Source of the DNA: an uncultured delta proteobacterium
GTDB taxonomy: Bacteria > Desulfobacterota > Desulfobacteria > Desulfobacterales > JAHEIW01
Direction of reading: 5' to 3'
Assembly (NCBI GenBank): GCA_963706575.1
Contig: CAVPNL010000018.1
Span: 32,001 to 96,000 of the forward strand
DNA: 64,000 nt
The translations under genes were made by a program, and so were the position numbers. Positions 1-64,000 of the stretch are shown here, one piece after another. Positions within the stretch are counted from its first letter, which is position 1; each line of letters opens with the position of its first letter. The notes under the pieces are model-generated. The model made no database searches. It was given only the letters and a program-made list of their open reading frames with translations, and was not told the origin of the DNA.

Positions 1-2
1 AG

Positions 3-1190
3 TGGGAACTGAACGACCATATGGACACGCTGGCCGGCAGCATGGCCGTCTCCCCGGACTATAAGGTATTTATGGGGGCCGGCAGTTATGAGCACTATAT
101 CCCTTCGGCGGTTTCATTTTTGCTGGGCCGTTCAGAATTTGTGACCGCCTATACCCCTTATCAGCCCGAGGTCAGTCAGGGCACCCTGCAGGCCATCTAT
201 GAGTATCAAACCCTGACCTCCCGGTTGCTGGGCATGGAAGTTGCCAATGCATCGCAATATGACGGTGCGTCTTCGCTGGCTGAAGCCATGCTAATGACCA
301 TTCGAGTTTCCAGGAAAAAGGCCGTGGCCGTTTCCCGCGCCGTTCATCCCTTATATCGACGGGTACTGGAGACTTATTTTGAGCCTACCGGTCTCGAGAT
401 CAGAGAGCTGCCTTATCTGAGTGACGGCACCACCGATTTAAGCCCCCTTAAGGACATGGACGATTTAGGGGGGGTGGCCGTCCAGTCGCCGAACTTTTTG
501 GGCTGCATGGAAAATTTGGAAGACGCCAAGCAAGCACTTGAAAATAAGAAAGCCCTGTTGGTGGTATGCTTCAGCGAGCCACTGGCATACGGCCTCTACA
601 AAAATCCCGGCGAATGCGGCGCCGATATCGCCTGCGGCGAAGGGCAGAGCCTGGGAATTCCGCGCACGTTCGGTGGGCCGGCGCTGGGGATGTTTGCCTC
701 AAAAATGAAATACGTCCGCAACATGCCGGGAAGACTGGTGGGCGAGACCGTTGATCTGGACGGCAAAAGAAGCCATGTGCTCACCTTGTCAACGCGCGAG
801 CAGCATATCCGGCGCGAAAAGGCCACCTCCAATATCTGCACCAATCACAGTCTCTGTGCGCTGGCTGCCGTCATGTATATGGCAACGCTTGGAGGTACCG
901 GCTTCAAAGAACTCGCGCAACTCAACTACGACAAGGCCGAGTATTTAAAAAGCGCCTTAACCCGCGCGGGATTCAAATTGCCGTTTCCCCAAGCGACCTT
1001 TAATGAATTCGTGGTTGAATTTCCAGCCGGATTTCAGAAAACCTATCAACGCCTGTTGAAGAAAAAAATGATTGCCGGCATACCGCTGGGTGACTTTTAC
1101 ACGGAGCTTAAAAATCATTATCTGTTGTGCGTAACGGAGACAATCACCAAGGCGGATATGGATGCCCTGGTCCAGGAGATAAAAAAATGA
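3..1190 (+). CDS. gcvPA: Glycine dehydrogenase (decarboxylating) subunit 1, 5'-truncated by window edge
   Basis: Motifs [23 protein letters not shown] and [18 protein letters not shown]; frame is open from the window start. Confidence 0.95.
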
Positions 1191-2645
1191 AAGAAACCGC
1201 AGGCACCACCGGATTAATATTTAACGAGCCGCTGTTGTGGGAGAAGGGAAAAGCCGGTCGAACCGCTTTTTCACTGCCCCGCCGCGACGTTAAACAACAG
1301 CCAGTTGATAAAAACTTGAAAGGCACCGGTCCGGATTTCCCCGATCTGAGTGAAGTCGATATTGTGCGCCACTATATCCGGCTTTCCCAGTGGAATTTTT
1401 CGGTCGATTCCGGGATGTATCCGTTGGGCTCGTGCACCATGAAATATAATCCCAAGACCAATGAACGACAATCCGCCCTGCCGGGATTTGCCATGGCGCA
1501 CCCGCTGCTTCCGCAGCCTCTTTCACAGGGGGTGCTCAAGCTCATGTTTGAACTGGAACAATATCTGACGGAAATAACGGGCATGGACGCCACAACGCTG
1601 CAACCGGCTGCCGGTGCCCATGGTGAGCTGACCGGAATGCTTCTATTTTACGCCTATCTTAAAAGCAAAGGCAACGCCACGTACAAAAATTCTCGTCCCG
1701 GACACAGCCCACGGCACCAATCCAGCCAGCGCCTCGCTATGCGGCTACCGCTCAATTGCGCTGAAATCAAACGAAAGAGGCGTCCTTTCACCGCAGGTGG
1801 TCGACGAACTCATGGACGAGGACACCGCCGGAATCATGGTCACCAACCCCAATACGCTGGGCCTTTTTGAAGAAAACATTAAAGCGGTAGCCGACATCGT
1901 GCATGCCAAAGGCGGCCTGGTTTACTGCGACGGCGCCAATATGAATGCCGTTATGGGTATCGTCAACATGAGAGACCTGGGTGTCGACGTATTGCACCTG
2001 AATCTTCATAAGACGTTTTCAACCCCGCATGGCGGCGGGGGACCCGGTTCAGGTCCGGTATGCGTCCGCAAGGACCTGGAGCCGTTTTTACCGGTACCCC
2101 GGGTGATTAACAAAAAGGGGAAATATGAGCTGTCCGAAGATTTCCCCGATTCCATGGGGAAAGTACACGCTTTTTACGGCAATATCGGGGTGATGATCCG
2201 CGCTTACAGTTACATCCGCAGTATGGGGCCCGATGGCCTCAAAAAGGCCAGCCAGCTTGCGGTATTAAATGCCGCCTATATTAAAGATAATCTAAAAGGC
2301 ACCTTTCACCTGCCTTACGACCGGCCCTGCATGCACGAATGCGTTTTTTCAGATAAACTGCAGGAGCCGTATAAGGTGACAACCCTGGACATGGTCAAGC
2401 GGCTGATGGATTACGGATTTCATCCGCCGACGATCTATTTCCCCCTGGTCGTTCCCGGCGCCATCATGATCGAGCCCACAGAGACCGAATCCAAGGAAGA
2501 CATTGACCTGTTTATTGAATCGATGAAAGCCATTGCCCAAGAAGCAAAAGAAGATCCCGAATTATTACATGCGGCTCCCCGGAAAACCAAACGCAGAAGA
2601 CTGGATGAAACTTCCGCTGCCAGAAAACCGCGCCTGAGTGGATAG
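1187..2645 (+). CDS. gcvPB: Glycine dehydrogenase subunit 2; one +1 frameshift near 1676
   Basis: ATGA overlap with gcvPA; motifs [22 protein letters not shown] and [21 protein letters not shown]. Removing G1676 restores ...[20 protein letters not shown]... and joins ORFs 1127..1870 and 1797..2645. Confidence 0.93.
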
Positions 2646-2651
2646 TCCCGT

Positions 2652-2819
2652 GTTGCGCGTTGCGGGGTTGCGAGATGCGCGTTGCGGGTTAAACGATTTG
2701 CAAAAAAATAAAAAAGTTCAGCATGCCAATTTCGAACTCAAAGATAAAATCACCAAATTCGCTCAATGCCGGAAAGGATCGACTTTCAATCCGCAATCCA
2801 AAATCCGCAATCCAAAATC
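2652..2819. repeat. Heptamer tandem repeats (GTTGCGC/GTTGCGG at 2652-2690; AATCCGC/AATCCAA at 2788-2819), roughly inverted
   Basis: Read directly; the second block lies in the N-terminal extension of lipB. Confidence 0.75.
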
Positions 2820-3526
2820 AACAAACCTGGCTGAGCATCGATTTTGACCGAATCGACTACCGGGAAGCCTGGCAACTGCAGAGCAATCTGATTGCGGCCC
2901 GCAAAGAGCGCATCCTGCAAAAGGATATCGTTTTATTCTTAGAACACCCCCCTGTATTTACCCTCGGGCGCAGAGGCGGGCGGGAATGTCTGCTGGTATC
3001 AGAAGAATTCCTTGAGAAATCCGGCGTGCAGGTCATCCAGGTCGAGCGCGGCGGAAACATTACCTTTCACGGGCCGGGCCAGCTGGTCGTTTATCCGATC
3101 GTGGATTTGCAAACTGCCAGAATAAAAGTTGTCGATTTCGTTGGCGGCCTCGAAGAGGTGATGCTGCGTGCCGCCGCGCACTGGGGCATTGCTGCTGAGC
3201 GCAATCCGGCCAACCGCGGTATCTGGGTGGGGCCCCACAAAATGGGCAGCATTGGAATCGCCGTGCGCCGAGGCATCAGCTTTCACGGCCTGGCATTAAA
3301 TATCCAAACCGATTTAACCCCGTTTTCCTGGATCCAACCCTGCGGGTTAAGGGACGTGGGTATGACCACCATGCAGCAGGAAACAGCGCGTAAACTTTCA
3401 ATGCAACAGGTGCGAACGGTTTTAAAAAAACAATTCGAAGCGGTTTTTGGTATAAAGTTCGTTTCGAAAAACCTGAACGATTTAGGTTCTATATTGGATA
3501 ATTTAACTTTAACCACTCGTGTTTAG
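2723..3526 (+). CDS. lipB: Octanoyltransferase LipB
   Basis: LEHPPVFTLGRRG, ERGGNITFHGPGQLVVYPI, KMGSIG, FHGLALN, IQPCGL. Confidence 0.95.
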   Translation: MPISNSKIKSPNSLNAGKDRLSIRNPKSAIQNQQTWLSIDFDRIDYREAWQLQSNLIAARKERILQKDIVLFLEHPPVFTLGRRGGRECLLVSEEFLEKSGVQVIQVERGGNITFHGPGQLVVYPIVDLQTARIKVVDFVGGLEEVMLRAAAHWGIAAERNPANRGIWVGPHKMGSIGIAVRRGISFHGLALNIQTDLTPFSWIQPCGLRDVGMTTMQQETARKLSMQQVRTVLKKQFEAVFGIKFVSKNLNDLGSILDNLTLTTRV

Positions 3527-3630
3527 TGTTTGGTATTTTGTGTTTAGTGTTTTATTATTATATTCAGTCAATCGCACCATTCACCAAAAACTAAACATTA
3601 AAAACTAAATACTAGACACCAAACACTAAA
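3519..3630. repeat. Inverted heptamer-array hairpin (TTTAGTG/TTTGGTA ... CACTAAA/CACCAAA)
   Basis: Left arm about 3519-3552, right arm about 3582-3630, between lipB and lipA. Confidence 0.85.
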
Positions 3631-3634
3631 ACCG

Positions 3635-4531
3635 ATGCCCCAACACCCCCATCAGAAGCCCCGCTGGCTTAAAAAGAGACTGCCGACCGGCCCGGAATAC
3701 GAAAGAGTGAAAGAACTCGTCGGTAAGGATCGGCTGCATACCGTCTGCCAGGAAGCCAAATGTCCGAATATGTGGGAATGTTTTTCGCAACAGACGGCCA
3801 CATTTTTGATTATGGGCTCCCGCTGTACCCGCAATTGCCGCTTTTGTTCGGTCGCTCAGGGGCCTGTTGAACTGCCTGATCCGGCCGAGCCGGACCGGGT
3901 TGCAGCCGCTGCCCGACAAATGGGTCTCAGTTATGTCGTAATTACCTCCGTTACGCGCGATGATTTAACAGACGGCGGCGCCGCCTTTTTTGCCGAGACC
4001 ATTGAGGCCGTGCACCGCCGGATTCCATCCGCAAGGGTGGAAGTTCTGATACCTGATTTTCAGGGCAACGCTGCGGCGCTGCAAACCGTACTTGCAGCCC
4101 ATCCGGATGTGCTCAACCATAACATTGAAACCGTGCCCCGCCTGTATACGCTCGTCCGCCCGCAAGCACGCTACCAGCGCTCACTTCAATTGTTGTCTCG
4201 CGTCCAAAAATATGCCCCCGGGCTGCCGATTAAATCGGGCTTGATGCTGGGGCTGGGGGAATCTTCTGAAGAAATCCGCTCAACGCTGAAGGATTTAATC
4301 GATGCGGGCTGCCGTATCCTGACACTGGGACAATATCTGCAGCCTTCAAAGGCGCATTTGCCGGTAAAGCGTTTTGTAACCCCTGAAGAATTTGAGCAAT
4401 GGCGGCAACTCGCCATCGAAATCGGCTTTTCAGAGGTCGCCAGCGGACCCTTCGTCCGCAGCTCATATCACGCTAAAGAGCTTTATCAGGCCGTCGACCA
4501 GCTGATTTTAAAACGAAATGGCGAGGTGTAA
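3635..4531 (+). CDS. lipA: Lipoyl synthase
   Basis: CQEAKCPNMWEC plus radical SAM CTRNCRFC; GPFVRSSY. Confidence 0.97.
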   Translation: MPQHPHQKPRWLKKRLPTGPEYERVKELVGKDRLHTVCQEAKCPNMWECFSQQTATFLIMGSRCTRNCRFCSVAQGPVELPDPAEPDRVAAAARQMGLSYVVITSVTRDDLTDGGAAFFAETIEAVHRRIPSARVEVLIPDFQGNAAALQTVLAAHPDVLNHNIETVPRLYTLVRPQARYQRSLQLLSRVQKYAPGLPIKSGLMLGLGESSEEIRSTLKDLIDAGCRILTLGQYLQPSKAHLPVKRFVTPEEFEQWRQLAIEIGFSEVASGPFVRSSYHAKELYQAVDQLILKRNGEV

Positions 4532-4533
4532 AT

Positions 4534-5691
4534 TTGGATGCTTCTGTGGTTTGGGCTGAAATTGATTTAAAAGCCATTGCTCACAACGTCGCTGAATTGC
4601 GCCGCATCACAAAGCCGGAAGCCCGGCTGATGGCGGTGGTAAAAGCCAACGGTTATGGCCACGGCGCCATTGAAATCGCACAATGCGCCCTGCAAAATGG
4701 CGCGGCGACTCTGGGCGTGGCCAGAATAGAGGAAGGGATTCAAATTCGCCAGGCCGGCATCCAGGCTCCCATTTTGATTTTCGGTTATACCCTTTCGCAA
4801 CAGATAGCCGACCTTTTGGAATATGACCTTACCCCGTGCTTTTATAGCGCCGCATCGGCCCAGAAATTGTCCAGCGCAGCCGCGTCACTGGGGAAAAAAA
4901 TAAAGGCCCATTTAAAAGTGGACACCGGAATGGGCCGGCTCGGCCAGTTGCCGCAAAATTTTAAAGCCGACAATTCGACAGCGATCAACGCGGATGCACT
5001 TGAAGAAACCCTGACTATTGCTCGCCTGGACGGGCTCGAACTTGAGGGCATATACACCCATTTCGCCACCGCTGACAGCTCAAATAAATCCTATGCCGAA
5101 AAACAGCTCCATCTTTTCATAAATTACTTGAAGCGATTGCAGCAAGCGGGCTTGAACCCGCCTGTCAGACATGCCGCCAACAGTGCCGCATTAATTGATA
5201 TGCCGCAGTCACATTTTGACATGGTGCGCCCGGGGATTGCAATTTACGGACTCTATCCATCCGATGAAGTCCAGAAAAATAAGGTATCCCTCAAGCCCGC
5301 CATGGCTTTAAAGGCAAGGATTATTCATTTAAAAAAAGTCCCCGCCGGATTTAAGGTCAGCTACGGCGGCACCCATGAAACCCAAAAGCCAACCACAATC
5401 GCCACTGTTCCGGTGGGCTATGCCGACGGATTGAACCGGCTGTTATCCTCCCGTGGCCAGATGCTGGTCCATGGGCAGCGGGTCCCCATTATCGGACGGG
5501 TCTGCATGGATCTGACCATGCTGGATGTGGGCAGCATCGAAAACGTTCAAGTGGGTGACGAGGTGGTTGTTTTTGGTCAACAGAACAATAAAACCTTAAG
5601 CGTCGATGAAATGGCCTCCTTGCTCAACACCATAAATTATGAAATTGTTTCCACCATAACCGCCCGGGTGCCGCGGGTCTATTTAAAATAA
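4534..5691 (+). CDS. alr: Alanine racemase
   Basis: AVVKANGYGHG (PLP lysine), KVDTGMGRLG, GYADG, GRVCMD. Confidence 0.97.
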   Translation: MDASVVWAEIDLKAIAHNVAELRRITKPEARLMAVVKANGYGHGAIEIAQCALQNGAATLGVARIEEGIQIRQAGIQAPILIFGYTLSQQIADLLEYDLTPCFYSAASAQKLSSAAASLGKKIKAHLKVDTGMGRLGQLPQNFKADNSTAINADALEETLTIARLDGLELEGIYTHFATADSSNKSYAEKQLHLFINYLKRLQQAGLNPPVRHAANSAALIDMPQSHFDMVRPGIAIYGLYPSDEVQKNKVSLKPAMALKARIIHLKKVPAGFKVSYGGTHETQKPTTIATVPVGYADGLNRLLSSRGQMLVHGQRVPIIGRVCMDLTMLDVGSIENVQVGDEVVVFGQQNNKTLSVDEMASLLNTINYEIVSTITARVPRVYLK

Positions 5692-5701
5692 TCAGGTGCT
5701 T

Positions 5702-5880
5702 AAAAGTGATGAATTCGTAAAAAGTCGAATTCATCAAGTGTTTGGTGTTTCGTGTTTGGTGTTTGGTATGAAATAGGTGATGCGATATCGGCATGTTAGA
5801 ATACTAAACACTAAATACCAAATACAAAACACACTCGTAAAAAGGCTGTTTTTCTGACTTTTTACGAGATAATCAAAAGT
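5702..5880. mobile_element. MITE-like element with imperfect terminal inverted repeats, AAAAGT flanking duplication and an internal heptamer hairpin
   Basis: GATGAATTCGTAAAAAGTC (5708-5726) and GACTTTTTACGAGATAATC (5856-5874); AAAAGT at 5702-5707 and 5875-5880. Confidence 0.7.
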
Positions 5881-5896
5881 AATTTAGGAGCATTTT

Positions 5897-6691
5897 TTGC
5901 CTTATTTTACCACCCCCGACAACTGCAGGCTGTATTACGTCAGTCTTAATATTCAACACGGCAGGCCGCCGGTTGTTTTTTTGAATGGCACCAGCCAGAC
6001 AACCGTTTACTGGGAACCGCATGCAAATGCCTTTTCAACGCATTTCGGGGTGCTGCGGTATGATGCCCGTGCCCAGGGAAAGAGCGATATCGGATCCTGT
6101 GAGATTTCGGCCGAAATCCATACCGCCGATCTTCAAAATTTACTCGATCATTTGAACGTCCAAAAGACCCACCTGATCGGCATCAGCCACGGTGCCTATA
6201 TCGCCTTGCGGCTGGCGGCAACAACGCCGGATTTGGTAGACCGGCTGGTTTTGTGCAGTATGGGCAAAGATTCCGGGGCTCAGGTGAAGCTTATCATCAG
6301 ATCCTGGCTGGAAATTCTGCAGCGTGCCGATCTTAAAACCATGGCATGGGCCACGCTGCCGCTGGTTTTTGGGAAACGTTTTTTAAATCATAACCATGAT
6401 ATACTCGATAAAATCGTCGCCGCCATTGCAGCCCGTAACGATAAAGAAGCCCTTATCGCCCATTTCAATGCCATCGCCAATTATGCGCCAGTAGAATCGT
6501 TTCTAAAAATAATTAAATGCCCGACGCTGGTCATTTCAGGATCTGATGATCCCATTGTCACCCCCCAGGATGCCCGGCAACTGGCAACAAAGTGCCGCGG
6601 GCGCCATGAGATATTTCCGCAGACCGGTCACAGTATCCCTGCCGAAGCCCCGGCTTTGTTCCAGCAGGTGATACTCGATTTCCTCAGATAG
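5897..6691 (+). CDS. Alpha/beta hydrolase (PcaD-like family)
   Basis: YDARAQGKS, nucleophile GISHG, GSDD, C-terminal GH; TTG start after AGGAG. Confidence 0.85.
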   Translation: MPYFTTPDNCRLYYVSLNIQHGRPPVVFLNGTSQTTVYWEPHANAFSTHFGVLRYDARAQGKSDIGSCEISAEIHTADLQNLLDHLNVQKTHLIGISHGAYIALRLAATTPDLVDRLVLCSMGKDSGAQVKLIIRSWLEILQRADLKTMAWATLPLVFGKRFLNHNHDILDKIVAAIAARNDKEALIAHFNAIANYAPVESFLKIIKCPTLVISGSDDPIVTPQDARQLATKCRGRHEIFPQTGHSIPAEAPALFQQVILDFLR

Positions 6692-6864
6692 CCGTCGCCA
6701 TCCGCATCGGCTGTATAGACATTCAGCGGGTCATTCAGGTTGCAACATTAGATCGGTTGTGTCTATATTGCCGATTTCCTTTTTTAAGATGAATCTCCCC
6801 GCGGCAAGCCGCGGTTTGCTCAAAGGTCAAAATTAATATAGAACCCATTTCAAAGTAGGCCACA

Positions 6865-8079
6865 ATGAGAGAAATCATACTGATCAATGTTACCGGTAAA
6901 GATAAGCCCGGTTTGACCGCCAGTTTGACCGGTATTCTTGCCCGATATAAGGTGGCCATTCTGGATATTGGCCAGGCCGTCATCCATGATTATTTATCCC
7001 TGGGGATTTTGGTTGAAATCCCGACCGAGTATAAATCTTCATCCATCCTCAAAGATCTTTTGTTTGAAGCGCATAAACTGGGCATTCAAATTCGATTTTC
7101 CCCGATTGAAGAGGACCTTTATGAAAACTGGGCCGCCCAGCAAGGAAAAGAGCGGCGAGTTATCACCCTGCTGGGCCGGCGCATAAGCGCCGAACAGCTT
7201 TCAAAAGTAGCGGCCGCAATTGCCAAAAACAAATTAAATATCGATGTCATTAACCGACTGTCAGGGCGTGTGTCGGTAAACAACACGGATACCACTCAAA
7301 CAGCCTGTGTGCAGATTACGGTTTCCGGCAAAATTAATGACCCCGGTGTGTTAAGGAGGGAGCTTCTTGAAATTCACGCCGATACCGGCATCGATATCTC
7401 ATTTTATGTCGATGATATTTACCGACATGCCCGCCGGCTGGTCGTATTCGATATGGATTCGACCCTGATTCAAGGTGAGGCAATTGATGAACTTGCCGAT
7501 TTGGCCGGCATCGGCGACCAGGTGGCGCAGATTACCGAGGCCGGCATGCAGGGCAAAATAGATTTTAAAGAAGGTCTGACACAGCGGGTGGCCCTTTTAA
7601 ATGGCCTGGAGGAAAATGTGCTTTCATTTGTCGCTCATAATCTGGTGTTGACTGAAGGTGCCGACCGTGTGATTCGCAAACTTAAACAACTGGGATACAA
7701 AATCGGTATCATCTCCGGGGGCTTCGAATATTTTGGAAAGTACTTACAAAAGAAACTCGAACTGGATTATGTTTTCACCAATTGCCTTGAAATAGTGGAT
7801 GGAAAACTCACAGGAAAACTTAAAGGCGATATTATCGACGGCCAGAAAAAAGCCGAGATTTTGAGAACCATTGCCCGGGTCGAAAATATCAGCCTGCAGC
7901 AGACTATCGCGGTCGGCGATGGCGCCAATGATCTACCAATGATCAGTATCGCCGGCCTGGGGGTGGCATTTAACGCCAAATCCATTGTAAAGGAAAATGC
8001 ACAGCGCAGTATTTCCAGTGTGGGATTGGACGGTTTGCTGTATCTAATGGGGCTTAGCGAAAGAGAGATTCGGCAGTAA
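6865..8079 (+). CDS. serB: ACT-domain phosphoserine phosphatase
   Basis: N-terminal ACT (TGKDKPGLT), HAD motifs FDMDSTLI, SGGF, GDGANDL. Confidence 0.95.
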   Translation: MREIILINVTGKDKPGLTASLTGILARYKVAILDIGQAVIHDYLSLGILVEIPTEYKSSSILKDLLFEAHKLGIQIRFSPIEEDLYENWAAQQGKERRVITLLGRRISAEQLSKVAAAIAKNKLNIDVINRLSGRVSVNNTDTTQTACVQITVSGKINDPGVLRRELLEIHADTGIDISFYVDDIYRHARRLVVFDMDSTLIQGEAIDELADLAGIGDQVAQITEAGMQGKIDFKEGLTQRVALLNGLEENVLSFVAHNLVLTEGADRVIRKLKQLGYKIGIISGGFEYFGKYLQKKLELDYVFTNCLEIVDGKLTGKLKGDIIDGQKKAEILRTIARVENISLQQTIAVGDGANDLPMISIAGLGVAFNAKSIVKENAQRSISSVGLDGLLYLMGLSEREIRQ

Positions 8080-8158
8080 TGCCCCCCCTGGTCCTGCCAG
8101 CGCGGGACGGGGAACCGGGGGCAAAGATGAATAAATCGGGTGATAGGCCGTTAACAGC

Positions 8159-8611
8159 CTATGCGGTTTTTCTATTCATGTCTTTAGTCGCGGCGAAAAA
8201 TGCAATCATATCCTTACGGTGCCTGGGCAGATTATTAAACTTCACACCGATGGCATAGGCACTGCTCCAGATAATTTGGCCGGCCAAATCAATATGTTTG
8301 TGGGAAAAGGGATTAAAGAACGTCAGATCGATTTGCTGGCCAACCGGAAACGGTTCATTGGTTTCAATATAGGCCCCGAAGGAATTTATATCCAGAATAA
8401 AACTAATATGGTTTTGTTGCTCCAGGGTGTAGTTGACCGGTATTAGGCAGGGATTGCGGGGCTTTGTGCGTTTATCTACAATATGTTTGGCATGGTCCAA
8501 TAACGTCAATTGCTGCGCTTCCGACATGTCCAAGATCAGCATCAACAGGCGTGAAAAACTGGTACTGTAACGCTTGATTTTTTGTTTGCCGATAAGCCTA
8601 TCTGTATCCAT
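8159..8611 (-). CDS. PilZ-domain protein
   Basis: KRTKPR (RxxxR) and DINSFG (DxxxxG-like) motifs, GVKF; start chosen after AGGAAGG. Confidence 0.75.
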   Translation of the reverse strand: MDTDRLIGKQKIKRYSTSFSRLLMLILDMSEAQQLTLLDHAKHIVDKRTKPRNPCLIPVNYTLEQQNHISFILDINSFGAYIETNEPFPVGQQIDLTFFNPFSHKHIDLAGQIIWSSAYAIGVKFNNLPRHRKDMIAFFAATKDMNRKTA

Positions 8612-8779
8612 GTTCGTCACCTTCCTGAATCGACCATAAGGTTGCACAGAAAATTCATGCAAAAATTATGCAAGTTGCTGGAAAAAATTTAATTGATAAA
8701 ATTCAATTAGTTTAAAAATCCGGCCGGATTTGGAGGGGAAAAATTGAGAAGATTATTTCTTAATTTTATGAATTTAATT

Positions 8780-9565
8780 TCACAAATGCAAAAACGTTAT
8801 CAGGTTGTCGTTGAAAATTTGGGTCTGCTCAATATTGGAAAGATGGGCCGCATCAGGAATCACCACCAGCTTCGAGCCTTTAATTTGCGCATGCATGGCT
8901 TCAGATGCCGCCACCGGCGTGCCGGGATCATCGGCTCCGACCATAATCAGGGTGGGTATCTCAATTGCCGGCAGCCGGTTCAAATAATTAAGGCGGCGGA
9001 TGGCTTCACTGCAGCCGACATAGCCGGCAACCGGGGTGTCTAAGATCTGTTGACGGATTTGATCGATATCAGGAGGATTCTGTTCAAGATAGTTCGGCGT
9101 GAACCAGCGTTCTAGTGTTGACTCGGCCACAGCCTGCATGCCCATGTTATGGACTGCATCGATGCGCTCCTGCCAGACCGGTTGAGCTTCATCGGGAATT
9201 ATCGCGGCTGTGTCCGCTAACACCAGGCGCTCAATGCGATCGGGATGACTTAACGCCAGGCCTTGCCCGATCATGCCGCCCATGGAAAGGCCCACCCAAC
9301 AGACGCTGTCGAAGTTCAGTTGATCCAAAATACCAATGGCATCATCAACCAGTTGTTCCAGGGCATAAGCTCCCGCTGGCGCATCACTGCCGCCGTGACC
9401 GCGCGTATCAAATCGCAGAACCTGGAAATGGGGCTCCAGCAAATCAAGCTGTGGACGCCACATCACCATGCTGCAGGCCAGGGAGTGGCTCAGGACCACT
9501 ACCGGTGCCTGTTTTTGCCCTGACAATTCACAGTTAATATGGATACCGTTGGCTTCGATTATCAT
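8780..9565 (-). CDS. pcaD: 3-oxoadipate enol-lactonase family alpha/beta hydrolase
   Basis: VLSHSL, DTRGHGGS, GLSMGG, ERWFT, AAHLSNIEQ. Confidence 0.8.
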   Translation of the reverse strand: MIIEANGIHINCELSGQKQAPVVVLSHSLACSMVMWRPQLDLLEPHFQVLRFDTRGHGGSDAPAGAYALEQLVDDAIGILDQLNFDSVCWVGLSMGGMIGQGLALSHPDRIERLVLADTAAIIPDEAQPVWQERIDAVHNMGMQAVAESTLERWFTPNYLEQNPPDIDQIRQQILDTPVAGYVGCSEAIRRLNYLNRLPAIEIPTLIMVGADDPGTPVAASEAMHAQIKGSKLVVIPDAAHLSNIEQTQIFNDNLITFLHL

Positions 9566-9677
9566 AATTTCATCCCCTTTTTTACTCTTCATCCCGCAAT
9601 CTACATCAAAAATAGTAGATCATATTTAAGAAAACATACGCGTTACGCCAGCCGATTCAAAAACCGCGCCTGAAGAA

Positions 9678-9740
9678 ATCGTGGCTGGAAGCCACTCCCA
9701 CATCCTCTCATCTGCAGTGGGAGCGGCATCTTGCCGCGAT
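9678..9740. repeat. Inverted pair of REP-like palindromes (REPIN-like)
   Basis: ATCGTGGCTGGAAGCCACTCCCACA ... GTGGGAGCGGCATCTTGCCGCGAT; 26 nt (9679-9704) identical to 47312-47337. Confidence 0.8.
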
Positions 9741-9746
9741 ATGCGA

Positions 9747-11009
9747 TTATTTTGAATCTGTGACTGGCTTTCTTAAATATAAAGACAGCACCATTCCCAT
9801 CAGCGAGATCACACCGGCAATCAGAAAGGGCAGCGTAAATGAACCACTGAGATCCGCAAGATACCCGCCAAGCGCCGGCCCCAGGGCCTGACCGATTCCG
9901 AAGAACAGGGTAATAAATCCCAGCCCGGCTGGCGCCAATCGCGGTCCCACAAAGTCACCGGCAGCTGCAGCCATAATAGTGGGAATGCTCCAGGCCGTCA
10001 GCCCGAACAAAATTGCAGACAGGTAAAATCCGAATGGAACCTTAATCAATGCATAGAGAATATAGGATAGTCCCAGCACAAGATACGCAAGTGCGGCACC
10101 ACGGCTTCTTCCGAGCACGTCCGATATCTTGCCCCAAATCACCCCGCAAAAAATGCTTAACCCGCCTACTAACGCCCACAAACCACCGGCCCATTCCTGA
10201 CTGAGGCCTATTTCTTTAACCAGATAAGCCGCAAAAAAAACCATATAAATAATGTAGGAAAGACCAAAGAAAAAATAAACAGCCCCCAGATACCAGACGG
10301 ATCCCATTTTTATAATGCCTTTAACGGTAACCGTCCACTTCGGGGCCGATACTTTTTCAGTTGCGGAGGAATCGCTCTGTGCCGCATCACTATTTTCAGA
10401 TCCAACCTGCTGGAGTCCCTTTTCCTGCGGGTTGCTGCGCACGAACTGAAAGACAACGCCGGATATCAGAAGTACGGCGCCGCCCAGTATGTACCAAGAA
10501 AACCGCCAGCCATTTGCGCCAAAGACGGATAAAATCGGCGGAACTGTCAGACCGGAGATGAGCGTACCGGCTCCGATTCCGGCTGAGACGATGCCGGTCG
10601 CAAAGCCCCTCTTTTTCATTGTAAACCAGGCCGAACCCAGAGCCATCGCCGGGACGAAGGCCGCACCATTGCCAAGGCCGGTCAACAGCCGCATGGCAAA
10701 GGCAAACTCAAATGATTGCGCTAAACCGGTCAGGATCATCGTGATTCCCATCAGTACTAAACCGGCCGTAATAACGATGCGCGTTCCAAAACGAGCAGCC
10801 AGAAATCCGCCAACAATGGCCATGGTCAGATAACCGATGAAATTACCGGTTCCCAGGAGCCCCAGCTGAGTGTAGTTAAAGCTCAGTCCGTCTTTCATGG
10901 CGGGCAGGATAATCGTATAGGACATCCGGCCGAACCCGTGGGCGGCAATGGTGGTCAGCAGCCCCATGAAGATGACAACCCAGCCGTAATGCAGCTTGCC
11001 TGCTTTCAT
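9747..11009 (-). CDS. MFS transporter (YbfB/YjiJ-like)
   Basis: About 12 hydrophobic segments; GFLAARFGTR and GKISDVLGRS motif-A-like loops. Confidence 0.88.
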   Translation of the reverse strand: MKAGKLHYGWVVIFMGLLTTIAAHGFGRMSYTIILPAMKDGLSFNYTQLGLLGTGNFIGYLTMAIVGGFLAARFGTRIVITAGLVLMGITMILTGLAQSFEFAFAMRLLTGLGNGAAFVPAMALGSAWFTMKKRGFATGIVSAGIGAGTLISGLTVPPILSVFGANGWRFSWYILGGAVLLISGVVFQFVRSNPQEKGLQQVGSENSDAAQSDSSATEKVSAPKWTVTVKGIIKMGSVWYLGAVYFFFGLSYIIYMVFFAAYLVKEIGLSQEWAGGLWALVGGLSIFCGVIWGKISDVLGRSRGAALAYLVLGLSYILYALIKVPFGFYLSAILFGLTAWSIPTIMAAAAGDFVGPRLAPAGLGFITLFFGIGQALGPALGGYLADLSGSFTLPFLIAGVISLMGMVLSLYLRKPVTDSK

Positions 11010-11103
11010 GTCTCTCCCCCCTGATCTGCAGTTGTGTGCTGACAGAATGTTTGTATTGCATTTCCTGATATGAAGTCAAAAGAAATGTGAGTTTAACTTT
11101 TTT

Positions 11104-11133
11104 TTGACAATCAGGTCGATTTCATTTTATTCT
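11104..11133 (+). promoter_or_regulatory. Putative sigma70 promoter for the sensor kinase
   Basis: TTGACA-N18-TATTCT just upstream of ATG 11142. Confidence 0.35.
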
Positions 11134-11141
11134 TAATAGTT

Positions 11142-14063
11142 ATGTTGAAATTCAAAAATAAAAAACGATTTTCAACCTATTTAATGACAGCCTTTGTCGT
11201 ACTGGTCAGCCTGTCGGTCGTTATTATCCTGGGGACAGTTTACCGGTATTTCGGCAAAAAAGTCGAGTCTGAATTTTATGAGAAATTACGGGCTCAAAAA
11301 GGCCAGGTTGAAATCATTTTAAATAACCGAATTTCAAGTATTATCAGTTTGCTAAATGATCTGGGATCCGACAATATCATCCGGGTTACCGTCATGCTGA
11401 ACACCACATCAAATCTTGAAGAGCGGATTACGCAAAATTATCCTTCAGGTAACGGGGTGTATCATTTTGTAAAAAAGGTGGGAGTAAAATCGATTGTTCC
11501 GCAAAAATACCCAGGGTTGTCTGAACAAATCATCAAATTTGTCATGACCGAATACCCGAATGGCGAGATGATACAAGACGGCGCCCACACAAGACTACTC
11601 TGGATTTTTTCAGCCCCTATCATGCATGAAACCGGTCGTATGGGGACCGCCTATGCCCTGTATGATATGATTCAGGATCAAAACCTTATGAATACCATTC
11701 AGCAAACCGTGGGGATCAACCTTGCGGTGAGCCAATCCGGTCAGTTAGTCAACCTGATCTCGCGCAAGGCCCTGCCGTTTGACCGGCAAACCCGGGAAAA
11801 TACGGCAAACCAGATCGGATTTGTTTTGTTTGACCAGAACCATATACTTTCTAAAATTAGTGAATTCAAGAATCTGTATTTTCAGTCTTCTCTGGAAAGC
11901 CTAATTCAAGAGCAAAAAAGAGTCACCCTTTGGATTGGCTTATTCTCCATTGTTATTCTGGCCGTATCTACTTTGATGGCTGTTTTTTTAGCAAGAAAAA
12001 TGGTTGAACCGCTGCAGAAAATGACCCATAAGGCCATTCAGATATCGGAAGGCCAAACAAATCTTCTTTTTGAAAATAACCGTCGAGATTATTGGGAATT
12101 TAACCAACTCTCGGAGGCCTTCAATTATATGATAACCAACTTGAAGGACGCCGAAGAGCAAACACGATATAAGGAATTGCTGGAAAACGTGGATGATGCC
12201 GTTTACATCATGGATCTAAACGGAAACATTCTGGAAGCCAATGAATCTGCTTACGCACCACTCGGTTATCGGCCTGAGATGTTTTTTGAACTCAATTTAA
12301 ATAAAATTATTCCTGAAAATGATGCGAATTTAATTCTTTACCAGGTCGTGGAGAAGGCCCAGTTACAACCTCAACCCAGAATAAATCTTGAAACCTTTCA
12401 CATTAAGAAAAATGGCACAAAGATCCCCGTTGAAATTCATTCGAGGGCAATTCGCTACCGGGGTAAACAAGTCATTTTGAATGTCGCCCGGGATATCAGC
12501 AAACGCACCGAGGCTGAAAAAGCACTTAGAGAAAGTGAAGAGCGATACCGATCCGTTGTCGAGAATTCTAGAGATGGAATCGTAATTCTCGACACCGATT
12601 TGAAAATTCTTTTCGCAAATGAGCGATTTTGCGAGATTTTGGGCCGTCCGCGTACTGAGATCCAGGGCCGTGATGTTATAAAATACCTGGAGCCTTCCGA
12701 ACACGGCAATATCGAAAGACATTTTCGGAAAATACAAAAGGGGGAAAAACTGAATTCCGGGCCGGTCTGCACTATCATACGCGACACCGGTGAGGCGCGG
12801 TCCGTTAAAATCAGTGCGAACCGCTTTCAGGACTTGAGTGAAAAAGAAAGAATCGTAAGCCAGATCTCGGATATCACCGATCAGTTACGTGCCGAAAACG
12901 AAAAACAACACCTTGAGGCCCAGTTAATGCATGCGCAAAAGATGGAAGCCATTGGCACTCTGGCGGGCGGGATTGCCCATGATTTCAACAATATTCTGAT
13001 GGGTATTCAGGGCTATCTATCATTAATGCGCCTGGGCACGGATTCCGACGACGCGAAAGATGATCAGCATGGCAAATATATACAGGGTATTGAAGATAAT
13101 GTCATGAGCGCAGCAAATCTAACCGAACAGCTGTTGGGATTTGCCAGAAAAGGAAAATATACCCTGCGCCTCACCTGTCTCAACGACATCATCGAAAGAA
13201 GTACCCATATGTTTATGCGTACCAAAAAAGAAATTACCTTACATAAAAGATACCAGGAAGATATCTGGAATGTTGAAGTGGATCAGGGACAAATTGAACA
13301 GGTGCTGATCAATCTTTACTTAAACGCCTGGCACGCCATGCCGGAGGGTGGTGACCTGTATATTCAAACGGAAAATGTTGCTCTCAGTGATGCACACTGT
13401 AAACCATTTGAGGTCGAGGGCGGCAATTATATAAAGCTTTCCGTGACAGACAGCGGCATCGGAATGGACCAAGATACCATCGGTCGGATTTTCGAACCCT
13501 TTTTCACGACCAAAGAAATCGGTAAGGGAACCGGTTTGGGGCTGGCTTCCGCATATGGAATCATCAAAAACCATAAGGGCATCATCCGCGTCTATAGTGA
13601 GCAAGGTCATGGAACCACATTCGTTATCTACCTGCCTGCATCTCAGGCCGAAGAAAAAGACGAATCACAAATAGATTATACAATAACAAAAGGCACAGAG
13701 CAGATTCTGCTTGTCGACGACGAGGAAGGGCCGATTCAGGTCGAAAAACTCATGCTGAAAGAATTGGGATACCGTGTTATGACGGCCGCAAGCGGCAGGG
13801 AAGCCATCGATATTTATGCCGAACATACCGATACAGTGGATTTAATTGCGCTGGATATGATCATGCCCGAGATGAACGGCAGAACCACCTTCGAGGAACT
13901 GAAAAAAATAAATGCTGATGTTAGGGTTTTACTGGTAAGCGGTTACAGCCTGAACAAACAGGTGGAAGAGATGCTCGAGCTGGGTTGTAATGGATTTATT
14001 CAAAAACCGTTTGACATAATCGAACTGTCCCGGACCCTGAGGGGTGTCTTTGATGGCGAATAG
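11142..14063 (+). CDS. Membrane hybrid histidine kinase (2 TM, HAMP, 2 PAS, HisKA, HATPase, receiver)
   Basis: H-box GIAHDFNNIL, N-box NLYLNAWHAM, DSGIGM, FFTTKEIGKGTGLGL; receiver LVDDE...LDMIMPEMNG...KPF. Confidence 0.95.
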   Translation: MLKFKNKKRFSTYLMTAFVVLVSLSVVIILGTVYRYFGKKVESEFYEKLRAQKGQVEIILNNRISSIISLLNDLGSDNIIRVTVMLNTTSNLEERITQNYPSGNGVYHFVKKVGVKSIVPQKYPGLSEQIIKFVMTEYPNGEMIQDGAHTRLLWIFSAPIMHETGRMGTAYALYDMIQDQNLMNTIQQTVGINLAVSQSGQLVNLISRKALPFDRQTRENTANQIGFVLFDQNHILSKISEFKNLYFQSSLESLIQEQKRVTLWIGLFSIVILAVSTLMAVFLARKMVEPLQKMTHKAIQISEGQTNLLFENNRRDYWEFNQLSEAFNYMITNLKDAEEQTRYKELLENVDDAVYIMDLNGNILEANESAYAPLGYRPEMFFELNLNKIIPENDANLILYQVVEKAQLQPQPRINLETFHIKKNGTKIPVEIHSRAIRYRGKQVILNVARDISKRTEAEKALRESEERYRSVVENSRDGIVILDTDLKILFANERFCEILGRPRTEIQGRDVIKYLEPSEHGNIERHFRKIQKGEKLNSGPVCTIIRDTGEARSVKISANRFQDLSEKERIVSQISDITDQLRAENEKQHLEAQLMHAQKMEAIGTLAGGIAHDFNNILMGIQGYLSLMRLGTDSDDAKDDQHGKYIQGIEDNVMSAANLTEQLLGFARKGKYTLRLTCLNDIIERSTHMFMRTKKEITLHKRYQEDIWNVEVDQGQIEQVLINLYLNAWHAMPEGGDLYIQTENVALSDAHCKPFEVEGGNYIKLSVTDSGIGMDQDTIGRIFEPFFTTKEIGKGTGLGLASAYGIIKNHKGIIRVYSEQGHGTTFVIYLPASQAEEKDESQIDYTITKGTEQILLVDDEEGPIQVEKLMLKELGYRVMTAASGREAIDIYAEHTDTVDLIALDMIMPEMNGRTTFEELKKINADVRVLLVSGYSLNKQVEEMLELGCNGFIQKPFDIIELSRTLRGVFDGE

Positions 14064-14157
14064 CGCTGCCGGCAATCCGGCTGAGTCGGACAAGGCACTC
14101 AGGGGCAAAGGCGAATAATCCACGTTGATTTTGTGATATTTTCGAGGGAAAGCTTTT

Positions 14158-14967
14158 TCACTTTGATGAAGGGCCGAGAATAATTTCAATGCGCCGGTTC
14201 TGGCGGCGTCCTTCCCTATTTTTATTGGGCGCAACCGGCCGATAAAAGCTGTATCCGTGCGCCGAAAGCCTTTCAGGCTGCAATCGGCCCTCTTTTTGAA
14301 GAAATCGGACCACCGCCGCCGCCCGGGCGACAGATAATTCCCAGTTGCTCGGAAATTTTTGCTTTAAGGCTGGACCTAAAGGCAGATTGTCTGTATGTCC
14401 TTCGACCAGTATGCTTTCATCGTTGTGCCCTCTGACGGTTTCGGCCATAATCAGCAACAACTGCTTGCCTTTTTCATTAATCTCAACACTGCCTGAATCA
14501 AAAAGAATTTTATCGATGAAGACAACCTTGAGGGTGTCTTCCATTTCCACGATTTCGATGTCCTGGGCGGCAATCTCATCTTTTAGGCTGGTTGCGATGG
14601 TCTTTTTGGTGTCATCCAGTAGGCGAATGACTTTATCCTGAAGCTTTATTACGGATTTCTTTTTTTTAAGATCGTTGTTGAGTTGCTCGACGTTTTGCGA
14701 AAGCCGCAAATTGATATTCTTAAGGTAGGTGTTCTCTGCTTTCAGGTCAGCCAGTTCTGTGTTACAGCTTTTTTGGGTTTGTTCGAGTTGAACCAATTGG
14801 GCATCAAGACTTTTAATCTTTTCCTGGGCCTCGTACAGTTCAATCCGGACATGCTTTAGTTCCGTATTCAGCAAAGCGTTTTGATCCTGCAGCTGCGGAT
14901 CGGATACGCAGGCCGTCAGCAGGAGAATAGCCAAACTCAAAACGCTGAGAAAACGCTTATTGCCCAT
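14158..14967 (-). CDS. OmpA/MotB-family lipoprotein with coiled coil
   Basis: Lipobox LTAC; LFDSGS, VEGHTDN, NWELSVARA, NRRIEI. Confidence 0.88.
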   Translation of the reverse strand: MGNKRFLSVLSLAILLLTACVSDPQLQDQNALLNTELKHVRIELYEAQEKIKSLDAQLVQLEQTQKSCNTELADLKAENTYLKNINLRLSQNVEQLNNDLKKKKSVIKLQDKVIRLLDDTKKTIATSLKDEIAAQDIEIVEMEDTLKVVFIDKILFDSGSVEINEKGKQLLLIMAETVRGHNDESILVEGHTDNLPLGPALKQKFPSNWELSVARAAAVVRFLQKEGRLQPERLSAHGYSFYRPVAPNKNREGRRQNRRIEIILGPSSK

Positions 14968-14980
14968 TAGGTGATTTCCG

Positions 14981-15135
14981 TTTTGGTAATTAGTGTTTGG
15001 TATTTAGTTTTTAGTGTTTGGTATGAATATTTGATTTTATATCAGTTTGTTAGAATTCTAAACACTAAACGCCAAATACTAAACACTCTCGTAAAAAAAA
15101 AATTGTTTTCTGATTTTTTTTTCGAGACAACAATC
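14981..15135. mobile_element. Second, degenerate copy of the 5702-5880 element (left TIR lost)
   Basis: Shared run GTGTTTGGTATGAA...TGTTAGAAT.CTAAACACTAAA...CTCGTAAAAA...TTTTCTGA.TTTTT.CGAGA. Confidence 0.7.
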
Positions 15136-15185
15136 TTTATTTATATCAAAATTTTCGTAATTTTCATAATTTTATTTCTTGGGTT

Positions 15186-16487
15186 TTACATCGGGGCATT
15201 AAAAGATTGTGCATAGCCGGTAAGCTCAACGTAGCCCGACCCTTTTACCGGATGTTTCCCGACCGAACCGTTTATTGAAATGCTGCCCTCCCAATATGTC
15301 ACGCCGGTGGTTGCTTGCGTCCGCATTTCCTGATCCGATAGGTTGGCCTTTGCGGTTAATTGAATCGCCAATGGAAAAACGGCGAGTCGCCAGTGCACCG
15401 GATACACGGCTTGGGAACGGGGACTTTCCCAGGAATTCAGGACATCTACCCTGAAATCGTCTTTTGTCAAATGTCGTGGATTCCCGGAACTGTCGATAAA
15501 CGTCCCGCTGGAGGCCTGGCTGAAGTGCCCCTCCTCAGTCCGCAACAGAAAAAGCATAATCTCGGTTTGATCGGAAAGTTGCAGGCTGAACCAATCCCAC
15601 CCAATAATTCCCGGCTCCAGGAGTGCCGTACTGAACTCGTGATCCATCCAACTTGAGCCTCTAACCGCAATCGTATTTCCGCCAAGCGTTAAAGACCCCT
15701 CGGTTTTCAATCGCGGAAACGAATAATAACAACTGGCACGTTCAGGGGTTGAACCTTTGCGGCTGTATCCCCTCTCACCATGTAAAACAGGCGGCTTAGC
15801 GGGTTTCAGCGTCAGCTGGTAGGAAAAATCATCGGTTGCTGTTTTGAGCAGATGTCGGTCCGCTTCTATTTTAGCCGACCAGTTTTTGATAAAAATCAGG
15901 GTATCCATCTCTTCTTGAGATACCCCTGCCATTCCCAGAGTTCCCCGGGCCATCAATTCGGATTGCAGATGCCTTTTATTAAAAATATCTGTAATGGCCG
16001 CATGTCCAAGATAAATTTGCCGGGTGCGCCAAGCTGAAGAGGGGCGTGGCCAACGCTTCTCATCAGCCGGGGCAGTTATCTGACTTCGGAAAAACGTCAG
16101 CTGAAAACCATATCGATTGCCGGTTTCAGCTTCAAGATTACCGGTATAATACCACCATTCGGTACGATAACCCGAATGGGATCCGTGATCTTTTGGAAAA
16201 ACCAGATTGCAGGGCCCGGTCACTGATAAAAAATCAGGTTGATCCTTTGCAATCGCATTATCACCAGCAGCAGTGTTGATCAGAAATAGACAAAGAAACA
16301 CAAAAGCAACTTTTAGGGATAATTCAAAGCTCAGAAAGTTTTTTCCGCCATGCCCGCGTATGCGGGCATCCAGGCCTCGTCGCCGCACAGGCGGAGATCC
16401 AAATATAAAAACACTGGATTCCCGCCTTCGCGGGAATGGCAAGCTTGGAATAAAGAAATTCACTGGCACCTCGGATGATTGTTGCAT
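15186..16487 (-). CDS. Lipocalin-like / CrtC-hydratase family secreted protein (AttH-like)
   Basis: FPKDHGSH..YRTEWWYYTG, YYSFPRL, WMDHEFS, GWDWFSLQL, YWEG, GYVELTGY; start uncertain. Confidence 0.88.
   Translation of the reverse strand: MQQSSEVPVNFFIPSLPFPRRRESSVFIFGSPPVRRRGLDARIRGHGGKNFLSFELSLKVAFVFLCLFLINTAAGDNAIAKDQPDFLSVTGPCNLVFPKDHGSHSGYRTEWWYYTGNLEAETGNRYGFQLTFFRSQITAPADEKRWPRPSSAWRTRQIYLGHAAITDIFNKRHLQSELMARGTLGMAGVSQEEMDTLIFIKNWSAKIEADRHLLKTATDDFSYQLTLKPAKPPVLHGERGYSRKGSTPERASCYYSFPRLKTEGSLTLGGNTIAVRGSSWMDHEFSTALLEPGIIGWDWFSLQLSDQTEIMLFLLRTEEGHFSQASSGTFIDSSGNPRHLTKDDFRVDVLNSWESPRSQAVYPVHWRLAVFPLAIQLTAKANLSDQEMRTQATTGVTYWEGSISINGSVGKHPVKGSGYVELTGYAQSFNAPM
16347..16440. repeat. Inverted pair of ATTCCC-N8-GGGAAT-type REP palindromes inside the 5' end of the lipocalin ORF
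   Basis: 16347-16373 matches the reverse complement of 16414-16440 at 23/27 nt. Confidence 0.8.
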
Positions 16488-16527
16488 GAAAACCTCTGCG
16501 AACTCTGCGTCTCTGCGGTGAATAAAG

Positions 16528-19116
16528 TCATCTTTCCCTTAAAAGCGTTGCCGGCGGTTGTCGGAAAACCATCTTTACGGCCGGCAGCGCTGCGGCAAGG
16601 GCCGTTATGATAATCAATGGAATCGACAAGCCCAATGAGCCCCAGTCAACACCGTATAAAAAGGTCCAGCCGAACGATTGGCGATTAATCACGTAAACCA
16701 GCAGATACGACAGAATAAAGCCGCAGACAACCCCGGCCACTTCTCCGATGATCACCATAAAACCAGCCTCCCAGAATATCATCGTACGAATCTGCCGAAA
16801 ACTCGCACCGACCGCAAACAGAGTGTTTAGCTGCTGAGAACGCTCAAGCACCATTACCGTTAAGGTTGTGGCAATCCCCAGGGCAGCAATCACCAGGGCA
16901 ATTAGAAGTAAAACCGTTGTCACAGCAAATGTTTCGTCAAAAATTCTCAAAACAGCGCTGCGCAGTCCCTTACCGCTGTACATATCGACTTTGTCTCCCA
17001 TGCGGTCAATAATTTCATTGCGGAGTTTTGCGACCGCCAGGTCCAAATCCTGGGATCGGTCTTTGAAAAAAAAACGCAATCCGCCCCAGTAGGTTTGATG
17101 ATACTGCGCATTAAAATGCGGCATGGAGTAAAAAACCACACCACCTCGCGTTCGATAATCACGAACAATTCCTAAAATCGGCAGTTCAACATAGGATTCC
17201 TTGATTTGGGCTTCGAAAACATCGCCGACGGTTAAACCGGTGCGATTTGAGAATACCTCTGAAACAATAACGCCCTGACCGCCCTTAAGCATGGGACGGA
17301 TTTTATCCGCGTCTCCCTTCAGCCAGAAAAAGGACGCGTATTGCATAAATTTCTGGATGTCCAGCAGCTCAAACTCATAGGGAAATTTCCCATAGTTTAA
17401 GAAAAACCGCCGATTGGGTAAAATATCCACTTCGGATGTAAAATCCTGCAGATTGTCAATAATCTGCTGCGAAATGGGATATTGAAAGCGATTTATCTCT
17501 CCCATTTTGGAGGTTAAGAATAAGTCCCCTTTGATGGTCTCGTAGGTCCAGTATTCCACTGTCTGGCGAAAGCTGTAAATCATAATAACCAGAGCTGCAA
17601 ATAAGGCCACAGCGGTAATCAGGGCGCCGACCGAGACCGCCGTACGTGTCCCACTGTCTCGAATATGGCGGCTGGCGAGGTAAGCCGGTATGCCGGCCCG
17701 CCGTAGCAACAGAGATGAAAATCGATCGCTGATTCTTTGAATAGCCCAGGGTGCCAGCAGCGAAAAACCGACAAAGAGCAGCAAAATAGCCAAATAGCCG
17801 GGCAGCGGCATATCCAGAACTGCCGGAAGCCGGGATAAAGGCATCACCAACAGGATACAGATAAGCCCGCCAAGGGCAAGCTGGCGGGGTGATTTTCCGG
17901 GCCGCATACCCAGCTGAGAAATCTCCAGCGCTTCTTTAGGGGGTACCTGCATTGCCTCTCGGGCGGGTTGATAGGCCGCTAATATTGAGATGCCGACGGT
18001 GACAGCAAAACTGAAACTAATTTCAAAAATACTGAGAGAAAGCGTTTCCACCTGCACGCGCACAAAAAGGGTGGAGATGGTTTGACTCACGCCTTGCAGC
18101 AAATATTTAATCAGAAAATTGCCAAGGGGGATGGCCGCCAGCCAACCGGTGATCCCCAGAAAAGCACCCTCAGCCAAAAAGATAAAAAAAATGTGGTAGG
18201 CAGAGGCACCGGTGGACCGTAAAATCGCCAATTCATGACGACGGGAGGCCGCATTTAAGGCCACCAGACTGTAAACCAGAAACATTCCGACAAACAAAGA
18301 AGCAAAACTCAAAATGGAAAGATTGAGTTGGTAGGCCCTGATCATCATCTGCCCGCTTTCGCGCGTGGCGGTGGGCGGATTTAGCTGAATACTTGCAGGC
18401 AGCATTTGACGGATATCGGCAAGATCCTTTGGAGTGGCAAAAGGTTTCAGCTTCAAATCGATTCGATCCACTTTACCAAAAAGTCCGGTGAATTCCTGAA
18501 AAGTCGCAATATCAGTCAGCGCGATCCTGCCCCCTTCTGCCAGCGCCAGACCTTCCGGCTCCAGTTTCCCGATGATTTCAAAGTTTGACCTTTGGCGGAC
18601 ATGCTCAAGAAGCAACTGATCTCCCGGTTCCCGATTTAGCAGGCGCGTCAAAGGTTCGCTTAAAATTATCGTGTCGGGTTCTTTTAACAGATCAAACCAT
18701 ACAACGGCTTTTGGGTCCGTTGTCGGGGCAATCCGCCAGCTGCGCAGGGGACGATCCAGGATAGGATCAAACCCGATGAGAAGAAAAGGTTCTGAGCCGG
18801 CTTGGGCAATGCGGGTATAAGTGGACAAAACCGGGGATACATTTTGGATAGCCCGATGATTCCACAGATGGGTGATCAGATTTTCGGGCACATGTCCACC
18901 GGGCCGGGTTATGACATAATCGGCCTGACCGGCAATCAGATCCATGCTTTTGGCAAATGAATCCAGCGAAGCATTAACCGAAAGACGTACACTGCTAAAA
19001 ACGGCCGCACCCAAAGCAATCCCCAAGAGCACTGTTGCAATCCGCCCCATGTGTTTGCGCATATCCCGCAGGCTGAACCAGATAAAGAGGCGCAAAAAGA
19101 AAAATAAATTTCTCAT
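16528..19116 (-). CDS. FtsX/MacB-like double ABC permease (AttF/G-like)
   Basis: Two FtsX-type halves; RRHELAILRSTGA and INRQSFGW. Confidence 0.9.
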   Translation of the reverse strand: MRNLFFFLRLFIWFSLRDMRKHMGRIATVLLGIALGAAVFSSVRLSVNASLDSFAKSMDLIAGQADYVITRPGGHVPENLITHLWNHRAIQNVSPVLSTYTRIAQAGSEPFLLIGFDPILDRPLRSWRIAPTTDPKAVVWFDLLKEPDTIILSEPLTRLLNREPGDQLLLEHVRQRSNFEIIGKLEPEGLALAEGGRIALTDIATFQEFTGLFGKVDRIDLKLKPFATPKDLADIRQMLPASIQLNPPTATRESGQMMIRAYQLNLSILSFASLFVGMFLVYSLVALNAASRRHELAILRSTGASAYHIFFIFLAEGAFLGITGWLAAIPLGNFLIKYLLQGVSQTISTLFVRVQVETLSLSIFEISFSFAVTVGISILAAYQPAREAMQVPPKEALEISQLGMRPGKSPRQLALGGLICILLVMPLSRLPAVLDMPLPGYLAILLLFVGFSLLAPWAIQRISDRFSSLLLRRAGIPAYLASRHIRDSGTRTAVSVGALITAVALFAALVIMIYSFRQTVEYWTYETIKGDLFLTSKMGEINRFQYPISQQIIDNLQDFTSEVDILPNRRFFLNYGKFPYEFELLDIQKFMQYASFFWLKGDADKIRPMLKGGQGVIVSEVFSNRTGLTVGDVFEAQIKESYVELPILGIVRDYRTRGGVVFYSMPHFNAQYHQTYWGGLRFFFKDRSQDLDLAVAKLRNEIIDRMGDKVDMYSGKGLRSAVLRIFDETFAVTTVLLLIALVIAALGIATTLTVMVLERSQQLNTLFAVGASFRQIRTMIFWEAGFMVIIGEVAGVVCGFILSYLLVYVINRQSFGWTFLYGVDWGSLGLSIPLIIITALAAALPAVKMVFRQPPATLLRER

Positions 19117-19814
19117 GGGCGGTCCGTAAGCATACCGTCTTTAAGACCAATTTTGACCGAAGCCATTTCATCCGCAAGGGTGCTGTGGGTCGCAATCAAA
19201 ACGGTGCGATTCCATTTTCGATTCAGCTCGGCCAGCAAATCCATAACGATTTGCCCATTGCGGCTATCAAGGTTTCCGGTGGGCTCATCGGCTAAAATAA
19301 TCGCCGGATCATTGATAAGGGCTCTGGCAATGGCCGTGCGTTGCATCTCCCCGCCGGAAAGTTGTGCCGGAAGGTGATTTAAACGCGTATCAAGCTCTAA
19401 CCATTCAAGAAGCGCCATGGCTTTGGGTCGAATTTCAGCAATCGATTTGCCGGCCAGGAGAGCCGGCAGACAGATGTTTTCAAGGGCAGTTAAGGTCGGC
19501 AGCAAATTAAAAGACTGAAAAATCATGCCGACAATCTGCCGACGAAAGTGGGTCAATTGGCTATCGGATGTCTTGTTCAAGTCATGGCGGGCGACGATCA
19601 GTTCACCCCGGGAGGGCCGATCCAGGCCCGCCAGCAATGAAAGCAAGGTACTTTTACCGGAACCGCTGTTGCCCTTGAGCACCACCAGTTCACCCCCTGC
19701 GATTTCAAGATCAACCAGGTTAATCCCGACGACCTCGCTGTCACCCAATTTGTAGATGCGGGTTAAACCTTTGGCCGAGATTACGGGTTGTGGCTTCTCA
19801 GAGACCATAGTCAT
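19113..19814 (-). CDS. ABC transporter ATP-binding protein (LolD/MacB-like)
   Basis: GNSGSGKST, LSGGEMQR, ADEPTGNLD. Confidence 0.93.
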   Translation of the reverse strand: MTMVSEKPQPVISAKGLTRIYKLGDSEVVGINLVDLEIAGGELVVLKGNSGSGKSTLLSLLAGLDRPSRGELIVARHDLNKTSDSQLTHFRRQIVGMIFQSFNLLPTLTALENICLPALLAGKSIAEIRPKAMALLEWLELDTRLNHLPAQLSGGEMQRTAIARALINDPAIILADEPTGNLDSRNGQIVMDLLAELNRKWNRTVLIATHSTLADEMASVKIGLKDGMLTDRP

Positions 19815-19860
19815 TAAACCGTTTAGTGCTCTAATTGAGCCAAATCTGTTCAATAAAAAG

Positions 19861-20030
19861 TTAATTGTTATTTGTTATTCGTTATTAGAGTTCGACGATC
19901 ACCTCGCCTATGAATTCGATGAATGGTTATCTAATAAAAAGAGATTTTATTCCGCCGACCGATTAACCAATAACAAATTACCAGTATCAAATAACGACCG
20001 ATGGAGTTAAAACTCCATCGGTCGTTATTT
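19861..20030. repeat. Inverted heptamer array (TTGTTAT ... ATAACAA) followed by a 20-bp perfect inverted repeat at 19989-20030
   Basis: AAATAACGACCGATGGAGTT-AA-AACTCCATCGGTCGTTATTT, overlapping the HD gene stop codon. Confidence 0.85.
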
Positions 20031-20696
20031 CGCCAGAAAACCTTTCTCAACCGCATCATCAATGAGGCCGGAGACATAATCCCATAGGAAGCGGGAGCCG
20101 TCATCGACCGGCTGCATCCTCGTAATAACCTGGTTTTTCCGGATGCCATGCTTTTGCCAGGTGTGCCCGCGGGTAAAATAATTGTGTAAAAACGGCTGCA
20201 GCCGATCCAGGGCATTGGCAAATTTTGATTCAGGTGTATCTTTCTCTTCGTATTCATCCCATAACGCCCGAAATGCATCGGTCTGATCCGGTGGCAAGAT
20301 GTTGAAAATTCGATCAGCGGCTTTGGTTTCACGCATTTTTTGACCACGGCCGCCAATTTCATCATAGCAGTACGTATCATCGGCATCGATTTCGACCAGA
20401 TCATGCGCCAAAAGCAGTTTTATCACCTGCAAAAGATCCAGATTATCTTCATCAGCATACTCGGATAAAACCAGAAGGATTAAAGCAATATGCCAGGAGT
20501 GCTCGGCGGAGTTTTCCTGACGGGAGACATCTAACAATGTGGTCCTGCGGGAAATTCTTTTGAGCTTGTCCGCTTCCAGAATAAATTCAATTTGACGTTT
20601 GAAGCGCTCACCTTTTACGGACTGGATTTTGCGCTCCTGACGATTAGCGTCGGTTTTACCTTCACCTTCTGCTTTCAGCATAAGCCGTCTCCTCAA
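20025..20696 (-). CDS. HD-domain phosphohydrolase (YfbR/HD_3-like)
   Basis: ENSAEHSWH, AHDLVEIDA, FANALDRLQP; true start may lie downstream. Confidence 0.9.
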   Translation of the reverse strand: MRRRLMLKAEGEGKTDANRQERKIQSVKGERFKRQIEFILEADKLKRISRRTTLLDVSRQENSAEHSWHIALILLVLSEYADEDNLDLLQVIKLLLAHDLVEIDADDTYCYDEIGGRGQKMRETKAADRIFNILPPDQTDAFRALWDEYEEKDTPESKFANALDRLQPFLHNYFTRGHTWQKHGIRKNQVITRMQPVDDGSRFLWDYVSGLIDDAVEKGFLAK

Positions 20697-20725
20697 TCGG
20701 CATTAATGTTATCACTTACAAGTTT

Positions 20726-22123
20726 TTACGCCTGCTCTGCTCTGCTTTGTTTTTCAAGAGCATCTACCTTTCTAACGTAAGCCTGAATATCACATTTGCG
20801 CTCAAGTCCGGAGGCGGCCATGTAACGGACCTTGCCGAAAATGGGCCGCTCGAACCAGGCTCGGTCGTGAACCCCGAAGACCCAGGCCACCCCGGTGTAT
20901 GAGTTGGCATCGCGGCCGTCGAGAAAATATTTGTTGTTGATGGCCAGGGTGGTTTTAAAGGCCTGCTCAGGGGTCTGAGACCATTCCAGAATTTTTTTGC
21001 CCCAGTACATACGCATGTAATTGTGCATGAACCCCGTGAACCGCATCTCCCGCATAGCCGCATTCCAGTAATCATCGTGGGTCCGTGAATTTTCAAGCTG
21101 CCGGCGGGTATAACGATATTCACGCCGGTCTTTTTTATGTTCGGCCAATGTCTTTTGCGCCCATGCCGGCAGACAGGTATAGGCGTCATAGTCCGGTGTA
21201 TAGAAAACAAAATTCATGGCCAGCTCACGCCGCACAATCAATTCTTCCAGATATGCCTCGCTGGCTTCCTTGAAACGCTTATCCGTTTTCAGTACTTGTA
21301 AAGCCAGATATAGCGGGGAAATTTGACCGAAGTGCAAATAATTGCTCATATGGGAGACATCATCGGTCTGAGGCTGGTTGCGGTTTGCGACATATTGCTC
21401 AAATCGGTGGCGTAAAAATTTTTGAAATATTTTTTTGGCCCTGGAAGTACCGCCCGTGAAGAATTCCGACACCGGCAGAACGCCTTTACTAAGGGACAGC
21501 TTCTTTGCAACGGCTTTTATGTCACTTAGATCGAGCCCGCTTACCCGCGTCTTTAGAGAAGGCTTTTTTATTTTGGTCGGTTTAAATTCAATAAGGTAAT
21601 CTTTGAGGCATTTATTAATTTTAGGGCGAATGGTGCGGGCCGCGTATTCGGCCTTGCTGGAGACCACTTCGAGCGGCACAACCACATCGCTTTCGATCTG
21701 AACCACCCTGCAGCCGGCGTTTCGGGCGACTGTTTTGCGCCACTGTCTTTGATGCTGGAGGTAACCGCGATCGCACACGATCAGGGATGCCTTGCGGCCG
21801 GCTGAAAGTGCAACGTCAGCCGGGTTTCCCTTTTGAACCACCATCTTGATGCCGCGCTTGGCAAGTGCGGTCTGGGTCTCCTGAAGTCCCTCCAGCATGA
21901 AGGTGTAATGGCGCAAATTGGCTTCCGGATAATCGTCCATCAGCCCGAAGACGACGACAACCCCCTGCCCCATTTTATTCGCCTGTTGAACCGCATATTC
22001 CAGGGCGTGGTTGTATTCTGCCCGTTGGGACTGCTGCATCCAATAGAGCACATAAGTGCCACGACGGAGATCAAGGCCATTTAGAATTTGAATGCGTGAA
22101 TGGTGGATGTCCTTAAGATTCAT
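20726..22123 (-). CDS. phrB: Class II CPD DNA photolyase
   Basis: VLYWM, YLHFGQIS, EELIVRREL, FMHNYMRMYWGKKILEW, DGRDANSY, HDRAWFERPIFGKVRYM. Confidence 0.93.
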   Translation of the reverse strand: MNLKDIHHSRIQILNGLDLRRGTYVLYWMQQSQRAEYNHALEYAVQQANKMGQGVVVVFGLMDDYPEANLRHYTFMLEGLQETQTALAKRGIKMVVQKGNPADVALSAGRKASLIVCDRGYLQHQRQWRKTVARNAGCRVVQIESDVVVPLEVVSSKAEYAARTIRPKINKCLKDYLIEFKPTKIKKPSLKTRVSGLDLSDIKAVAKKLSLSKGVLPVSEFFTGGTSRAKKIFQKFLRHRFEQYVANRNQPQTDDVSHMSNYLHFGQISPLYLALQVLKTDKRFKEASEAYLEELIVRRELAMNFVFYTPDYDAYTCLPAWAQKTLAEHKKDRREYRYTRRQLENSRTHDDYWNAAMREMRFTGFMHNYMRMYWGKKILEWSQTPEQAFKTTLAINNKYFLDGRDANSYTGVAWVFGVHDRAWFERPIFGKVRYMAASGLERKCDIQAYVRKVDALEKQSRAEQA

Positions 22124-22152
22124 ATGGTCGCCGCTGATCGCCCCGGACGTGC

Positions 22153-23652
22153 TTATTTTTTTGATGCCGCATCGAGTTTCTTTTGCAGCTTCAGCCAGTC
22201 GTTAAGCTCCAGCAGTGTCTTGGATAGATTATACCGGCCGTCGGCAAATACGCCGTAATCGCCCCCGCCGCCCATTGATGAAGCAAATCGAATCGTATTG
22301 GAGTAGAACAGCCAGGTTTCGCTCCACTTCCTTTCAATGGCTTCATCATAGGGGCTCTCCTCTCTGTCTGCTAAACCGAGCTTCCAGATATCTTCCATGA
22401 TCCGGGTGGCAGCCAGCGTCTTGGCATTGGTCTCTGCGATGGCGTTTTCAAAGCGTTGCCAGTGGGCATTGACCCATGACGTATCATGGCAATTCAGACA
22501 GGCGGCTTGCATCGCCTGCCTGCGGGTGTCCTTTTCTTTTTCATCGATCAGGAATTTCGTGGCCAGGCCGCCTGCAAAATCGGTCGGCAGCGGCAATCCG
22601 TCTTTGTTACGGATAATGCTGGTATTCGGCTCGGCAGGATGCGGATGAGCATAGATCAACCCCAGTATACGCCACGGCAGTCGATTGTTCATCTGATGGG
22701 TCCGTTCAACCACCACCTCCTCATCGGCGTTGGCCAGCAAGCTGACGTGACAGGTGGCGCAGGTGGGGGCCGTAAAATCTTTGCCGATGGTCCACGGCAC
22801 GGCCTTAAAATCCCAGGAGGAATGCTGGGTCGCAAAGATGTTGCCGTGTTTGCTGGCGGCATAGACTTTGAACGCGGGCACATCGGGTCCCACATGACAC
22901 TCTTTGCAGGTGTATGGCTTGCGGGCCATTTCGATCGAAAAAGCGTGACGGGTATGGCAGGCCGAACAGGCTCCTAAACTGCCGTCCAAATTTATGCGCC
23001 CCACGCCCTGATTGGGCCAGCCTTTAATGATCGGAAATTCCAACTCACCGGCGGCTTCAGTATCTCGGGTTTCATACCCGTTAAGCTCGAGTTTGGTGCC
23101 GTGGCAGTAATAGCAGGCTTCGGCTTTGGTGGCATCGTTGGACGGCGCCAATTTTAACTCTCCGTTTTGGTATTTTGTAGCTGCCAGAATGCTATGTTCA
23201 TACTTTTGATGGAGTTTATTATCGGCTAGATTGCCATAGGCATAGGCCATGATATTTTTGGAATATTGCTGCCTTTCGGTCGCATGACACGTTTGGCAAT
23301 CATCGGGGCTGACCACCACATGAATGTCATAGCCGTTGTGATCAAACGTATCCGCATGCGCTTTGGGCCGCAACGTGTGGCACTCGGCGCATCCCACCAC
23401 TACATTTTGCAACCTTTCAGGAACCGATTTGCTGGAAACTTTGCGGGCAATGCCTTCCACCGCCATAGCTTTTTGGGGAGTGACCACGGCGTGACGGCTC
23501 TTTTGCCAGTCATTGACAATACCCGGATGAATTGAAGCATGGCAATCGATACATTCAGCCGTTGCATCACTGATCGCTACTTCTGCCGCTATTGCGGTTG
23601 CAGCACCGAAAAAACCAACCAAAATCAAAATTATCATGGTTCTAATCTTCAT
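22153..23652 (-). CDS. Periplasmic octaheme c-type cytochrome (HAO-like family)
   Basis: Signal peptide; 8 CxxCH motifs (CIDCH, CAECH, CQTCH, CYYCH, CSACH, CKECH, CATCH, CLNCH); CSACHTRHAFS..ARKP..CKECH.GPD.P..YAASKHG pattern. Confidence 0.88.
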   Translation of the reverse strand: MKIRTMIILILVGFFGAATAIAAEVAISDATAECIDCHASIHPGIVNDWQKSRHAVVTPQKAMAVEGIARKVSSKSVPERLQNVVVGCAECHTLRPKAHADTFDHNGYDIHVVVSPDDCQTCHATERQQYSKNIMAYAYGNLADNKLHQKYEHSILAATKYQNGELKLAPSNDATKAEACYYCHGTKLELNGYETRDTEAAGELEFPIIKGWPNQGVGRINLDGSLGACSACHTRHAFSIEMARKPYTCKECHVGPDVPAFKVYAASKHGNIFATQHSSWDFKAVPWTIGKDFTAPTCATCHVSLLANADEEVVVERTHQMNNRLPWRILGLIYAHPHPAEPNTSIIRNKDGLPLPTDFAGGLATKFLIDEKEKDTRRQAMQAACLNCHDTSWVNAHWQRFENAIAETNAKTLAATRIMEDIWKLGLADREESPYDEAIERKWSETWLFYSNTIRFASSMGGGGDYGVFADGRYNLSKTLLELNDWLKLQKKLDAASKK

Positions 23653-23746
23653 ATTCAACTCCTGTAAAAAGCGTTAAGGTCGAGAATCCTTTTTTAGCGC
23701 ATTGGTTCCGGTTGCACAATTAAAATTTATCCAATCATCAACCGTC

Positions 23747-24613
23747 TTACGGCCGATTCGTCAAGTATACACCGGCAGACACCAGCAGGGTCCCGATCAA
23801 CAGGGAAAGGGTCAGCGGCTCTCCTAAGATCAGAAAAGCCAGCAAGATGGCACTGATGGGCACAAAGTTGATGAACAGCCCGGCCTTGGTGGGCCCGATT
23901 TGGTTGATACCTTCATAGAACCAGACAAATCCGAGCACAGTGCCGAAAAAACCCAGATAAAAAATATTCCACCAATCGGAAACCGAATAATAAATACAGT
24001 CTGCCAATCCCTCTCTTAAGGCAGGCACAAAGAGTAAAATAGTGCCGGTGAGTGCACTGTAGGTTACAGATGACAGAGGCGAAAGATCGGCCATAACTGC
24101 TTTTCCCAGCAAGGAAAAAATAACCCAGCTAAGCACGCACAGAAATATATAGAATTCACCCGACCCCAGATTACCCTGTAGGATTTCAAGTAGATTGCCT
24201 CTGGATATGACGATAATGGCCCCGGATACGGATATAACAATTCCCGTAATTTTTAATGAACTTAGCTTTTCTTTAAAAAACATCGCAGAAAAAAGAGCGA
24301 TGAAGATGGGGTTGTTGGCGATGATGATGGCAGCACGACTGGCTTCGATAAGTTTCAGACCTTTAAAAAAAAACAGGTTGTAGCAAAACACACCGGTTAA
24401 TCCGAGAAGAAGGACCGGTAGAATTTGTCTTTTTTTTAAAACTGTAAATTTGCCTTCAGCCTTCCAGGTTAAGAAAACGAGGAACAGGGAGGCGATCGCG
24501 AACCTGAAAAATGCCGCAGAAAAGGGGCCGACATTTTGAGCCAGGCTGCGCCCGGCCACAAATGTCCCGCCCCAGAAAATTGCAGTCAGCAACAATTTTA
24601 AATAAATAAGCAT
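23747..24613 (-). CDS. DMT/EamA family transporter
   Basis: FWGGTF, two EamA repeats, IGPTKAGLFINFVP. Confidence 0.9.
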   Translation of the reverse strand: MLIYLKLLLTAIFWGGTFVAGRSLAQNVGPFSAAFFRFAIASLFLVFLTWKAEGKFTVLKKRQILPVLLLGLTGVFCYNLFFFKGLKLIEASRAAIIIANNPIFIALFSAMFFKEKLSSLKITGIVISVSGAIIVISRGNLLEILQGNLGSGEFYIFLCVLSWVIFSLLGKAVMADLSPLSSVTYSALTGTILLFVPALREGLADCIYYSVSDWWNIFYLGFFGTVLGFVWFYEGINQIGPTKAGLFINFVPISAILLAFLILGEPLTLSLLIGTLLVSAGVYLTNRP

Positions 24614-24713
24614 TTCGGTATACGATTCCAGAGAGAGCGAAAATGAGCAGATTAAATTTGTCGGGCAGGTGTGCTAAGGAAAGGCTCAAATACAAAACAC
24701 GAAATACCAAACA

Positions 24714-25610
24714 CTACCTTTCATTATTTTCATTTTTCACCAGGCTATCAATGATTTGCTGGATGGCCTCATCGGCTTCGCCGGCCGATAAGCGCGTTGA
24801 ACCCGCCCCCCGGTGACCGCCGCCGTCAAACTGGGCAAGCATCAAACCGACATTTACGCTGCATTTGGGGTTAAAAATACTGTGCCCCACATTCACCACC
24901 ACCACATCCTTGTTGGGGCCCTCGTAGCGAATCCGCACATTGACAGCCGACTCGGGAAACAATGAATAAACCAGAAATCGATTTCCACCCGGAGGGTTAT
25001 CAAAGGGTCGGAAGTCCGTAATAGACACTTGCTGATTCAGTCGCGTATGTTCTCGTAAAAAATCCACATAGCGGTCATTTTGGGAAACCACTGTTTGACA
25101 GTGCTGCTTTACCTCGGCATTTTTCAAGACCTGATGAATATCAAATTCGCTGAAAAGCTCGACCAGTAGGTTCCAGTATGGTTCGTTGGGTTGTACCTCG
25201 TTTGAAATGGTCAGCGATAAAAGCACGTAAGGATAATTTTCCGGGTGAAGAACTTCGTCCAGGGTTAAGTTGGCCGAATCAATCTTGTCTGCGGCCTGCA
25301 CCAGCTCGCTGTAATCCCGCTGGAAGCTGCTTTGGTAGTATTGAAAAATGATCCCCGCAGCCGACGGCGCAATTCGAAAGGCCCCTTTAAATGGCTTGTC
25401 GATTTGATTGGTGAAGTGATGATCAAACCATAATGCACACCCCTCGCTGTATGGCAAGTTGGCAACAATGTCCTCGTTTTGGATCTGGACCCGGCCTTTT
25501 TGCACATCATTGGGTTCAACCCAGACGACAGGCTCTTTAATATCCAGTGCCTCATAAAGCAGAACCGCACAAACGATGCCGTCAAAATCCGGTCGCGTAA
25601 CAATACGCAT
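24714..25610 (-). CDS. DHH-family phosphoesterase (exopolyphosphatase-like)
   Basis: RPDFDG, FDHH, C-terminal GGGHRGAG. Confidence 0.85.
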   Translation of the reverse strand: MRIVTRPDFDGIVCAVLLYEALDIKEPVVWVEPNDVQKGRVQIQNEDIVANLPYSEGCALWFDHHFTNQIDKPFKGAFRIAPSAAGIIFQYYQSSFQRDYSELVQAADKIDSANLTLDEVLHPENYPYVLLSLTISNEVQPNEPYWNLLVELFSEFDIHQVLKNAEVKQHCQTVVSQNDRYVDFLREHTRLNQQVSITDFRPFDNPPGGNRFLVYSLFPESAVNVRIRYEGPNKDVVVVNVGHSIFNPKCSVNVGLMLAQFDGGGHRGAGSTRLSAGEADEAIQQIIDSLVKNENNER

Positions 25611-25633
25611 TGAACTACCCCACACTAAATTTT

Positions 25634-25771
25634 CCTAAAATGAGCGTTTCAAATTTTAAAAAGGGTTTTTGTAATAAATTTTAGGTATCACCTAAAATGA
25701 TCGTTTCAAATTTCAAAAAGGGTATTGATGTTTTGGAATGCTTATCTTAACCTAAGTCGAGCGTTCCAAAC
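25634..25771. repeat. Three direct repeats (about 33 bp, period 57-60 bp) in a divergent intergenic region
   Basis: CCTAAAATGAGCGTTTCAAATTTTAAAAAGGGT (25634), CCTAAAATGATCGTTTCAAATTTCAAAAAGGGT (25691), partial CCTAAGTCGAGCGTTCCAAA (25751). Confidence 0.75.
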
Positions 25772-25818
25772 TAAAACTATAGCCATAATGTTTTCAAATT
25801 ACAAGGAGGATGAGAGCA

Positions 25819-26280
25819 ATGGCACTTTATCTTATTCAACATGGTAAAAGCCTGTCGAAGGACCAGGATCCGGATCAGGGGCTGTCTGCGGAAGGAATTG
25901 CAGAAACCGAGCGGATTGCCAAGCTAGCCAAAGACGCTGGTGTTGCAGTTTCTCAAATAAGACATAGCGTTAAAACCAGAGCCCGTCAGACGGCTGAAAT
26001 ATTCGCCGGAGCTTTAAACCCGAAACAGGGCATCCGGGAGGTCAACGGGATCAAGCCTTTAGACGACGTCGCCGCGTATGCTGCTGATATCGACCCGGCT
26101 GAGGATATTATGCTTGTCGGCCACCTGCCGTTTATGGAACGCATGGCGGCTTTTCTGATAACGGAATCGATTGACAACCCGGTTTTTAAATTTCAAAACA
26201 GCGGAATCGTGTGTCTGGATAAAGACCCCCAAGCGCAAACATGGGTTATCCAATGGGCCCTTATGCCCAAAATCGGATAG
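25819..26280 (+). CDS. sixA: Phosphohistidine phosphatase SixA-like
   Basis: LYLIQHG, HSVKTRARQTA, LVGHLP. Confidence 0.8.
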   Translation: MALYLIQHGKSLSKDQDPDQGLSAEGIAETERIAKLAKDAGVAVSQIRHSVKTRARQTAEIFAGALNPKQGIREVNGIKPLDDVAAYAADIDPAEDIMLVGHLPFMERMAAFLITESIDNPVFKFQNSGIVCLDKDPQAQTWVIQWALMPKIG

Positions 26281-26295
26281 TTTTGGAGGAGAAAA

Positions 26296-27063
26296 ATGAA
26301 TTTTGAATGTATTCTTTATGACAAAGAACACGGCATGGCGACGATTAAATTGAACCGCCCCGAGGTTTTGAATGCGATGAACAAACAGCTTTGGCAGGAT
26401 TTTAAGGCGGCTTTGGAAGATGCCGGCAACGACCCGCAGGTGAAGGCATTGATTATCACCGGCGAGGGCCGGGCCTTTTCTACCGGAGCCGATTTAAAAG
26501 AATCGAAAACCAGGACCATAGAAGAATATCGCGACTACCTGGTCGAGCTACAGGAAGCCTCCAGGAAGATCATCCGTTTTGAGAAACCGACCATCGCAGC
26601 CATCAATGGATATGCTCTGGGTTCAGGCTACGAATTAGCGCTGGCCTGTGATATTCGCATTGCAGCCGAAGAGGCCCAAATCGGGTCTCCCGAAGCAATG
26701 GTCACATCTTCCATAACCGGTGGCGCTTTTCGATTGATTCAAAACTTAATTGGTCCCGGCAAAGCCAAAGAACTTCTTTTTACCGGCCAGTACATCGATG
26801 GTAAAGAGGCCGAACGCATCGGTTTGGTCAACAAATCCGTTCCGCTCAAGCAATTGGAATCAGCCGCCCGGAAAATGGCCGAGCAAATCGTCGCCAATTC
26901 AGCCATTTCACTCAAAATGATCAAAAAAGGTTTGCAGATGGCCCAGAGTGGAGTAAGTCTCGACGCCCTGATGGATTTTGAAATCGAAGCCTGCCTGACC
27001 TGTGTGTCCACCAAAGAACGTCAGGAATCGTTGCAGGAGTTTGCGGAGCGGAAGAAAAAATAG
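26296..27063 (+). CDS. Enoyl-CoA hydratase/isomerase
   Basis: LNRPEVLNAM, AFSTGADL, AAINGYALGSGYELALACD. Confidence 0.92.
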   Translation: MNFECILYDKEHGMATIKLNRPEVLNAMNKQLWQDFKAALEDAGNDPQVKALIITGEGRAFSTGADLKESKTRTIEEYRDYLVELQEASRKIIRFEKPTIAAINGYALGSGYELALACDIRIAAEEAQIGSPEAMVTSSITGGAFRLIQNLIGPGKAKELLFTGQYIDGKEAERIGLVNKSVPLKQLESAARKMAEQIVANSAISLKMIKKGLQMAQSGVSLDALMDFEIEACLTCVSTKERQESLQEFAERKKK

Positions 27064-27101
27064 ATTTAGGTATTAGGTTACCCACTCGGATAGGAGACCC
27101 A

Positions 27102-29250
27102 ATGAGTTTAGAACGCATTTTAAATGCCGAATCGGTTGCCATCATCGGCGCCTCCAAAAATGAAACCAAACGCGGCTATCAGACGATCCGAACCCTGCTG
27201 GAAGAAAAATACGAGGGCAGAATCTATCCGGTCAATCCCAAAGAAAAAAGTATCCTGGGATTTAAATGCTACCCGAGCGTAAGGGATATTGCAGAACCGG
27301 TCGATGTCGCCCTGGTCGCTACCCCGGCAAAAACGCTGCCGTCCGTGCTGGAGGATTGCGGTAAAAAAGGTGTAAATGGGGCGGTCGTGCTGGCCGGCGG
27401 GTTCGGTGAAATCGGATCGGAAGGCCGCATGCTGGAAGATAAAATGGTGGCAGTGGCCAAAAAATATCATATCCGGCTAATCGGTCCCAACACATCCGGC
27501 ATGCTCAATCTCAAAGACAATTTGAACCTGGTGGGTTTAAAAGATGCACCCCGGGGAGATATCGCCCTGCTGACCCAGAGCGGTAATATGGCTCTGACAC
27601 TGATTACCGAAGCAAAAATCAAAAGCCGTAAGGGATTTTCCTATTATGTCGGCGTCGGCAATGAAGCCGATATCAAGTTTCACGAATATCTGGAATTTTT
27701 CCGGCAGGACCCGGACACCCGGGCCATCTTGATGTATGTGGAAGGCATGCGCAACGGTCGTGAATTTTTGCAACAGGCCCAAAAGACGACCCTGGAAAAA
27801 CCGATCATCCTGCTCAAAAGCGGGCGCTCGGCCACCGGGAAGCGATCGGCCGGTTCCCACACCGGCGCCCTGAGCCGGCATATCCGAGGTCGCAAAGGGA
27901 GCTTTTAAACGCGCCGGTATCGTGGTTATTGAAAATTCGGATGAGCTTTTCCCGGCAGCCGAAACCCTTTCAAGCCTGCCGCCCATTAAAAACAACAAGG
28001 TTGCCATCCTGGCGGACGGCGGCGGCCATGCCACCATTGCGGCGGATCTTTTAACCGATCTGGGTGTTGAACTGCCGCAGTTAAGCGAAAAAACCAGAAC
28101 CCGACTGCAAAAAATTCTTCCCGCAGCAGCCTCGGTGCCGAACCCGGTTGATGTGGCCGGCGGTACCGATGCGGATCCATCTGTCTTTGCCGATTGTGCT
28201 GAAATCATTCTCAAAGATCCGAATGTCGGTGGTCTTTTAATCGTCGGCCTTTTCGGCGGTTACGGGATCCGCTTTGCCGAAAGCCTGTCCTTGATGGAAG
28301 AAGATGCCGCCCATCGCATGGGCAAACTGGTTAAAAAAAGAAATAAACCGATTGTGCTCCACAGCCTTTACAATTCCGAAAAACCGCATGCCCTGGATCT
28401 TTTACGATATTACAACATCCCGGTTTATGACTCCCTCGATATTTCAGCGAAATGCATCGCGGTTTTAGCTGAGTACGGCAGTTATCTGGGCGGCTACCAT
28501 GGAAAAATCAGCTTCGAGCTGAATTGGAAAGCCAAAGCCAGGCCCGAAGGCGACAAGATCATTAAAAAGGCCCTGCAGGATGGTCGCCGTGCGCTGCTCG
28601 AATACGAAGCCAAGAAACTGTTTGAAATTCACGGAGCCCCGGTGTCGCAGGATTGTCTGGTGCAGAGCGCCGATGAAGCGGTTCAATGCGCCCTGGATCT
28701 GGGGACGGATGTCGCCATGAAAATTGTCTCCCCTGATATTTTGCACAAAAGCGATGCCGGGGGCGTGCGTATTAAACTTGCCTCTGAAAAAGAGATCCGA
28801 TCCGCCTATCGCGAAATCATGAAAAACAGCAAAAAATATGATGCCAAAGCAGATATTAGAGGCGTTCTGGTTTCCCCCATGGCCGATGAAGGCGTTGAAG
28901 TTATTATCGGCACCAAAATCGACGATCAGTTCGGGCCGGTAATCATGTATGGCCTGGGCGGCGTTATGGTCGAAATCTTAAGGGATGTGGCCTTCCGGGT
29001 ATTGCCGCTTTCGCCCACCGACGCCCGTAAAATGATCGAAGAAACCAGATCCTTTTCGATTTTAGACGGCGCCAGGGGCACGCCAGCGCTGGACAAAAAA
29101 GCGCTGCGCAAACTGTTAATGCTGTGCTCGGACATTGTTGAATCCTATCCTCAAATTGAGGAGATGGATCTGAATCCGGTAATTGTCCATGAAAAGGGGG
29201 TCAGCGTCGTGGATGCGCGCATCATACTGAAGGCAGAAGCCCGCTGGTAG
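27102..29250 (+). CDS. ADP-forming acetate/acyl-CoA ligase (fused alpha-beta); +1 frameshift near 27873
   Basis: CoA-binding IIGAS, GPNT.G, SHTGAL, NPVD, ATP-grasp HKSDAGGV. Removing A27873 gives SHTGALAGISEVAKGAFKRAGIV and joins the two ORFs. Confidence 0.9.
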
Positions 29251-29258
29251 GTTTGCTT

Positions 29259-29366
29259 GATTGCGGAATTCGGATTGCAGATTGCGGATTGAAATGACAT
29301 ACTCAGCTTTTTGTCCGACAGTTCATTAGTTCTTTAATCCGCAATCCGAAATCTCAAATCCGAAAT
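29259..29366. repeat. Inverted heptamer-array hairpin (GATTGCG ... CGCAATC/CGAAATC)
   Basis: Left arm 29259-29290, right arm 29336-29366; same unit family as 2788-2819. Confidence 0.85.
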
Positions 29367-29419
29367 GGATATTGCCCTATTCCTCCAAAACTCCGATATT
29401 GATAAAGGAGAAAAATTAC

Positions 29420-29800
29420 ATGAATGAAAAGATTGTTACCCCAAACGCCCCGCAAGCCATTGGCCCTTATTCCCAGGCAATTCGATTGGGTGATTTTCTC
29501 TTTGTTTCCGGCCAAATTGCAATTGATCCACAGACGGCAAACATCATTGAGGGAGATATTGAAGCGCAGACCGGGCAGGTCTTAAAAAACATAGCGGCCA
29601 TCATCGAAGCCGCCGGTATGTCGCTGCAGGATGTGGTTAAATGCACCTGCTTTTTGAAAGACATGAACGATTTTGTAAAATTCAACGGGGTGTATGAAAG
29701 TTACTTTGGCGAAATTCTACCGGCGCGCGAAACCGTGGAGGTTGCACGACTTCCAAAAGATGTGCTGGTGGAAGTGTCAGCGATTTGCGGCAAACAGTAA
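29420..29800 (+). CDS. ridA: RidA/YjgF enamine deaminase
   Basis: [36 protein letters not shown] before ATG 29420. Confidence 0.92.
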
Positions 29801-29843
29801 GCAACCCAACAGAACATATAAATGCTTGGGCAGGCTTGGATTT

Positions 29844-31406
29844 CTATACATTGCGTTCTTGGTTTTGCCAATATTGATCCCGAAGCTCTCGTTTTAGAAT
29901 TTTGCCGTAGTTACTTTTGGGAAGATCGTCTACAAAATCGACCGACTTGGGTTTTTTGTAGCCAGCAATATTTTCCCGGCAAAAGTCGATCAGATCCTTC
30001 TCCGTGGCTGTTTTTCCCGGATTCAGAGAAACCACCGCCTTGATGGCCTCACCCCATTTCAAATCCGGCACACCGATCACTGAAACCTCGCGAACTGCGG
30101 GATGCCGTATTAAAACTTCCTCGATTTCCCGGGGGTAGATGTTCTCACCCCCGCTGATAATCAGGTCCTTTGAACGGTCCATAATGAACAGATAGCCGTT
30201 ATCGTCCAAGTAACCCACATCGCCGGTGTGCAGCCATCCGTTCTTGATTGTGTCTGCCGTTGACTCTGGGTTATTCCAGTATCCTTTCATCACCAGATCT
30301 GAGCGGGTGGCGATCTCGCCAATATGACCGGGCGCAAGTTCGTTTTCCTCTCTACCGAAAATTTTGACCTCCACATCGGTTCGGGCAAAACCGGCTGAAC
30401 CAAGTCGCTTGATTTCCTCCGGGCTTCCGGCTGTCTTGTGGGCCCAGTGGGGTAGGTAGGAGATGGTCATCGGAGATTCACCCTGGCCGAAGAGTTGAAC
30501 CAGACAGGACCCGAACTTTTCGATGGCCTTTTTGAGATCTTCCACCAGCATTGGGGCGCCGCCATAATTAAGCGATCGTAAAGAGCTCAAGTCGTAGTGA
30601 TCCACTGCGGGATGATCGATGAGCATCTTGATCATAGTGGGTGCGCTGAACATATTGGTTACCCGGTACCTCTCGATTGCTTGAAACACTAACTCCGGGT
30701 CAAAGGATTTGGAGGCCAGAATGACGTTTGTCGCCCCTTTCCCGATGTTGGGCAAACCGTAAAGCCCGCTTCCATGCGACAGGGGAGCCGCGTGGAGAAT
30801 GACGTCATCCGGAGTAAAGCCCGGAGCGATGTCCGCATAAAAATTCATGACCATTGCCAGCAGGTTACGGTGGGTTAACATGGCGCCCTTTGGCATACCG
30901 GTGGTTCCAGAAGTGTAAAAAAGCCAGGCCAGATCATCGGAAGAAACGTCCACGTCCGTAAACTCGTCGGCTGCATCGGCGAGAATGGACTCATAATCGA
31001 AAAGATCACCGCTGGCACCCCCCAAGGTAATGAGGTGTCGGGCGTTGGGGATTCGATCCCGCACCTCCATGATTGCGTTATTGAATTCGGAGGAAAGGAT
31101 CACCGCCCGGGACTCGGAGTGGTCGATGATGAAAGCGAACTCTTTGGGATGGAGTCGGAAGTTGATCGGCACTGCGCCCAGGCCGCCCTTGAAGCAGGCA
31201 AACAATGATTCGTAGGTTTGCGGATAGTTGTATTGGAGTATCGCAACGTTTTCACCCTGTTTAAGGCCTAACCGCTGCAACGCATTTGCCAACCGGTTTA
31301 CCCGGGCATCAAACTGAGCGTAGGAAAGCTGTCGGTCTGCGTGTATGAAGGCCGGCTTATCCGGAAAAATGCGTGCGGTTTTGGTTAGCAGCATACTAAG
31401 GTTCAT
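29844..31406 (-). CDS. Acyl-CoA synthetase (AMP-forming)
   Basis: YTSGTTGMPKG, GWLHTGD, DRSKDLIISGGENIYPRE. Confidence 0.93.
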   Translation of the reverse strand: MNLSMLLTKTARIFPDKPAFIHADRQLSYAQFDARVNRLANALQRLGLKQGENVAILQYNYPQTYESLFACFKGGLGAVPINFRLHPKEFAFIIDHSESRAVILSSEFNNAIMEVRDRIPNARHLITLGGASGDLFDYESILADAADEFTDVDVSSDDLAWLFYTSGTTGMPKGAMLTHRNLLAMVMNFYADIAPGFTPDDVILHAAPLSHGSGLYGLPNIGKGATNVILASKSFDPELVFQAIERYRVTNMFSAPTMIKMLIDHPAVDHYDLSSLRSLNYGGAPMLVEDLKKAIEKFGSCLVQLFGQGESPMTISYLPHWAHKTAGSPEEIKRLGSAGFARTDVEVKIFGREENELAPGHIGEIATRSDLVMKGYWNNPESTADTIKNGWLHTGDVGYLDDNGYLFIMDRSKDLIISGGENIYPREIEEVLIRHPAVREVSVIGVPDLKWGEAIKAVVSLNPGKTATEKDLIDFCRENIAGYKKPKSVDFVDDLPKSNYGKILKRELRDQYWQNQERNV

Positions 31407-31793
31407 ATGTCCACTCCTCCGTGTCTTCGGTGGGCATTTTGATAATCTGTTGATTCTTATTCACATTGTCCACAAGATGCAACTGTTTGTTTTTGATACG
31501 TTCGATATTGGTGTCCAAATTCAAAACTCAATCGGTTTCAAAAAGAGTACACCACCATAAATGGTGTTCTGCCATTTTCGGATTGAGTTATGGATTGCGC
31601 ATGGCAAACCGATTACTTTTTAGCGGTTCGATTTCTTTACATATCGTGCCTAATTGATTTTTTGGAGATGCAAGAAAAATTTGAGATTAGCGGAAGGAAG
31701 GTGAATTTTTACAAAAGGTTTCGATGTACATAGCCGAAACCCATCATTCAGCTGTTTTTCACATTACGTTAGGAAATCCTAAATTCCGTATAT

Positions 31794-32430
31794 TCAACAC
31801 GCATCTAATGCATCCGCTAATTTTTGAATACCCTCCAGTTCAAAGTCTCCCGCCATTTGAACAATCTGTTTACTCAGCGGTAGGCAGGAATCCGATTGAT
31901 CTTTTATTTCCTCTGCGATGGCATTTAACGTCGTGACATCTCCCATCCCTGCTGCATCGCGGATGCGTTTGGCAATATCGTGAGCTAATTCAGCAGGGAT
32001 AGTTGCAATCTCTTCATCGGATAGTTGACAAACATTTTCTTCTGCGGATACACCAAGGCTCTGCACCGATTCCAGGGCTTGATCGAGAGCATTTTTAAGC
32101 TCCGAAAATCTCAGGTTCAGTTTTTTAACCGGAGGCGCATTCTCTTCACCTTTCTTGACAAGTTTTTCAAGATTCACCGCAGCAGCCTGCAGGTCTGTGG
32201 CCGCAAGGTTGCCGCCCAACCCTTTGAGATTGTGTACCAGACTGTGGGCTTGATCAAAATCCGCGGCATCAAGCGCCTGCCGAATTTCATTTGCTACCGT
32301 GTTGTAGTCGGTAGCAAAACTCAAAAGCAACTTCCGATAAAGTTTTTTGTTTCCTTGCAATCGCTTTAATCCATCTGTCAGATCAAATCCCGACAAAGAT
32401 TCCGGAAGTTCATCTTCTGCCGATGCCGCC
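31794..32430 (-). pseudogene. Orphan C-terminal Hpt fragment of a hybrid histidine kinase
   Basis: GLKRLQGNKKLYRKLL...VHNLKGLGGNL; no upstream kinase or receiver coding sequence. Confidence 0.7.
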
Positions 32431-32799
32431 TTCAATCTGGGTGGCTCCATCCTGAAATAATTCCTGCCACTTTAAACTGACCGCTGCCTCCACGGATAGA
32501 GTGGCCGTTGTATAACTGCCGAATTCTTTTGCCACCCTTTTACATTAAACCAGCCTGCGGCGCTATCATGAATATTGGCAGAAAGTTCGAAACCACTCCT
32601 TTTATAACGCGGTATCTGTTCTCTGTCCTAGCGGCCCGGATAGGCTGGATCAAAGGGCTTCTATCCAGAATAGCTTTGCATGCAGCGATTTCTGCACTCA
32701 GCTTTTCGGTAGTCTGAAAACATCTGGGTGCCGGTGTCTTCACGGCTTTTGCCCCCTATTTTCATCTTTTAACCTGGGTTGGTGTGAATCTGCGCTCGC

Positions 32800-33571
32800 T
32801 TAATTGTCGATCAAAAATTCCCGATGCACATTATACAGTTTGCGAACGAACGTGTATTCAAAAGGAGACCCGGTCATGAAGTAGCGAAACGATTCTTTGT
32901 GCCGTTTGTCGATCGCGTAAAGACCCGTGAGGCTCCAATACAAGATGTCCTCATCACTGTCGTCCATGTCCAGCTCTGCGATGAGCTGCTTCACCATCCA
33001 GCTGTAAACAATGCGTGTCCACCACCAGACCGCCGGTGTCCCGCAGGTTGGACGGCCCCAATATGGGCAGCACCAGATAGGGGCCGGGGCCCAGACCGTA
33101 AAATCCCAGCGTCTGGCCGAAATCCTCGTTCTCACGCTTGATGCCTTCATAGGTGGCCACGTCGATGAGCCCCCCCACACCGACGGTCGTGTTGAATGCC
33201 ACCCGGCCGATGGTGTTGACGACTTTAACGATCTTGAACTGCAAGAGCGAGTTCATCAGGTTGGTGATTTCGGTCAGGTTATTGAAAAAATTGCTGACCC
33301 CGGTCTGCGCCAAAGCCGGCAGGAAAAACTCATACACCCGCACGACCGGCAGAAAGACGTATTGGTCGAAGATGGCGTTGAAGTTGTAGATCCGGCGGTT
33401 CATCGGCTCCCAGGGGTCGTAGACGTAGAAGCCCTGTTGCTCTTTGGGCAGGTCCTGTTCCGGCATGGTGCGCCTGGCGGGGATGATCGGCTCCTGCTGC
33501 ACCGGTGCGGTGGCGCAGCCGGCCATAATAACCAAAAAAATGAGCAGCGTCAGATTGATAGCGCGCTTCAT
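32800..33571 (-). CDS. mlaA: MlaA/VacJ family lipoprotein; +1 frameshift near 33013
   Basis: Lipobox MAGC; DPWEPMNR, NFFNNL, EDFGQTLG..G..GPYLVLPILGPSNLRD; C-terminus in ORF 32800..33180. Confidence 0.85.
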
Positions 33572-33576
33572 GGATA

Positions 33577-34876
33577 TTATCCTTTCAATATCTTGAAGAA
33601 ATTGAGCATGTCCGCGACATTTTCCGTGTAGCTCATGTTGCCGCAGTGACCGCCGTAGGGGTAAATTTTGGCCCGGGATCCGAACACGTCCTTCAAAAAG
33701 GCCAGATCCTGCGGGGTCAGGATCAGATCGTCCTCGTTGCCCATCAGCCCGATCTTGGGGCTGGTGCGCAGGTAGTCCTCGATGTGGCGCAGGCTGTCGA
33801 TCTCGATCGCCCTCTCCTGGGTGAGCTCGGGGTATTTGGCCTTGTAATACGGGAACAGAAGCTCGTCGAAATAGTCGACGAAAGTGGTCGTGCTGGTGAG
33901 CCTGAAGTAGTCGTAGAGTGAATCCGCGGCCTTCAGCTTCAGGTTCTTGGGAACGATCAGCCCGGCGTTGGTCATCACATCGGAGGTGAAAATCATGTTG
34001 TTGGACGAGATCCGGAACGCGGTGCCGATCATGGTGGCCAGGTTCTCCCGCTTGGGCGGCTGGTCCTTGGGCATGGTCCGGTAGACTTCGTAGAGGAAGT
34101 CGTGGCTGAGGTCGACTCGACCCATCGTCTTGTAGACTTCGGAGAACCGGCCCAGAGACTCGCTCGAGCCAGGCGCTCCAATCCTGCAGCCCGCCGGGCA
34201 GCGCGGCCAGAATCATCTCGTCCAGGATCTTGGCCGAGGTGTACAGGCTCACCGGCGGGTTGATCACCAGCACCTTCTTGAAGTTGAAGCTGCGCCTCTC
34301 CTCGTCCAGCTTGGAAACAAAGGCCGCCTCGGCTCCCCCCAGGCTGTAGCCGGTCAGGTAGAACTCCGAGACCTTGATGCGTCCCTTGACCTGCTCCCAG
34401 GCCATCGTCCATCACCCGGTACAGATCCTCGGCGTCCTTGATGATGTTGCCCGGCAGGCTCGTCTTGGATGCGGTGGTGATGAAATTCATGCTAGGTGGG
34501 CGAGGAGAGGCAGATCACGTGAAAGCCGGCCTGGTAGAAAATCCTTCTGAAAAAAGATCATGTTCGAGGAGTAAAAACTGCTGCCGGTGCCGGCAATCAC
34601 GAAAATCAGCGGTGCTTCGCACTTTCTGGTAGGTCAGCGAATAGCGGAACTCCCTCTGGTAACAGAAGACATCGCGGGATGACGCGTTCGGGGAACACCT
34701 TGAAGCTCAGCATCTTATAGTCGATCTTCTCCGGCAGCTTCGGCTGGAACTCCGACGGGGTGCCGATAACCGTCGCCAGGTAGGGATCCTTCAACGGGTA
34801 GTCGTAGGCATCCGCATGGCTCCAGGCACCCCCCATCAGAAAGATAATAAACATAAAACCATGAAAAACGTTTCAC
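33577..34876 (-). pseudogene. Secreted alpha/beta-hydrolase-like protein upstream of mlaA, broken by several frameshifts
   Basis: Pieces YDYPLKDPYLATVIGTP, NFITTAS..LPG, nucleophile GYSLGG and GGHCGN spread over ORFs 34606..34854, 34029..34490, 32954..34405 and 33577..34125. Confidence 0.7.
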
Positions 34877-35108
34877 GGGGCCTCCTTTCATATTTTCATC
34901 TTTGTATTCCGACTATTGCCGAGTTGCGCTCAGCGTTTACTCTTTGTACAAAAAAATACATTTTTACGGCTACTGCCGCTATGAATGCCCTATAATCAGA
35001 CGCGGGTAAAAATCGATGCTAATTGCAACCTATCCCGGTTTTCACCCTTTTGGGGGTAGTGCCCGACTGTTTCCGCCTGAATTCGTAATCCTCAAAGTTC
35101 AGATCGCG

Positions 35109-36329
35109 TCACCAGACGTATTTTCCCACAACAGCCTGGAGTTCTGCCAGCGGACCGAGCTTGAACGGCGTTACAACCTCTTCGCTCACAGTAATATCCT
35201 TTTCGAGTTGCTCTCGCAGTTTCCTCATAAAGAGAGTTGTGGAAGCTCCGTGAACGAATAGGGTAATCTCTTCGCTGGTGAGCATGCTTCGCGGCGTGAG
35301 GTTCGCCGACCCGATGGCAACTATCCGGTCGTCTGTCATAATCACCTTGGCGTGGGACATATGCGGATACAGGAGAACCCTCGGAACCTTTCCCGATTCC
35401 GAGTCCAGCAGCCGGTTAATCGTTGCCATGTTGGCATAGAGGTGGGTGTCAGGGACTTTCGGCAATATAATCTCCACCCGGACGCCTCTGGCAGCAGCCT
35501 TCTTGACCGCTTCGATAACCTTGTCATCGGAGAAATATGCATGCTCCATCACAATCCTCTGCTTGGCATTTTGGATTATCTCTATCGTTGCAGTGCGGAT
35601 CTCTGTTTCCTTGTTGTTATTGACGGTCAGCACCAGTGGAGAAGAGACCCGCCATCGAGAACGTTCCAGAACCTTTTTTGTGAAGGCTTCCGTCCAGAAT
35701 TTGCCTCGAAGCAAGACCATGAAGTCATGCCACTGCAGGCGGTATTCATCGGCAATGTTCATCCCGCCGAAGATCACGCTCCGCTCATCAAAAATGCAGT
35801 ACTTACTATGATCCGTGTCTGCTAACAGATCGGTAACCACCTGGATATTTTCATAACCCTTCAAACCGGTCCTGGTGAATACGGGGCTCGGTTTGCCCTT
35901 GATCATATCACCGAGTTCGAAAAACGTTCCCAAAGTATCTTTTCTAACGGCAACCCGAACACCTCGGTCGGCAGCAGCCTTGAGCTTCTCTACCACCGCC
36001 TTCCCGGTGCTGTCATCCTTCCAAATGTAAGTCTGGATGTACACGGATGATTCAGCAGAATCGATCAATGCAAAGATCTCTTTGAAAGCCTCTTTCCCGT
36101 CTACCAGGAGTTCCAGCTCGCTCAAATCTTGAGCAGGATTTGCGAAGAATTCCGGCGACAATACAGTCGCAGGTTCCGGACCCAGCCCCAGCGGATTGAA
36201 GACGAAAAAAAACAGGGCAACCGTCAGCAAAAGGGCCAGGATACCCGAAAAAACAGAAATTTTTTTAGGCACCGTCATGGGCAAGTTTTCTCTCCATCGG
36301 CTCGACAGACCCGATATGTCAGATGACAT
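35109..36329 (-). CDS. Phospholipase D / cardiolipin synthase-like membrane protein
   Basis: Two HKD motifs: HSKYCIFD...GGMN and HAKVIMTD...GSAN; N-terminal TM segment. Confidence 0.9.
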   Translation of the reverse strand: MSSDISGLSSRWRENLPMTVPKKISVFSGILALLLTVALFFFVFNPLGLGPEPATVLSPEFFANPAQDLSELELLVDGKEAFKEIFALIDSAESSVYIQTYIWKDDSTGKAVVEKLKAAADRGVRVAVRKDTLGTFFELGDMIKGKPSPVFTRTGLKGYENIQVVTDLLADTDHSKYCIFDERSVIFGGMNIADEYRLQWHDFMVLLRGKFWTEAFTKKVLERSRWRVSSPLVLTVNNNKETEIRTATIEIIQNAKQRIVMEHAYFSDDKVIEAVKKAAARGVRVEIILPKVPDTHLYANMATINRLLDSESGKVPRVLLYPHMSHAKVIMTDDRIVAIGSANLTPRSMLTSEEITLFVHGASTTLFMRKLREQLEKDITVSEEVVTPFKLGPLAELQAVVGKYVW

Positions 36330-36510
36330 GAAAGAATTGGTCAGCGATGTCCTGATATTTGGCGCCTATAACATAGGCTCAAAGTTTTAGCGGAACTCCT
36401 CATAGATTGAAAAACCAACACTTTTCTCCTAAATCTTGTAATAAAGTACTGTCAAATCATCTTTGTCAAAAGGCAATTTTCAGCATTTTCTATTTGTCCG
36501 TTAAGCGCCA

Positions 36511-36720
36511 TTAAAACTTATAAAATACAAGAATCCCGCCGCTGAATTGATTCGCATCGCCCTCATCGTCGACCACCGGGCTGTCTTCAGCATCGCCTAA
36601 AAGGTGCTTGTAGCTTAACAGGCCCATGAACCCCCACTGCTCCCAGGGTTTATATGAAGCCGTAAAGAATGTCGAAATTTCTGCCAACAGCCTCTCGAAT
36701 CGCAAAGATTCGTTTCTGCA
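36511..36720 (-). pseudogene. MipA/OmpV C-terminal fragment fused to a regulator-like fragment
   Basis: LLGDAEDSPVVDDEGDANQFSGGILVFYKF (beta-barrel terminal Phe) preceded by LRFERLLAEISTFF. Confidence 0.5.
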
Positions 36721-36986
36721 TGCGAATTGATTTCTATGGCAGCCACATGGTCCTCTCATATTTGTGAGACGAAAAGAAACCGCGTCTCGTAAGCACCAAA
36801 TTTTGAGCGTAGCCGCGCAAAAATACTGTAGCCTGTACTCGCTACCCGGCATACAGCCATGATTTTCAGATCAGCATCGCTTCGGTTAGAAGCTATACCA
36901 CAGCGATCACAGCGTTTTCAAGCCATTTCAACAGTTTAGGTTGATAAACCGGGCCGAGAGGTCGGTCAACAATCCCTTTTGCATGC

Positions 36987-37109
36987 GCCGAAGACGGTGG
37001 CAGGAATCCCATGCAGGTCACCACCTGGCTGGTTCGCAATACAGCCGGCGGAGTGATTGGTGGTGTTGAAATGATTCGGGATGTATCGTCGATGCTGGTA
37101 GATCTCTAA
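36987..37109 (+). pseudogene. PAS/PAC domain remnant
   Basis: Hand translation AEDGGRNPMQVTTWLVRNTAGGVIGGVEMIRDVS. Confidence 0.45.
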
Positions 37110-37274
37110 CAAACCAAACAGATTCAATCTCACAACCTTGAACTGGATCTTACCCATTATCCACGTTTGCGGTTCTCGACGTTTTACATGCCTTTTGTGG
37201 AATTATTACAATTTCATATTATTTCAGAAATCCGCCATATTTGATAGCGCTTGAATTATCAGATAGTAAAATAC

Positions 37275-37332
37275 GAATTATTAAATAGTTTATAACTAAT
37301 TAATATTAATAGAAAAATTAGCATTTGTTACG
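37275..37332 (+). mobile_element. AT-rich putative element end, copy 1
   Basis: 51/58 nt ungapped identity to 57505-57562; ends in TTTGTTACG. Confidence 0.65.
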
Positions 37333-37461
37333 TATAGCGTGAAATTGGGGGAGACTTAAAATATGTTAGATATGGTGATGCATGCTGCAAATTATATGGA
37401 GGGCGATGACCCATTGCGGCATACAAGTCGCTTTTGGCTAAAAAAATATTGCACCAATCGA

Positions 37462-38226
37462 TTATTTCGCATCCTTGGATAGCTCCGGATTGACTGACAT
37501 TAAAACAGCCCGCAGTTTCTGGATGTAGTCAGAGGGAAATGTCCAGATCGGCAATTCAGCATCTTTTTCCAGCCCGCGTTCAGCCGGTTTCAAATTATAC
37601 AGCAGCGAGAGCAGAATATCACTGCTGGCCCAGGGGCTCTTGCGGAAATAGGCATGACCATTTCCGGTTGCCGCCCCTTCAGCTTCGGTTACATTAATGA
37701 CATGCAGATTTTTGGCCTGACTCAAAAAATCCACCGTAACAGGGGAAATTTCGTGGTCTTGCGGCATCTGACCAAGCCGATCCCGCCGGAACAGCCATTT
37801 TGAAACACCCAGGGCCCGATCGGATTTCGACACATAAACCGAGAGGGTTTCGGGCACCTTCAGCAAGCCGTCAACCACATAAGCTCCAAAAAGCTGGCGG
37901 TCAAAATCACTGCCAACCAATATAACATGACCGATTCGTAGTTTATTTTGAATGCTTGATTTGTCCTGCTCAGTGTAAAGTAGAGCCAGCTGCAACAGTG
38001 TGTTGATAACCACCCGCGTACCGGCACTGTAACCGATGATATGGATGCGCTCGGCTTCCGTTTCTTCAACCAGGTATTTCAAAAATACTCGCAGATTATG
38101 AGCAGAGAGCTCGGCGGTTTCGATATCCGCAAAATAAGCCCATTTAATGGGGGTTGACGGCCAGGCATAAGCGATAAACACGCCATCATAGCCGAGAAAA
38201 TGCCACAATTCAGTTGCCACCAGCAA
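37462..38226 (-). pseudogene. DUF900-like alpha/beta hydrolase, N-terminally truncated
   Basis: AYAWPS, IHIIGYSAGTR, GHAYF; frame begins abruptly with no RBS or N-terminal region. Confidence 0.65.
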
Positions 38227-38314
38227 ACGGAAATATATCTGAATTTTAATGTTCAGCAGTTGCCCAATCCGGTTGCAAATTTTACATAAAATTCGTCATA
38301 TTAAATGCGAAAAG

Positions 38315-41300
38315 CTATCTTCTTTTCTCTGTCATCGGATCTCTGTCGACTGCCATCTGCCCTTCGTCTCCAGCTAATTGGGGCGCTTCTTCAACCCGCC
38401 GAAATCTGGCCACCACTGAATTTCTGACATCTCTGACAATTAAGTAGAGCGCCGGCACGTAAAGCAGCGTCAGTAAAGTTGCCGCCAGCAATCCAAAACA
38501 GATACTGATCGCCATCGGGATTAAAAATTGAGCCTGGAAACTGGTTTCCAATAGAATGGGTAAGAGTCCGGCGATGGTGGTGATGGAAGTCAGCAGAACC
38601 GGTCTGAATCTGGCCTTGCCGGATTCCACCACCGCTGTTTCAATATCGACACCGCTGCGCACCGCCCGATTGATGAAATCGATTAAAATCAGTGCGTCGT
38701 TGACCACAATTCCTGAAAGGGCCACAATTCCAAAAATACTGATGATGGTAAATTCCATTCCCATGACCAGGTGGCCGAAGACCGCCCCGATCAGACCGAA
38801 GGGAATTGCCATCATGATAATTACCGGCTGGATGTAAGAGCGGAACTGGCTGGCCAGCAGGAGAAAAATCCCCATCATCGCCAGTAGATATCCGGATTTC
38901 AGACTATCAATGGACTCTCCGGTGCGTTTCGCCTGGCCTTCCAGGTCAAAAGAGACGCCCGGATAACGCTCTACCAATTTGGGCAAAAAATTGGCTTTCA
39001 GGTCAGCCACAATCTGGCTGGCGTTGGCAGTGGTTTCATCAATATCCGATATCACCGTCACGGTTCTTTTGCGATCCACCCGATTGATGGTCGAATATGC
39101 CCGGCCGTGCGCGATATCGGCTACCTCTTCGATGGGAATTTCCTGGCCCGCGCTGGTCCGAATCCGCATTTCGTCAAACCCGGAAAGGCTGCTGCGCTGC
39201 TGATCCGCATATCGGACCATGACCTTGACATCATCCCGGCCACGCTGAATGCGCAGGGCCTCTTCGCCGTAAAAGGCCTGGCGAACCTGTCTGGCAAGCC
39301 CCCGCATGGTCACCCCGATGGAGCGCGCACCTTCTTTGACACGCAGCTTTTTCTCCTGCTTGCCGGGTCTAAAATTGTCGGAAATGTCATAGGTGCCGGG
39401 GTAGGTCTCGATTTCATTTTTGAGTTCATCGGCCGCCAGGCTGAGCTGGTCAAAATCGTCTCCGTTCAGTTGAATTTCAATTGCATTTCCGGCCGGCCCC
39501 CCTTCCAGCGTAAAAAACGCCAGGCGATCGATTCCGGGCAATTCGCCGACCTGACTGCGCCAGCGGTTCAGAATTTCATTTGTCGATATTTCCGGCCGTT
39601 CGCCGGAGGTCACCAATTCCACCCAGACCTCCCCGACATGGCTGCCGATTTGTGGGGGTTTCCAATCACGGCGCGGAATCAGTCCCACCAGGGCGAAGGT
39701 GTTTTGAACCAGATCACCGTTTTCCTCTGAGAACTCAGAAAATGCCGTATTCAAATCAAAGGCGTTTGTTTCCAGATGCTGAACGGCGGCTTCGGTCAAG
39801 CTGGCCGGGGTGCCCAGCGGGTAGTTGATTTCGGCGATGAGCCAATCGCTTTCGCCTTTTGGGAAAAAAACAAAGGGCACATATCCGCCGGCCACGATAC
39901 CGAGACTGATGATCAAAACACCGATGCCGATAGATAATGTAAAATATCGATTCTTGACGACATAATTTATGGCCGGTGAATAAATCCGCTTAATGGTGAA
40001 TTGCAGCAGTCCCTCGATGCGCTTTCGCAAACGTTCATGCCACGAATCCAACTTGCGCTTTTCGTTTCTCGGATTGCTTTAAGGCATGGTCCAGGTGGGC
40101 GGGAAGAATGATCAGGGCTTCGCCCAGGGATACGATTAAAATGATGATAACGGCCATGGGCATGACAGCGATGAATTTGCCCATGATGCCCGCAATAAAC
40201 ATCAACGGCAGAAAAGCAACCACCGTGGTTGAAACCGCCATGACAACCGGTCCGCCGACCTCCTTTAGGCCATCGATCACTGCCGCTGAAGGTGATTTGC
40301 CCCGATTATAGTGGGTATAGATGTTCTCACCCACAATAATGGCATCGTCCACCAGGATACCCAGGGTCATAATGAACGCAAACAGTGAGATCATATTGAC
40401 GGTTTGACCAAAGGCATTAAGCACCAGAAATGCCCCCATGAATGAAATGGGGATGCCGATGGCCACCCAGAAGGCCAGCCGGAAATTCAAAAACAGGGCC
40501 AACGCGATAAACACCAGCGTAATTCCCTGAAACCCGTTGCGCACCATTAAATCGATGCGATCGCGCACCAGGACTGACAGGTCGCCCCAGATGGCCAGAT
40601 CGATATCTTTGTTCATCTTATCGTTATGGGCTGCGACGTAGTTTCGCGCGATGTCGGCAATTTCAATGATATCCTGCTCGCTGGTGCGGCTGATCCGCAC
40701 AACCGCGGCCGGTTTGCCGTTAAAACGGGCCTTGATGTCGACATCTGTAAAACCATCGATCACGCTGGCAACCTGCCCGAGTTGCACCACGGTCCCATCC
40801 GCTAAGGTAATCAATGGGATGGCTTCAAATTCCTTGCCGGTATAAAGCTGGCCTTTGGATCTGACCAGAATCTCCCCCTGCGCGGTCTTGATCTTTCCTC
40901 CCGGCAGGTCAATACTGCCCGTTTGAACGGCGTTGACCACCTGGTCAAAGGAAAGTCCGTAGCGGCGCAGATTGTCTTCGGATACTTCAACCGCGATTTC
41001 ATAATCCCGCACGCCGACAAGTTCGATCTGGGTAATTACTTCGGGCTGCCTGAATTTTATTGCGGAAAAAAAACCTTGCTCGGTTGCAGATTTCATTTCC
41101 ATCTGAGAAACAATACGCGGATCCAGCAGATCGGCGCGGATTTTTTCAGCCGCTTGTCGCAGATCTCTTTCAGCAACATTCCCGAAAGCGGCAATATAAA
41201 TGGTCGGATCCCGGTTAATGATTTCAAGTACGAGCGGCTCTTCGGCTTCCTCGGGGAATGTGTCGATGCGATCGACTTCTGCTTTAATCTCATCCAGTAC

Positions 41301-41612
41301 TTTGGGGACATCCGTACCGGATTCAAGCTCCACCACGACTTCGCCATTGCCTTCGCGAGCGGTGGATATTATGCGGTCGATGCCTTCGATGCCCTCGATC
41401 TGCTCTTCAATTTTTATGCAGATACCCTCTTCCACCTCTTCCGGGCTGGACCCCGGGTAATCCACGCTGACAAAAATCATATCCAGCGCAAACTGAGGCA
41501 TCATTTCTCTTCGCATCTTCATCACCGTAAACAGCCCGGCCACGATGATAAAGACCATGACCAGATTAACGGTCACGCGATTTTTAATGGACCAATTGCC
41601 TAGTTTTTTCAT
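38315..41612 (-). CDS. RND efflux permease (AcrB/MdtB-like); +1 frameshift in the A-run near 40060
   Basis: LGILVDDAIIVGENI, GIVVNDALILID, ARFRPVLLTSITT; ORFs 40035..41648 and 38315..40051 abut. Confidence 0.92.
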
Positions 41613-41629
41613 GTTCTTTCGCTGCGCGA

Positions 41630-41710
41630 AGCATAGCGCAAAGCGCATGGCGCATAGCGTAGAATTTTTTACTGTAGGATCCTAACGCTATTCCCCATGC
41701 CCTATGCCAT
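41630..41710. repeat. Inverted heptamer-array hairpin (GCATAGC/GCATGGC ... CCATGCC/CTATGCC)
   Basis: Read directly between the MFP and RND genes. Confidence 0.75.
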
Positions 41711-41713
41711 AAA

Positions 41714-42980
41714 CTATTTGACCCTAACGAGCATGCCTTCCGTGGCATCCGACAATGGGGTTTTGATAATGCGCTCGCCATCCGACAGCCCCTGACTGAC
41801 AATGACGGAATCTTTAAACGTTCGCAGGATATCGACGGACTTTATTTTCAGGCGATCACCTTCAACCGTATAAATTATATCTCCCGGATAAACCACATAC
41901 CGCGGGAGCACAAATGCTTGCTCGACGTCTTTGCCTTTAATCTTAACGGTGACAAACATTCCCGGCCTCAGGCGCAGTGCGTTTCTGTTTTCTCCGGAGT
42001 TTGATCTTGCGTCAACTTCGATGACAACCGGCAGGGTACGGGTTTTGTCATCCATCTCCGCTTTGACCCGGGACACACGCCCCTTCCAGGACTGCTGACG
42101 CGCCTTGATTTTCAAAAATCACTTCCGCCTCAATGCGGGCATCCGCATTCAACTCCGCCGGCAGCCATTTAAAATCCTTGACTGGAATCCGCACCTCGAT
42201 ATCCAGCTCGCCGGCGCTGTAAATCCGGCCCATGCTCTGTCCGATCGTCACATGTTGCCCGACTTCGATGGTTTTTTCGAGAACCCAGCCGTCAAAAGGA
42301 GCAACAAAAGCGGATCTTTCCAGATCCAGTTTGGCTTCCGCAAACATCACTTTGGTCATGTCCCGCTGGGCCAGCAACTGCTCTTTTTGCGGCCCTGTCA
42401 GGGCCAGCTGATTTTCAAGGGCCTGTAAACGCTCCCGGCTGGCCAGATATTGCTGCTCGGTCTTGTCCAGGGTCGACTGGGCGATGACCTTTCTATCGAT
42501 TAGTTTTTTCAATCTGAAATATTCACTTTTGGCGAGCGAAACATCTGATTTTGCGATTTTGATGCGCGCCTGCAGGTTCAAGACCTCCTGTTCAAGGCGT
42601 TTGATCTCTGCCTGGGCCTGCTTAATCTGCACGTTGCGGTGTTGCACTTCCAGTTCGTATGTCCGCGGATCAATCTGGATCAGCCGGGTTCCCCGGGTTA
42701 CAAAATTGCCTTCCGCAAAGGATGCGTCAGTGGCGGCAATCTGGCCACGAACTTCGGCAACCAGCAGCAGTGCTTCACGCGGTTTGACAGTGCCGTAAGC
42801 CTCGATGACCATCTGCACTTTTTCAGCCCTGGCCGCAAATACTTCGACCAGACGGCCCCTGTCTTCGACAACGCGCCGTTCGGCTTTGGGCCGCAGGATA
42901 ACCAGAACCGCAGCAATGATGATTGCGACCAGGATAACGACAAAAACCCGAATCGTCTTAAAGGTGGCCCCTTTTTTCAT
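41714..42980 (-). CDS. RND periplasmic adaptor (MFP); +1 frameshift near 42100
   Basis: N-terminal TM, AEVRGQI, coiled coil, APFDG, TRTLPV...LRPGMFV, GLSDGE. Confidence 0.9.
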
Positions 42981-43145
42981 GACGCAAGACTCCATTGAAA
43001 GAATGGATTGATAATTACTTCAGACCGCTAATACTCTAAAATAGTTAATCGATATGGATTTTGCAACCGCTAAGCCTTTTCCGCCTGACGAGTTTTTATC
43101 ATAACTTCGTGAGAGCGACGATTAAATTCAATTTTAAAGATGGAT

Positions 43146-43188
43146 AAAAAAAATAGCCGTCTGCTGGCACCATTCACACAGACGGCTA
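43146..43188 (-). terminator. Rho-independent terminator after etfA
   Basis: TAGCCGTCTG/CAGACGGCTA 10-bp stem followed by a U8 tract on the minus strand. Confidence 0.8.
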
Positions 43189-43217
43189 CATAAAGACTCC
43201 CCCAATTTTAGAGATGA

Positions 43218-44192
43218 TTATTTACCTTCTTGGATTTTTTCAGTCAGGACCGGCACGAAATCAAGAAGATCTTCGACAACCCCGACATCCGCTACCTGAA
43301 AAATCGGCGCTTTGGGATTCTTATTCACCGCGACAATAAAAGGATTCCCTTTTAATCCGCCCAGATGCTGAAAGGATCCACTGATGCCAAGTGCCATGTA
43401 AACTTTGGGTTTAACCGTCTGACCTGAAGTCCCGACCTGACGCGGTTTTTCAAGCCATTTGGCATCAACGATCGGCCGGGAACAGGAAACAACACCTCCC
43501 ACGGCCTCAGCCAGTTCTTCAGCAATTTCAATGTTATCCTGATCCTCGATACCGCGGCCGATTGAAACCAGGATATCCTCTTTGGTAATGTCGACATCAC
43601 CGGCTTCGGCCGCTACGACTTCCAGAAACCGTCGACCAACCGTAAGCTCTCCGATTTCAGATGATTTATCGATCACCTGCCCGCCGGCCGACTGGCTTTC
43701 ATCCGGCTGAAATACACCCGGGCGAATGTTAATAACAGCACCGGAAACAATATCAGCGAGCACATGCGTGCTGACCTGCCCGCTGTATTCCTGGCGTATC
43801 ACTTTAAGATTGTCGCCTTCCATTCCCTCAAAGCCGACGACATCGGATACAAAAACCGAATCCAGCTTAATGGAAAGCCCGGGAGAAAGATCCATGCCGA
43901 ACGTATCATGCGGAACCAGCACAATGGCATCCGGGGGCAGAACAGCCGTCAGCAGCTTTCGAATGACTTCGGCATTGGGATAGGCCAGCGCCTCGTTATC
44001 AAACTTCCACACCTCCGCACAGGAGGCAGCCAGCTGATTGCAGACCGTATCCAAATCGGCACCGGACCCGGTAACGATTGCGGTTGCCGAACCATCCGGG
44101 TGGATTTTTTGGGCGGCTGAAATAAGTTCTAAAGCCGTATCATCGGCAACACCATCCTTATGTTCAATATATGCGAAAACCTGTGCGGCCAT
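43218..44192 (-). CDS. etfA: Electron transfer flavoprotein alpha subunit
   Basis: SRPIVD, QVGTSGQTVKP, GISGSFQHLGG, NKNPKAPIF. Confidence 0.95.
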   Translation of the reverse strand: MAAQVFAYIEHKDGVADDTALELISAAQKIHPDGSATAIVTGSGADLDTVCNQLAASCAEVWKFDNEALAYPNAEVIRKLLTAVLPPDAIVLVPHDTFGMDLSPGLSIKLDSVFVSDVVGFEGMEGDNLKVIRQEYSGQVSTHVLADIVSGAVINIRPGVFQPDESQSAGGQVIDKSSEIGELTVGRRFLEVVAAEAGDVDITKEDILVSIGRGIEDQDNIEIAEELAEAVGGVVSCSRPIVDAKWLEKPRQVGTSGQTVKPKVYMALGISGSFQHLGGLKGNPFIVAVNKNPKAPIFQVADVGVVEDLLDFVPVLTEKIQEGK

Positions 44193-44983
44193 TATTTAAT
44201 TCCTCCTTTGGCTTTTAATAGGTCAATCAGTTTTTCGGCAATCTCTTCACTGCTGCCGTCAAGAATTTCAGCGCCTTCGCCCATCTCCGGAATAAAATAA
44301 TCGATGCGTTTAACTTTGGCGCCGGATTCACCCACATGTGCCGGGTCAATGCCAAGAGCAGAGGCTCCCCATACCGGTATGTCCACCGAAGCAACTTTGC
44401 GGATGCCGCGAATGCCGACATAACGGGGCTCGTTGATACCGGTTTGGATTGAAAGCACACAGGGAAGTGCAATCTCGTTCATTTCCTGATTGCCGCCCTC
44501 GATTTCCCGGCCGACTTTAAGCTGGCTGTCGCTTAAAACCTCGATGGAGTTTACCACCGATGCATAGGGCACATCCAGCATGGCGGCCAGCATGCCGCCG
44601 ATCTGGCCGGCACCATCATCCGCCTGCGCACCGGTCAGGATCAGGTCATACTTCCCCTTTTCGACCACCGCCTTCAAAATGGCGGCAACGGCTTTTCCAT
44701 CCGATCCCTCAAAGGCATCATCGGACACCAGAATGCCGTTGTTGGCGCCCATGGCCATTTCCCTTCTGACGACCTCTTCAGATTCCTCGTCACCCAGGGA
44801 AACCACCGTAACCGCACCACCTGCTTTGTCGACAAGCTGAATGGCCTCTTCGACCGCATAATTGTCCCACTCGTTTACCGAGTAAACCAGATCATCGCGC
44901 TCGATATCGGAACCGTCGCTGTTGACCTCGATCTCATTTTCAGCGGTGTCCGGAACCCTCTTCACGCATACGAGTATCTCCAT
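44192..44983 (-). CDS. etfB: Electron transfer flavoprotein beta subunit
   Basis: VCVKRVPD, NEWDNYAVEEA, GAQADD, NEPRY. Confidence 0.95.
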   Translation of the reverse strand: MEILVCVKRVPDTAENEIEVNSDGSDIERDDLVYSVNEWDNYAVEEAIQLVDKAGGAVTVVSLGDEESEEVVRREMAMGANNGILVSDDAFEGSDGKAVAAILKAVVEKGKYDLILTGAQADDGAGQIGGMLAAMLDVPYASVVNSIEVLSDSQLKVGREIEGGNQEMNEIALPCVLSIQTGINEPRYVGIRGIRKVASVDIPVWGASALGIDPAHVGESGAKVKRIDYFIPEMGEGAEILDGSSEEIAEKLIDLLKAKGGIK

Positions 44984-45042
44984 TTTTACCTCCCGATGTC
45001 GTTAACATTTATCGATAAATTCTAAAGCTCAACTTCTTTGTA

Positions 45043-45100
45043 AAAAATCCTAAATTCGAATAACGAAATTCGAAACAATTTCGAAATTCGTTATTCGCAA
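45043..45100. repeat. Heptamer-based hairpin (AATTCGA units)
   Basis: CGAATAACGAAATTCGAAA-CAA-TTTCGAAATTCGTTATTCG. Confidence 0.7.
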
Positions 45101-45169
45101 ACTGCTCATAGCAAATGTTTTTTTGATCAAAATGGCCGCTTAAACGGTCAGTTGCGGTACTGACATCTG

Positions 45170-47269
45170 TCACCTGTCCTCCGACTCCTGACTTCTGTCC
45201 TCTGATACCAGATGCCGCTCAATGAGTTCGGTCAGATCCAGTGCTTCCATCTGCCCTTCCAGACCGCTGACTTTGATGGCATCTTCAAGGTTGACCAGAC
45301 AGAACGGGCAGGCGGTTACAATCACATCGGCGCCGGCCTTTTTGGCCATCTCCACGCGCAACACGCCCATGCGCTGGTCTTCTTCGGGTTCATAAAAGAG
45401 CATCAGCCCCCCGCCGCCGCAGCAAAAGGAACGGTCCCGGCAGTCTTCGGTCATTTCAACCCGTTTAATTCCGGGAATCGAATCGATGGCCGCGCGGGGC
45501 TCATCATAGACATTATTGTGCCGGCCCAGGTAGCAGGCATCATGATAGACATAAATTTTTGAAGCATCTTCAACCGCTTTGAGTTGAATTTTGCCGGCTT
45601 TGACACTGCGCAAAATTGTCTGGCTGATATGCTCCACCGGCGGAAGATCGGTATAGTCCTTTTTTAAAGCATTGAAGGCATGCGGATCGGCGGTCACAAT
45701 GCGTTGCGCACCCGAATTCAGGATGGCATCCGTATTTTGATCCCTTAAATCCTGAAACAGCATCTCTTCGCCGAAGCGCCGGGCTTCATGACCGCTGTCT
45801 TTTTCAGCTTTGCCGAGAATGCCGAAATCAATTTCGGCCGCATTCAGAATTTCGGCGGTGCAGCGTGCAATTTCCTGCATGCGGTCATCAAATGAAGAAA
45901 TACTGTCCACAAAATACAGAGTTTCTGCCGCAGCACCCTTTTCCAGAATTTTAGCGCTGCAATCTTCCGGAAGTTCCTTGGTCCAATCCGCGCGCTTTCT
46001 CTCCATCTTGCCCCAGGGATTGCCGCGTTTTTCAAGTGAACCCAGCGGCTTTTGCAGCGATTGGGGAACCAGCCCTTCATCGACCATACCACGCCTCAAA
46101 TCCACCATTTTATCAATGTATTCAATGCCCAGGGGGCATTCCTGTTCGCAGGCCCCGCAGGTGGTACATGACCAGATTTCATCCTCGTCATAAATATCAC
46201 CGATCAATGGTTTGGCCTCGGCGCCGTTGCCGCCGATCAGGGGATAATGTTTAAAAGCATAATCGCGGCCCTTGATGGAAATAAATCGCGGCGACAACGG
46301 TCGCCCGACCGCATTGGCCGGGCAGCGGTCGGAACAGCGGCCGCAATCCGCACAGGTATAGAAATCAAGGATATGCTTCCAGGTAAAATCCTCAAAAACC
46401 TTGACGCCAAAAGAATCCAGGTCATCGAGTTGCTCATCTGAAATGCCGTAGCGCACCGGCTTAACATTGCCCTTTTCAACCCGCATGAAAAATACATTGA
46501 AAATGGAGGTAATCACATGGAAGTGCTTGCCCAGCGGCAGAAAGCAAAGGAAAAAGAAAAAGGTCAGATCATGGATGAAATAGGTGATCAGATGCGTATT
46601 CTGCAATGCCGCCGGAGAGGAACCGCTCAGCATATGGCTGAAAAACCAGGCAAGGCTCAGTGGGGCCGGAAGCTCGGCATGCAGGCCCTTTTGGGTCTGA
46701 GCCGCGACCAGACTGGCTTCGAACAAGCTTTCCGAGAGCATCAGGGTTGATATCAGGCCAAGGACAAATACGGCTTCAGCGGTATGATCTTCTCCGTATC
46801 GGGAAGGCACGCTATAGCGTGCGGGTTTAAAAATGCCCCTGCGAACAGCGGCGATGACACAGGCAATTAAAACCCAGGTGGCGGCGTAATCTTTTAACAC
46901 GCTGTAAATCTGGCCGAAGATCCCGCTGAAGCCGGGCAAAACAAAATTTTCGGAAAAGCCCAGTATGACCAGCTGGGTTGAGCGTGCGCCCAGGATAATA
47001 AAGCCGGCAAATATGAAAATGTGTAATACGCCGGCGAGCATATACCGGGGCTGACGCCACTGAGCCAACCAGATTTTTAAAATCAGGCCGACCCGTTGCC
47101 CGATGCAGCAAAAGCGATCATCGGGAGCGGCCTTGAAAAGGGGTGTCATCCTGCGGATAATAATGTAGGCAAACAGGGCCGTACCGACAACCGGAATCAG
47201 GATGGCAAAAACGGCTGTCGGAATACCGAATATCGAGGCCGCGGCCGGCGAAGTCAATGCGGATTCCAT
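45170..47269 (-). CDS. Membrane Fe-S oxidoreductase (TM domain + 2x4Fe-4S + CCG domains; FadF/ETF:quinone oxidoreductase-like)
   Basis: KHFHV, CADCGRCSDRCP, CTTCGACEQECP, HDACYLGR, CCGGGG, ACPFC. Confidence 0.9.
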   Translation of the reverse strand: MESALTSPAAASIFGIPTAVFAILIPVVGTALFAYIIIRRMTPLFKAAPDDRFCCIGQRVGLILKIWLAQWRQPRYMLAGVLHIFIFAGFIILGARSTQLVILGFSENFVLPGFSGIFGQIYSVLKDYAATWVLIACVIAAVRRGIFKPARYSVPSRYGEDHTAEAVFVLGLISTLMLSESLFEASLVAAQTQKGLHAELPAPLSLAWFFSHMLSGSSPAALQNTHLITYFIHDLTFFFFLCFLPLGKHFHVITSIFNVFFMRVEKGNVKPVRYGISDEQLDDLDSFGVKVFEDFTWKHILDFYTCADCGRCSDRCPANAVGRPLSPRFISIKGRDYAFKHYPLIGGNGAEAKPLIGDIYDEDEIWSCTTCGACEQECPLGIEYIDKMVDLRRGMVDEGLVPQSLQKPLGSLEKRGNPWGKMERKRADWTKELPEDCSAKILEKGAAAETLYFVDSISSFDDRMQEIARCTAEILNAAEIDFGILGKAEKDSGHEARRFGEEMLFQDLRDQNTDAILNSGAQRIVTADPHAFNALKKDYTDLPPVEHISQTILRSVKAGKIQLKAVEDASKIYVYHDACYLGRHNNVYDEPRAAIDSIPGIKRVEMTEDCRDRSFCCGGGGLMLFYEPEEDQRMGVLRVEMAKKAGADVIVTACPFCLVNLEDAIKVSGLEGQMEALDLTELIERHLVSEDRSQESEDR

Positions 47270-47311
47270 TATTATGGTTTTTCCCCCTTTTTGTAACTTA
47301 ACTGATCTTTT

Positions 47312-47337
47312 TCGTGGCTGGAAGCCACTCCCACATC
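47312..47337. repeat. REP-like palindrome copy
   Basis: Identical to 9679-9704. Confidence 0.8.
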
Positions 47338-47475
47338 GTGTTGCAGACATTAATACGTGGGATCCCGCCTCACGGGAGATTTACCAGCAAGTTTATCGAT
47401 GATTCATAATCGGCAGCCTTTAAACCAAGGGAGCATGCATATCAAAAATATCATCGTCAGGCAATAGTTCTCATC

Positions 47476-47698
47476 AGGTTCAGAGGTTCAGGATTCAGAG
47501 GTTCAGGGTTCAAGGTTCAAGGTTCCAAGCTTGAAGGCCAGTTTCATTGGTTAGATTGGTCTTATTGGTTCAATTGGTTCAGTTAAGTAACTAATTCAGC
47601 CAATTAAACTAATTTAACCAATAAAACGCTTCAGACTGATGAAAGGATATAATGAAGCTTGGAACCTTTGAACCTTTGAACCCTGAACCTCGGAACCT
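47476..47698. repeat. Nested inverted tandem arrays: outer GGTTCA(G/A) units, inner 9-nt ATTGGTTCA units
   Basis: Outer arms 47476-47532 and 47655-47698 (GGTTCCAAGCTT/AAGCTTGGAACC); inner arms about 47541-47586 and 47588-47627. Confidence 0.85.
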
Positions 47699-47702
47699 CG
47701 GA

Positions 47703-49524
47703 CTACTTCCCTCCGAAAGCATCTGCTGAAATATCAACTGCCGCACTGTCGGCCGCTAGAATCGCTTCCATTTTGCCGAGGCTGACCGGTAAAATCGAAT
47801 TCGCGAAAAATTCGATGCTTTTGATCTGGCCTTCGTAAAAGGCCACATCTTTTTTCTTGGCGCCGTTTTCCAGATTTTGAGCCGCCAGGGAAGCCCGCCA
47901 CAACAGCAGCCAGGCAAAAACCACATCACCGCAAACCTCCATAAAGGAATAAGCGTGGGCAAACGCGTTCATGCGCGTATCGATTGACAATGCCGCTTGA
48001 CCGATGTGCAACATCACTTCGCCCAGCTTATTAACAGCGGCCTCAACTTTAGCGGCCGTATCTTTCAGGTTCGAAATCGCCTTGGCAGCAGCCAATGTCT
48101 GCTGGATCTCGCCCAATAGATCCATAACCGGCTTGCCTTGATTCATGCCCAGCTTGCGGGCCAACAGATCCATAGCCTGAATGCCGTTGGTCCCTTCGTA
48201 GATCTGGGTAATCCGGCAGTCGCGCAGCAGCTGTTCCATGGGATATTCCTTGATGTAGCCGTAGCCGCCGTAAACCTGAACACCCAGGCTGCAAACCTCG
48301 AAGGCTTTATCCGTCACGTACCCCTTGGCGATGGGAATCAGCAGATCGATTAAACCCTGATGCTTGGCCTTATCCTCTTCTTTGTCACCGGTACGAAGGT
48401 GGTCCTCGCAGTTTCCGATATAGTATATGAGGCTGCGCATGCCTTCGACATAGGCCTTCATGGTCAAGAGCATGCGCCGGATATCGGGATGCTCGATGAT
48501 GGAAACCGAGGGGGCACCGTCTTCGGTAGCTTTTAAAAGATGCCGGCCCTGCACCCGCTCGCGCGCATAGTTGACGGCATAAATATAGGCGGAGCTGGCA
48601 CATGCCAGGCCCTGGAGTCCCACCAGCAGCCGCGCCTCGTTCATCATCTGGAACATGGCCCGCATGCCTTTATTTTCCTCACCCAGCAGTGTTCCGCGAC
48701 AATTGCCTTTGCTGCCGAGGGATAAGGAGGCAGGTCGCATTACCGTGAATACCCATTTTTTCCTCGATACCGGTACAGACCACATCATTGGGCTCGCCCA
48801 GGCTGCCGTCGTCGTTCACCCAAATTTTCGGCACCAGAAAAAGCGAGATCCCCCTGGTGCCTTCCGGGGCCCCTTCGATGCGGGCCAGCACCGGGTGAAT
48901 GATGTTTTCCGCCATATCGTGCTCGCCCGATGATATAAAAATCTTGTTGCCCGTAATCGAATAAGTGCCGTCGTCATTTTTAACTGCCGAGGTCGTCAAT
49001 GCGCCCACATCGGAGCCGGCTTCGGGTTCGGTCAACAGCATCGTACCGGTCCATTCCCCGGTGAACATCTTTTTTAAAAACAGGTCTTTTTGCTTTTGGG
49101 TGCCGAATGTTTGAACCAGCCGGCCGGCGCCATGGGTCAGACCGGGATACATCATAAAGGCAAAATTGGCACCGATAAAATAATCATTGGCAGCCAGAGA
49201 AAGGGTGGCCGGCATGCCCTGCCCGCCCCAGGCCGGGTCATCGGAAAGGGCAACCCATTCACCTTCTTTAAAAAGATCCCAGGCCTTGTGGAATGATTCC
49301 GGCAGCGTCACATTGCCGCCTTCAAAGCGGGCGCCCTCGCGGTCGCCGTCGATCTGAGCCGGCAAAAGCTCTTTGACCGCCAGATTGCGGGCCTCGGACA
49401 TGATCAAATCGATGGTTTTTTTGTTAAATTCTGCATACTTCTCATGTTTGCTCAGGTCTGCGACGTTTAGCTGCTCATGCAGAACAAAATCGATATCTTT
49501 ACGATCTGCAATAAATTGTGCCAT
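47703..49524 (-). CDS. Acyl-CoA dehydrogenase (about 600 aa type); +1 frameshift near 48729
   Basis: LTEPEAGSDVG, GNKIFIS, EKMGIHGNATC, QVYGGYGY, IYEGTNGIQAMDL. Confidence 0.93.
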
Positions 49525-49582
49525 TTTTGATTATCTCCTCGTTTAGATAAAAATTACCGGCAAAATTTTAGCCCGGTCAAAT

Positions 49583-50200
49583 TTAAGGTGTTGAAGGGCC
49601 ACTATGTCCAATACCATTTATAAAGAGCTCGACCAGTGGATCGGCCATCGAAACCAGGTCATATTCCCCATTCGAGTGCAGCCAGGTATTGATGACTTCA
49701 TCCACCGCGCCGATGATAAAGCGTTTGACCAATCCGACATAGAGATCCCTGCGAATCGTACCTTCCTGCTGGCCCAGCTCGACGATCTCGGAGATGAGAT
49801 CCCGATACATCTGGGACATTTCTTTAATCTGCGCTTCCGCCAGACGGCTGTTCTGATGGGTTTCAACCTGGTAGACCACCGCCCCATCTTTGTCGCGCTG
49901 AAACTCGGCCAGGTGGCGACGCACAAGGTTTCGCAATTTATCGGCACTTGTTTCAGCCCCATCAACGGCCTCCCTGAAAGATACAAATACCTGTTTGGCC
50001 CGAAAACTGAAAAATTGAACCAAAATATCGTTCTTATTTTTGAAATACAGATAGATGGTGCCGTCGGCGACCCCGGCTTCTTTGGCAATCTGGGCAACGG
50101 TCGACTGGTGAAATCCCTGCCTGGCAAAAACCGTCACTGCCGCTTCAAGAATCTGATGATATTTATTATTTTTTTCGACACGGTTCGTAGCTTCTCTCAC
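49583..50200 (-). CDS. fadR: TetR-family regulator, FadR(YsiA)-like
   Basis: ILEAAVTVFARQGFHQSTVAQIAKEAGVADGTIYLYFKNK; heads the ACAD-FeS-etf operon. Confidence 0.8.
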   Translation of the reverse strand: MREATNRVEKNNKYHQILEAAVTVFARQGFHQSTVAQIAKEAGVADGTIYLYFKNKNDILVQFFSFRAKQVFVSFREAVDGAETSADKLRNLVRRHLAEFQRDKDGAVVYQVETHQNSRLAEAQIKEMSQMYRDLISEIVELGQQEGTIRRDLYVGLVKRFIIGAVDEVINTWLHSNGEYDLVSMADPLVELFINGIGHSGPSTP

Positions 50201-50224
50201 ATGTGCGGTCCTTTCAAAAAATAG

Positions 50225-50277
50225 AAAATGAATGAATGTTCATTCATTTTTTAACAGACATTGTCTCCGTCTGTCAA
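50225..50277 (-). promoter_or_regulatory. FadR-type operator palindrome overlapping a sigma70 promoter
   Basis: AAAATGAATGAA-TG-TTCATTCATTTT (50225-50250); TTGACA on the minus strand at 50277-50272. Confidence 0.8.
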
Positions 50278-50553
50278 GCACAAATTCAAAAAATATTTCA
50301 ATCGATTTTTGTTTTAATTACAGAATACTAATGGATAAATCAGATAAATTATCAGAAAAACAACGCTCTTTTAAGGCGTATATGATAAATGAGCTTCCAT
50401 TCATCAAGATGAAAGATCTTTTGAAGACATACATCCTTGGGTGGGTTAAAAAATAGCTTGACACAATTTCAGTATTTAATATTGATGAAGAGGTTATTCA
50501 AAAGCATTTAGTCAGTTAGGTTGAAACATGATCAAAATGGTAAAGGATGTGCT

Positions 50554-51318
50554 ATGAGTTTAAAAATATTTGATTTGACAGGAAAAACGGCTATGGTAAC
50601 CGGCAGCACGAAAGGGCTGGGCGAGGTGGCGGCAGTCGCTTTGGCGAAAGCCGGGGCAAACATCGCTGTGTGCGGTCGAAATCGTGAAAATTTGGAAAAA
50701 GTCTCGACGTCCATTAAAAATTTGGGAAGAGATTCGGCCGGCTTTTTTCTGGACGTTACATCCAAGCAAAGCGTCCAGGAGGCCGTTGAGCAAATACTCA
50801 AGCATTTTGGAAAAGTCGACATTTTAGTCAATAACGCCGGTGTAAACCACCGGGTTCCTGTTCTCGAGTTTACCGAAGAGGCCTGGGACCTTGTTATCAA
50901 CACGAATCTGAAAGGATATTTCCTGGTCACCCAGGCCGTGGTGCCGCAAATGATCGAGCGCGGATATGGTAAGGTCATCAATATAAGTTCTATTTTCGGT
51001 CTTACCCCTCTACCGGATCAACTTGCCTATTCATCATCAAAAGGCGGGGTGAATCAGCTTACCCGGGTAATGGCTTTAGAATGGGCCAAGAAAGGAATCC
51101 GTGTTAATGCAGTGGCGCCAACTTATTTTGAAACCGAATTTGTGACTCAAATTAGAAATGATCCTGAGAAATTCAAATTTATTAATGAGCGCACACCAAT
51201 GGGCCGATGGGGGCAGCCGGAGGAAATGGAGGGAATTGTTATTTTCCTTGCGACGCCTGCCTCGGATTTCATTACCGGTCAAATTATTTACATCGATGGG
51301 GGATGGACGGTGTGGTAA
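50554..51318 (+). CDS. SDR oxidoreductase (gluconate 5-dehydrogenase/KduD-like)
   Basis: TGSTKGLG, NNAG, YSSSK, DGGW. Confidence 0.9.
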   Translation: MSLKIFDLTGKTAMVTGSTKGLGEVAAVALAKAGANIAVCGRNRENLEKVSTSIKNLGRDSAGFFLDVTSKQSVQEAVEQILKHFGKVDILVNNAGVNHRVPVLEFTEEAWDLVINTNLKGYFLVTQAVVPQMIERGYGKVINISSIFGLTPLPDQLAYSSSKGGVNQLTRVMALEWAKKGIRVNAVAPTYFETEFVTQIRNDPEKFKFINERTPMGRWGQPEEMEGIVIFLATPASDFITGQIIYIDGGWTVW

Positions 51319-51321
51319 ATA

Positions 51322-51511
51322 GAAACCGTCTCAAAAATGTCTTTTGGTCCAATATCTTTGTTGGTGCCTCGTCTCAAATCCTCGACAACCAACAGGTTGC
51401 CTGCGGTTTTCGACCCACAAGGAATCTAAGATCAGACGGGGAATCCCGCAACGCGGGAAAACTCGGCCCCGCCGCGATCTTGAACCAAAATCCTATTTTT
51501 GAGACGGTTTC
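51322..51511. mobile_element. 190-bp MITE with 17-bp perfect terminal inverted repeats
   Basis: GAAACCGTCTCAAAAAT (51322-51338) and ATTTTTGAGACGGTTTC (51495-51511); imperfect IR extends further inward. Confidence 0.8.
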
Positions 51512-51522
51512 AAGGAGGGCAG

Positions 51523-53202
51523 ATGTATTCCATTTATGAAAAAAGACCTTGGTTAAAAAATTACCCTGAATGGGTGCCCCACGATATTGAAATTCGCAAT
51601 AATACTGCTATAGGCGACTTTATGACGTCTGCTTATCAAAAACCGGACGCACCGGCAGTTCATTATTTTGATGAAACCCTTTCGTACAGAGATATTGACA
51701 GATTATCAGACAGTTTCGCAGCTGCGCTAAAAAACCTTGGAGTTGCAAAAGGGGATCGCGTTATTCTGGTTCTTCAAAATATTCCCCAATTTTTAATCAG
51801 CACCTATGCTGCCTGGAAAATTGGAGCGATCGTAGTCCCTCTAAATCCCATGTATAAAGAGAAGGAATTGTCTTACTTCTGTGAAAATTCAAATGCAAAA
51901 ATATTTATCACCCTGGAAGAGATTGCCGGTCAATTAAAAATTTCATTTCTGAAGAAATCGTCAATCGAAAAGGTGATTACAACTTCCCCTTTGGATTTTT
52001 TGTCCGACCAGATTAACCTGCCGAAATTGCTAAACAACACCCAAAAAAAATCTGTGCCTGACTGCATTGATATGCTTGAGTTGATCAATCGGTATCAGGG
52101 AGCCCAGATCACCTGTTCCAAGATATCAGCTGAAGATACCGCCTATCTCACTTATACCTCCGGAACCACAGGTTCTCCCAAAGGCGCAATGAACACCCAT
52201 GGAAACATCGCCTTTAATGCACGTGTTTATCAGGCCATGCAACGAATTGATGAAACCGATGTCATTCTGGGTGTGGCGCCCTTATTCCATGTAACCGGAG
52301 AAGTGGCACATTTAGCAACTGCTGCGCTTGCGGGCATTCCAGTTGTGCTATATTACCGCTTCGATCCCGCAGAAACACTTCGCTTGATAGAACGCTGGAA
52401 AATCACCACCACTGTGGCATCCATTACGGTTTATATCGCTTTAATGAACCATCCGGATATTAAGAAGAGAGACCTTGCCAGCTTTACGAAAGCATATAGT
52501 GGCGGAGCTCCGGTTTCAGAGGCTGTTGTAAATCAATTTGAAAAGATGACGGGGCAGTATCTTTACAATGTATACGGCATGACGGAGACAAACTCGCCAT
52601 CTCACATTGTTCCTTTGGGCAAAAGGGCACCCGTAGACCGGGAGAGCGGAGCGCTTTCAGTTGGGGTCCCGGTACCGGGCTGCATTATGAAGATAGTGGA
52701 CCTGGAAGAGGATACAAATGAGCTCCCACCAGACCAGATTGGCGAAATCGTTGATTCCGGGCCAATCATTGTGCCCGGTTATTGGCAGCAGCCGGAAGAA
52801 ACCAAAAAGGCCATCCGCAACGGTTGGTTATATACCGGTGATGTCGGGAAGATGGATGATAAGGGTTGGTTTTATGTCGTCGACCGCAAAAAGGATCTGA
52901 TTATCGCATCCGGATATAAAGTATGGCCTCGTGACGTTGAAGATGTCATCTACCAGCACCCTGCAGTCAGAGAGACCGCGGTGGTCGGCATCCCGGATTC
53001 ATACAGGGGGGAAACAGTGAAGGCATATGTGGCTTTAAAAAAGGGGCAGGAAAATTCGATTGGGCCTGAAGATATCATATCTTTTTGTAAAGAACGATTG
53101 GCGGCATACAAATATCCGCGTGAAGTTGAAATCGTTTCTGAAATCCCTAAAACATTAACCGGGAAAATTCTTAGAAGAATGCTGCGACAAAAGGAGAAGT
53201 AA
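51523..53202 (+). CDS. Long-chain fatty acid-CoA ligase
   Basis: YTSGTTGSPKG, YGMTE, GWLYTGD, VDRKKD; AGGAGG RBS. Confidence 0.93.
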   Translation: MYSIYEKRPWLKNYPEWVPHDIEIRNNTAIGDFMTSAYQKPDAPAVHYFDETLSYRDIDRLSDSFAAALKNLGVAKGDRVILVLQNIPQFLISTYAAWKIGAIVVPLNPMYKEKELSYFCENSNAKIFITLEEIAGQLKISFLKKSSIEKVITTSPLDFLSDQINLPKLLNNTQKKSVPDCIDMLELINRYQGAQITCSKISAEDTAYLTYTSGTTGSPKGAMNTHGNIAFNARVYQAMQRIDETDVILGVAPLFHVTGEVAHLATAALAGIPVVLYYRFDPAETLRLIERWKITTTVASITVYIALMNHPDIKKRDLASFTKAYSGGAPVSEAVVNQFEKMTGQYLYNVYGMTETNSPSHIVPLGKRAPVDRESGALSVGVPVPGCIMKIVDLEEDTNELPPDQIGEIVDSGPIIVPGYWQQPEETKKAIRNGWLYTGDVGKMDDKGWFYVVDRKKDLIIASGYKVWPRDVEDVIYQHPAVRETAVVGIPDSYRGETVKAYVALKKGQENSIGPEDIISFCKERLAAYKYPREVEIVSEIPKTLTGKILRRMLRQKEK

Positions 53203-53280
53203 ACCCCGCGGCAACCTTACAAGGACGGGATGCCGCCGGAAACAACCATTTATGCGAAGGCACCAACTTGCATGTACGCA

Positions 53281-54480
53281 TCAACAGCCGTCATCCATCT
53301 TTTCGATCAGATCTAGGAAAAAAGGCAGGCCTGATCCCACAATAATGATACCGCCTGCCAGAACAATACCGCTGGCAAACGTCACCGTCTGCCCCATGTA
53401 TCCGAGCAGTAAGGGGAAAAGCCCACCTCCCAGGACAATGGCGCTCGGTGTCACCCAGGCGGTGGCCAGGCTTCGAAGATTCGGCTGCACGATCCGTGCA
53501 AGGGCGGCGAAACCCGCCGGAAAATAGCACACAATCAGCGCCGGTTGAAGGAACACAACGATCTTGAGCCAAAGATCGGAGACCAGGCCCAGCAAGAGGG
53601 TGACGATCCCTGAGACCAGGAGAAAAACGGAGATTGCCTTTTTTTCTCCGATTCTGTCCGTCACCCAGCCGGCAAAAAAGGTCATGAAAAGGGCGGATAC
53701 CTGGGACAGTCCGATCAGCATGTTGGCCGATGCTTCCGGTATTCCCCGTTCGGCGATCAGATAAAGCGGCATCATGGCGTAAATGCCCACCTGTCCACCC
53801 ATGCCGAGGGCAAAAAGGATGATCATGATCCAGAAGGATCGGCCGGACAATATGATACGGGCCATGGACAGGTCCGGTGCATCCCCCGGAAACTGTCCGA
53901 TGGTTCCGAAACGGATCAATATCACCGCCGTGGCAATACCCGCTATGGCAATAACCACCATGGGCGCGCGCCAGGAAAACCAGGTCAGAAGGAATACGGT
54001 CAGCAAGGGGCCTAAAATAAGGCTCAAGGGCGGAGCCGTCTGCTGGACGGCCAGGGCCTTGCCCCAGTCCTGGCGGCTGACAAGGGCTGTAATGGTGGCC
54101 ACATTCGATGGCAGATTCATGCCCGCCATAAGACCCAGCATCAGCACAGCCCCCCGTAAGGCCCACAACGAGGTAAGCATCGTGCACAGCAGAAGGGCCA
54201 AGGAGGTGCCAATAAGGGACAGGGCGATGGCTCCCTTGTGCTGAATGCGGGATGAGACAAAGCCCGCCGACAGGGAGCCAATAAATACGCCCACCGATCC
54301 GGAAAGGAATATGGAGCCGGCCTGGCTGTGGGAAAGCCCCAGTTCACTGCTCATGGCCGGCATCAGTGGAGCGAAGATAAACCGGCCGATGAAGGTTAGA
54401 AAGAACAGCAGTGTTAGGAAAAGAATACTCCCGATCGCTCCGCTGAACGGTTCCGGTACAGGGCAGTCTTTGTCCGACAC
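53281..54480 (-). CDS. MFS transporter (NNP-like), directly downstream of the MerB-like gene
   Basis: About 12 TM segments; GWVTDRIGEK motif A. Confidence 0.88.
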   Translation of the reverse strand: MSDKDCPVPEPFSGAIGSILFLTLLFFLTFIGRFIFAPLMPAMSSELGLSHSQAGSIFLSGSVGVFIGSLSAGFVSSRIQHKGAIALSLIGTSLALLLCTMLTSLWALRGAVLMLGLMAGMNLPSNVATITALVSRQDWGKALAVQQTAPPLSLILGPLLTVFLLTWFSWRAPMVVIAIAGIATAVILIRFGTIGQFPGDAPDLSMARIILSGRSFWIMIILFALGMGGQVGIYAMMPLYLIAERGIPEASANMLIGLSQVSALFMTFFAGWVTDRIGEKKAISVFLLVSGIVTLLLGLVSDLWLKIVVFLQPALIVCYFPAGFAALARIVQPNLRSLATAWVTPSAIVLGGGLFPLLLGYMGQTVTFASGIVLAGGIIIVGSGLPFFLDLIEKMDDGC

Positions 54481-54515
54481 ATGAAACTCCTTGAATTATG
54501 TGTTTGGCATCTTGT

Positions 54516-55223
54516 TTAAGACTTTGGGCGCCAGAATGCTGAATTTCGAGTTACTTCCTCCAGTCTCTGAAAGAATAGCAGCGCATATTCGTGCGCCGAG
54601 GAAACATAGTGACCGCTCAATTTTTCACTGTGGCGCGAGGTGCTCATAATAGCCATCATATCCGAAACAGGAAGAATTGCCTCCTCTGTACCCGAAACAA
54701 ACCCTGACCATTTTCTTGCATGATCTTCCGACCGGAAGAGATGGATACGGCTTCATGTAAAGGGCCAATTCTCTTCCCATTGACGCCGAGGTATATCGGT
54801 ATACCCACAGATGCCGATAGGGGTTTCATTTTGTATGATGCCATCTCGCACAACAACTTGCATGGACTCACCGCAATCCAGACACGGCGCATCGATCTGG
54901 ACCGACTTTCCTGGAAATACCCAGCAGACCGCCAGGGCTTCAAGACCTCATTGTGCAAACCATTTTTGCTGCCCTTCAACAGTGATACGGTATTGCGTCG
55001 GCAAATTGTTAAATGGCGCAAACGACACCATTAAATCCGTATCGGGGTATAACCACATCGGCATCACATTTGTGTTGATCAGATCATGAAGTCGCTTTTT
55101 GCCTTCATCTGGTTTTACGCCAAACGTGTTGCCTATTTCTGCGTAATGCGGCGCATAGCCTCTTTGGACAAAAGTTTCCATAATGTAGTGGTAAGTTTTA
55201 TCTAATTGATCCGGATCCCCCAT
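54516..55223 (-). CDS. MerB/alkylmercury-lyase-like protein with two in-frame UGA (putative Sec92, Sec157), 235 aa
   Basis: Readthrough translation ...KWFAQ-U-GLEALAVCWVFPGKSVQIDAPCLDCGESMQVVVRDG...NWPFT-U-SRIHLFRSEDHARKW...AFWRPKS-TAA; AGGAG RBS. Confidence 0.85.
54724..54739 (-). promoter_or_regulatory. Putative bacterial SECIS for UGA 54753-54755
   Basis: UCUUCC-GGUC-GGAAGA hairpin; loop begins after 19 nt downstream of the UGA. Confidence 0.7.
54919..54938 (-). promoter_or_regulatory. Putative bacterial SECIS for UGA 54948-54950
   Basis: GCCC-U-GGC-GGUCU-GCU-GGGU hairpin with bulged U; loop begins after 17 nt downstream of the UGA. Confidence 0.65.
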
Positions 55224-55267
55224 ATCTTCTCCTTCCTCTACTCAATACAGCAAGTTGGTTTATAACG

Positions 55268-55695
55268 TCAGGCTAACCCACTTAATAGAGCAGGCAATTC
55301 GTCCAGCGTTTTGATTTCAAAATCTGGTTGAAAAGGCAAACGTTCTGGCCGCTGTCTTTTAATTTTGCCAGAGTATCCTTCACTTCGGGATAGCATTCCA
55401 GCTCAAGATAGGCGTTAATAAGATCGTTTCTCAATTGATTGTCCATGATATTAAAAAGATCCAGTGCGTAATCGAGGGCATCTTGGGTAATCTGCCAAAA
55501 ATCGGCATGTTTTTTCATCAAACTGCGAAGCCAGGTATATTCAAGCTGCTTGGTGCGCCAGATACTTGATACCTGGCCCGAGACATCGCCAAGGCGTTCA
55601 CTATATTTTCCGACAGCGGAATGAACATCAAACAATGTTCCATAAGCATCAAAAACGCAGGCTTTTATATTCGGAATCAGAGATTCTTGCGGCAT
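55268..55695 (-). pseudogene. Haloacid dehalogenase type II with internal deletion
   Basis: FDAYGTLFDV and WRTKQLEYTW, then a jump near 55345 to the out-of-frame C-terminus ERLPFQPDFEIKTLDELPALLSGLA*; central catalytic motifs are missing. Confidence 0.8.
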
Positions 55696-55967
55696 TATGT
55701 ACCTCCATTTTTAGAGTAACCTCAATTGAGTATTAAATCGATTGGGAGTTGTTGGTTATTTGTTAATTTTTGCTTTCCGGATAACCAGATTGTGTTATTT
55801 GGCGAAAGTATGAAATATCTATTGTCCACCGAATGATGAGGATTTTTGTTTCATATCCAAATCCAAAACTCAAGAGATTTCAAATATAGCTTGTTTTTTG
55901 ATGGTAAATATTAGGGGATTCAAGCAAGAATGATTTAAATTGGAACAGACATTAAGAGGGACCAATT

Positions 55968-56879
55968 TTAAGAAAGACTCTCTGTTCTGTTTCTTCCTCT
56001 TTCTTTAGCAAGATAAAGGGCCTGGTCAGCCTGACGAATCAAATCAGATAGCATCGTCTCGGTATCACCACTTCCGGCCTTCGTTAAATGGAAACCAAGA
56101 GATATGGTTATTCGAACACATATATCCTCAAAACAGAACTCAAAACCCTCGATAGCCTTTCGTATACGCTCGCAATGCACCTGCACGCCTTCTTTGTTAA
56201 TCTCACCACGTGGCAAAATAATAAATTCATCTCCACCATAGCGACCAAACAGATCTTCAGTGCGCTTATTTTCAATGACAGTGTTGGCAAGCTGAGCCAA
56301 GACTGAGTCGCCACTTTGATGACCATATGTGTCATTGACTTGTTTAAAGTTGTCGATATCCATCAGGACAACACCGATAGGCAACTTATGCCTGCTGGCA
56401 TAGGCCATCTCCATTGAAGCAAGTTTGCTAAAGTGATGACGGTTAAATATTCCCGTAAGCGCATCCAAAGACGCTTTTTGTAAAAGCTTTTTCTCCGATC
56501 CTATTTCAGCTTCAGTCTTATATTCAATTTTCATTATTGAATGACCTAGCTGAAGGGGAACGCCCGGTAGCAACCTGGTACGACTTATTTTTCGAGCATC
56601 AATGTATGTACCGTTGGTTGATCCTTTATCTTCAATCGTAATGGTATGGCCCATCAATTCGACGACACAATGAATGCGGGATATCCGGTCATCTTCAATT
56701 CTGATATCTGCCTCTGGAGATCGGCCAATTGTCATAAAATCGCTGTTGAGCTTATGGCGGCAACCACTGTCGTTGCCGATATAAATCACTAAATAGGGGT
56801 GACGATCCTCAGAGAGAACAGTAGCTTCGTCATCGAAAGTAATTGTTTTAGACAGATTAATATTTTGGCTCTCTTCCAT
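55968..56879 (-). CDS. FHA-domain diguanylate cyclase
   Basis: FHA IGRS...ISRIH...STNGT; DIDNFKQVND, I-site RTED, RYGGDEF. Confidence 0.92.
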   Translation of the reverse strand: MEESQNINLSKTITFDDEATVLSEDRHPYLVIYIGNDSGCRHKLNSDFMTIGRSPEADIRIEDDRISRIHCVVELMGHTITIEDKGSTNGTYIDARKISRTRLLPGVPLQLGHSIMKIEYKTEAEIGSEKKLLQKASLDALTGIFNRHHFSKLASMEMAYASRHKLPIGVVLMDIDNFKQVNDTYGHQSGDSVLAQLANTVIENKRTEDLFGRYGGDEFIILPRGEINKEGVQVHCERIRKAIEGFEFCFEDICVRITISLGFHLTKAGSGDTETMLSDLIRQADQALYLAKERGRNRTESLS

Positions 56880-57282
56880 CAAGAATTTCTGCCGAAACTA
56901 ATTTGTAGCAGTCGCTGTATAGTTGTTTATATATTGTTAAACATGAAAAATTGGAATAGATGTACAAACTAAAAACAATGATCCTTTTGTATTTATCGGA
57001 ATCTCAAAATAATACTTTAGTGAAGAAAGAACGGGACGAGACTTTGTAGATGGAATTAAGTGGAGGAATAATCTGCAGGGGAATAGGATCATGGTTGATT
57101 TGTTGCGTTTCTTTGAAGAAATAGAACAAAATTAAATTTTCAGTTTACTTAAAGGCGAACGGCTGAAGTTAGCAGCACAGGCCGTTGGGGAAAACAGGTA
57201 AACCTTGCCGGCTTATATAAGAAAACCACAAGTCGCGTTCAAAAGTTCCTAAAACAAAAAAAGATATGGCTTATAAACCCTA

Positions 57283-57489
57283 TCCTGTCATCAGCTGCGG
57301 CATACCATGGCAACCCAGCTGCTCAATGCCGATGCGGATCTGGTCTCAATACAGGATCTTTTGGGCCACAGCCGCATCAAAACAACGCAGCGGTATTGCC
57401 GGGTGAGCAACTTGAAAGTGCAACGAGATTACTTTAAAGCCATCGAGGAGGTGATCAAAAGGACAACTATGAACAATAATTTTACTTGA
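57283..57489 (+). pseudogene. C-terminal remnant of a tyrosine recombinase
   Basis: [14 protein letters not shown]...[16 protein letters not shown]; no N-terminal part. Confidence 0.85.
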
Positions 57490-57504
57490 CAGGCAGCAAT
57501 ATAA

Positions 57505-57562
57505 GAATTATTAAATCGTACATAACCAATTAATATTAATAGAAATATAAGCGTTTGTTACG
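57505..57562 (+). mobile_element. AT-rich putative element end, copy 2, immediately after the recombinase stop
   Basis: 51/58 identity to 37275-37332. Confidence 0.65.
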
Positions 57563-58330
57563 GGTACATAGCCGCAATCCACAATTTAGCCGAAGTGTGG
57601 GTTACACATATTAATATACAGTCTTGGAAAGAAACGTAATCAGCGAATTTTTACACTTGAGATATAAAATGAGTATCACAACATTTTCAAGGATTCAAAA
57701 GTGGTGATAAGTTGGATTCATGCAAATTTAACCACCTATATTCATCGCAGAATAATAGCAAATATCTGCAGTTTCGAGGTGATGATTTAGTAGTTCTATC
57801 AATTCCCCGTGGAATAGCTTGCATACAAACTTCCAAACGAAATCGCAGTTTGCGGGTTTTACAGGGATTATCGCAGACATGTACATCACAAGGTTTTCAG
57901 TGCTGTCAAAAGCTGAGAGATATAGAACCAGATCTCTCAACCACCAAGCATGAAAAGGTGAGCCCCAAAAAGAAGTCTTTAAAAGTAAAAATTTCTTTCT
58001 AAAAATAACTTTACTTCATTGACATCGCACAATTCATGTCTGTGTTATAATTTGTTAAGTGTAACACCAACTTCGACACCTATAAAAAAACCATTGGATG
58101 GCTTAGTGTCTCCATAGGTTATACTTAAAAAAGGGAGTTTGAACGTGGCACATAACAGGTTTCTCGGGTGTGCGTGGATCCTTTCAGATGGATTTTAACG
58201 GCACCCTTGATTCCATGTTTCTTTTAACCCCCAATAAGAACCTCCTGTTACCCAGCCCACCAACGCTTAATTAATGCCTACCATGACCTCAACTACTCAG
58301 TGATCATCGGTTCATATTGTCCGTAAAAAC

Positions 58331-58369
58331 AAAAAGGCACCCCTCTCTAATGGAAGGATGCCCTTTTTT
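58331..58369 (-). terminator. Putative terminator after csp
   Basis: AAAAAGGCA...TGCCCTTTTTT imperfect stem with A/T tracts. Confidence 0.6.
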
Positions 58370-58384
58370 ACTCGGAAACGAAAG

Positions 58385-58585
58385 TTAAATCAAAGTGACA
58401 TTTGCAGCGGCTGGACCTTTTTGTCCTTGCTCTATGTCAAAGGAAACTTGGTCGCCTTCATTGAGGGATTTAAAACCGGCTGCGTTGATTGCTGAATGAT
58501 GAACAAACACATCCGGTCCGTCTTCCTGCTCGATGAATCCGAATCCTTTTCCTGCATTAAACCACTTAACAGTTCCATTAGTCAT
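58385..58585 (-). CDS. csp: Cold-shock protein
   Basis: [24 protein letters not shown]. Confidence 0.96.
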
Positions 58586-58842
58586 AATAACATTCTCCTT
58601 TCTTAAAATTTCAACGTCGCAAACTGGAGGATGCCACTCAGACAAATGGATTGTTCCCTCAGAAAGAAACCGTCCCGATTTTTAAGGCGGGACTTAATTG
58701 ATTAGGTGGAACGTAACCCTTCTTTAGGCTAATAGCAAGCTAATTATTGATATTTTTAGCGGAATACTCAGATTAGGTTATTTCAAAACCTCTGATATAT
58801 GTTGAATGTCGATGATTAGAAGCTACGGCTCCGCTTTGGTCC

Positions 58843-59232
58843 TCATCTTCCACGACCTCGACCTCCTCGGCCACCACCTTGTCCTCCTCGGCCACCACCT
58901 TGTCCTCCTCGGCCACCACCGTATCCTCCTCTGCCGCCATCTTGTCCTCCTCGACCACCGCCGTATCCTCCTCCACCGCCACGACTTTCGGTACGAGGAC
59001 GAGCCTCATTAACGTTAAGCGCTCTTCCTTTTAGTTCTTTGCCATTTAGGCCATCGATTGCAGACTGCCCTTCAGCTTTAGAGGCCATTTCCACGAATCC
59101 AAATCCTTTTGATTGACCACTATACTTGTCTTTTATAATGGTGGCGGATTCAACCTGCCCGAATTGTTCTAAAGCCAGCCGCAAGTCCTCTTCGGTGACC
59201 TCGTACGACAAATTTCCTACATAGATCTTCAT
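58843..59232 (-). CDS. RRM RNA-binding protein with Gly-rich RGG tail
   Basis: IYVGNLS, KGFGFVEM, VNEARPR, GGRGG repeats. Confidence 0.95.
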   Translation of the reverse strand: MKIYVGNLSYEVTEEDLRLALEQFGQVESATIIKDKYSGQSKGFGFVEMASKAEGQSAIDGLNGKELKGRALNVNEARPRTESRGGGGGYGGGRGGQDGGRGGYGGGRGGQGGGRGGQGGGRGGRGRGR

Positions 59233-59270
59233 TCTAATCTCCTTTGTAATAAATTATAAATTTTCACATC

Positions 59271-59323
59271 GCCTAACGCTTCAAATCAGCAGCGCTTCTG
59301 CCTGGGGCTATTTCTGGTTATAC
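59271..59323 (-). other. Degenerate attC-like site
   Basis: Minus strand GTATAAC...AAATAGC...GCTGATTT...GTTAGGC between rnhA-like and RRM genes; only 53 bp. Confidence 0.3.
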
Positions 59324-59348
59324 CCATCGGCTTGTTGAAAACGGCAGG

Positions 59349-59828
59349 TCACCGATTATCTCTTCTCAGCGCATTCCTTGAAGCTCTATCTACAAGTGTA
59401 AAAAGCCTATCAATATCATCTTTTTGATTCGGTACCTGATGTCCACGCACTTTAACCAGTTCACAATCCATCTGATCGATCATTCTATAAAACTCCAGAT
59501 ACAGCTCATAATTGTTGAGGCATTTATTTTTCTTTGAACGATAATCATTTTGCTCAAATCGATCACGTCTTCCCTTTAATCCCATAATGTTTTGAGAATC
59601 CGTATATACAATCACCTTACGCCCCAATGCTTGAATATCGCTTAGCGCCCATAATAATGTCTGCAATTCCAGTTTCGTTGAAGACGTATGCTCAAATCGC
59701 CTCACTTTCACGCGCGTTTTTAATGAATCCAACGAGAGTCCACGTTCAGAGACAGCGAGGTAAGCCCCATATCCGATATTTGACTGGGTATTTACACTTC
59801 CATCTGTAAGTAGTATCAGTTCATCCAT
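59349..59828 (-). CDS. Ribonuclease H (RNase HI family)
   Basis: TDGS, LELQT, YTDSQ, VKVRGH, VDRASR. Confidence 0.85.
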   Translation of the reverse strand: MDELILLTDGSVNTQSNIGYGAYLAVSERGLSLDSLKTRVKVRRFEHTSSTKLELQTLLWALSDIQALGRKVIVYTDSQNIMGLKGRRDRFEQNDYRSKKNKCLNNYELYLEFYRMIDQMDCELVKVRGHQVPNQKDDIDRLFTLVDRASRNALRRDNR

Positions 59829-60019
59829 AAAAATATTACTTTATTCCATAACAAGTGATTATATAGTTTTTTTCAATGGCTATTACCTTTAATGAGTTCT
59901 GGATAACATGCATCCGAAATTTTCTGATTAGGTCAACAGTTATTGCGTGTGCGCTTTAACTTCTAAATATGATCTGGAACCGATGCGTCTAAGAAAACAA
60001 TCTCCGCCATATTGAGATG

Positions 60020-61159
60020 CTAATACTTTGAACGCTCTTTTCTCCATCTCAAAACGGATCTCAATCCTTCTTGTGCGACCCTTTTCCCTTGAAGCTCGTC
60101 GAAAATGGCAAAATTTAAAGCATTTATTACGTCAATGTTCCTCTCCTTCTCGTTCATAAAAGGTATAAGATTAAAAGTTTCACGGAAAATGTCCTTAAAT
60201 TCAAGTATCCGATCTCCTGTAAACACCTTCTGAAGTATTTTGTGAGGTTTTTGTGCGAAACCGACTTCGTCGAGACGCCTTTCGATATAAATTAGTGTTC
60301 TGGGCGTAACCTTAAACCCCAAAATCTCTTCCAGATACATCTCAATAGCAGGCGCTAACGGTTTCTGGCAAGCTTCATCCTCGTTAATATCAATTGAGCT
60401 GGACGCATTGATAAACGGAATCGCAGATTTCCCTTTGACCTGGGCGGTCTTCTTTAGACGATGAGCTTCGGCCAGGCGACATAAATGCTCTGCCTGAAGA
60501 GCGGCGACCTGAAGGTAGGCGCTTAAATTATAGAAGCCTGTGTGGATATACTCGGGGAGAGCTACGCCATTTCGACTGCGCACGTACCTGTATTTGTGAT
60601 CAATTTCGCCCCACGCCTCCTCAAGAATCGTCCTCAATTGGAACTCGAATTGAAGATCTTCCAATCCAGAAGGCGCATCTGAATTCTCACCTAGCTCTAC
60701 CTGGTAATGAATAGATGAGTATCCGCTATATGTTAGATCCATGCCATCTGATATCGACTCGCCAGGATCAACCGGGAGGATGAAGGATCTCTTTTGATCG
60801 GGTCCTTTTACGAAACGCAAGATTTTCTCCTCGGACAAAAGTCCAAGATATGCCTCGACTTTTCCGATATCTGAAAGGCGTAGACAGATAATCCTAACGC
60901 CTAATAGATCGCCGACTCTCGTCTGATAATTTTTTTCCGTTATTGGCGGTGCTCCAGCCTCAAGCTCTTTATTCTGCTTATCAATTTTCTCAATAATTCT
61001 TAACTCATCTTTGATGCGATATACAATTGTATGCAGGCTTTCCTTTGGTGAAGCAGGATCATCGCTGATCAGATGAACAATGTATTCTGCAAGCCTTTTA
61101 TATCTTTCCTTTTCATTCAAAAACGAGATGAGAATCGCTTCCTTTTGATATGCAATCAT
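60020..61159 (-). CDS. RelA/SpoT synthetase-domain protein (small alarmone synthetase-like) with C-terminal extension
   Basis: YRIKD...IEK, DLLGVRII, GYSSIHY, EFQLRTILEEAWGEIDHKYRY; no hydrolase domain. Confidence 0.88.
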   Translation of the reverse strand: MIAYQKEAILISFLNEKERYKRLAEYIVHLISDDPASPKESLHTIVYRIKDELRIIEKIDKQNKELEAGAPPITEKNYQTRVGDLLGVRIICLRLSDIGKVEAYLGLLSEEKILRFVKGPDQKRSFILPVDPGESISDGMDLTYSGYSSIHYQVELGENSDAPSGLEDLQFEFQLRTILEEAWGEIDHKYRYVRSRNGVALPEYIHTGFYNLSAYLQVAALQAEHLCRLAEAHRLKKTAQVKGKSAIPFINASSSIDINEDEACQKPLAPAIEMYLEEILGFKVTPRTLIYIERRLDEVGFAQKPHKILQKVFTGDRILEFKDIFRETFNLIPFMNEKERNIDVINALNFAIFDELQGKRVAQEGLRSVLRWRKERSKY

Positions 61160-61196
61160 GTATTCAGATCTCCAAAAATACAAATTTGTTCTAAAA

Positions 61197-61502
61197 TTAG
61201 TAGCGCCCTTTGCCGCGCCTGTCTCCACGTCCTCCTCTGTCTCTACCTCTACGGTCGTCAGACTGAGAGCGAGCTTCATTGACGGTAATCGTTCTGCCTT
61301 TAAAAGCCTGTCCATTTAAAGTTGTGATTGCAGACTGAGCCTCAGCTTGAACGGGCATCTCCACGAATCCAAAGCCTTTTGATCGACCACTTTGTTCATC
61401 CTTGACAACAGATGTGGATGTGACTTGTCCGAAGGCCTCAAAAGCCTGGCGCAAATCTCGTTCGGTGACATTATATGATAGGCTGCCGATGAAAATTTTC
61501 AT
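61197..61502 (-). CDS. RRM RNA-binding protein
   Basis: IFIGSLS, KGFGFVEM, VNEAR. Confidence 0.95.
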   Translation of the reverse strand: MKIFIGSLSYNVTERDLRQAFEAFGQVTSTSVVKDEQSGRSKGFGFVEMPVQAEAQSAITTLNGQAFKGRTITVNEARSQSDDRRGRDRGGRGDRRGKGRY

Positions 61503-61557
61503 TTTAATCCCCCTCGATCAACCGTGTGAAGTTTTGCGTGCACCAATCTTTAAATCA

Positions 61558-63034
61558 TTAAGCTACTGCATGCATACAGTCAATCAATTCTCTGACTTCA
61601 ACAATTGCTATGCCGGAATTGATATCGGACATGGCGTAGGGAATGACCAACTCGTTGTTATGAATTAGCGCACCGCAGGAATAAACAACATTGGGAACAT
61701 ATCCCTCGCGCTCTTTCTCATGCGGGGCAAGCAACGGCTCATCCAGGCGGGCGATGATTTTTGCTGGATTTTCAAGATCAAGCAGTATGGCGCCGATGCA
61801 ATACTTGCGCATAGGCCCGACGCCATGGGTGAGCACAATCCAGCCTTCATTGGTTTCGAGGGGTGAACCACAGTTGCCGATCTGGATGAATTCCCATGGG
61901 TGTTCAGGCTCCTGGATGATTTGGGACTCTTGCCAGAAATGGATATTGTCTGAGAACATGATATGATTGTTTTCACCGTCCTGGCGCGAGAGCATGGCAT
62001 AGCGGCCGCCAATTTTCCGCGGGAAAAGCGCCATGCCCTTGTTTTGTACGGCTTTACCGTTGAGCGTTAAAATGTTGAATTTGATGAAATCCTTTGTTTC
62101 GATCAACTGCGGTAAAATCGTGCCGTTATAGGCGGTATAGGTCGCGTAATAGACGACCTCACCGTTGTCATCGAAAAATTGAACGAACCGGGCATCTTCA
62201 ATGCCTCTGCTTTCGTTTTTCGAAACGGGAAAGATCACCCGTTCGGATATGCTATGATCGGCGTGGAAACTCACCTCATAATTGGAATCCGCCAGCCAGC
62301 ACATGGCCTTGAAGGTTCTTTTTTGGCTGCGCTTCAGAAAATTGCGGTTTTGCGCGAAGTATTCCAATTTTTTCTATTAATTCATTATAAGTAAAATCTT
62401 CCGGCAGCTGGTTAAGAATATGGGCGGTTATCTCATTGCCGGCCCCCATCTCGTTCAGCTTGAGCTGGAAAGGATTGCGCTTGTAAACCGCGTCTAATTG
62501 GAGATCCGGCGTTTCCACAAAATCACTGATCGGGTCGAAAAGGAACGCATTGTGCCGGTCAAGGACGCCGCTGCGAAAGACAATTGACGAAACATGGCCT
62601 TCGCCGGTTGCCCGCAGACTCATGACAAAGCGCAAGCTGCCTTTTTTCAGATGGCTCTGATCAGGATGGGGAACGAGGGAAGGGTTGAAAAGGGCGGCCG
62701 ATTCAATGGCGTACTCTTTTGTAAAGTAAGCTCCGATGAGGGCCCTTTGAGCATCGCTAAGCATTGCATCCCCGGGAAGATAACCTTTCACCTCGTTTAG
62801 ATGCCGCTCAAAAATATGCCCGATGTCTTCGTGCCTTCCGGCAAAGTCAGTCATTATTTGAGTAATTAAATTTTTGGCCGCTGTTTCAGACAGGCTCATT
62901 ATCCGCTGAATTATTTTAGATATGCGATACCTGTCATCGGGAAGATGAAGAAGGGTGATTACCCGTGATGTATCCCCTACGATCTTATTCGCTTTTCTTT
63001 TAACTTTCAGCTTTTGACGCTTTTTAGGGTGCAT
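61558..63034 (-). CDS. GH130-family glycosidase/phosphorylase (long form); +1 frameshift near 62330
   Basis: ESAALFNPS, RATGEGHVSS, GIEDARFV, NKGMALFPRKI, REGYVPNVVYSCG. Confidence 0.88.
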
Positions 63035-63164
63035 ATGATTGTGTCCTTAGGGTCGATTGATATTTAATACACTGCATCGTAGGTCTGTTCATCATAATAG
63101 CTCTTCCATTCCGGCCTATCCTCGAAGTTGATTTTCCGGTCTGCGATCATCCGGCAATGATCAT

Positions 63165-64000
63165 CTACAGCGGAGGCCGGGAAACCGAGAGGCAGAGCGC
63201 TACCAATTCATCAATGACGGCCGTGCCGGCGCACATGACCGTATCCGCGCCGCCCCAGTATATTTTTACCGTACCGTCGTCTTCCGGAACAGCGCCGCAG
63301 GTAAAGACAACATTGGGGACATAGCCAATTACCTCCCAGGGATCCTCAGGCTGCAATATCCACTGATCGGAAACGCCGATGATGTTGGCCGGATCATCAA
63401 GGTCATGCAGGGCCGCGCCGAGTCGATACACTGTTCCGGACATCGTCTTAAAAACGCCATGGTAAATATGAAGCCAGCCTTTGTCGGTTTTAAATGGTGG
63501 TGCGCCGGGTCCGATTTTCATTTCATCCCAGTGATAGGCCACCGGCTTCATAATCACCCGGGAATCGCCCCAGTGCACGAGGTCGGGAGAATAGGAAATC
63601 CAGATCGACCAGGACGAAATTTCGGAATGTGGCCGATCCAAACGCACATACCGATCGCCGAACTTTTCAGGGAAAATGACCACGTTGCGGAGGTCGGCCT
63701 GGGTGATCAGCGCAATACGTTCCACTTTTTCAAAATCCCGGGTGCGCGCCAGGGCAATCCGCACGCCGTGATGGGAATAGGCGCTATAGGTCAGCAGGTA
63801 CTCGTTTTCTACCCGGGAAATCCGCATGTCTTCGACGCCGAACGCTTCATATTCGGCAAAAACATTGTCCGTTGAAGGTATAAGAAAGGGTTTGGGGTGA
63901 ACCGTAAATGAAAAACCATCCTCGCTGTCGGCCCTGCCGATGATGGAGCGCCCGTTTAGCAGATGCGACCTGAAAAGCATAATGTAACGATCGTTGTGTT
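63165..64000 (-). CDS. GH130-family glycosidase/phosphorylase, 5'-truncated by window edge
   Basis: GVEDMRI, RNVVIFPEK, KIGPGAPP, GYVPNVVFTCG, YWGGADT. Confidence 0.9.
   Translation of the reverse strand, partial: HNDRYIMLFRSHLLNGRSIIGRADSEDGFSFTVHPKPFLIPSTDNVFAEYEAFGVEDMRISRVENEYLLTYSAYSHHGVRIALARTRDFEKVERIALITQADLRNVVIFPEKFGDRYVRLDRPHSEISSWSIWISYSPDLVHWGDSRVIMKPVAYHWDEMKIGPGAPPFKTDKGWLHIYHGVFKTMSGTVYRLGAALHDLDDPANIIGVSDQWILQPEDPWEVIGYVPNVVFTCGAVPEDDGTVKIYWGGADTVMCAGTAVIDELVALCLSVSRPPL

What the first reader, a model, noticed from the sequence alone, without database searches (positions are those of the whole stretch)
54516..55223. Hidden di-selenocysteine MerB-like organometal lyase: both catalytic Cys positions are UGA
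Seen: the 91-aa ORF 54948..55223 stops at TGA, but the frame continues to TAA at 54516-54518 with only one more TGA, giving 235 codons with UGA at codons 92 and 157. The contexts are WFAQ-U-GLE-ALAV, a CLDC motif (114/117) and FT-U-SRIHLFRSEDHARKW. Established: MerB uses Cys96-x-x-Asp99 and Cys159, with Cys117 between them and an N-terminal helical domain. Here U92-x-x-E95 and U157 have nearly the same spacing (65 vs 63). Inference: this is a selenoenzyme with Sec at both metal-binding sites and Glu in place of Asp, cleaving or binding organometal(loid)s such as methylmercury, or a different substrate. From memory, MerB-related selenoproteins have been reported (SaoL in clostridia), so Sec in this fold is not unprecedented. 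Whether this two-Sec family is described needs checking. Standard gene callers would fragment this gene.
Basis: partly seen in the sequence, partly recalled or inferred. Interest (0 to 1): 0.92.

Follow-up and report, generated by a model that had tools for sequence, protein, structure and literature searches.

The report
Two-selenocysteine MerB-like lyase gene
This is one intact gene for a relative of MerB, the enzyme that splits methylmercury, in which both metal-gripping cysteines are replaced by selenocysteine; it belongs to a large, widespread family that databases cut into fragments, and it is a candidate for breaking carbon-metal bonds in oxygen-free sediments.

Summary
Window 54516..55223 (-) is one 235-codon gene with in-frame UGA at codons 92 and 157.

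- **Fold:** it is MerB-like (Pfam 59.7 bits; AF2 pLDDT 95; the only significant PDB fold hits are MerB/MerB2).
- **Catalytic sites:** the two UGAs align with MerB Cys96 and Cys159, and Glu95 aligns with Asp99.
- **Both UGAs encode Sec:**
  - each is followed by a GGUC-loop hairpin with compensatory base changes;
  - hairpin 1 decays where codon 92 is Cys (intact in 59/61 U-state genes, 4/19 C-state genes);
  - the genome has selA, selB, selD and tRNA-Sec;
  - Cys/Sec and Cys/Cys homologs exist;
  - independent metagenome contigs keep both TGAs.
- **Distribution:** at least 545 loci across many phyla. The best 80 are 61 U/U and 19 C/U.
- **Not SaoL:** 43.7 vs 140 bits, no CU motif, no SAO locus.
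- **Not canonical MerB:** no mer operon, and no MerA above cutoff in the genome.
- **Context:** the genome carries hgcA.

The function is inferred: carbon-metal protonolysis, with organomercurials the likeliest substrate.

I found no description of a two-Sec MerB family. Peng 2016 does count an undefined "MerB2" selenoprotein family. This scan has already noted the family on other genomes.

The parts
54516..55223 (-). Complete coding sequence of the MerB-like selenoprotein (235 codons plus TAA stop at 54516-54518), ATG at 55221-55223
   Evidence: Pfam MerB, residues 73-192. AF2 pLDDT 95, pTM 0.89. Foldseek top 11 hits are all MerB/MerB2.
54948..54950 (-). UGA codon 92 = selenocysteine, aligned with MerB Cys96; Glu95 three residues later aligns with Asp99
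   Evidence: TGA in 31/31 order loci. Among named loci, 61 TGA and 19 Cys of 80. Metagenome contigs: 25 TGA, 10 TGC, 0 TGG, 4 not covered, of 39.
54920..54936 (-). SECIS hairpin 1: 6-bp stem (CCUGGC/GCUGGG) with loop GGUCU, starting 11 nt after the UGA; encoded by codons A96-V102
   Evidence: Fully paired in 59/61 genes with UGA92 but only 4/19 genes with Cys92. Pair 21-37 is G-C in 58 and C-G in 22 of 82 distinct sequences. Synonymous variation is reduced at codons 97-99.
54753..54755 (-). UGA codon 157 = selenocysteine, aligned with MerB Cys159
   Evidence: TGA in 31/31, 80/80 and 39/39. Cys in the rare full-length forms P0052 and P0106.
54724..54739 (-). SECIS hairpin 2: stem UCUUCC/GGAAGA with loop GGUC, starting 13 nt after the UGA; encoded by L162-F-R-S-E-D167. 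It has 6 bp here and 7 bp in most relatives, which have GAG/GAA at codon 167.
   Evidence: Codons 163-166 are TTC CGG TCG GAA in 31/31 genes. Loop GGUC in 98/102 distinct sequences. Compensatory changes at pairs 22-39, 27-34 and 28-33.
55229..55234 (-). Shine-Dalgarno-like AAGGAG, 5 nt upstream of the ATG
   Evidence: Read directly.
53281..54480 (-). MFS transporter gene starting 35 nt after the MerB-like stop on the same strand (probably co-transcribed). This pairing is specific to this window's lineage and is not a family-wide partner.
   Evidence: Pfam MFS_1 E=4.9e-39. No MFS cluster recurs among 81 loci. An X2 contig bridges both genes.

Best explanation
The gene encodes a cytoplasmic, stand-alone MerB-fold enzyme. 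Its metal-binding and catalytic triad is Sec92 / Glu95 / Sec157, in place of MerB's Cys96 / Asp99 / Cys159.

**Shown.** Translation reads through two UGA codons as selenocysteine. Each UGA is served by its own SECIS hairpin with a GGUC apical loop, and the genome has a complete SelA/SelB/SelD/tRNA-Sec system.

**Inferred.** By homology of fold and triad, the protein binds an organometallic cation between its two selenolates, and the conserved carboxylate protonates the carbon. That cleaves the carbon-metal bond, as MerB does with R-Hg+. Organomercurials such as methylmercury are the likeliest substrates. Selenolates would give tighter and faster capture than thiolates in sulfidic, thiol-rich anoxic habitats.

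**Speculative.** Because there is no adjacent mer operon and no MerA above cutoff in this genome, the metal product would not be reduced to Hg(0). It would have to pass to thiols, sulfide or an exporter, possibly via the family-specific Cys114-x-x-Cys117 pair.

The window's copy was probably acquired horizontally.
For: **Selenoprotein status**
- Sec machinery: selA 604.8 bits, selB 376.5, selD 380.3 with its own in-frame TGA, tRNA-Sec 75.2.
- Sec/Cys pairs at both columns: 19/80 named loci have Cys92, and P0052 and P0106 have Cys at both.
- SECIS hairpins at both sites.
- Zero synonymous variation at codons 163-166 in 31/31 genes, while other conserved codons vary.
- Hairpin 1 is intact in 59/61 U-state genes and 4/19 C-state genes. 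Hairpin 2 has 7/7 pairs in 19/19 C-state genes.
- Compensatory pair changes: G-C 58 / C-G 22 at one pair of hairpin 1, and three covarying pairs in hairpin 2.
- TGA is an ordinary stop here: it ends 17 of 51 long ORFs in the window.
- No difference is reported at either TGA in independent contigs X1, X2 and X4. All six X4 differences fall on third codon positions.

**MerB-like chemistry**
- PF03243 59.7 bits against a cutoff of 27.
- Residue-level alignment to MerB/MerB2.
- AF2 pLDDT 95.
- All 11 Foldseek hits at E<=0.001 are MerB/MerB2, with TM 0.49-0.69.
- The acidic residue at +3 is E in 78 and D in 1 of 80, and E in 29 and D in 2 of 31.

**Context**
- hgcA at 447.8 bits against a cutoff of 275 in this genome.
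- In the order sample, 40/52 carriers of the gene have hgcA, against 152/349 non-carriers.

**Horizontal origin**
- The window's copy is sister to two Nitrospiraceae MAG copies (SH-aLRT 91) in a cross-phylum clade. The genome's 45%-identical second copy sits in another clade (quick tree).
Against: - No experiment shows Se incorporation or any activity.
- The gene is not in a mer operon, and no neighbour recurs in more than 7 of 81 loci. No MerA reaches its cutoff in this genome (best 344 vs 454 bits). A complete MerB-type detoxification route is therefore not evident.
- Hg-Se bonds are stronger than Hg-S bonds (general chemistry), which could make product release slow or limit the enzyme to one turnover.
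- The triad is not literally MerB's: Sec/Glu/Sec. One of the 80 named loci has Lys at the acid position (L086).
- The hgcA enrichment is not corrected for phylogeny or genome size. 12 of 52 carriers lack hgcA. The Cys92 forms occur in lineages labelled Alphaproteobacteria, Burkholderiales and Rickettsiales, where I did not test for hgcA.
- In the window, hairpin 2 has 6 bp rather than 7, because codon 167 is GAU.
Confidence: 0.6

Rival explanations
1. Same two-Sec MerB-fold enzyme, but the physiological substrate is not an organomercurial. It could be another carbon-metal(loid) compound (for example organo-arsenic, -tin, -lead, -antimony or -tellurium species) or a transient organometallic metabolite, as Haft and Gwadz proposed for the SAO system.
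For: - Haft and Gwadz argue that Sec at the metal site makes an organomercurial-only profile uncertain for SaoL, and that MerB accepts other metals (passages read).
- There is no mer context.
- Asp is replaced by Glu, and there is an extra CxxC.
- A B12-binding radical SAM gene lies directly upstream in 3 of 21 loci.
- The family occurs in many habitats and phyla.
Against: - The only characterised activity of the fold is Hg-C protonolysis.
- Enrichment in hgcA-bearing genomes points toward mercury.
- No arsenic, tin or other metal-specific genes recur nearby.
Confidence: 0.22
2. A non-catalytic metal-binding protein (scavenger, chaperone or sensor). It would hold a soft metal ion such as Hg(II), Cu(I) or Cd(II) on a Se2S2 site made of U92, U157, C114 and C117, possibly coupled to the N-terminal winged-helix-like domain.
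For: - The four Cys/Sec residues are invariant or nearly so.
- Hg-Se affinity would favour sequestration (general chemistry).
- The N-terminal 60 residues weakly resemble winged-helix DNA-binding domains such as LexA and MntR (Foldseek E>1).
- The stand-alone genomic position fits.
Against: - The acidic proton-donor position is kept (E/D in 79 of 80). A pure binding site would not need it.
- MerB itself has the same N-terminal domain without binding DNA (established knowledge).
- The winged-helix hits are not significant.
- C114 aligns with MerB Cys117, which I recall as a buried structural residue rather than a ligand.
Confidence: 0.12
3. Not one gene: a pseudogene or three separate short ORFs, with the TGAs acting as real stops or arising from sequencing errors.
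For: - Table-11 gene calling gives only a 91-aa ORF.
- Databases hold 155-aa pieces.
Against: - Both TGAs are conserved in 31/31, 61/80 (with Cys in the rest) and 39/39 loci, with strong protein conservation through them.
- SECIS hairpins show covariation.
- Independent contigs agree.
Confidence: 0.02
4. TGA is read as Trp or Gly under an alternative genetic code, as the JGI full-length entries with W at both sites suggest.
For: Seven of the 14 database proteins I fetched show W at both columns.
Against: - TGA ends 17 of 51 ORFs of at least 200 aa in the window.
- The genome has full Sec machinery.
- Homologs carry Cys, never TGG, at these columns: 0 TGG in 80 named loci and in 39 metagenome contigs.
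- The hairpins track the UGA state.
Confidence: 0.01

Closest known systems
SaoL, the 'selenocysteine-assisted organometallic lyase' (NCBIfam NF040728; Haft & Gwadz, bioRxiv 10.1101/2022.07.06.499078, passages read)
   Same: - MerB fold (PF03243).
- Sec at the position of MerB Cys159.
- Found in anaerobes.
- Cut short at the UGA in databases.
- Proposed to act on organometallic compounds.
   Different: - SaoL has one Sec, in a Cys-Sec dipeptide, and keeps Cys99 and Asp102. This family has Sec at both ligand positions in most members, T/A/S before the second Sec, and Glu as the acid.
- The window protein scores 43.7 bits against the SaoL cutoff of 140.
- SaoL marks a nine-gene SAO locus. This gene stands alone.
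- This family adds an invariant CxxC and a roughly 40-residue C-terminal helical extension.
MerB organomercurial lyase of mer operons (E. coli plasmid R831b, PDB 3f0o/3f0p/3f2f) and MerB2 (PDB 5c17)
   Same: - Same fold (Foldseek E 2e-9 to 2e-6, TM 0.49-0.69).
- Triad positions aligned residue by residue.
- MerB Cys117 is conserved as C114.
- Similar N-terminal helical domain.
   Different: - 15-23% identity.
- Sec/Glu/Sec instead of Cys/Asp/Cys.
- NCBIfam MerB models score 22.8-25.8 bits against cutoffs of 193-200.
- No merA, merR, merT or merP beside it, and no MerA above cutoff in the genome.
'Organic mercuric lyase MerB2' selenoprotein family counted in Peng et al. 2016 (ISME J, PMC5029168, Table S3, read)
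   Same: A Sec-containing MerB homolog listed among 'known and previously predicted' bacterial selenoprotein families (17 organisms, 17 proteins).
   Different: - The table gives no motif, Sec number, accession or organism list, so I cannot tell whether it is SaoL, this family or both.
- The 2026 catalogue (PMC13188914, Table 1) merges the older MerB-like entry with SaoL as one Sec in a CU motif.
Cys92/Sec157 and Cys/Cys forms of the same family (e.g. P0076 'organomercurial lyase [Ca. Sulfotelmatobacter]', 155 aa, truncated; P0052 and P0106, full length)
   Same: - 41-67% identical to the window protein.
- Same motifs, and the same second SECIS in the C/U forms.
   Different: - One Sec or none.
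- Hairpin 1 has decayed in most C/U forms.
- The C/U forms come mainly from lineages labelled Alphaproteobacteria, Burkholderiales, Rickettsiales, Acidobacteriota, Methylomirabilota, Rokubacteria, Nitrospinota and Tectomicrobia.

Membership tests
Bacterial selenoprotein (SelB/SECIS-dependent UGA recoding) | In-frame UGA aligned with Cys in homologs | tested here: met
   Site 92: Cys in 19/80 named loci and TGC in 10/35 covered metagenome contigs. Site 157: Cys in P0052 and P0106.
Bacterial selenoprotein (SelB/SECIS-dependent UGA recoding) | Stem-loop shortly downstream of the UGA with G in the apical loop, under RNA-level selection | tested here: met
   Both hairpins found, with frozen synonymous codons, decay when Sec becomes Cys and compensatory pairs. 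No Rfam model matched. The genome's own selD has a G-rich loop at a similar distance.
Bacterial selenoprotein (SelB/SECIS-dependent UGA recoding) | selA, selB, selD and tRNA-Sec in the genome | tested here: met
   All four score above their curated cutoffs.
Bacterial selenoprotein (SelB/SECIS-dependent UGA recoding) | Selenium demonstrated in the protein | not testable with these tools
   Needs 75Se labelling or mass spectrometry.
MerB family (Pfam PF03243) / MerB fold | Profile match over the gathering score, and the MerB fold | tested here: met
   59.7 bits against 27. The Foldseek top 11 hits are all MerB/MerB2.
Organomercurial lyase MerB (NCBIfam NF033555 / NF009710, EC 4.99.1.2) | Score over the curated equivalog cutoff | tested here: not met
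   22.8 bits against 200, and 25.8 against 193.
Organomercurial lyase MerB (NCBIfam NF033555 / NF009710, EC 4.99.1.2) | Cys96 / Asp99 / Cys159 triad | tested here: not met
   The three columns are occupied by Sec, Glu and Sec. The positions and chemical roles are analogous, but the residues are not literally MerB's.
Organomercurial lyase MerB (NCBIfam NF033555 / NF009710, EC 4.99.1.2) | mer operon context (merA, merR, merT/P) | tested here: not met
   None found among the neighbours of 21 + 81 loci. No MerA above cutoff in the genome.
Organomercurial lyase MerB (NCBIfam NF033555 / NF009710, EC 4.99.1.2) | Hg-C protonolysis activity | not testable with these tools
   Needs an enzyme assay.
SaoL (NF040728) | Score over the curated cutoff of 140 bits | tested here: not met
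   43.7 bits for the window protein, 44.3 for the genome's second copy and 53.1 for the third.
SaoL (NF040728) | Cys-Sec dipeptide at the Cys159 site, with Cys retained at the Cys96 site | tested here: not met
   T-U here and T/A/S-U in relatives. Sec at the first site.
SaoL (NF040728) | Membership of the nine-gene SAO locus | tested here: not met
   The neighbours are an MFS transporter, a HAD fragment and a GGDEF protein. No ABC-transporter or SaoT/C/E-like set recurs. The Sao family models were not scanned individually.
MbdU 'metal-binding double selenoprotein' (NF045648) and other two-Sec families in the 2026 catalogue | Match to the family model | tested here: not met
   The NCBIfam scan of the window protein at E<=0.01 returned only SaoL and two MerB models.

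The most novel reading that the evidence does not exclude
This family is a selenium-dependent, mer-operon-independent methylmercury demethylase. It would be used by anaerobic mercury methylators and other sediment bacteria (in Cys/Sec form also by some aerobes), and would be the unidentified enzyme behind non-mer methylmercury degradation in anoxic environments. Such an enzyme would tie the selenium and mercury cycles together at the enzyme level.
Probability: 0.25. Interest if true: 0.9.

Novelty: new variant of a known kind. Interest (0 to 1): 0.75.

Why it matters
MerB is the only known enzyme that cleaves the Hg-C bond. As I recall the field, how methylmercury is degraded in anoxic sediments by organisms without mer operons is still unsettled.

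- **A testable candidate.** A large family, missed by annotation, keeps MerB's fold and triad but uses selenolates at both metal ligands. It is enriched in hgcA-bearing genomes. That gives a concrete candidate that can be tested directly.
- **A case for Sec biology.** Proteins with two separately recoded Sec residues, each with its own SECIS, are rare. The U/U, C/U and C/C series within one family is a natural experiment on why Sec is kept at one ligand more strictly than at the other.
- **A practical consequence.** Gene callers split or truncate these genes, or mistranslate them with Trp. merB-based surveys of mercury-cycling potential will therefore miss or misread them.

Tried and rejected
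- **Rfam:** the scan of 54400-55300 at E<=10 gave no match. This is uninformative about SECIS.
- **Conserved operon:** none found in 21 loci or 81 loci. Only small sub-clade themes appeared:
  - a divergent LysR regulator in 5/81;
  - a C_GCAxxG_C_C protein upstream in 2;
  - a B12-radical SAM gene upstream in 3.
- **Expression:** the only RNA contig laid (X16) covers 54400-54505 and does not reach the gene, so it gives no evidence either way.
- **Prior description:** four full-text searches found only SaoL. The following do not mention MerB, mercury lyase or a two-Sec MerB:
  - GOS 2008, main text and 4 supplements;
  - Olavius 2007, main text;
  - Peng 2016, main text.

  Only Peng's Table S3 has a bare count line.
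- **selD control:** my first attempt picked an upstream TGA. It was redone correctly.
- **Tree:** the careful search did not finish in 300 s, so the tree cited is the quick one.
- **Not used:** Complex prediction and the search of protein representatives, because no binding claim or extra depth was needed.
- **Active-site distances:** I could not measure them in the AF2 model because no coordinates were available to scripts. Spatial grouping of 92/95/157 rests on homology.
- **hgcA association:** it could not be phylogeny-corrected, because family and genus labels of most non-matching genomes are not listed.
Full report
**Observation.** Window 54516..55223 on the minus strand reads as 235 codons from ATG to TAA, with TGA at codons 92 and 157 and no other stop. 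A standard ORF list shows only the first 91 codons. An AAGGAG motif lies 5 nt before the ATG.

**Family and fold.**
- The read-through protein matches Pfam MerB (PF03243, E=3.6e-16, 59.7 bits against a cutoff of 27, residues 73-192).
- It falls far below every curated NCBIfam equivalog: SaoL 43.7/140, and MerB 25.8/193 and 22.8/200.
- phmmer against PDB sequences finds MerB2 (5c17, E=2.3e-7) and MerB. The printed alignments put U92 on Cys96, E95 on Asp99, C114 on Cys117 and U157 on Cys159.
- An AlphaFold2 model built on a 38-row alignment has mean pLDDT 95 and pTM 0.89.
- Foldseek against the PDB returns 11 hits at E<=0.001, all MerB or MerB2 (E 1.9e-9 to 1.6e-6, TM 0.49-0.69). Nothing else is below E=1.
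- I could not measure inter-residue distances in the model.

**Both UGAs encode selenocysteine.**
1. *Machinery.* The genome (5.67 Mb, 25 contigs, 91.8% complete) has selA, selB, a selD that itself carries an in-frame TGA, and tRNA-Sec, all above curated cutoffs.
2. *Conservation in relatives.*
   - A six-frame scan of 401 genomes of the same order gave 54 matches at E<=2.8e-43, and all 54 contain exactly two TGAs.
   - In the 31 genes I extracted, both TGAs sit in the same columns, 65 codons apart, and conservation continues through them. The conserved motifs are KWF.Q-U-.FE.LAV, PCLDCG and U-..M..FRSEEH.
   - A phylum-level scan added 45 matches at E<=2e-50. Of these, 41 have exactly two TGAs. 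The other four have three TGAs (G521), two TGAs plus a TAG (G786, G706), or one TGA plus a TAA (G715).
3. *Cys homologs.*
   - Among the best 80 of at least 545 named genome loci, 61 are U/U and 19 are Cys/U.
   - Two full-length database proteins have Cys at both sites (P0052, P0106).
4. *SECIS.* Each UGA is followed by a hairpin with a GGUC apical loop.
   - Hairpin 1 has a 6-bp stem and hairpin 2 a 7-bp stem (6 bp in the window). The loop G's lie at about +21 to +24 from the U of UGA.
   - From memory, this matches the geometry of the E. coli fdhF SECIS.
   - The genome's own selD has a G-rich loop at +24/+25.
5. *RNA-level selection.*
   - Codons F163-R164-S165-E166 are TTC-CGG-TCG-GAA in 31 of 31 genes, although Arg and Ser each have six codons. 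Other invariant residues vary freely at synonymous sites.
   - Hairpin 1 is fully paired in 59 of 61 genes with UGA92 but in only 4 of 19 with Cys92. Hairpin 2 is 7/7 with a GGUC loop in all 19 of those.
   - Compensatory changes occur at pair 21-37 of hairpin 1 (G-C 58, C-G 22, non-pair 1, G-U 1, of 82 distinct sequences).
   - They also occur at three pairs of hairpin 2. For example, C-G 93 / U-A 9 of 102 couples a Glu-to-Lys replacement at codon 166 to a synonymous Phe codon change.
6. *Not another genetic code.*
   - TGA ends 17 of the 51 ORFs of at least 200 aa in the window.
   - The JGI entries with Trp at both sites (7 of the 14 proteins I fetched) are mistranslations.
   - A pattern allowing TGA or TGG at codon 157 found 39 metagenome contigs, and all 39 have TGA.
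   - At codon 92 they have TGA in 25, TGC in 10, none with TGG, and 4 not covered.
7. *Not a sequencing error.*
   - Contigs of three DNA runs from different studies report no difference at the TGA codons they cover. X1 covers both, X2 covers both (the first about 22 nt from a contig end), and X4 covers the second.
   - All six differences in the X4 contig fall on third codon positions of the read-through frame.

**How databases hold it.**
- Of 259 relatives at E<=0.001, the 120 listed were mostly 150-176-aa proteins (most 154-155 aa) at 53-67% identity. The five I fetched have Cys92 and end just before column 157. One is named 'organomercurial lyase' in a Candidatus Sulfotelmatobacter MAG.
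- The listing also holds full-length entries; the seven JGI ones I fetched have W at both sites. Only two full-length NCBI-sourced entries appeared, and both are Cys/Cys.

**Context.**
- In the window, the gene is followed after 35 nt by an MFS transporter on the same strand. It is preceded by a truncated HAD-type-II hydrolase gene and a GGDEF-FHA protein.
- Across 21 and then 81 loci, no neighbour recurs in more than 7 loci, and no mer genes appear.
- Small themes:
  - a divergent LysR regulator in 5 of 81 loci, all from the window's clade;
  - a C_GCAxxG_C_C protein directly upstream in 2 loci;
  - a B12-binding radical SAM gene directly upstream in 3 loci.
- The genome has no MerA above cutoff (best 344 vs 454 bits).
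- It has three PF03243 genes, all with two in-frame TGAs:
  - the window's copy;
  - a 45%-identical copy on contig 1;
  - a divergent third copy with U126-A-V-D and U201 followed by ..FFRSEEH, which also scores below the SaoL cutoff (53.1/140).
- The genome carries hgcA (447.8 bits against a cutoff of 275).
- In the order sample, 40 of 52 genomes with the gene have hgcA, against 152 of 349 without it (odds ratio 4.3, Fisher p=6e-6).
  - The 52 include two partial matches (G301, G065).
  - The test is not corrected for relatedness or genome size.
  - 12 carriers lack hgcA.
  - hgcA is much more common than this gene within several genera.

**Origin of the window's copy.**
- Its closest relatives are two Nitrospiraceae MAG copies (75 and 74% identity). 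The best match in its own order is 71%, and most others there are 40-54%.
- On a quick maximum-likelihood tree of 85 rows, it is sister to the Nitrospiraceae pair (SH-aLRT 91). The surrounding 21-row clade mixes labels from Nitrospirota, Chloroflexota, Bacteroidota, Bacillota and Thermodesulfobacteriota.
- The genome's second copy lies in a separate 41-row clade (support 100).
- The Cys92 state needs about 6 changes on the tree, and at least 3 are forced by well-supported branches. The two Cys/Cys proteins nest among U/U genes (the careful search did not finish).
- An X1 contig holds a near-identical copy (4 differences in 736 nt) that diverges from the window 26 nt after the stop codon. This hints at a different downstream context.
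- These points fit horizontal transfer.

**Mechanism.**
- *Shown:* one gene, the MerB fold, Sec at both ligand columns, a conserved acid at +3, two SECIS elements, and Sec machinery.
- *Inferred from MerB's established mechanism* (two thiolates bind R-Hg+ and Asp99 protonates the carbon; triad residues as quoted): the two selenolates bind an organometal cation and Glu95 protonates the leaving carbon.
- *Speculative:* the fate of the metal product without MerA, a thiol-relay role for C114-x-x-C117, and export by the adjacent MFS protein in this lineage.
- Sec is retained much more strictly at column 157 than at column 92. Column 157 is also the position of SaoL's single Sec. This suggests that this ligand is the one where selenium matters most.

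**Comparison and novelty.**
- The closest described family is SaoL. It shares the fold and Sec at the Cys159 position, but differs in Sec number, motif, acid residue, model score and genomic setting.
- The 2026 catalogue of 119 prokaryotic selenoprotein families lists only SaoL under PF03243, with one Sec (Table 1 read in full).
- None of the two-Sec families with NCBIfam models matched.
- Four full-text searches found nothing else.
- One caveat: Peng 2016's Table S3 counts an 'Organic mercuric lyase MerB2' selenoprotein family in 17 organisms without further detail. Sec-containing MerB homologs were therefore on lists before SaoL, and that entry may include members of this family.
- I found no statement anywhere of two Sec residues at both catalytic positions. 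Subscription-only papers and bioRxiv supplements were not searchable.
- This scan has already reported the same family on five other genomes, with the same reading. My tests were made independently on this window.

**Verdict.** This is a real and apparently undescribed two-selenocysteine branch of the MerB family. Its function is inferred, and its ecological role is open and testable.

Noticed in passing
window 55282..55695 (-): The haloacid-dehalogenase type II gene directly upstream is truncated. The 137-aa ORF matches only positions 1-109 of the 197-position TIGR01428 profile (98.1 bits against a cutoff of 125.4) and then runs into unrelated sequence before the MerB-like gene's ribosome-binding site. 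It may be a remnant of the rearrangement that brought the MerB-like/MFS pair here.
   Followed up: partly
L183:1186-1932 (+) = G000 contig 6, about 39024-39770: A third, divergent MerB-fold gene in the same genome also has two in-frame TGAs. U126 lies in U-A-V-D, which is MerB's C-x-x-D spacing with Asp. U201 is followed by QKSVFFRSEEH. It also has a CxxC (VCAHC). It scores 53.1 bits against the SaoL cutoff of 140. It seems to represent a second two-Sec MerB-like subfamily; weak two-TGA matches appear in G107, G351, G068 and G307.
   Followed up: partly
G000 contig 24:15398-16375 (L166) and contig 6:512100-513080 (L167, L168, L170): The genome has an intact hgcA (447.8 bits). It also has a second hgcA-like stretch that matches the model in three separate pieces (positions 1-40, 38-172 and 179-324), possibly a frameshifted or split copy.
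   Followed up: no
G000 contig 3:438965-439886 (L011, L012): Besides the intact selD on contig 5, there is a second selD-like gene. It matches in two adjacent pieces (positions 3-198 with one TGA, and 204-310), which suggests a split or frameshifted paralog.
   Followed up: no
L056:2757-3068 (+) and L058:7794-8288 (-): In two close relatives of the window's gene, a C_GCAxxG_C_C family ORF sits immediately upstream. In L056 the ORF matches the profile only from position 36, so its N-terminus may be cut at a UGA. This family is listed as a selenoprotein family in the 2026 catalogue.
   Followed up: no
L060:5294-7156, L065:5050-7038, L072:5366-6910 (all + strand): In three loci a radical SAM gene lies directly upstream on the same strand; the B12-binding domain was detected in L060 and L072. 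In two of them (L060, L072) the MerB-like gene is followed by an unannotated 330-aa ORF and a DUF362 protein. This is a possible sub-clade operon involving methyl-transfer chemistry.
   Followed up: no
window 54490-55225, run X1 record 4: A metagenome contig holds a copy of the gene with 4 differences in 736 nt. It continues into 75 nt of unlike sequence 26 nt after the stop codon, whereas an X2 contig runs on into the MFS gene as in the window. The gene may sit in different contexts in near-identical strains, or the contig may be chimeric.
   Followed up: no
L086:4001-4702 (Nitrospiraceae MAG): One of the 80 named loci has Lys instead of Glu/Asp at the proton-donor position (U-G-F-K). This may be an inactive variant, a different chemistry or an assembly error.
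   Followed up: no
Database proteins P0002-P0005, P0008, P0011, P0013: Full-length JGI entries of this family carry Trp at both Sec columns. The gene caller evidently read TGA as Trp on these short contigs. Such entries could mislead homology-based tests of Sec against non-Cys residues.
   Followed up: yes
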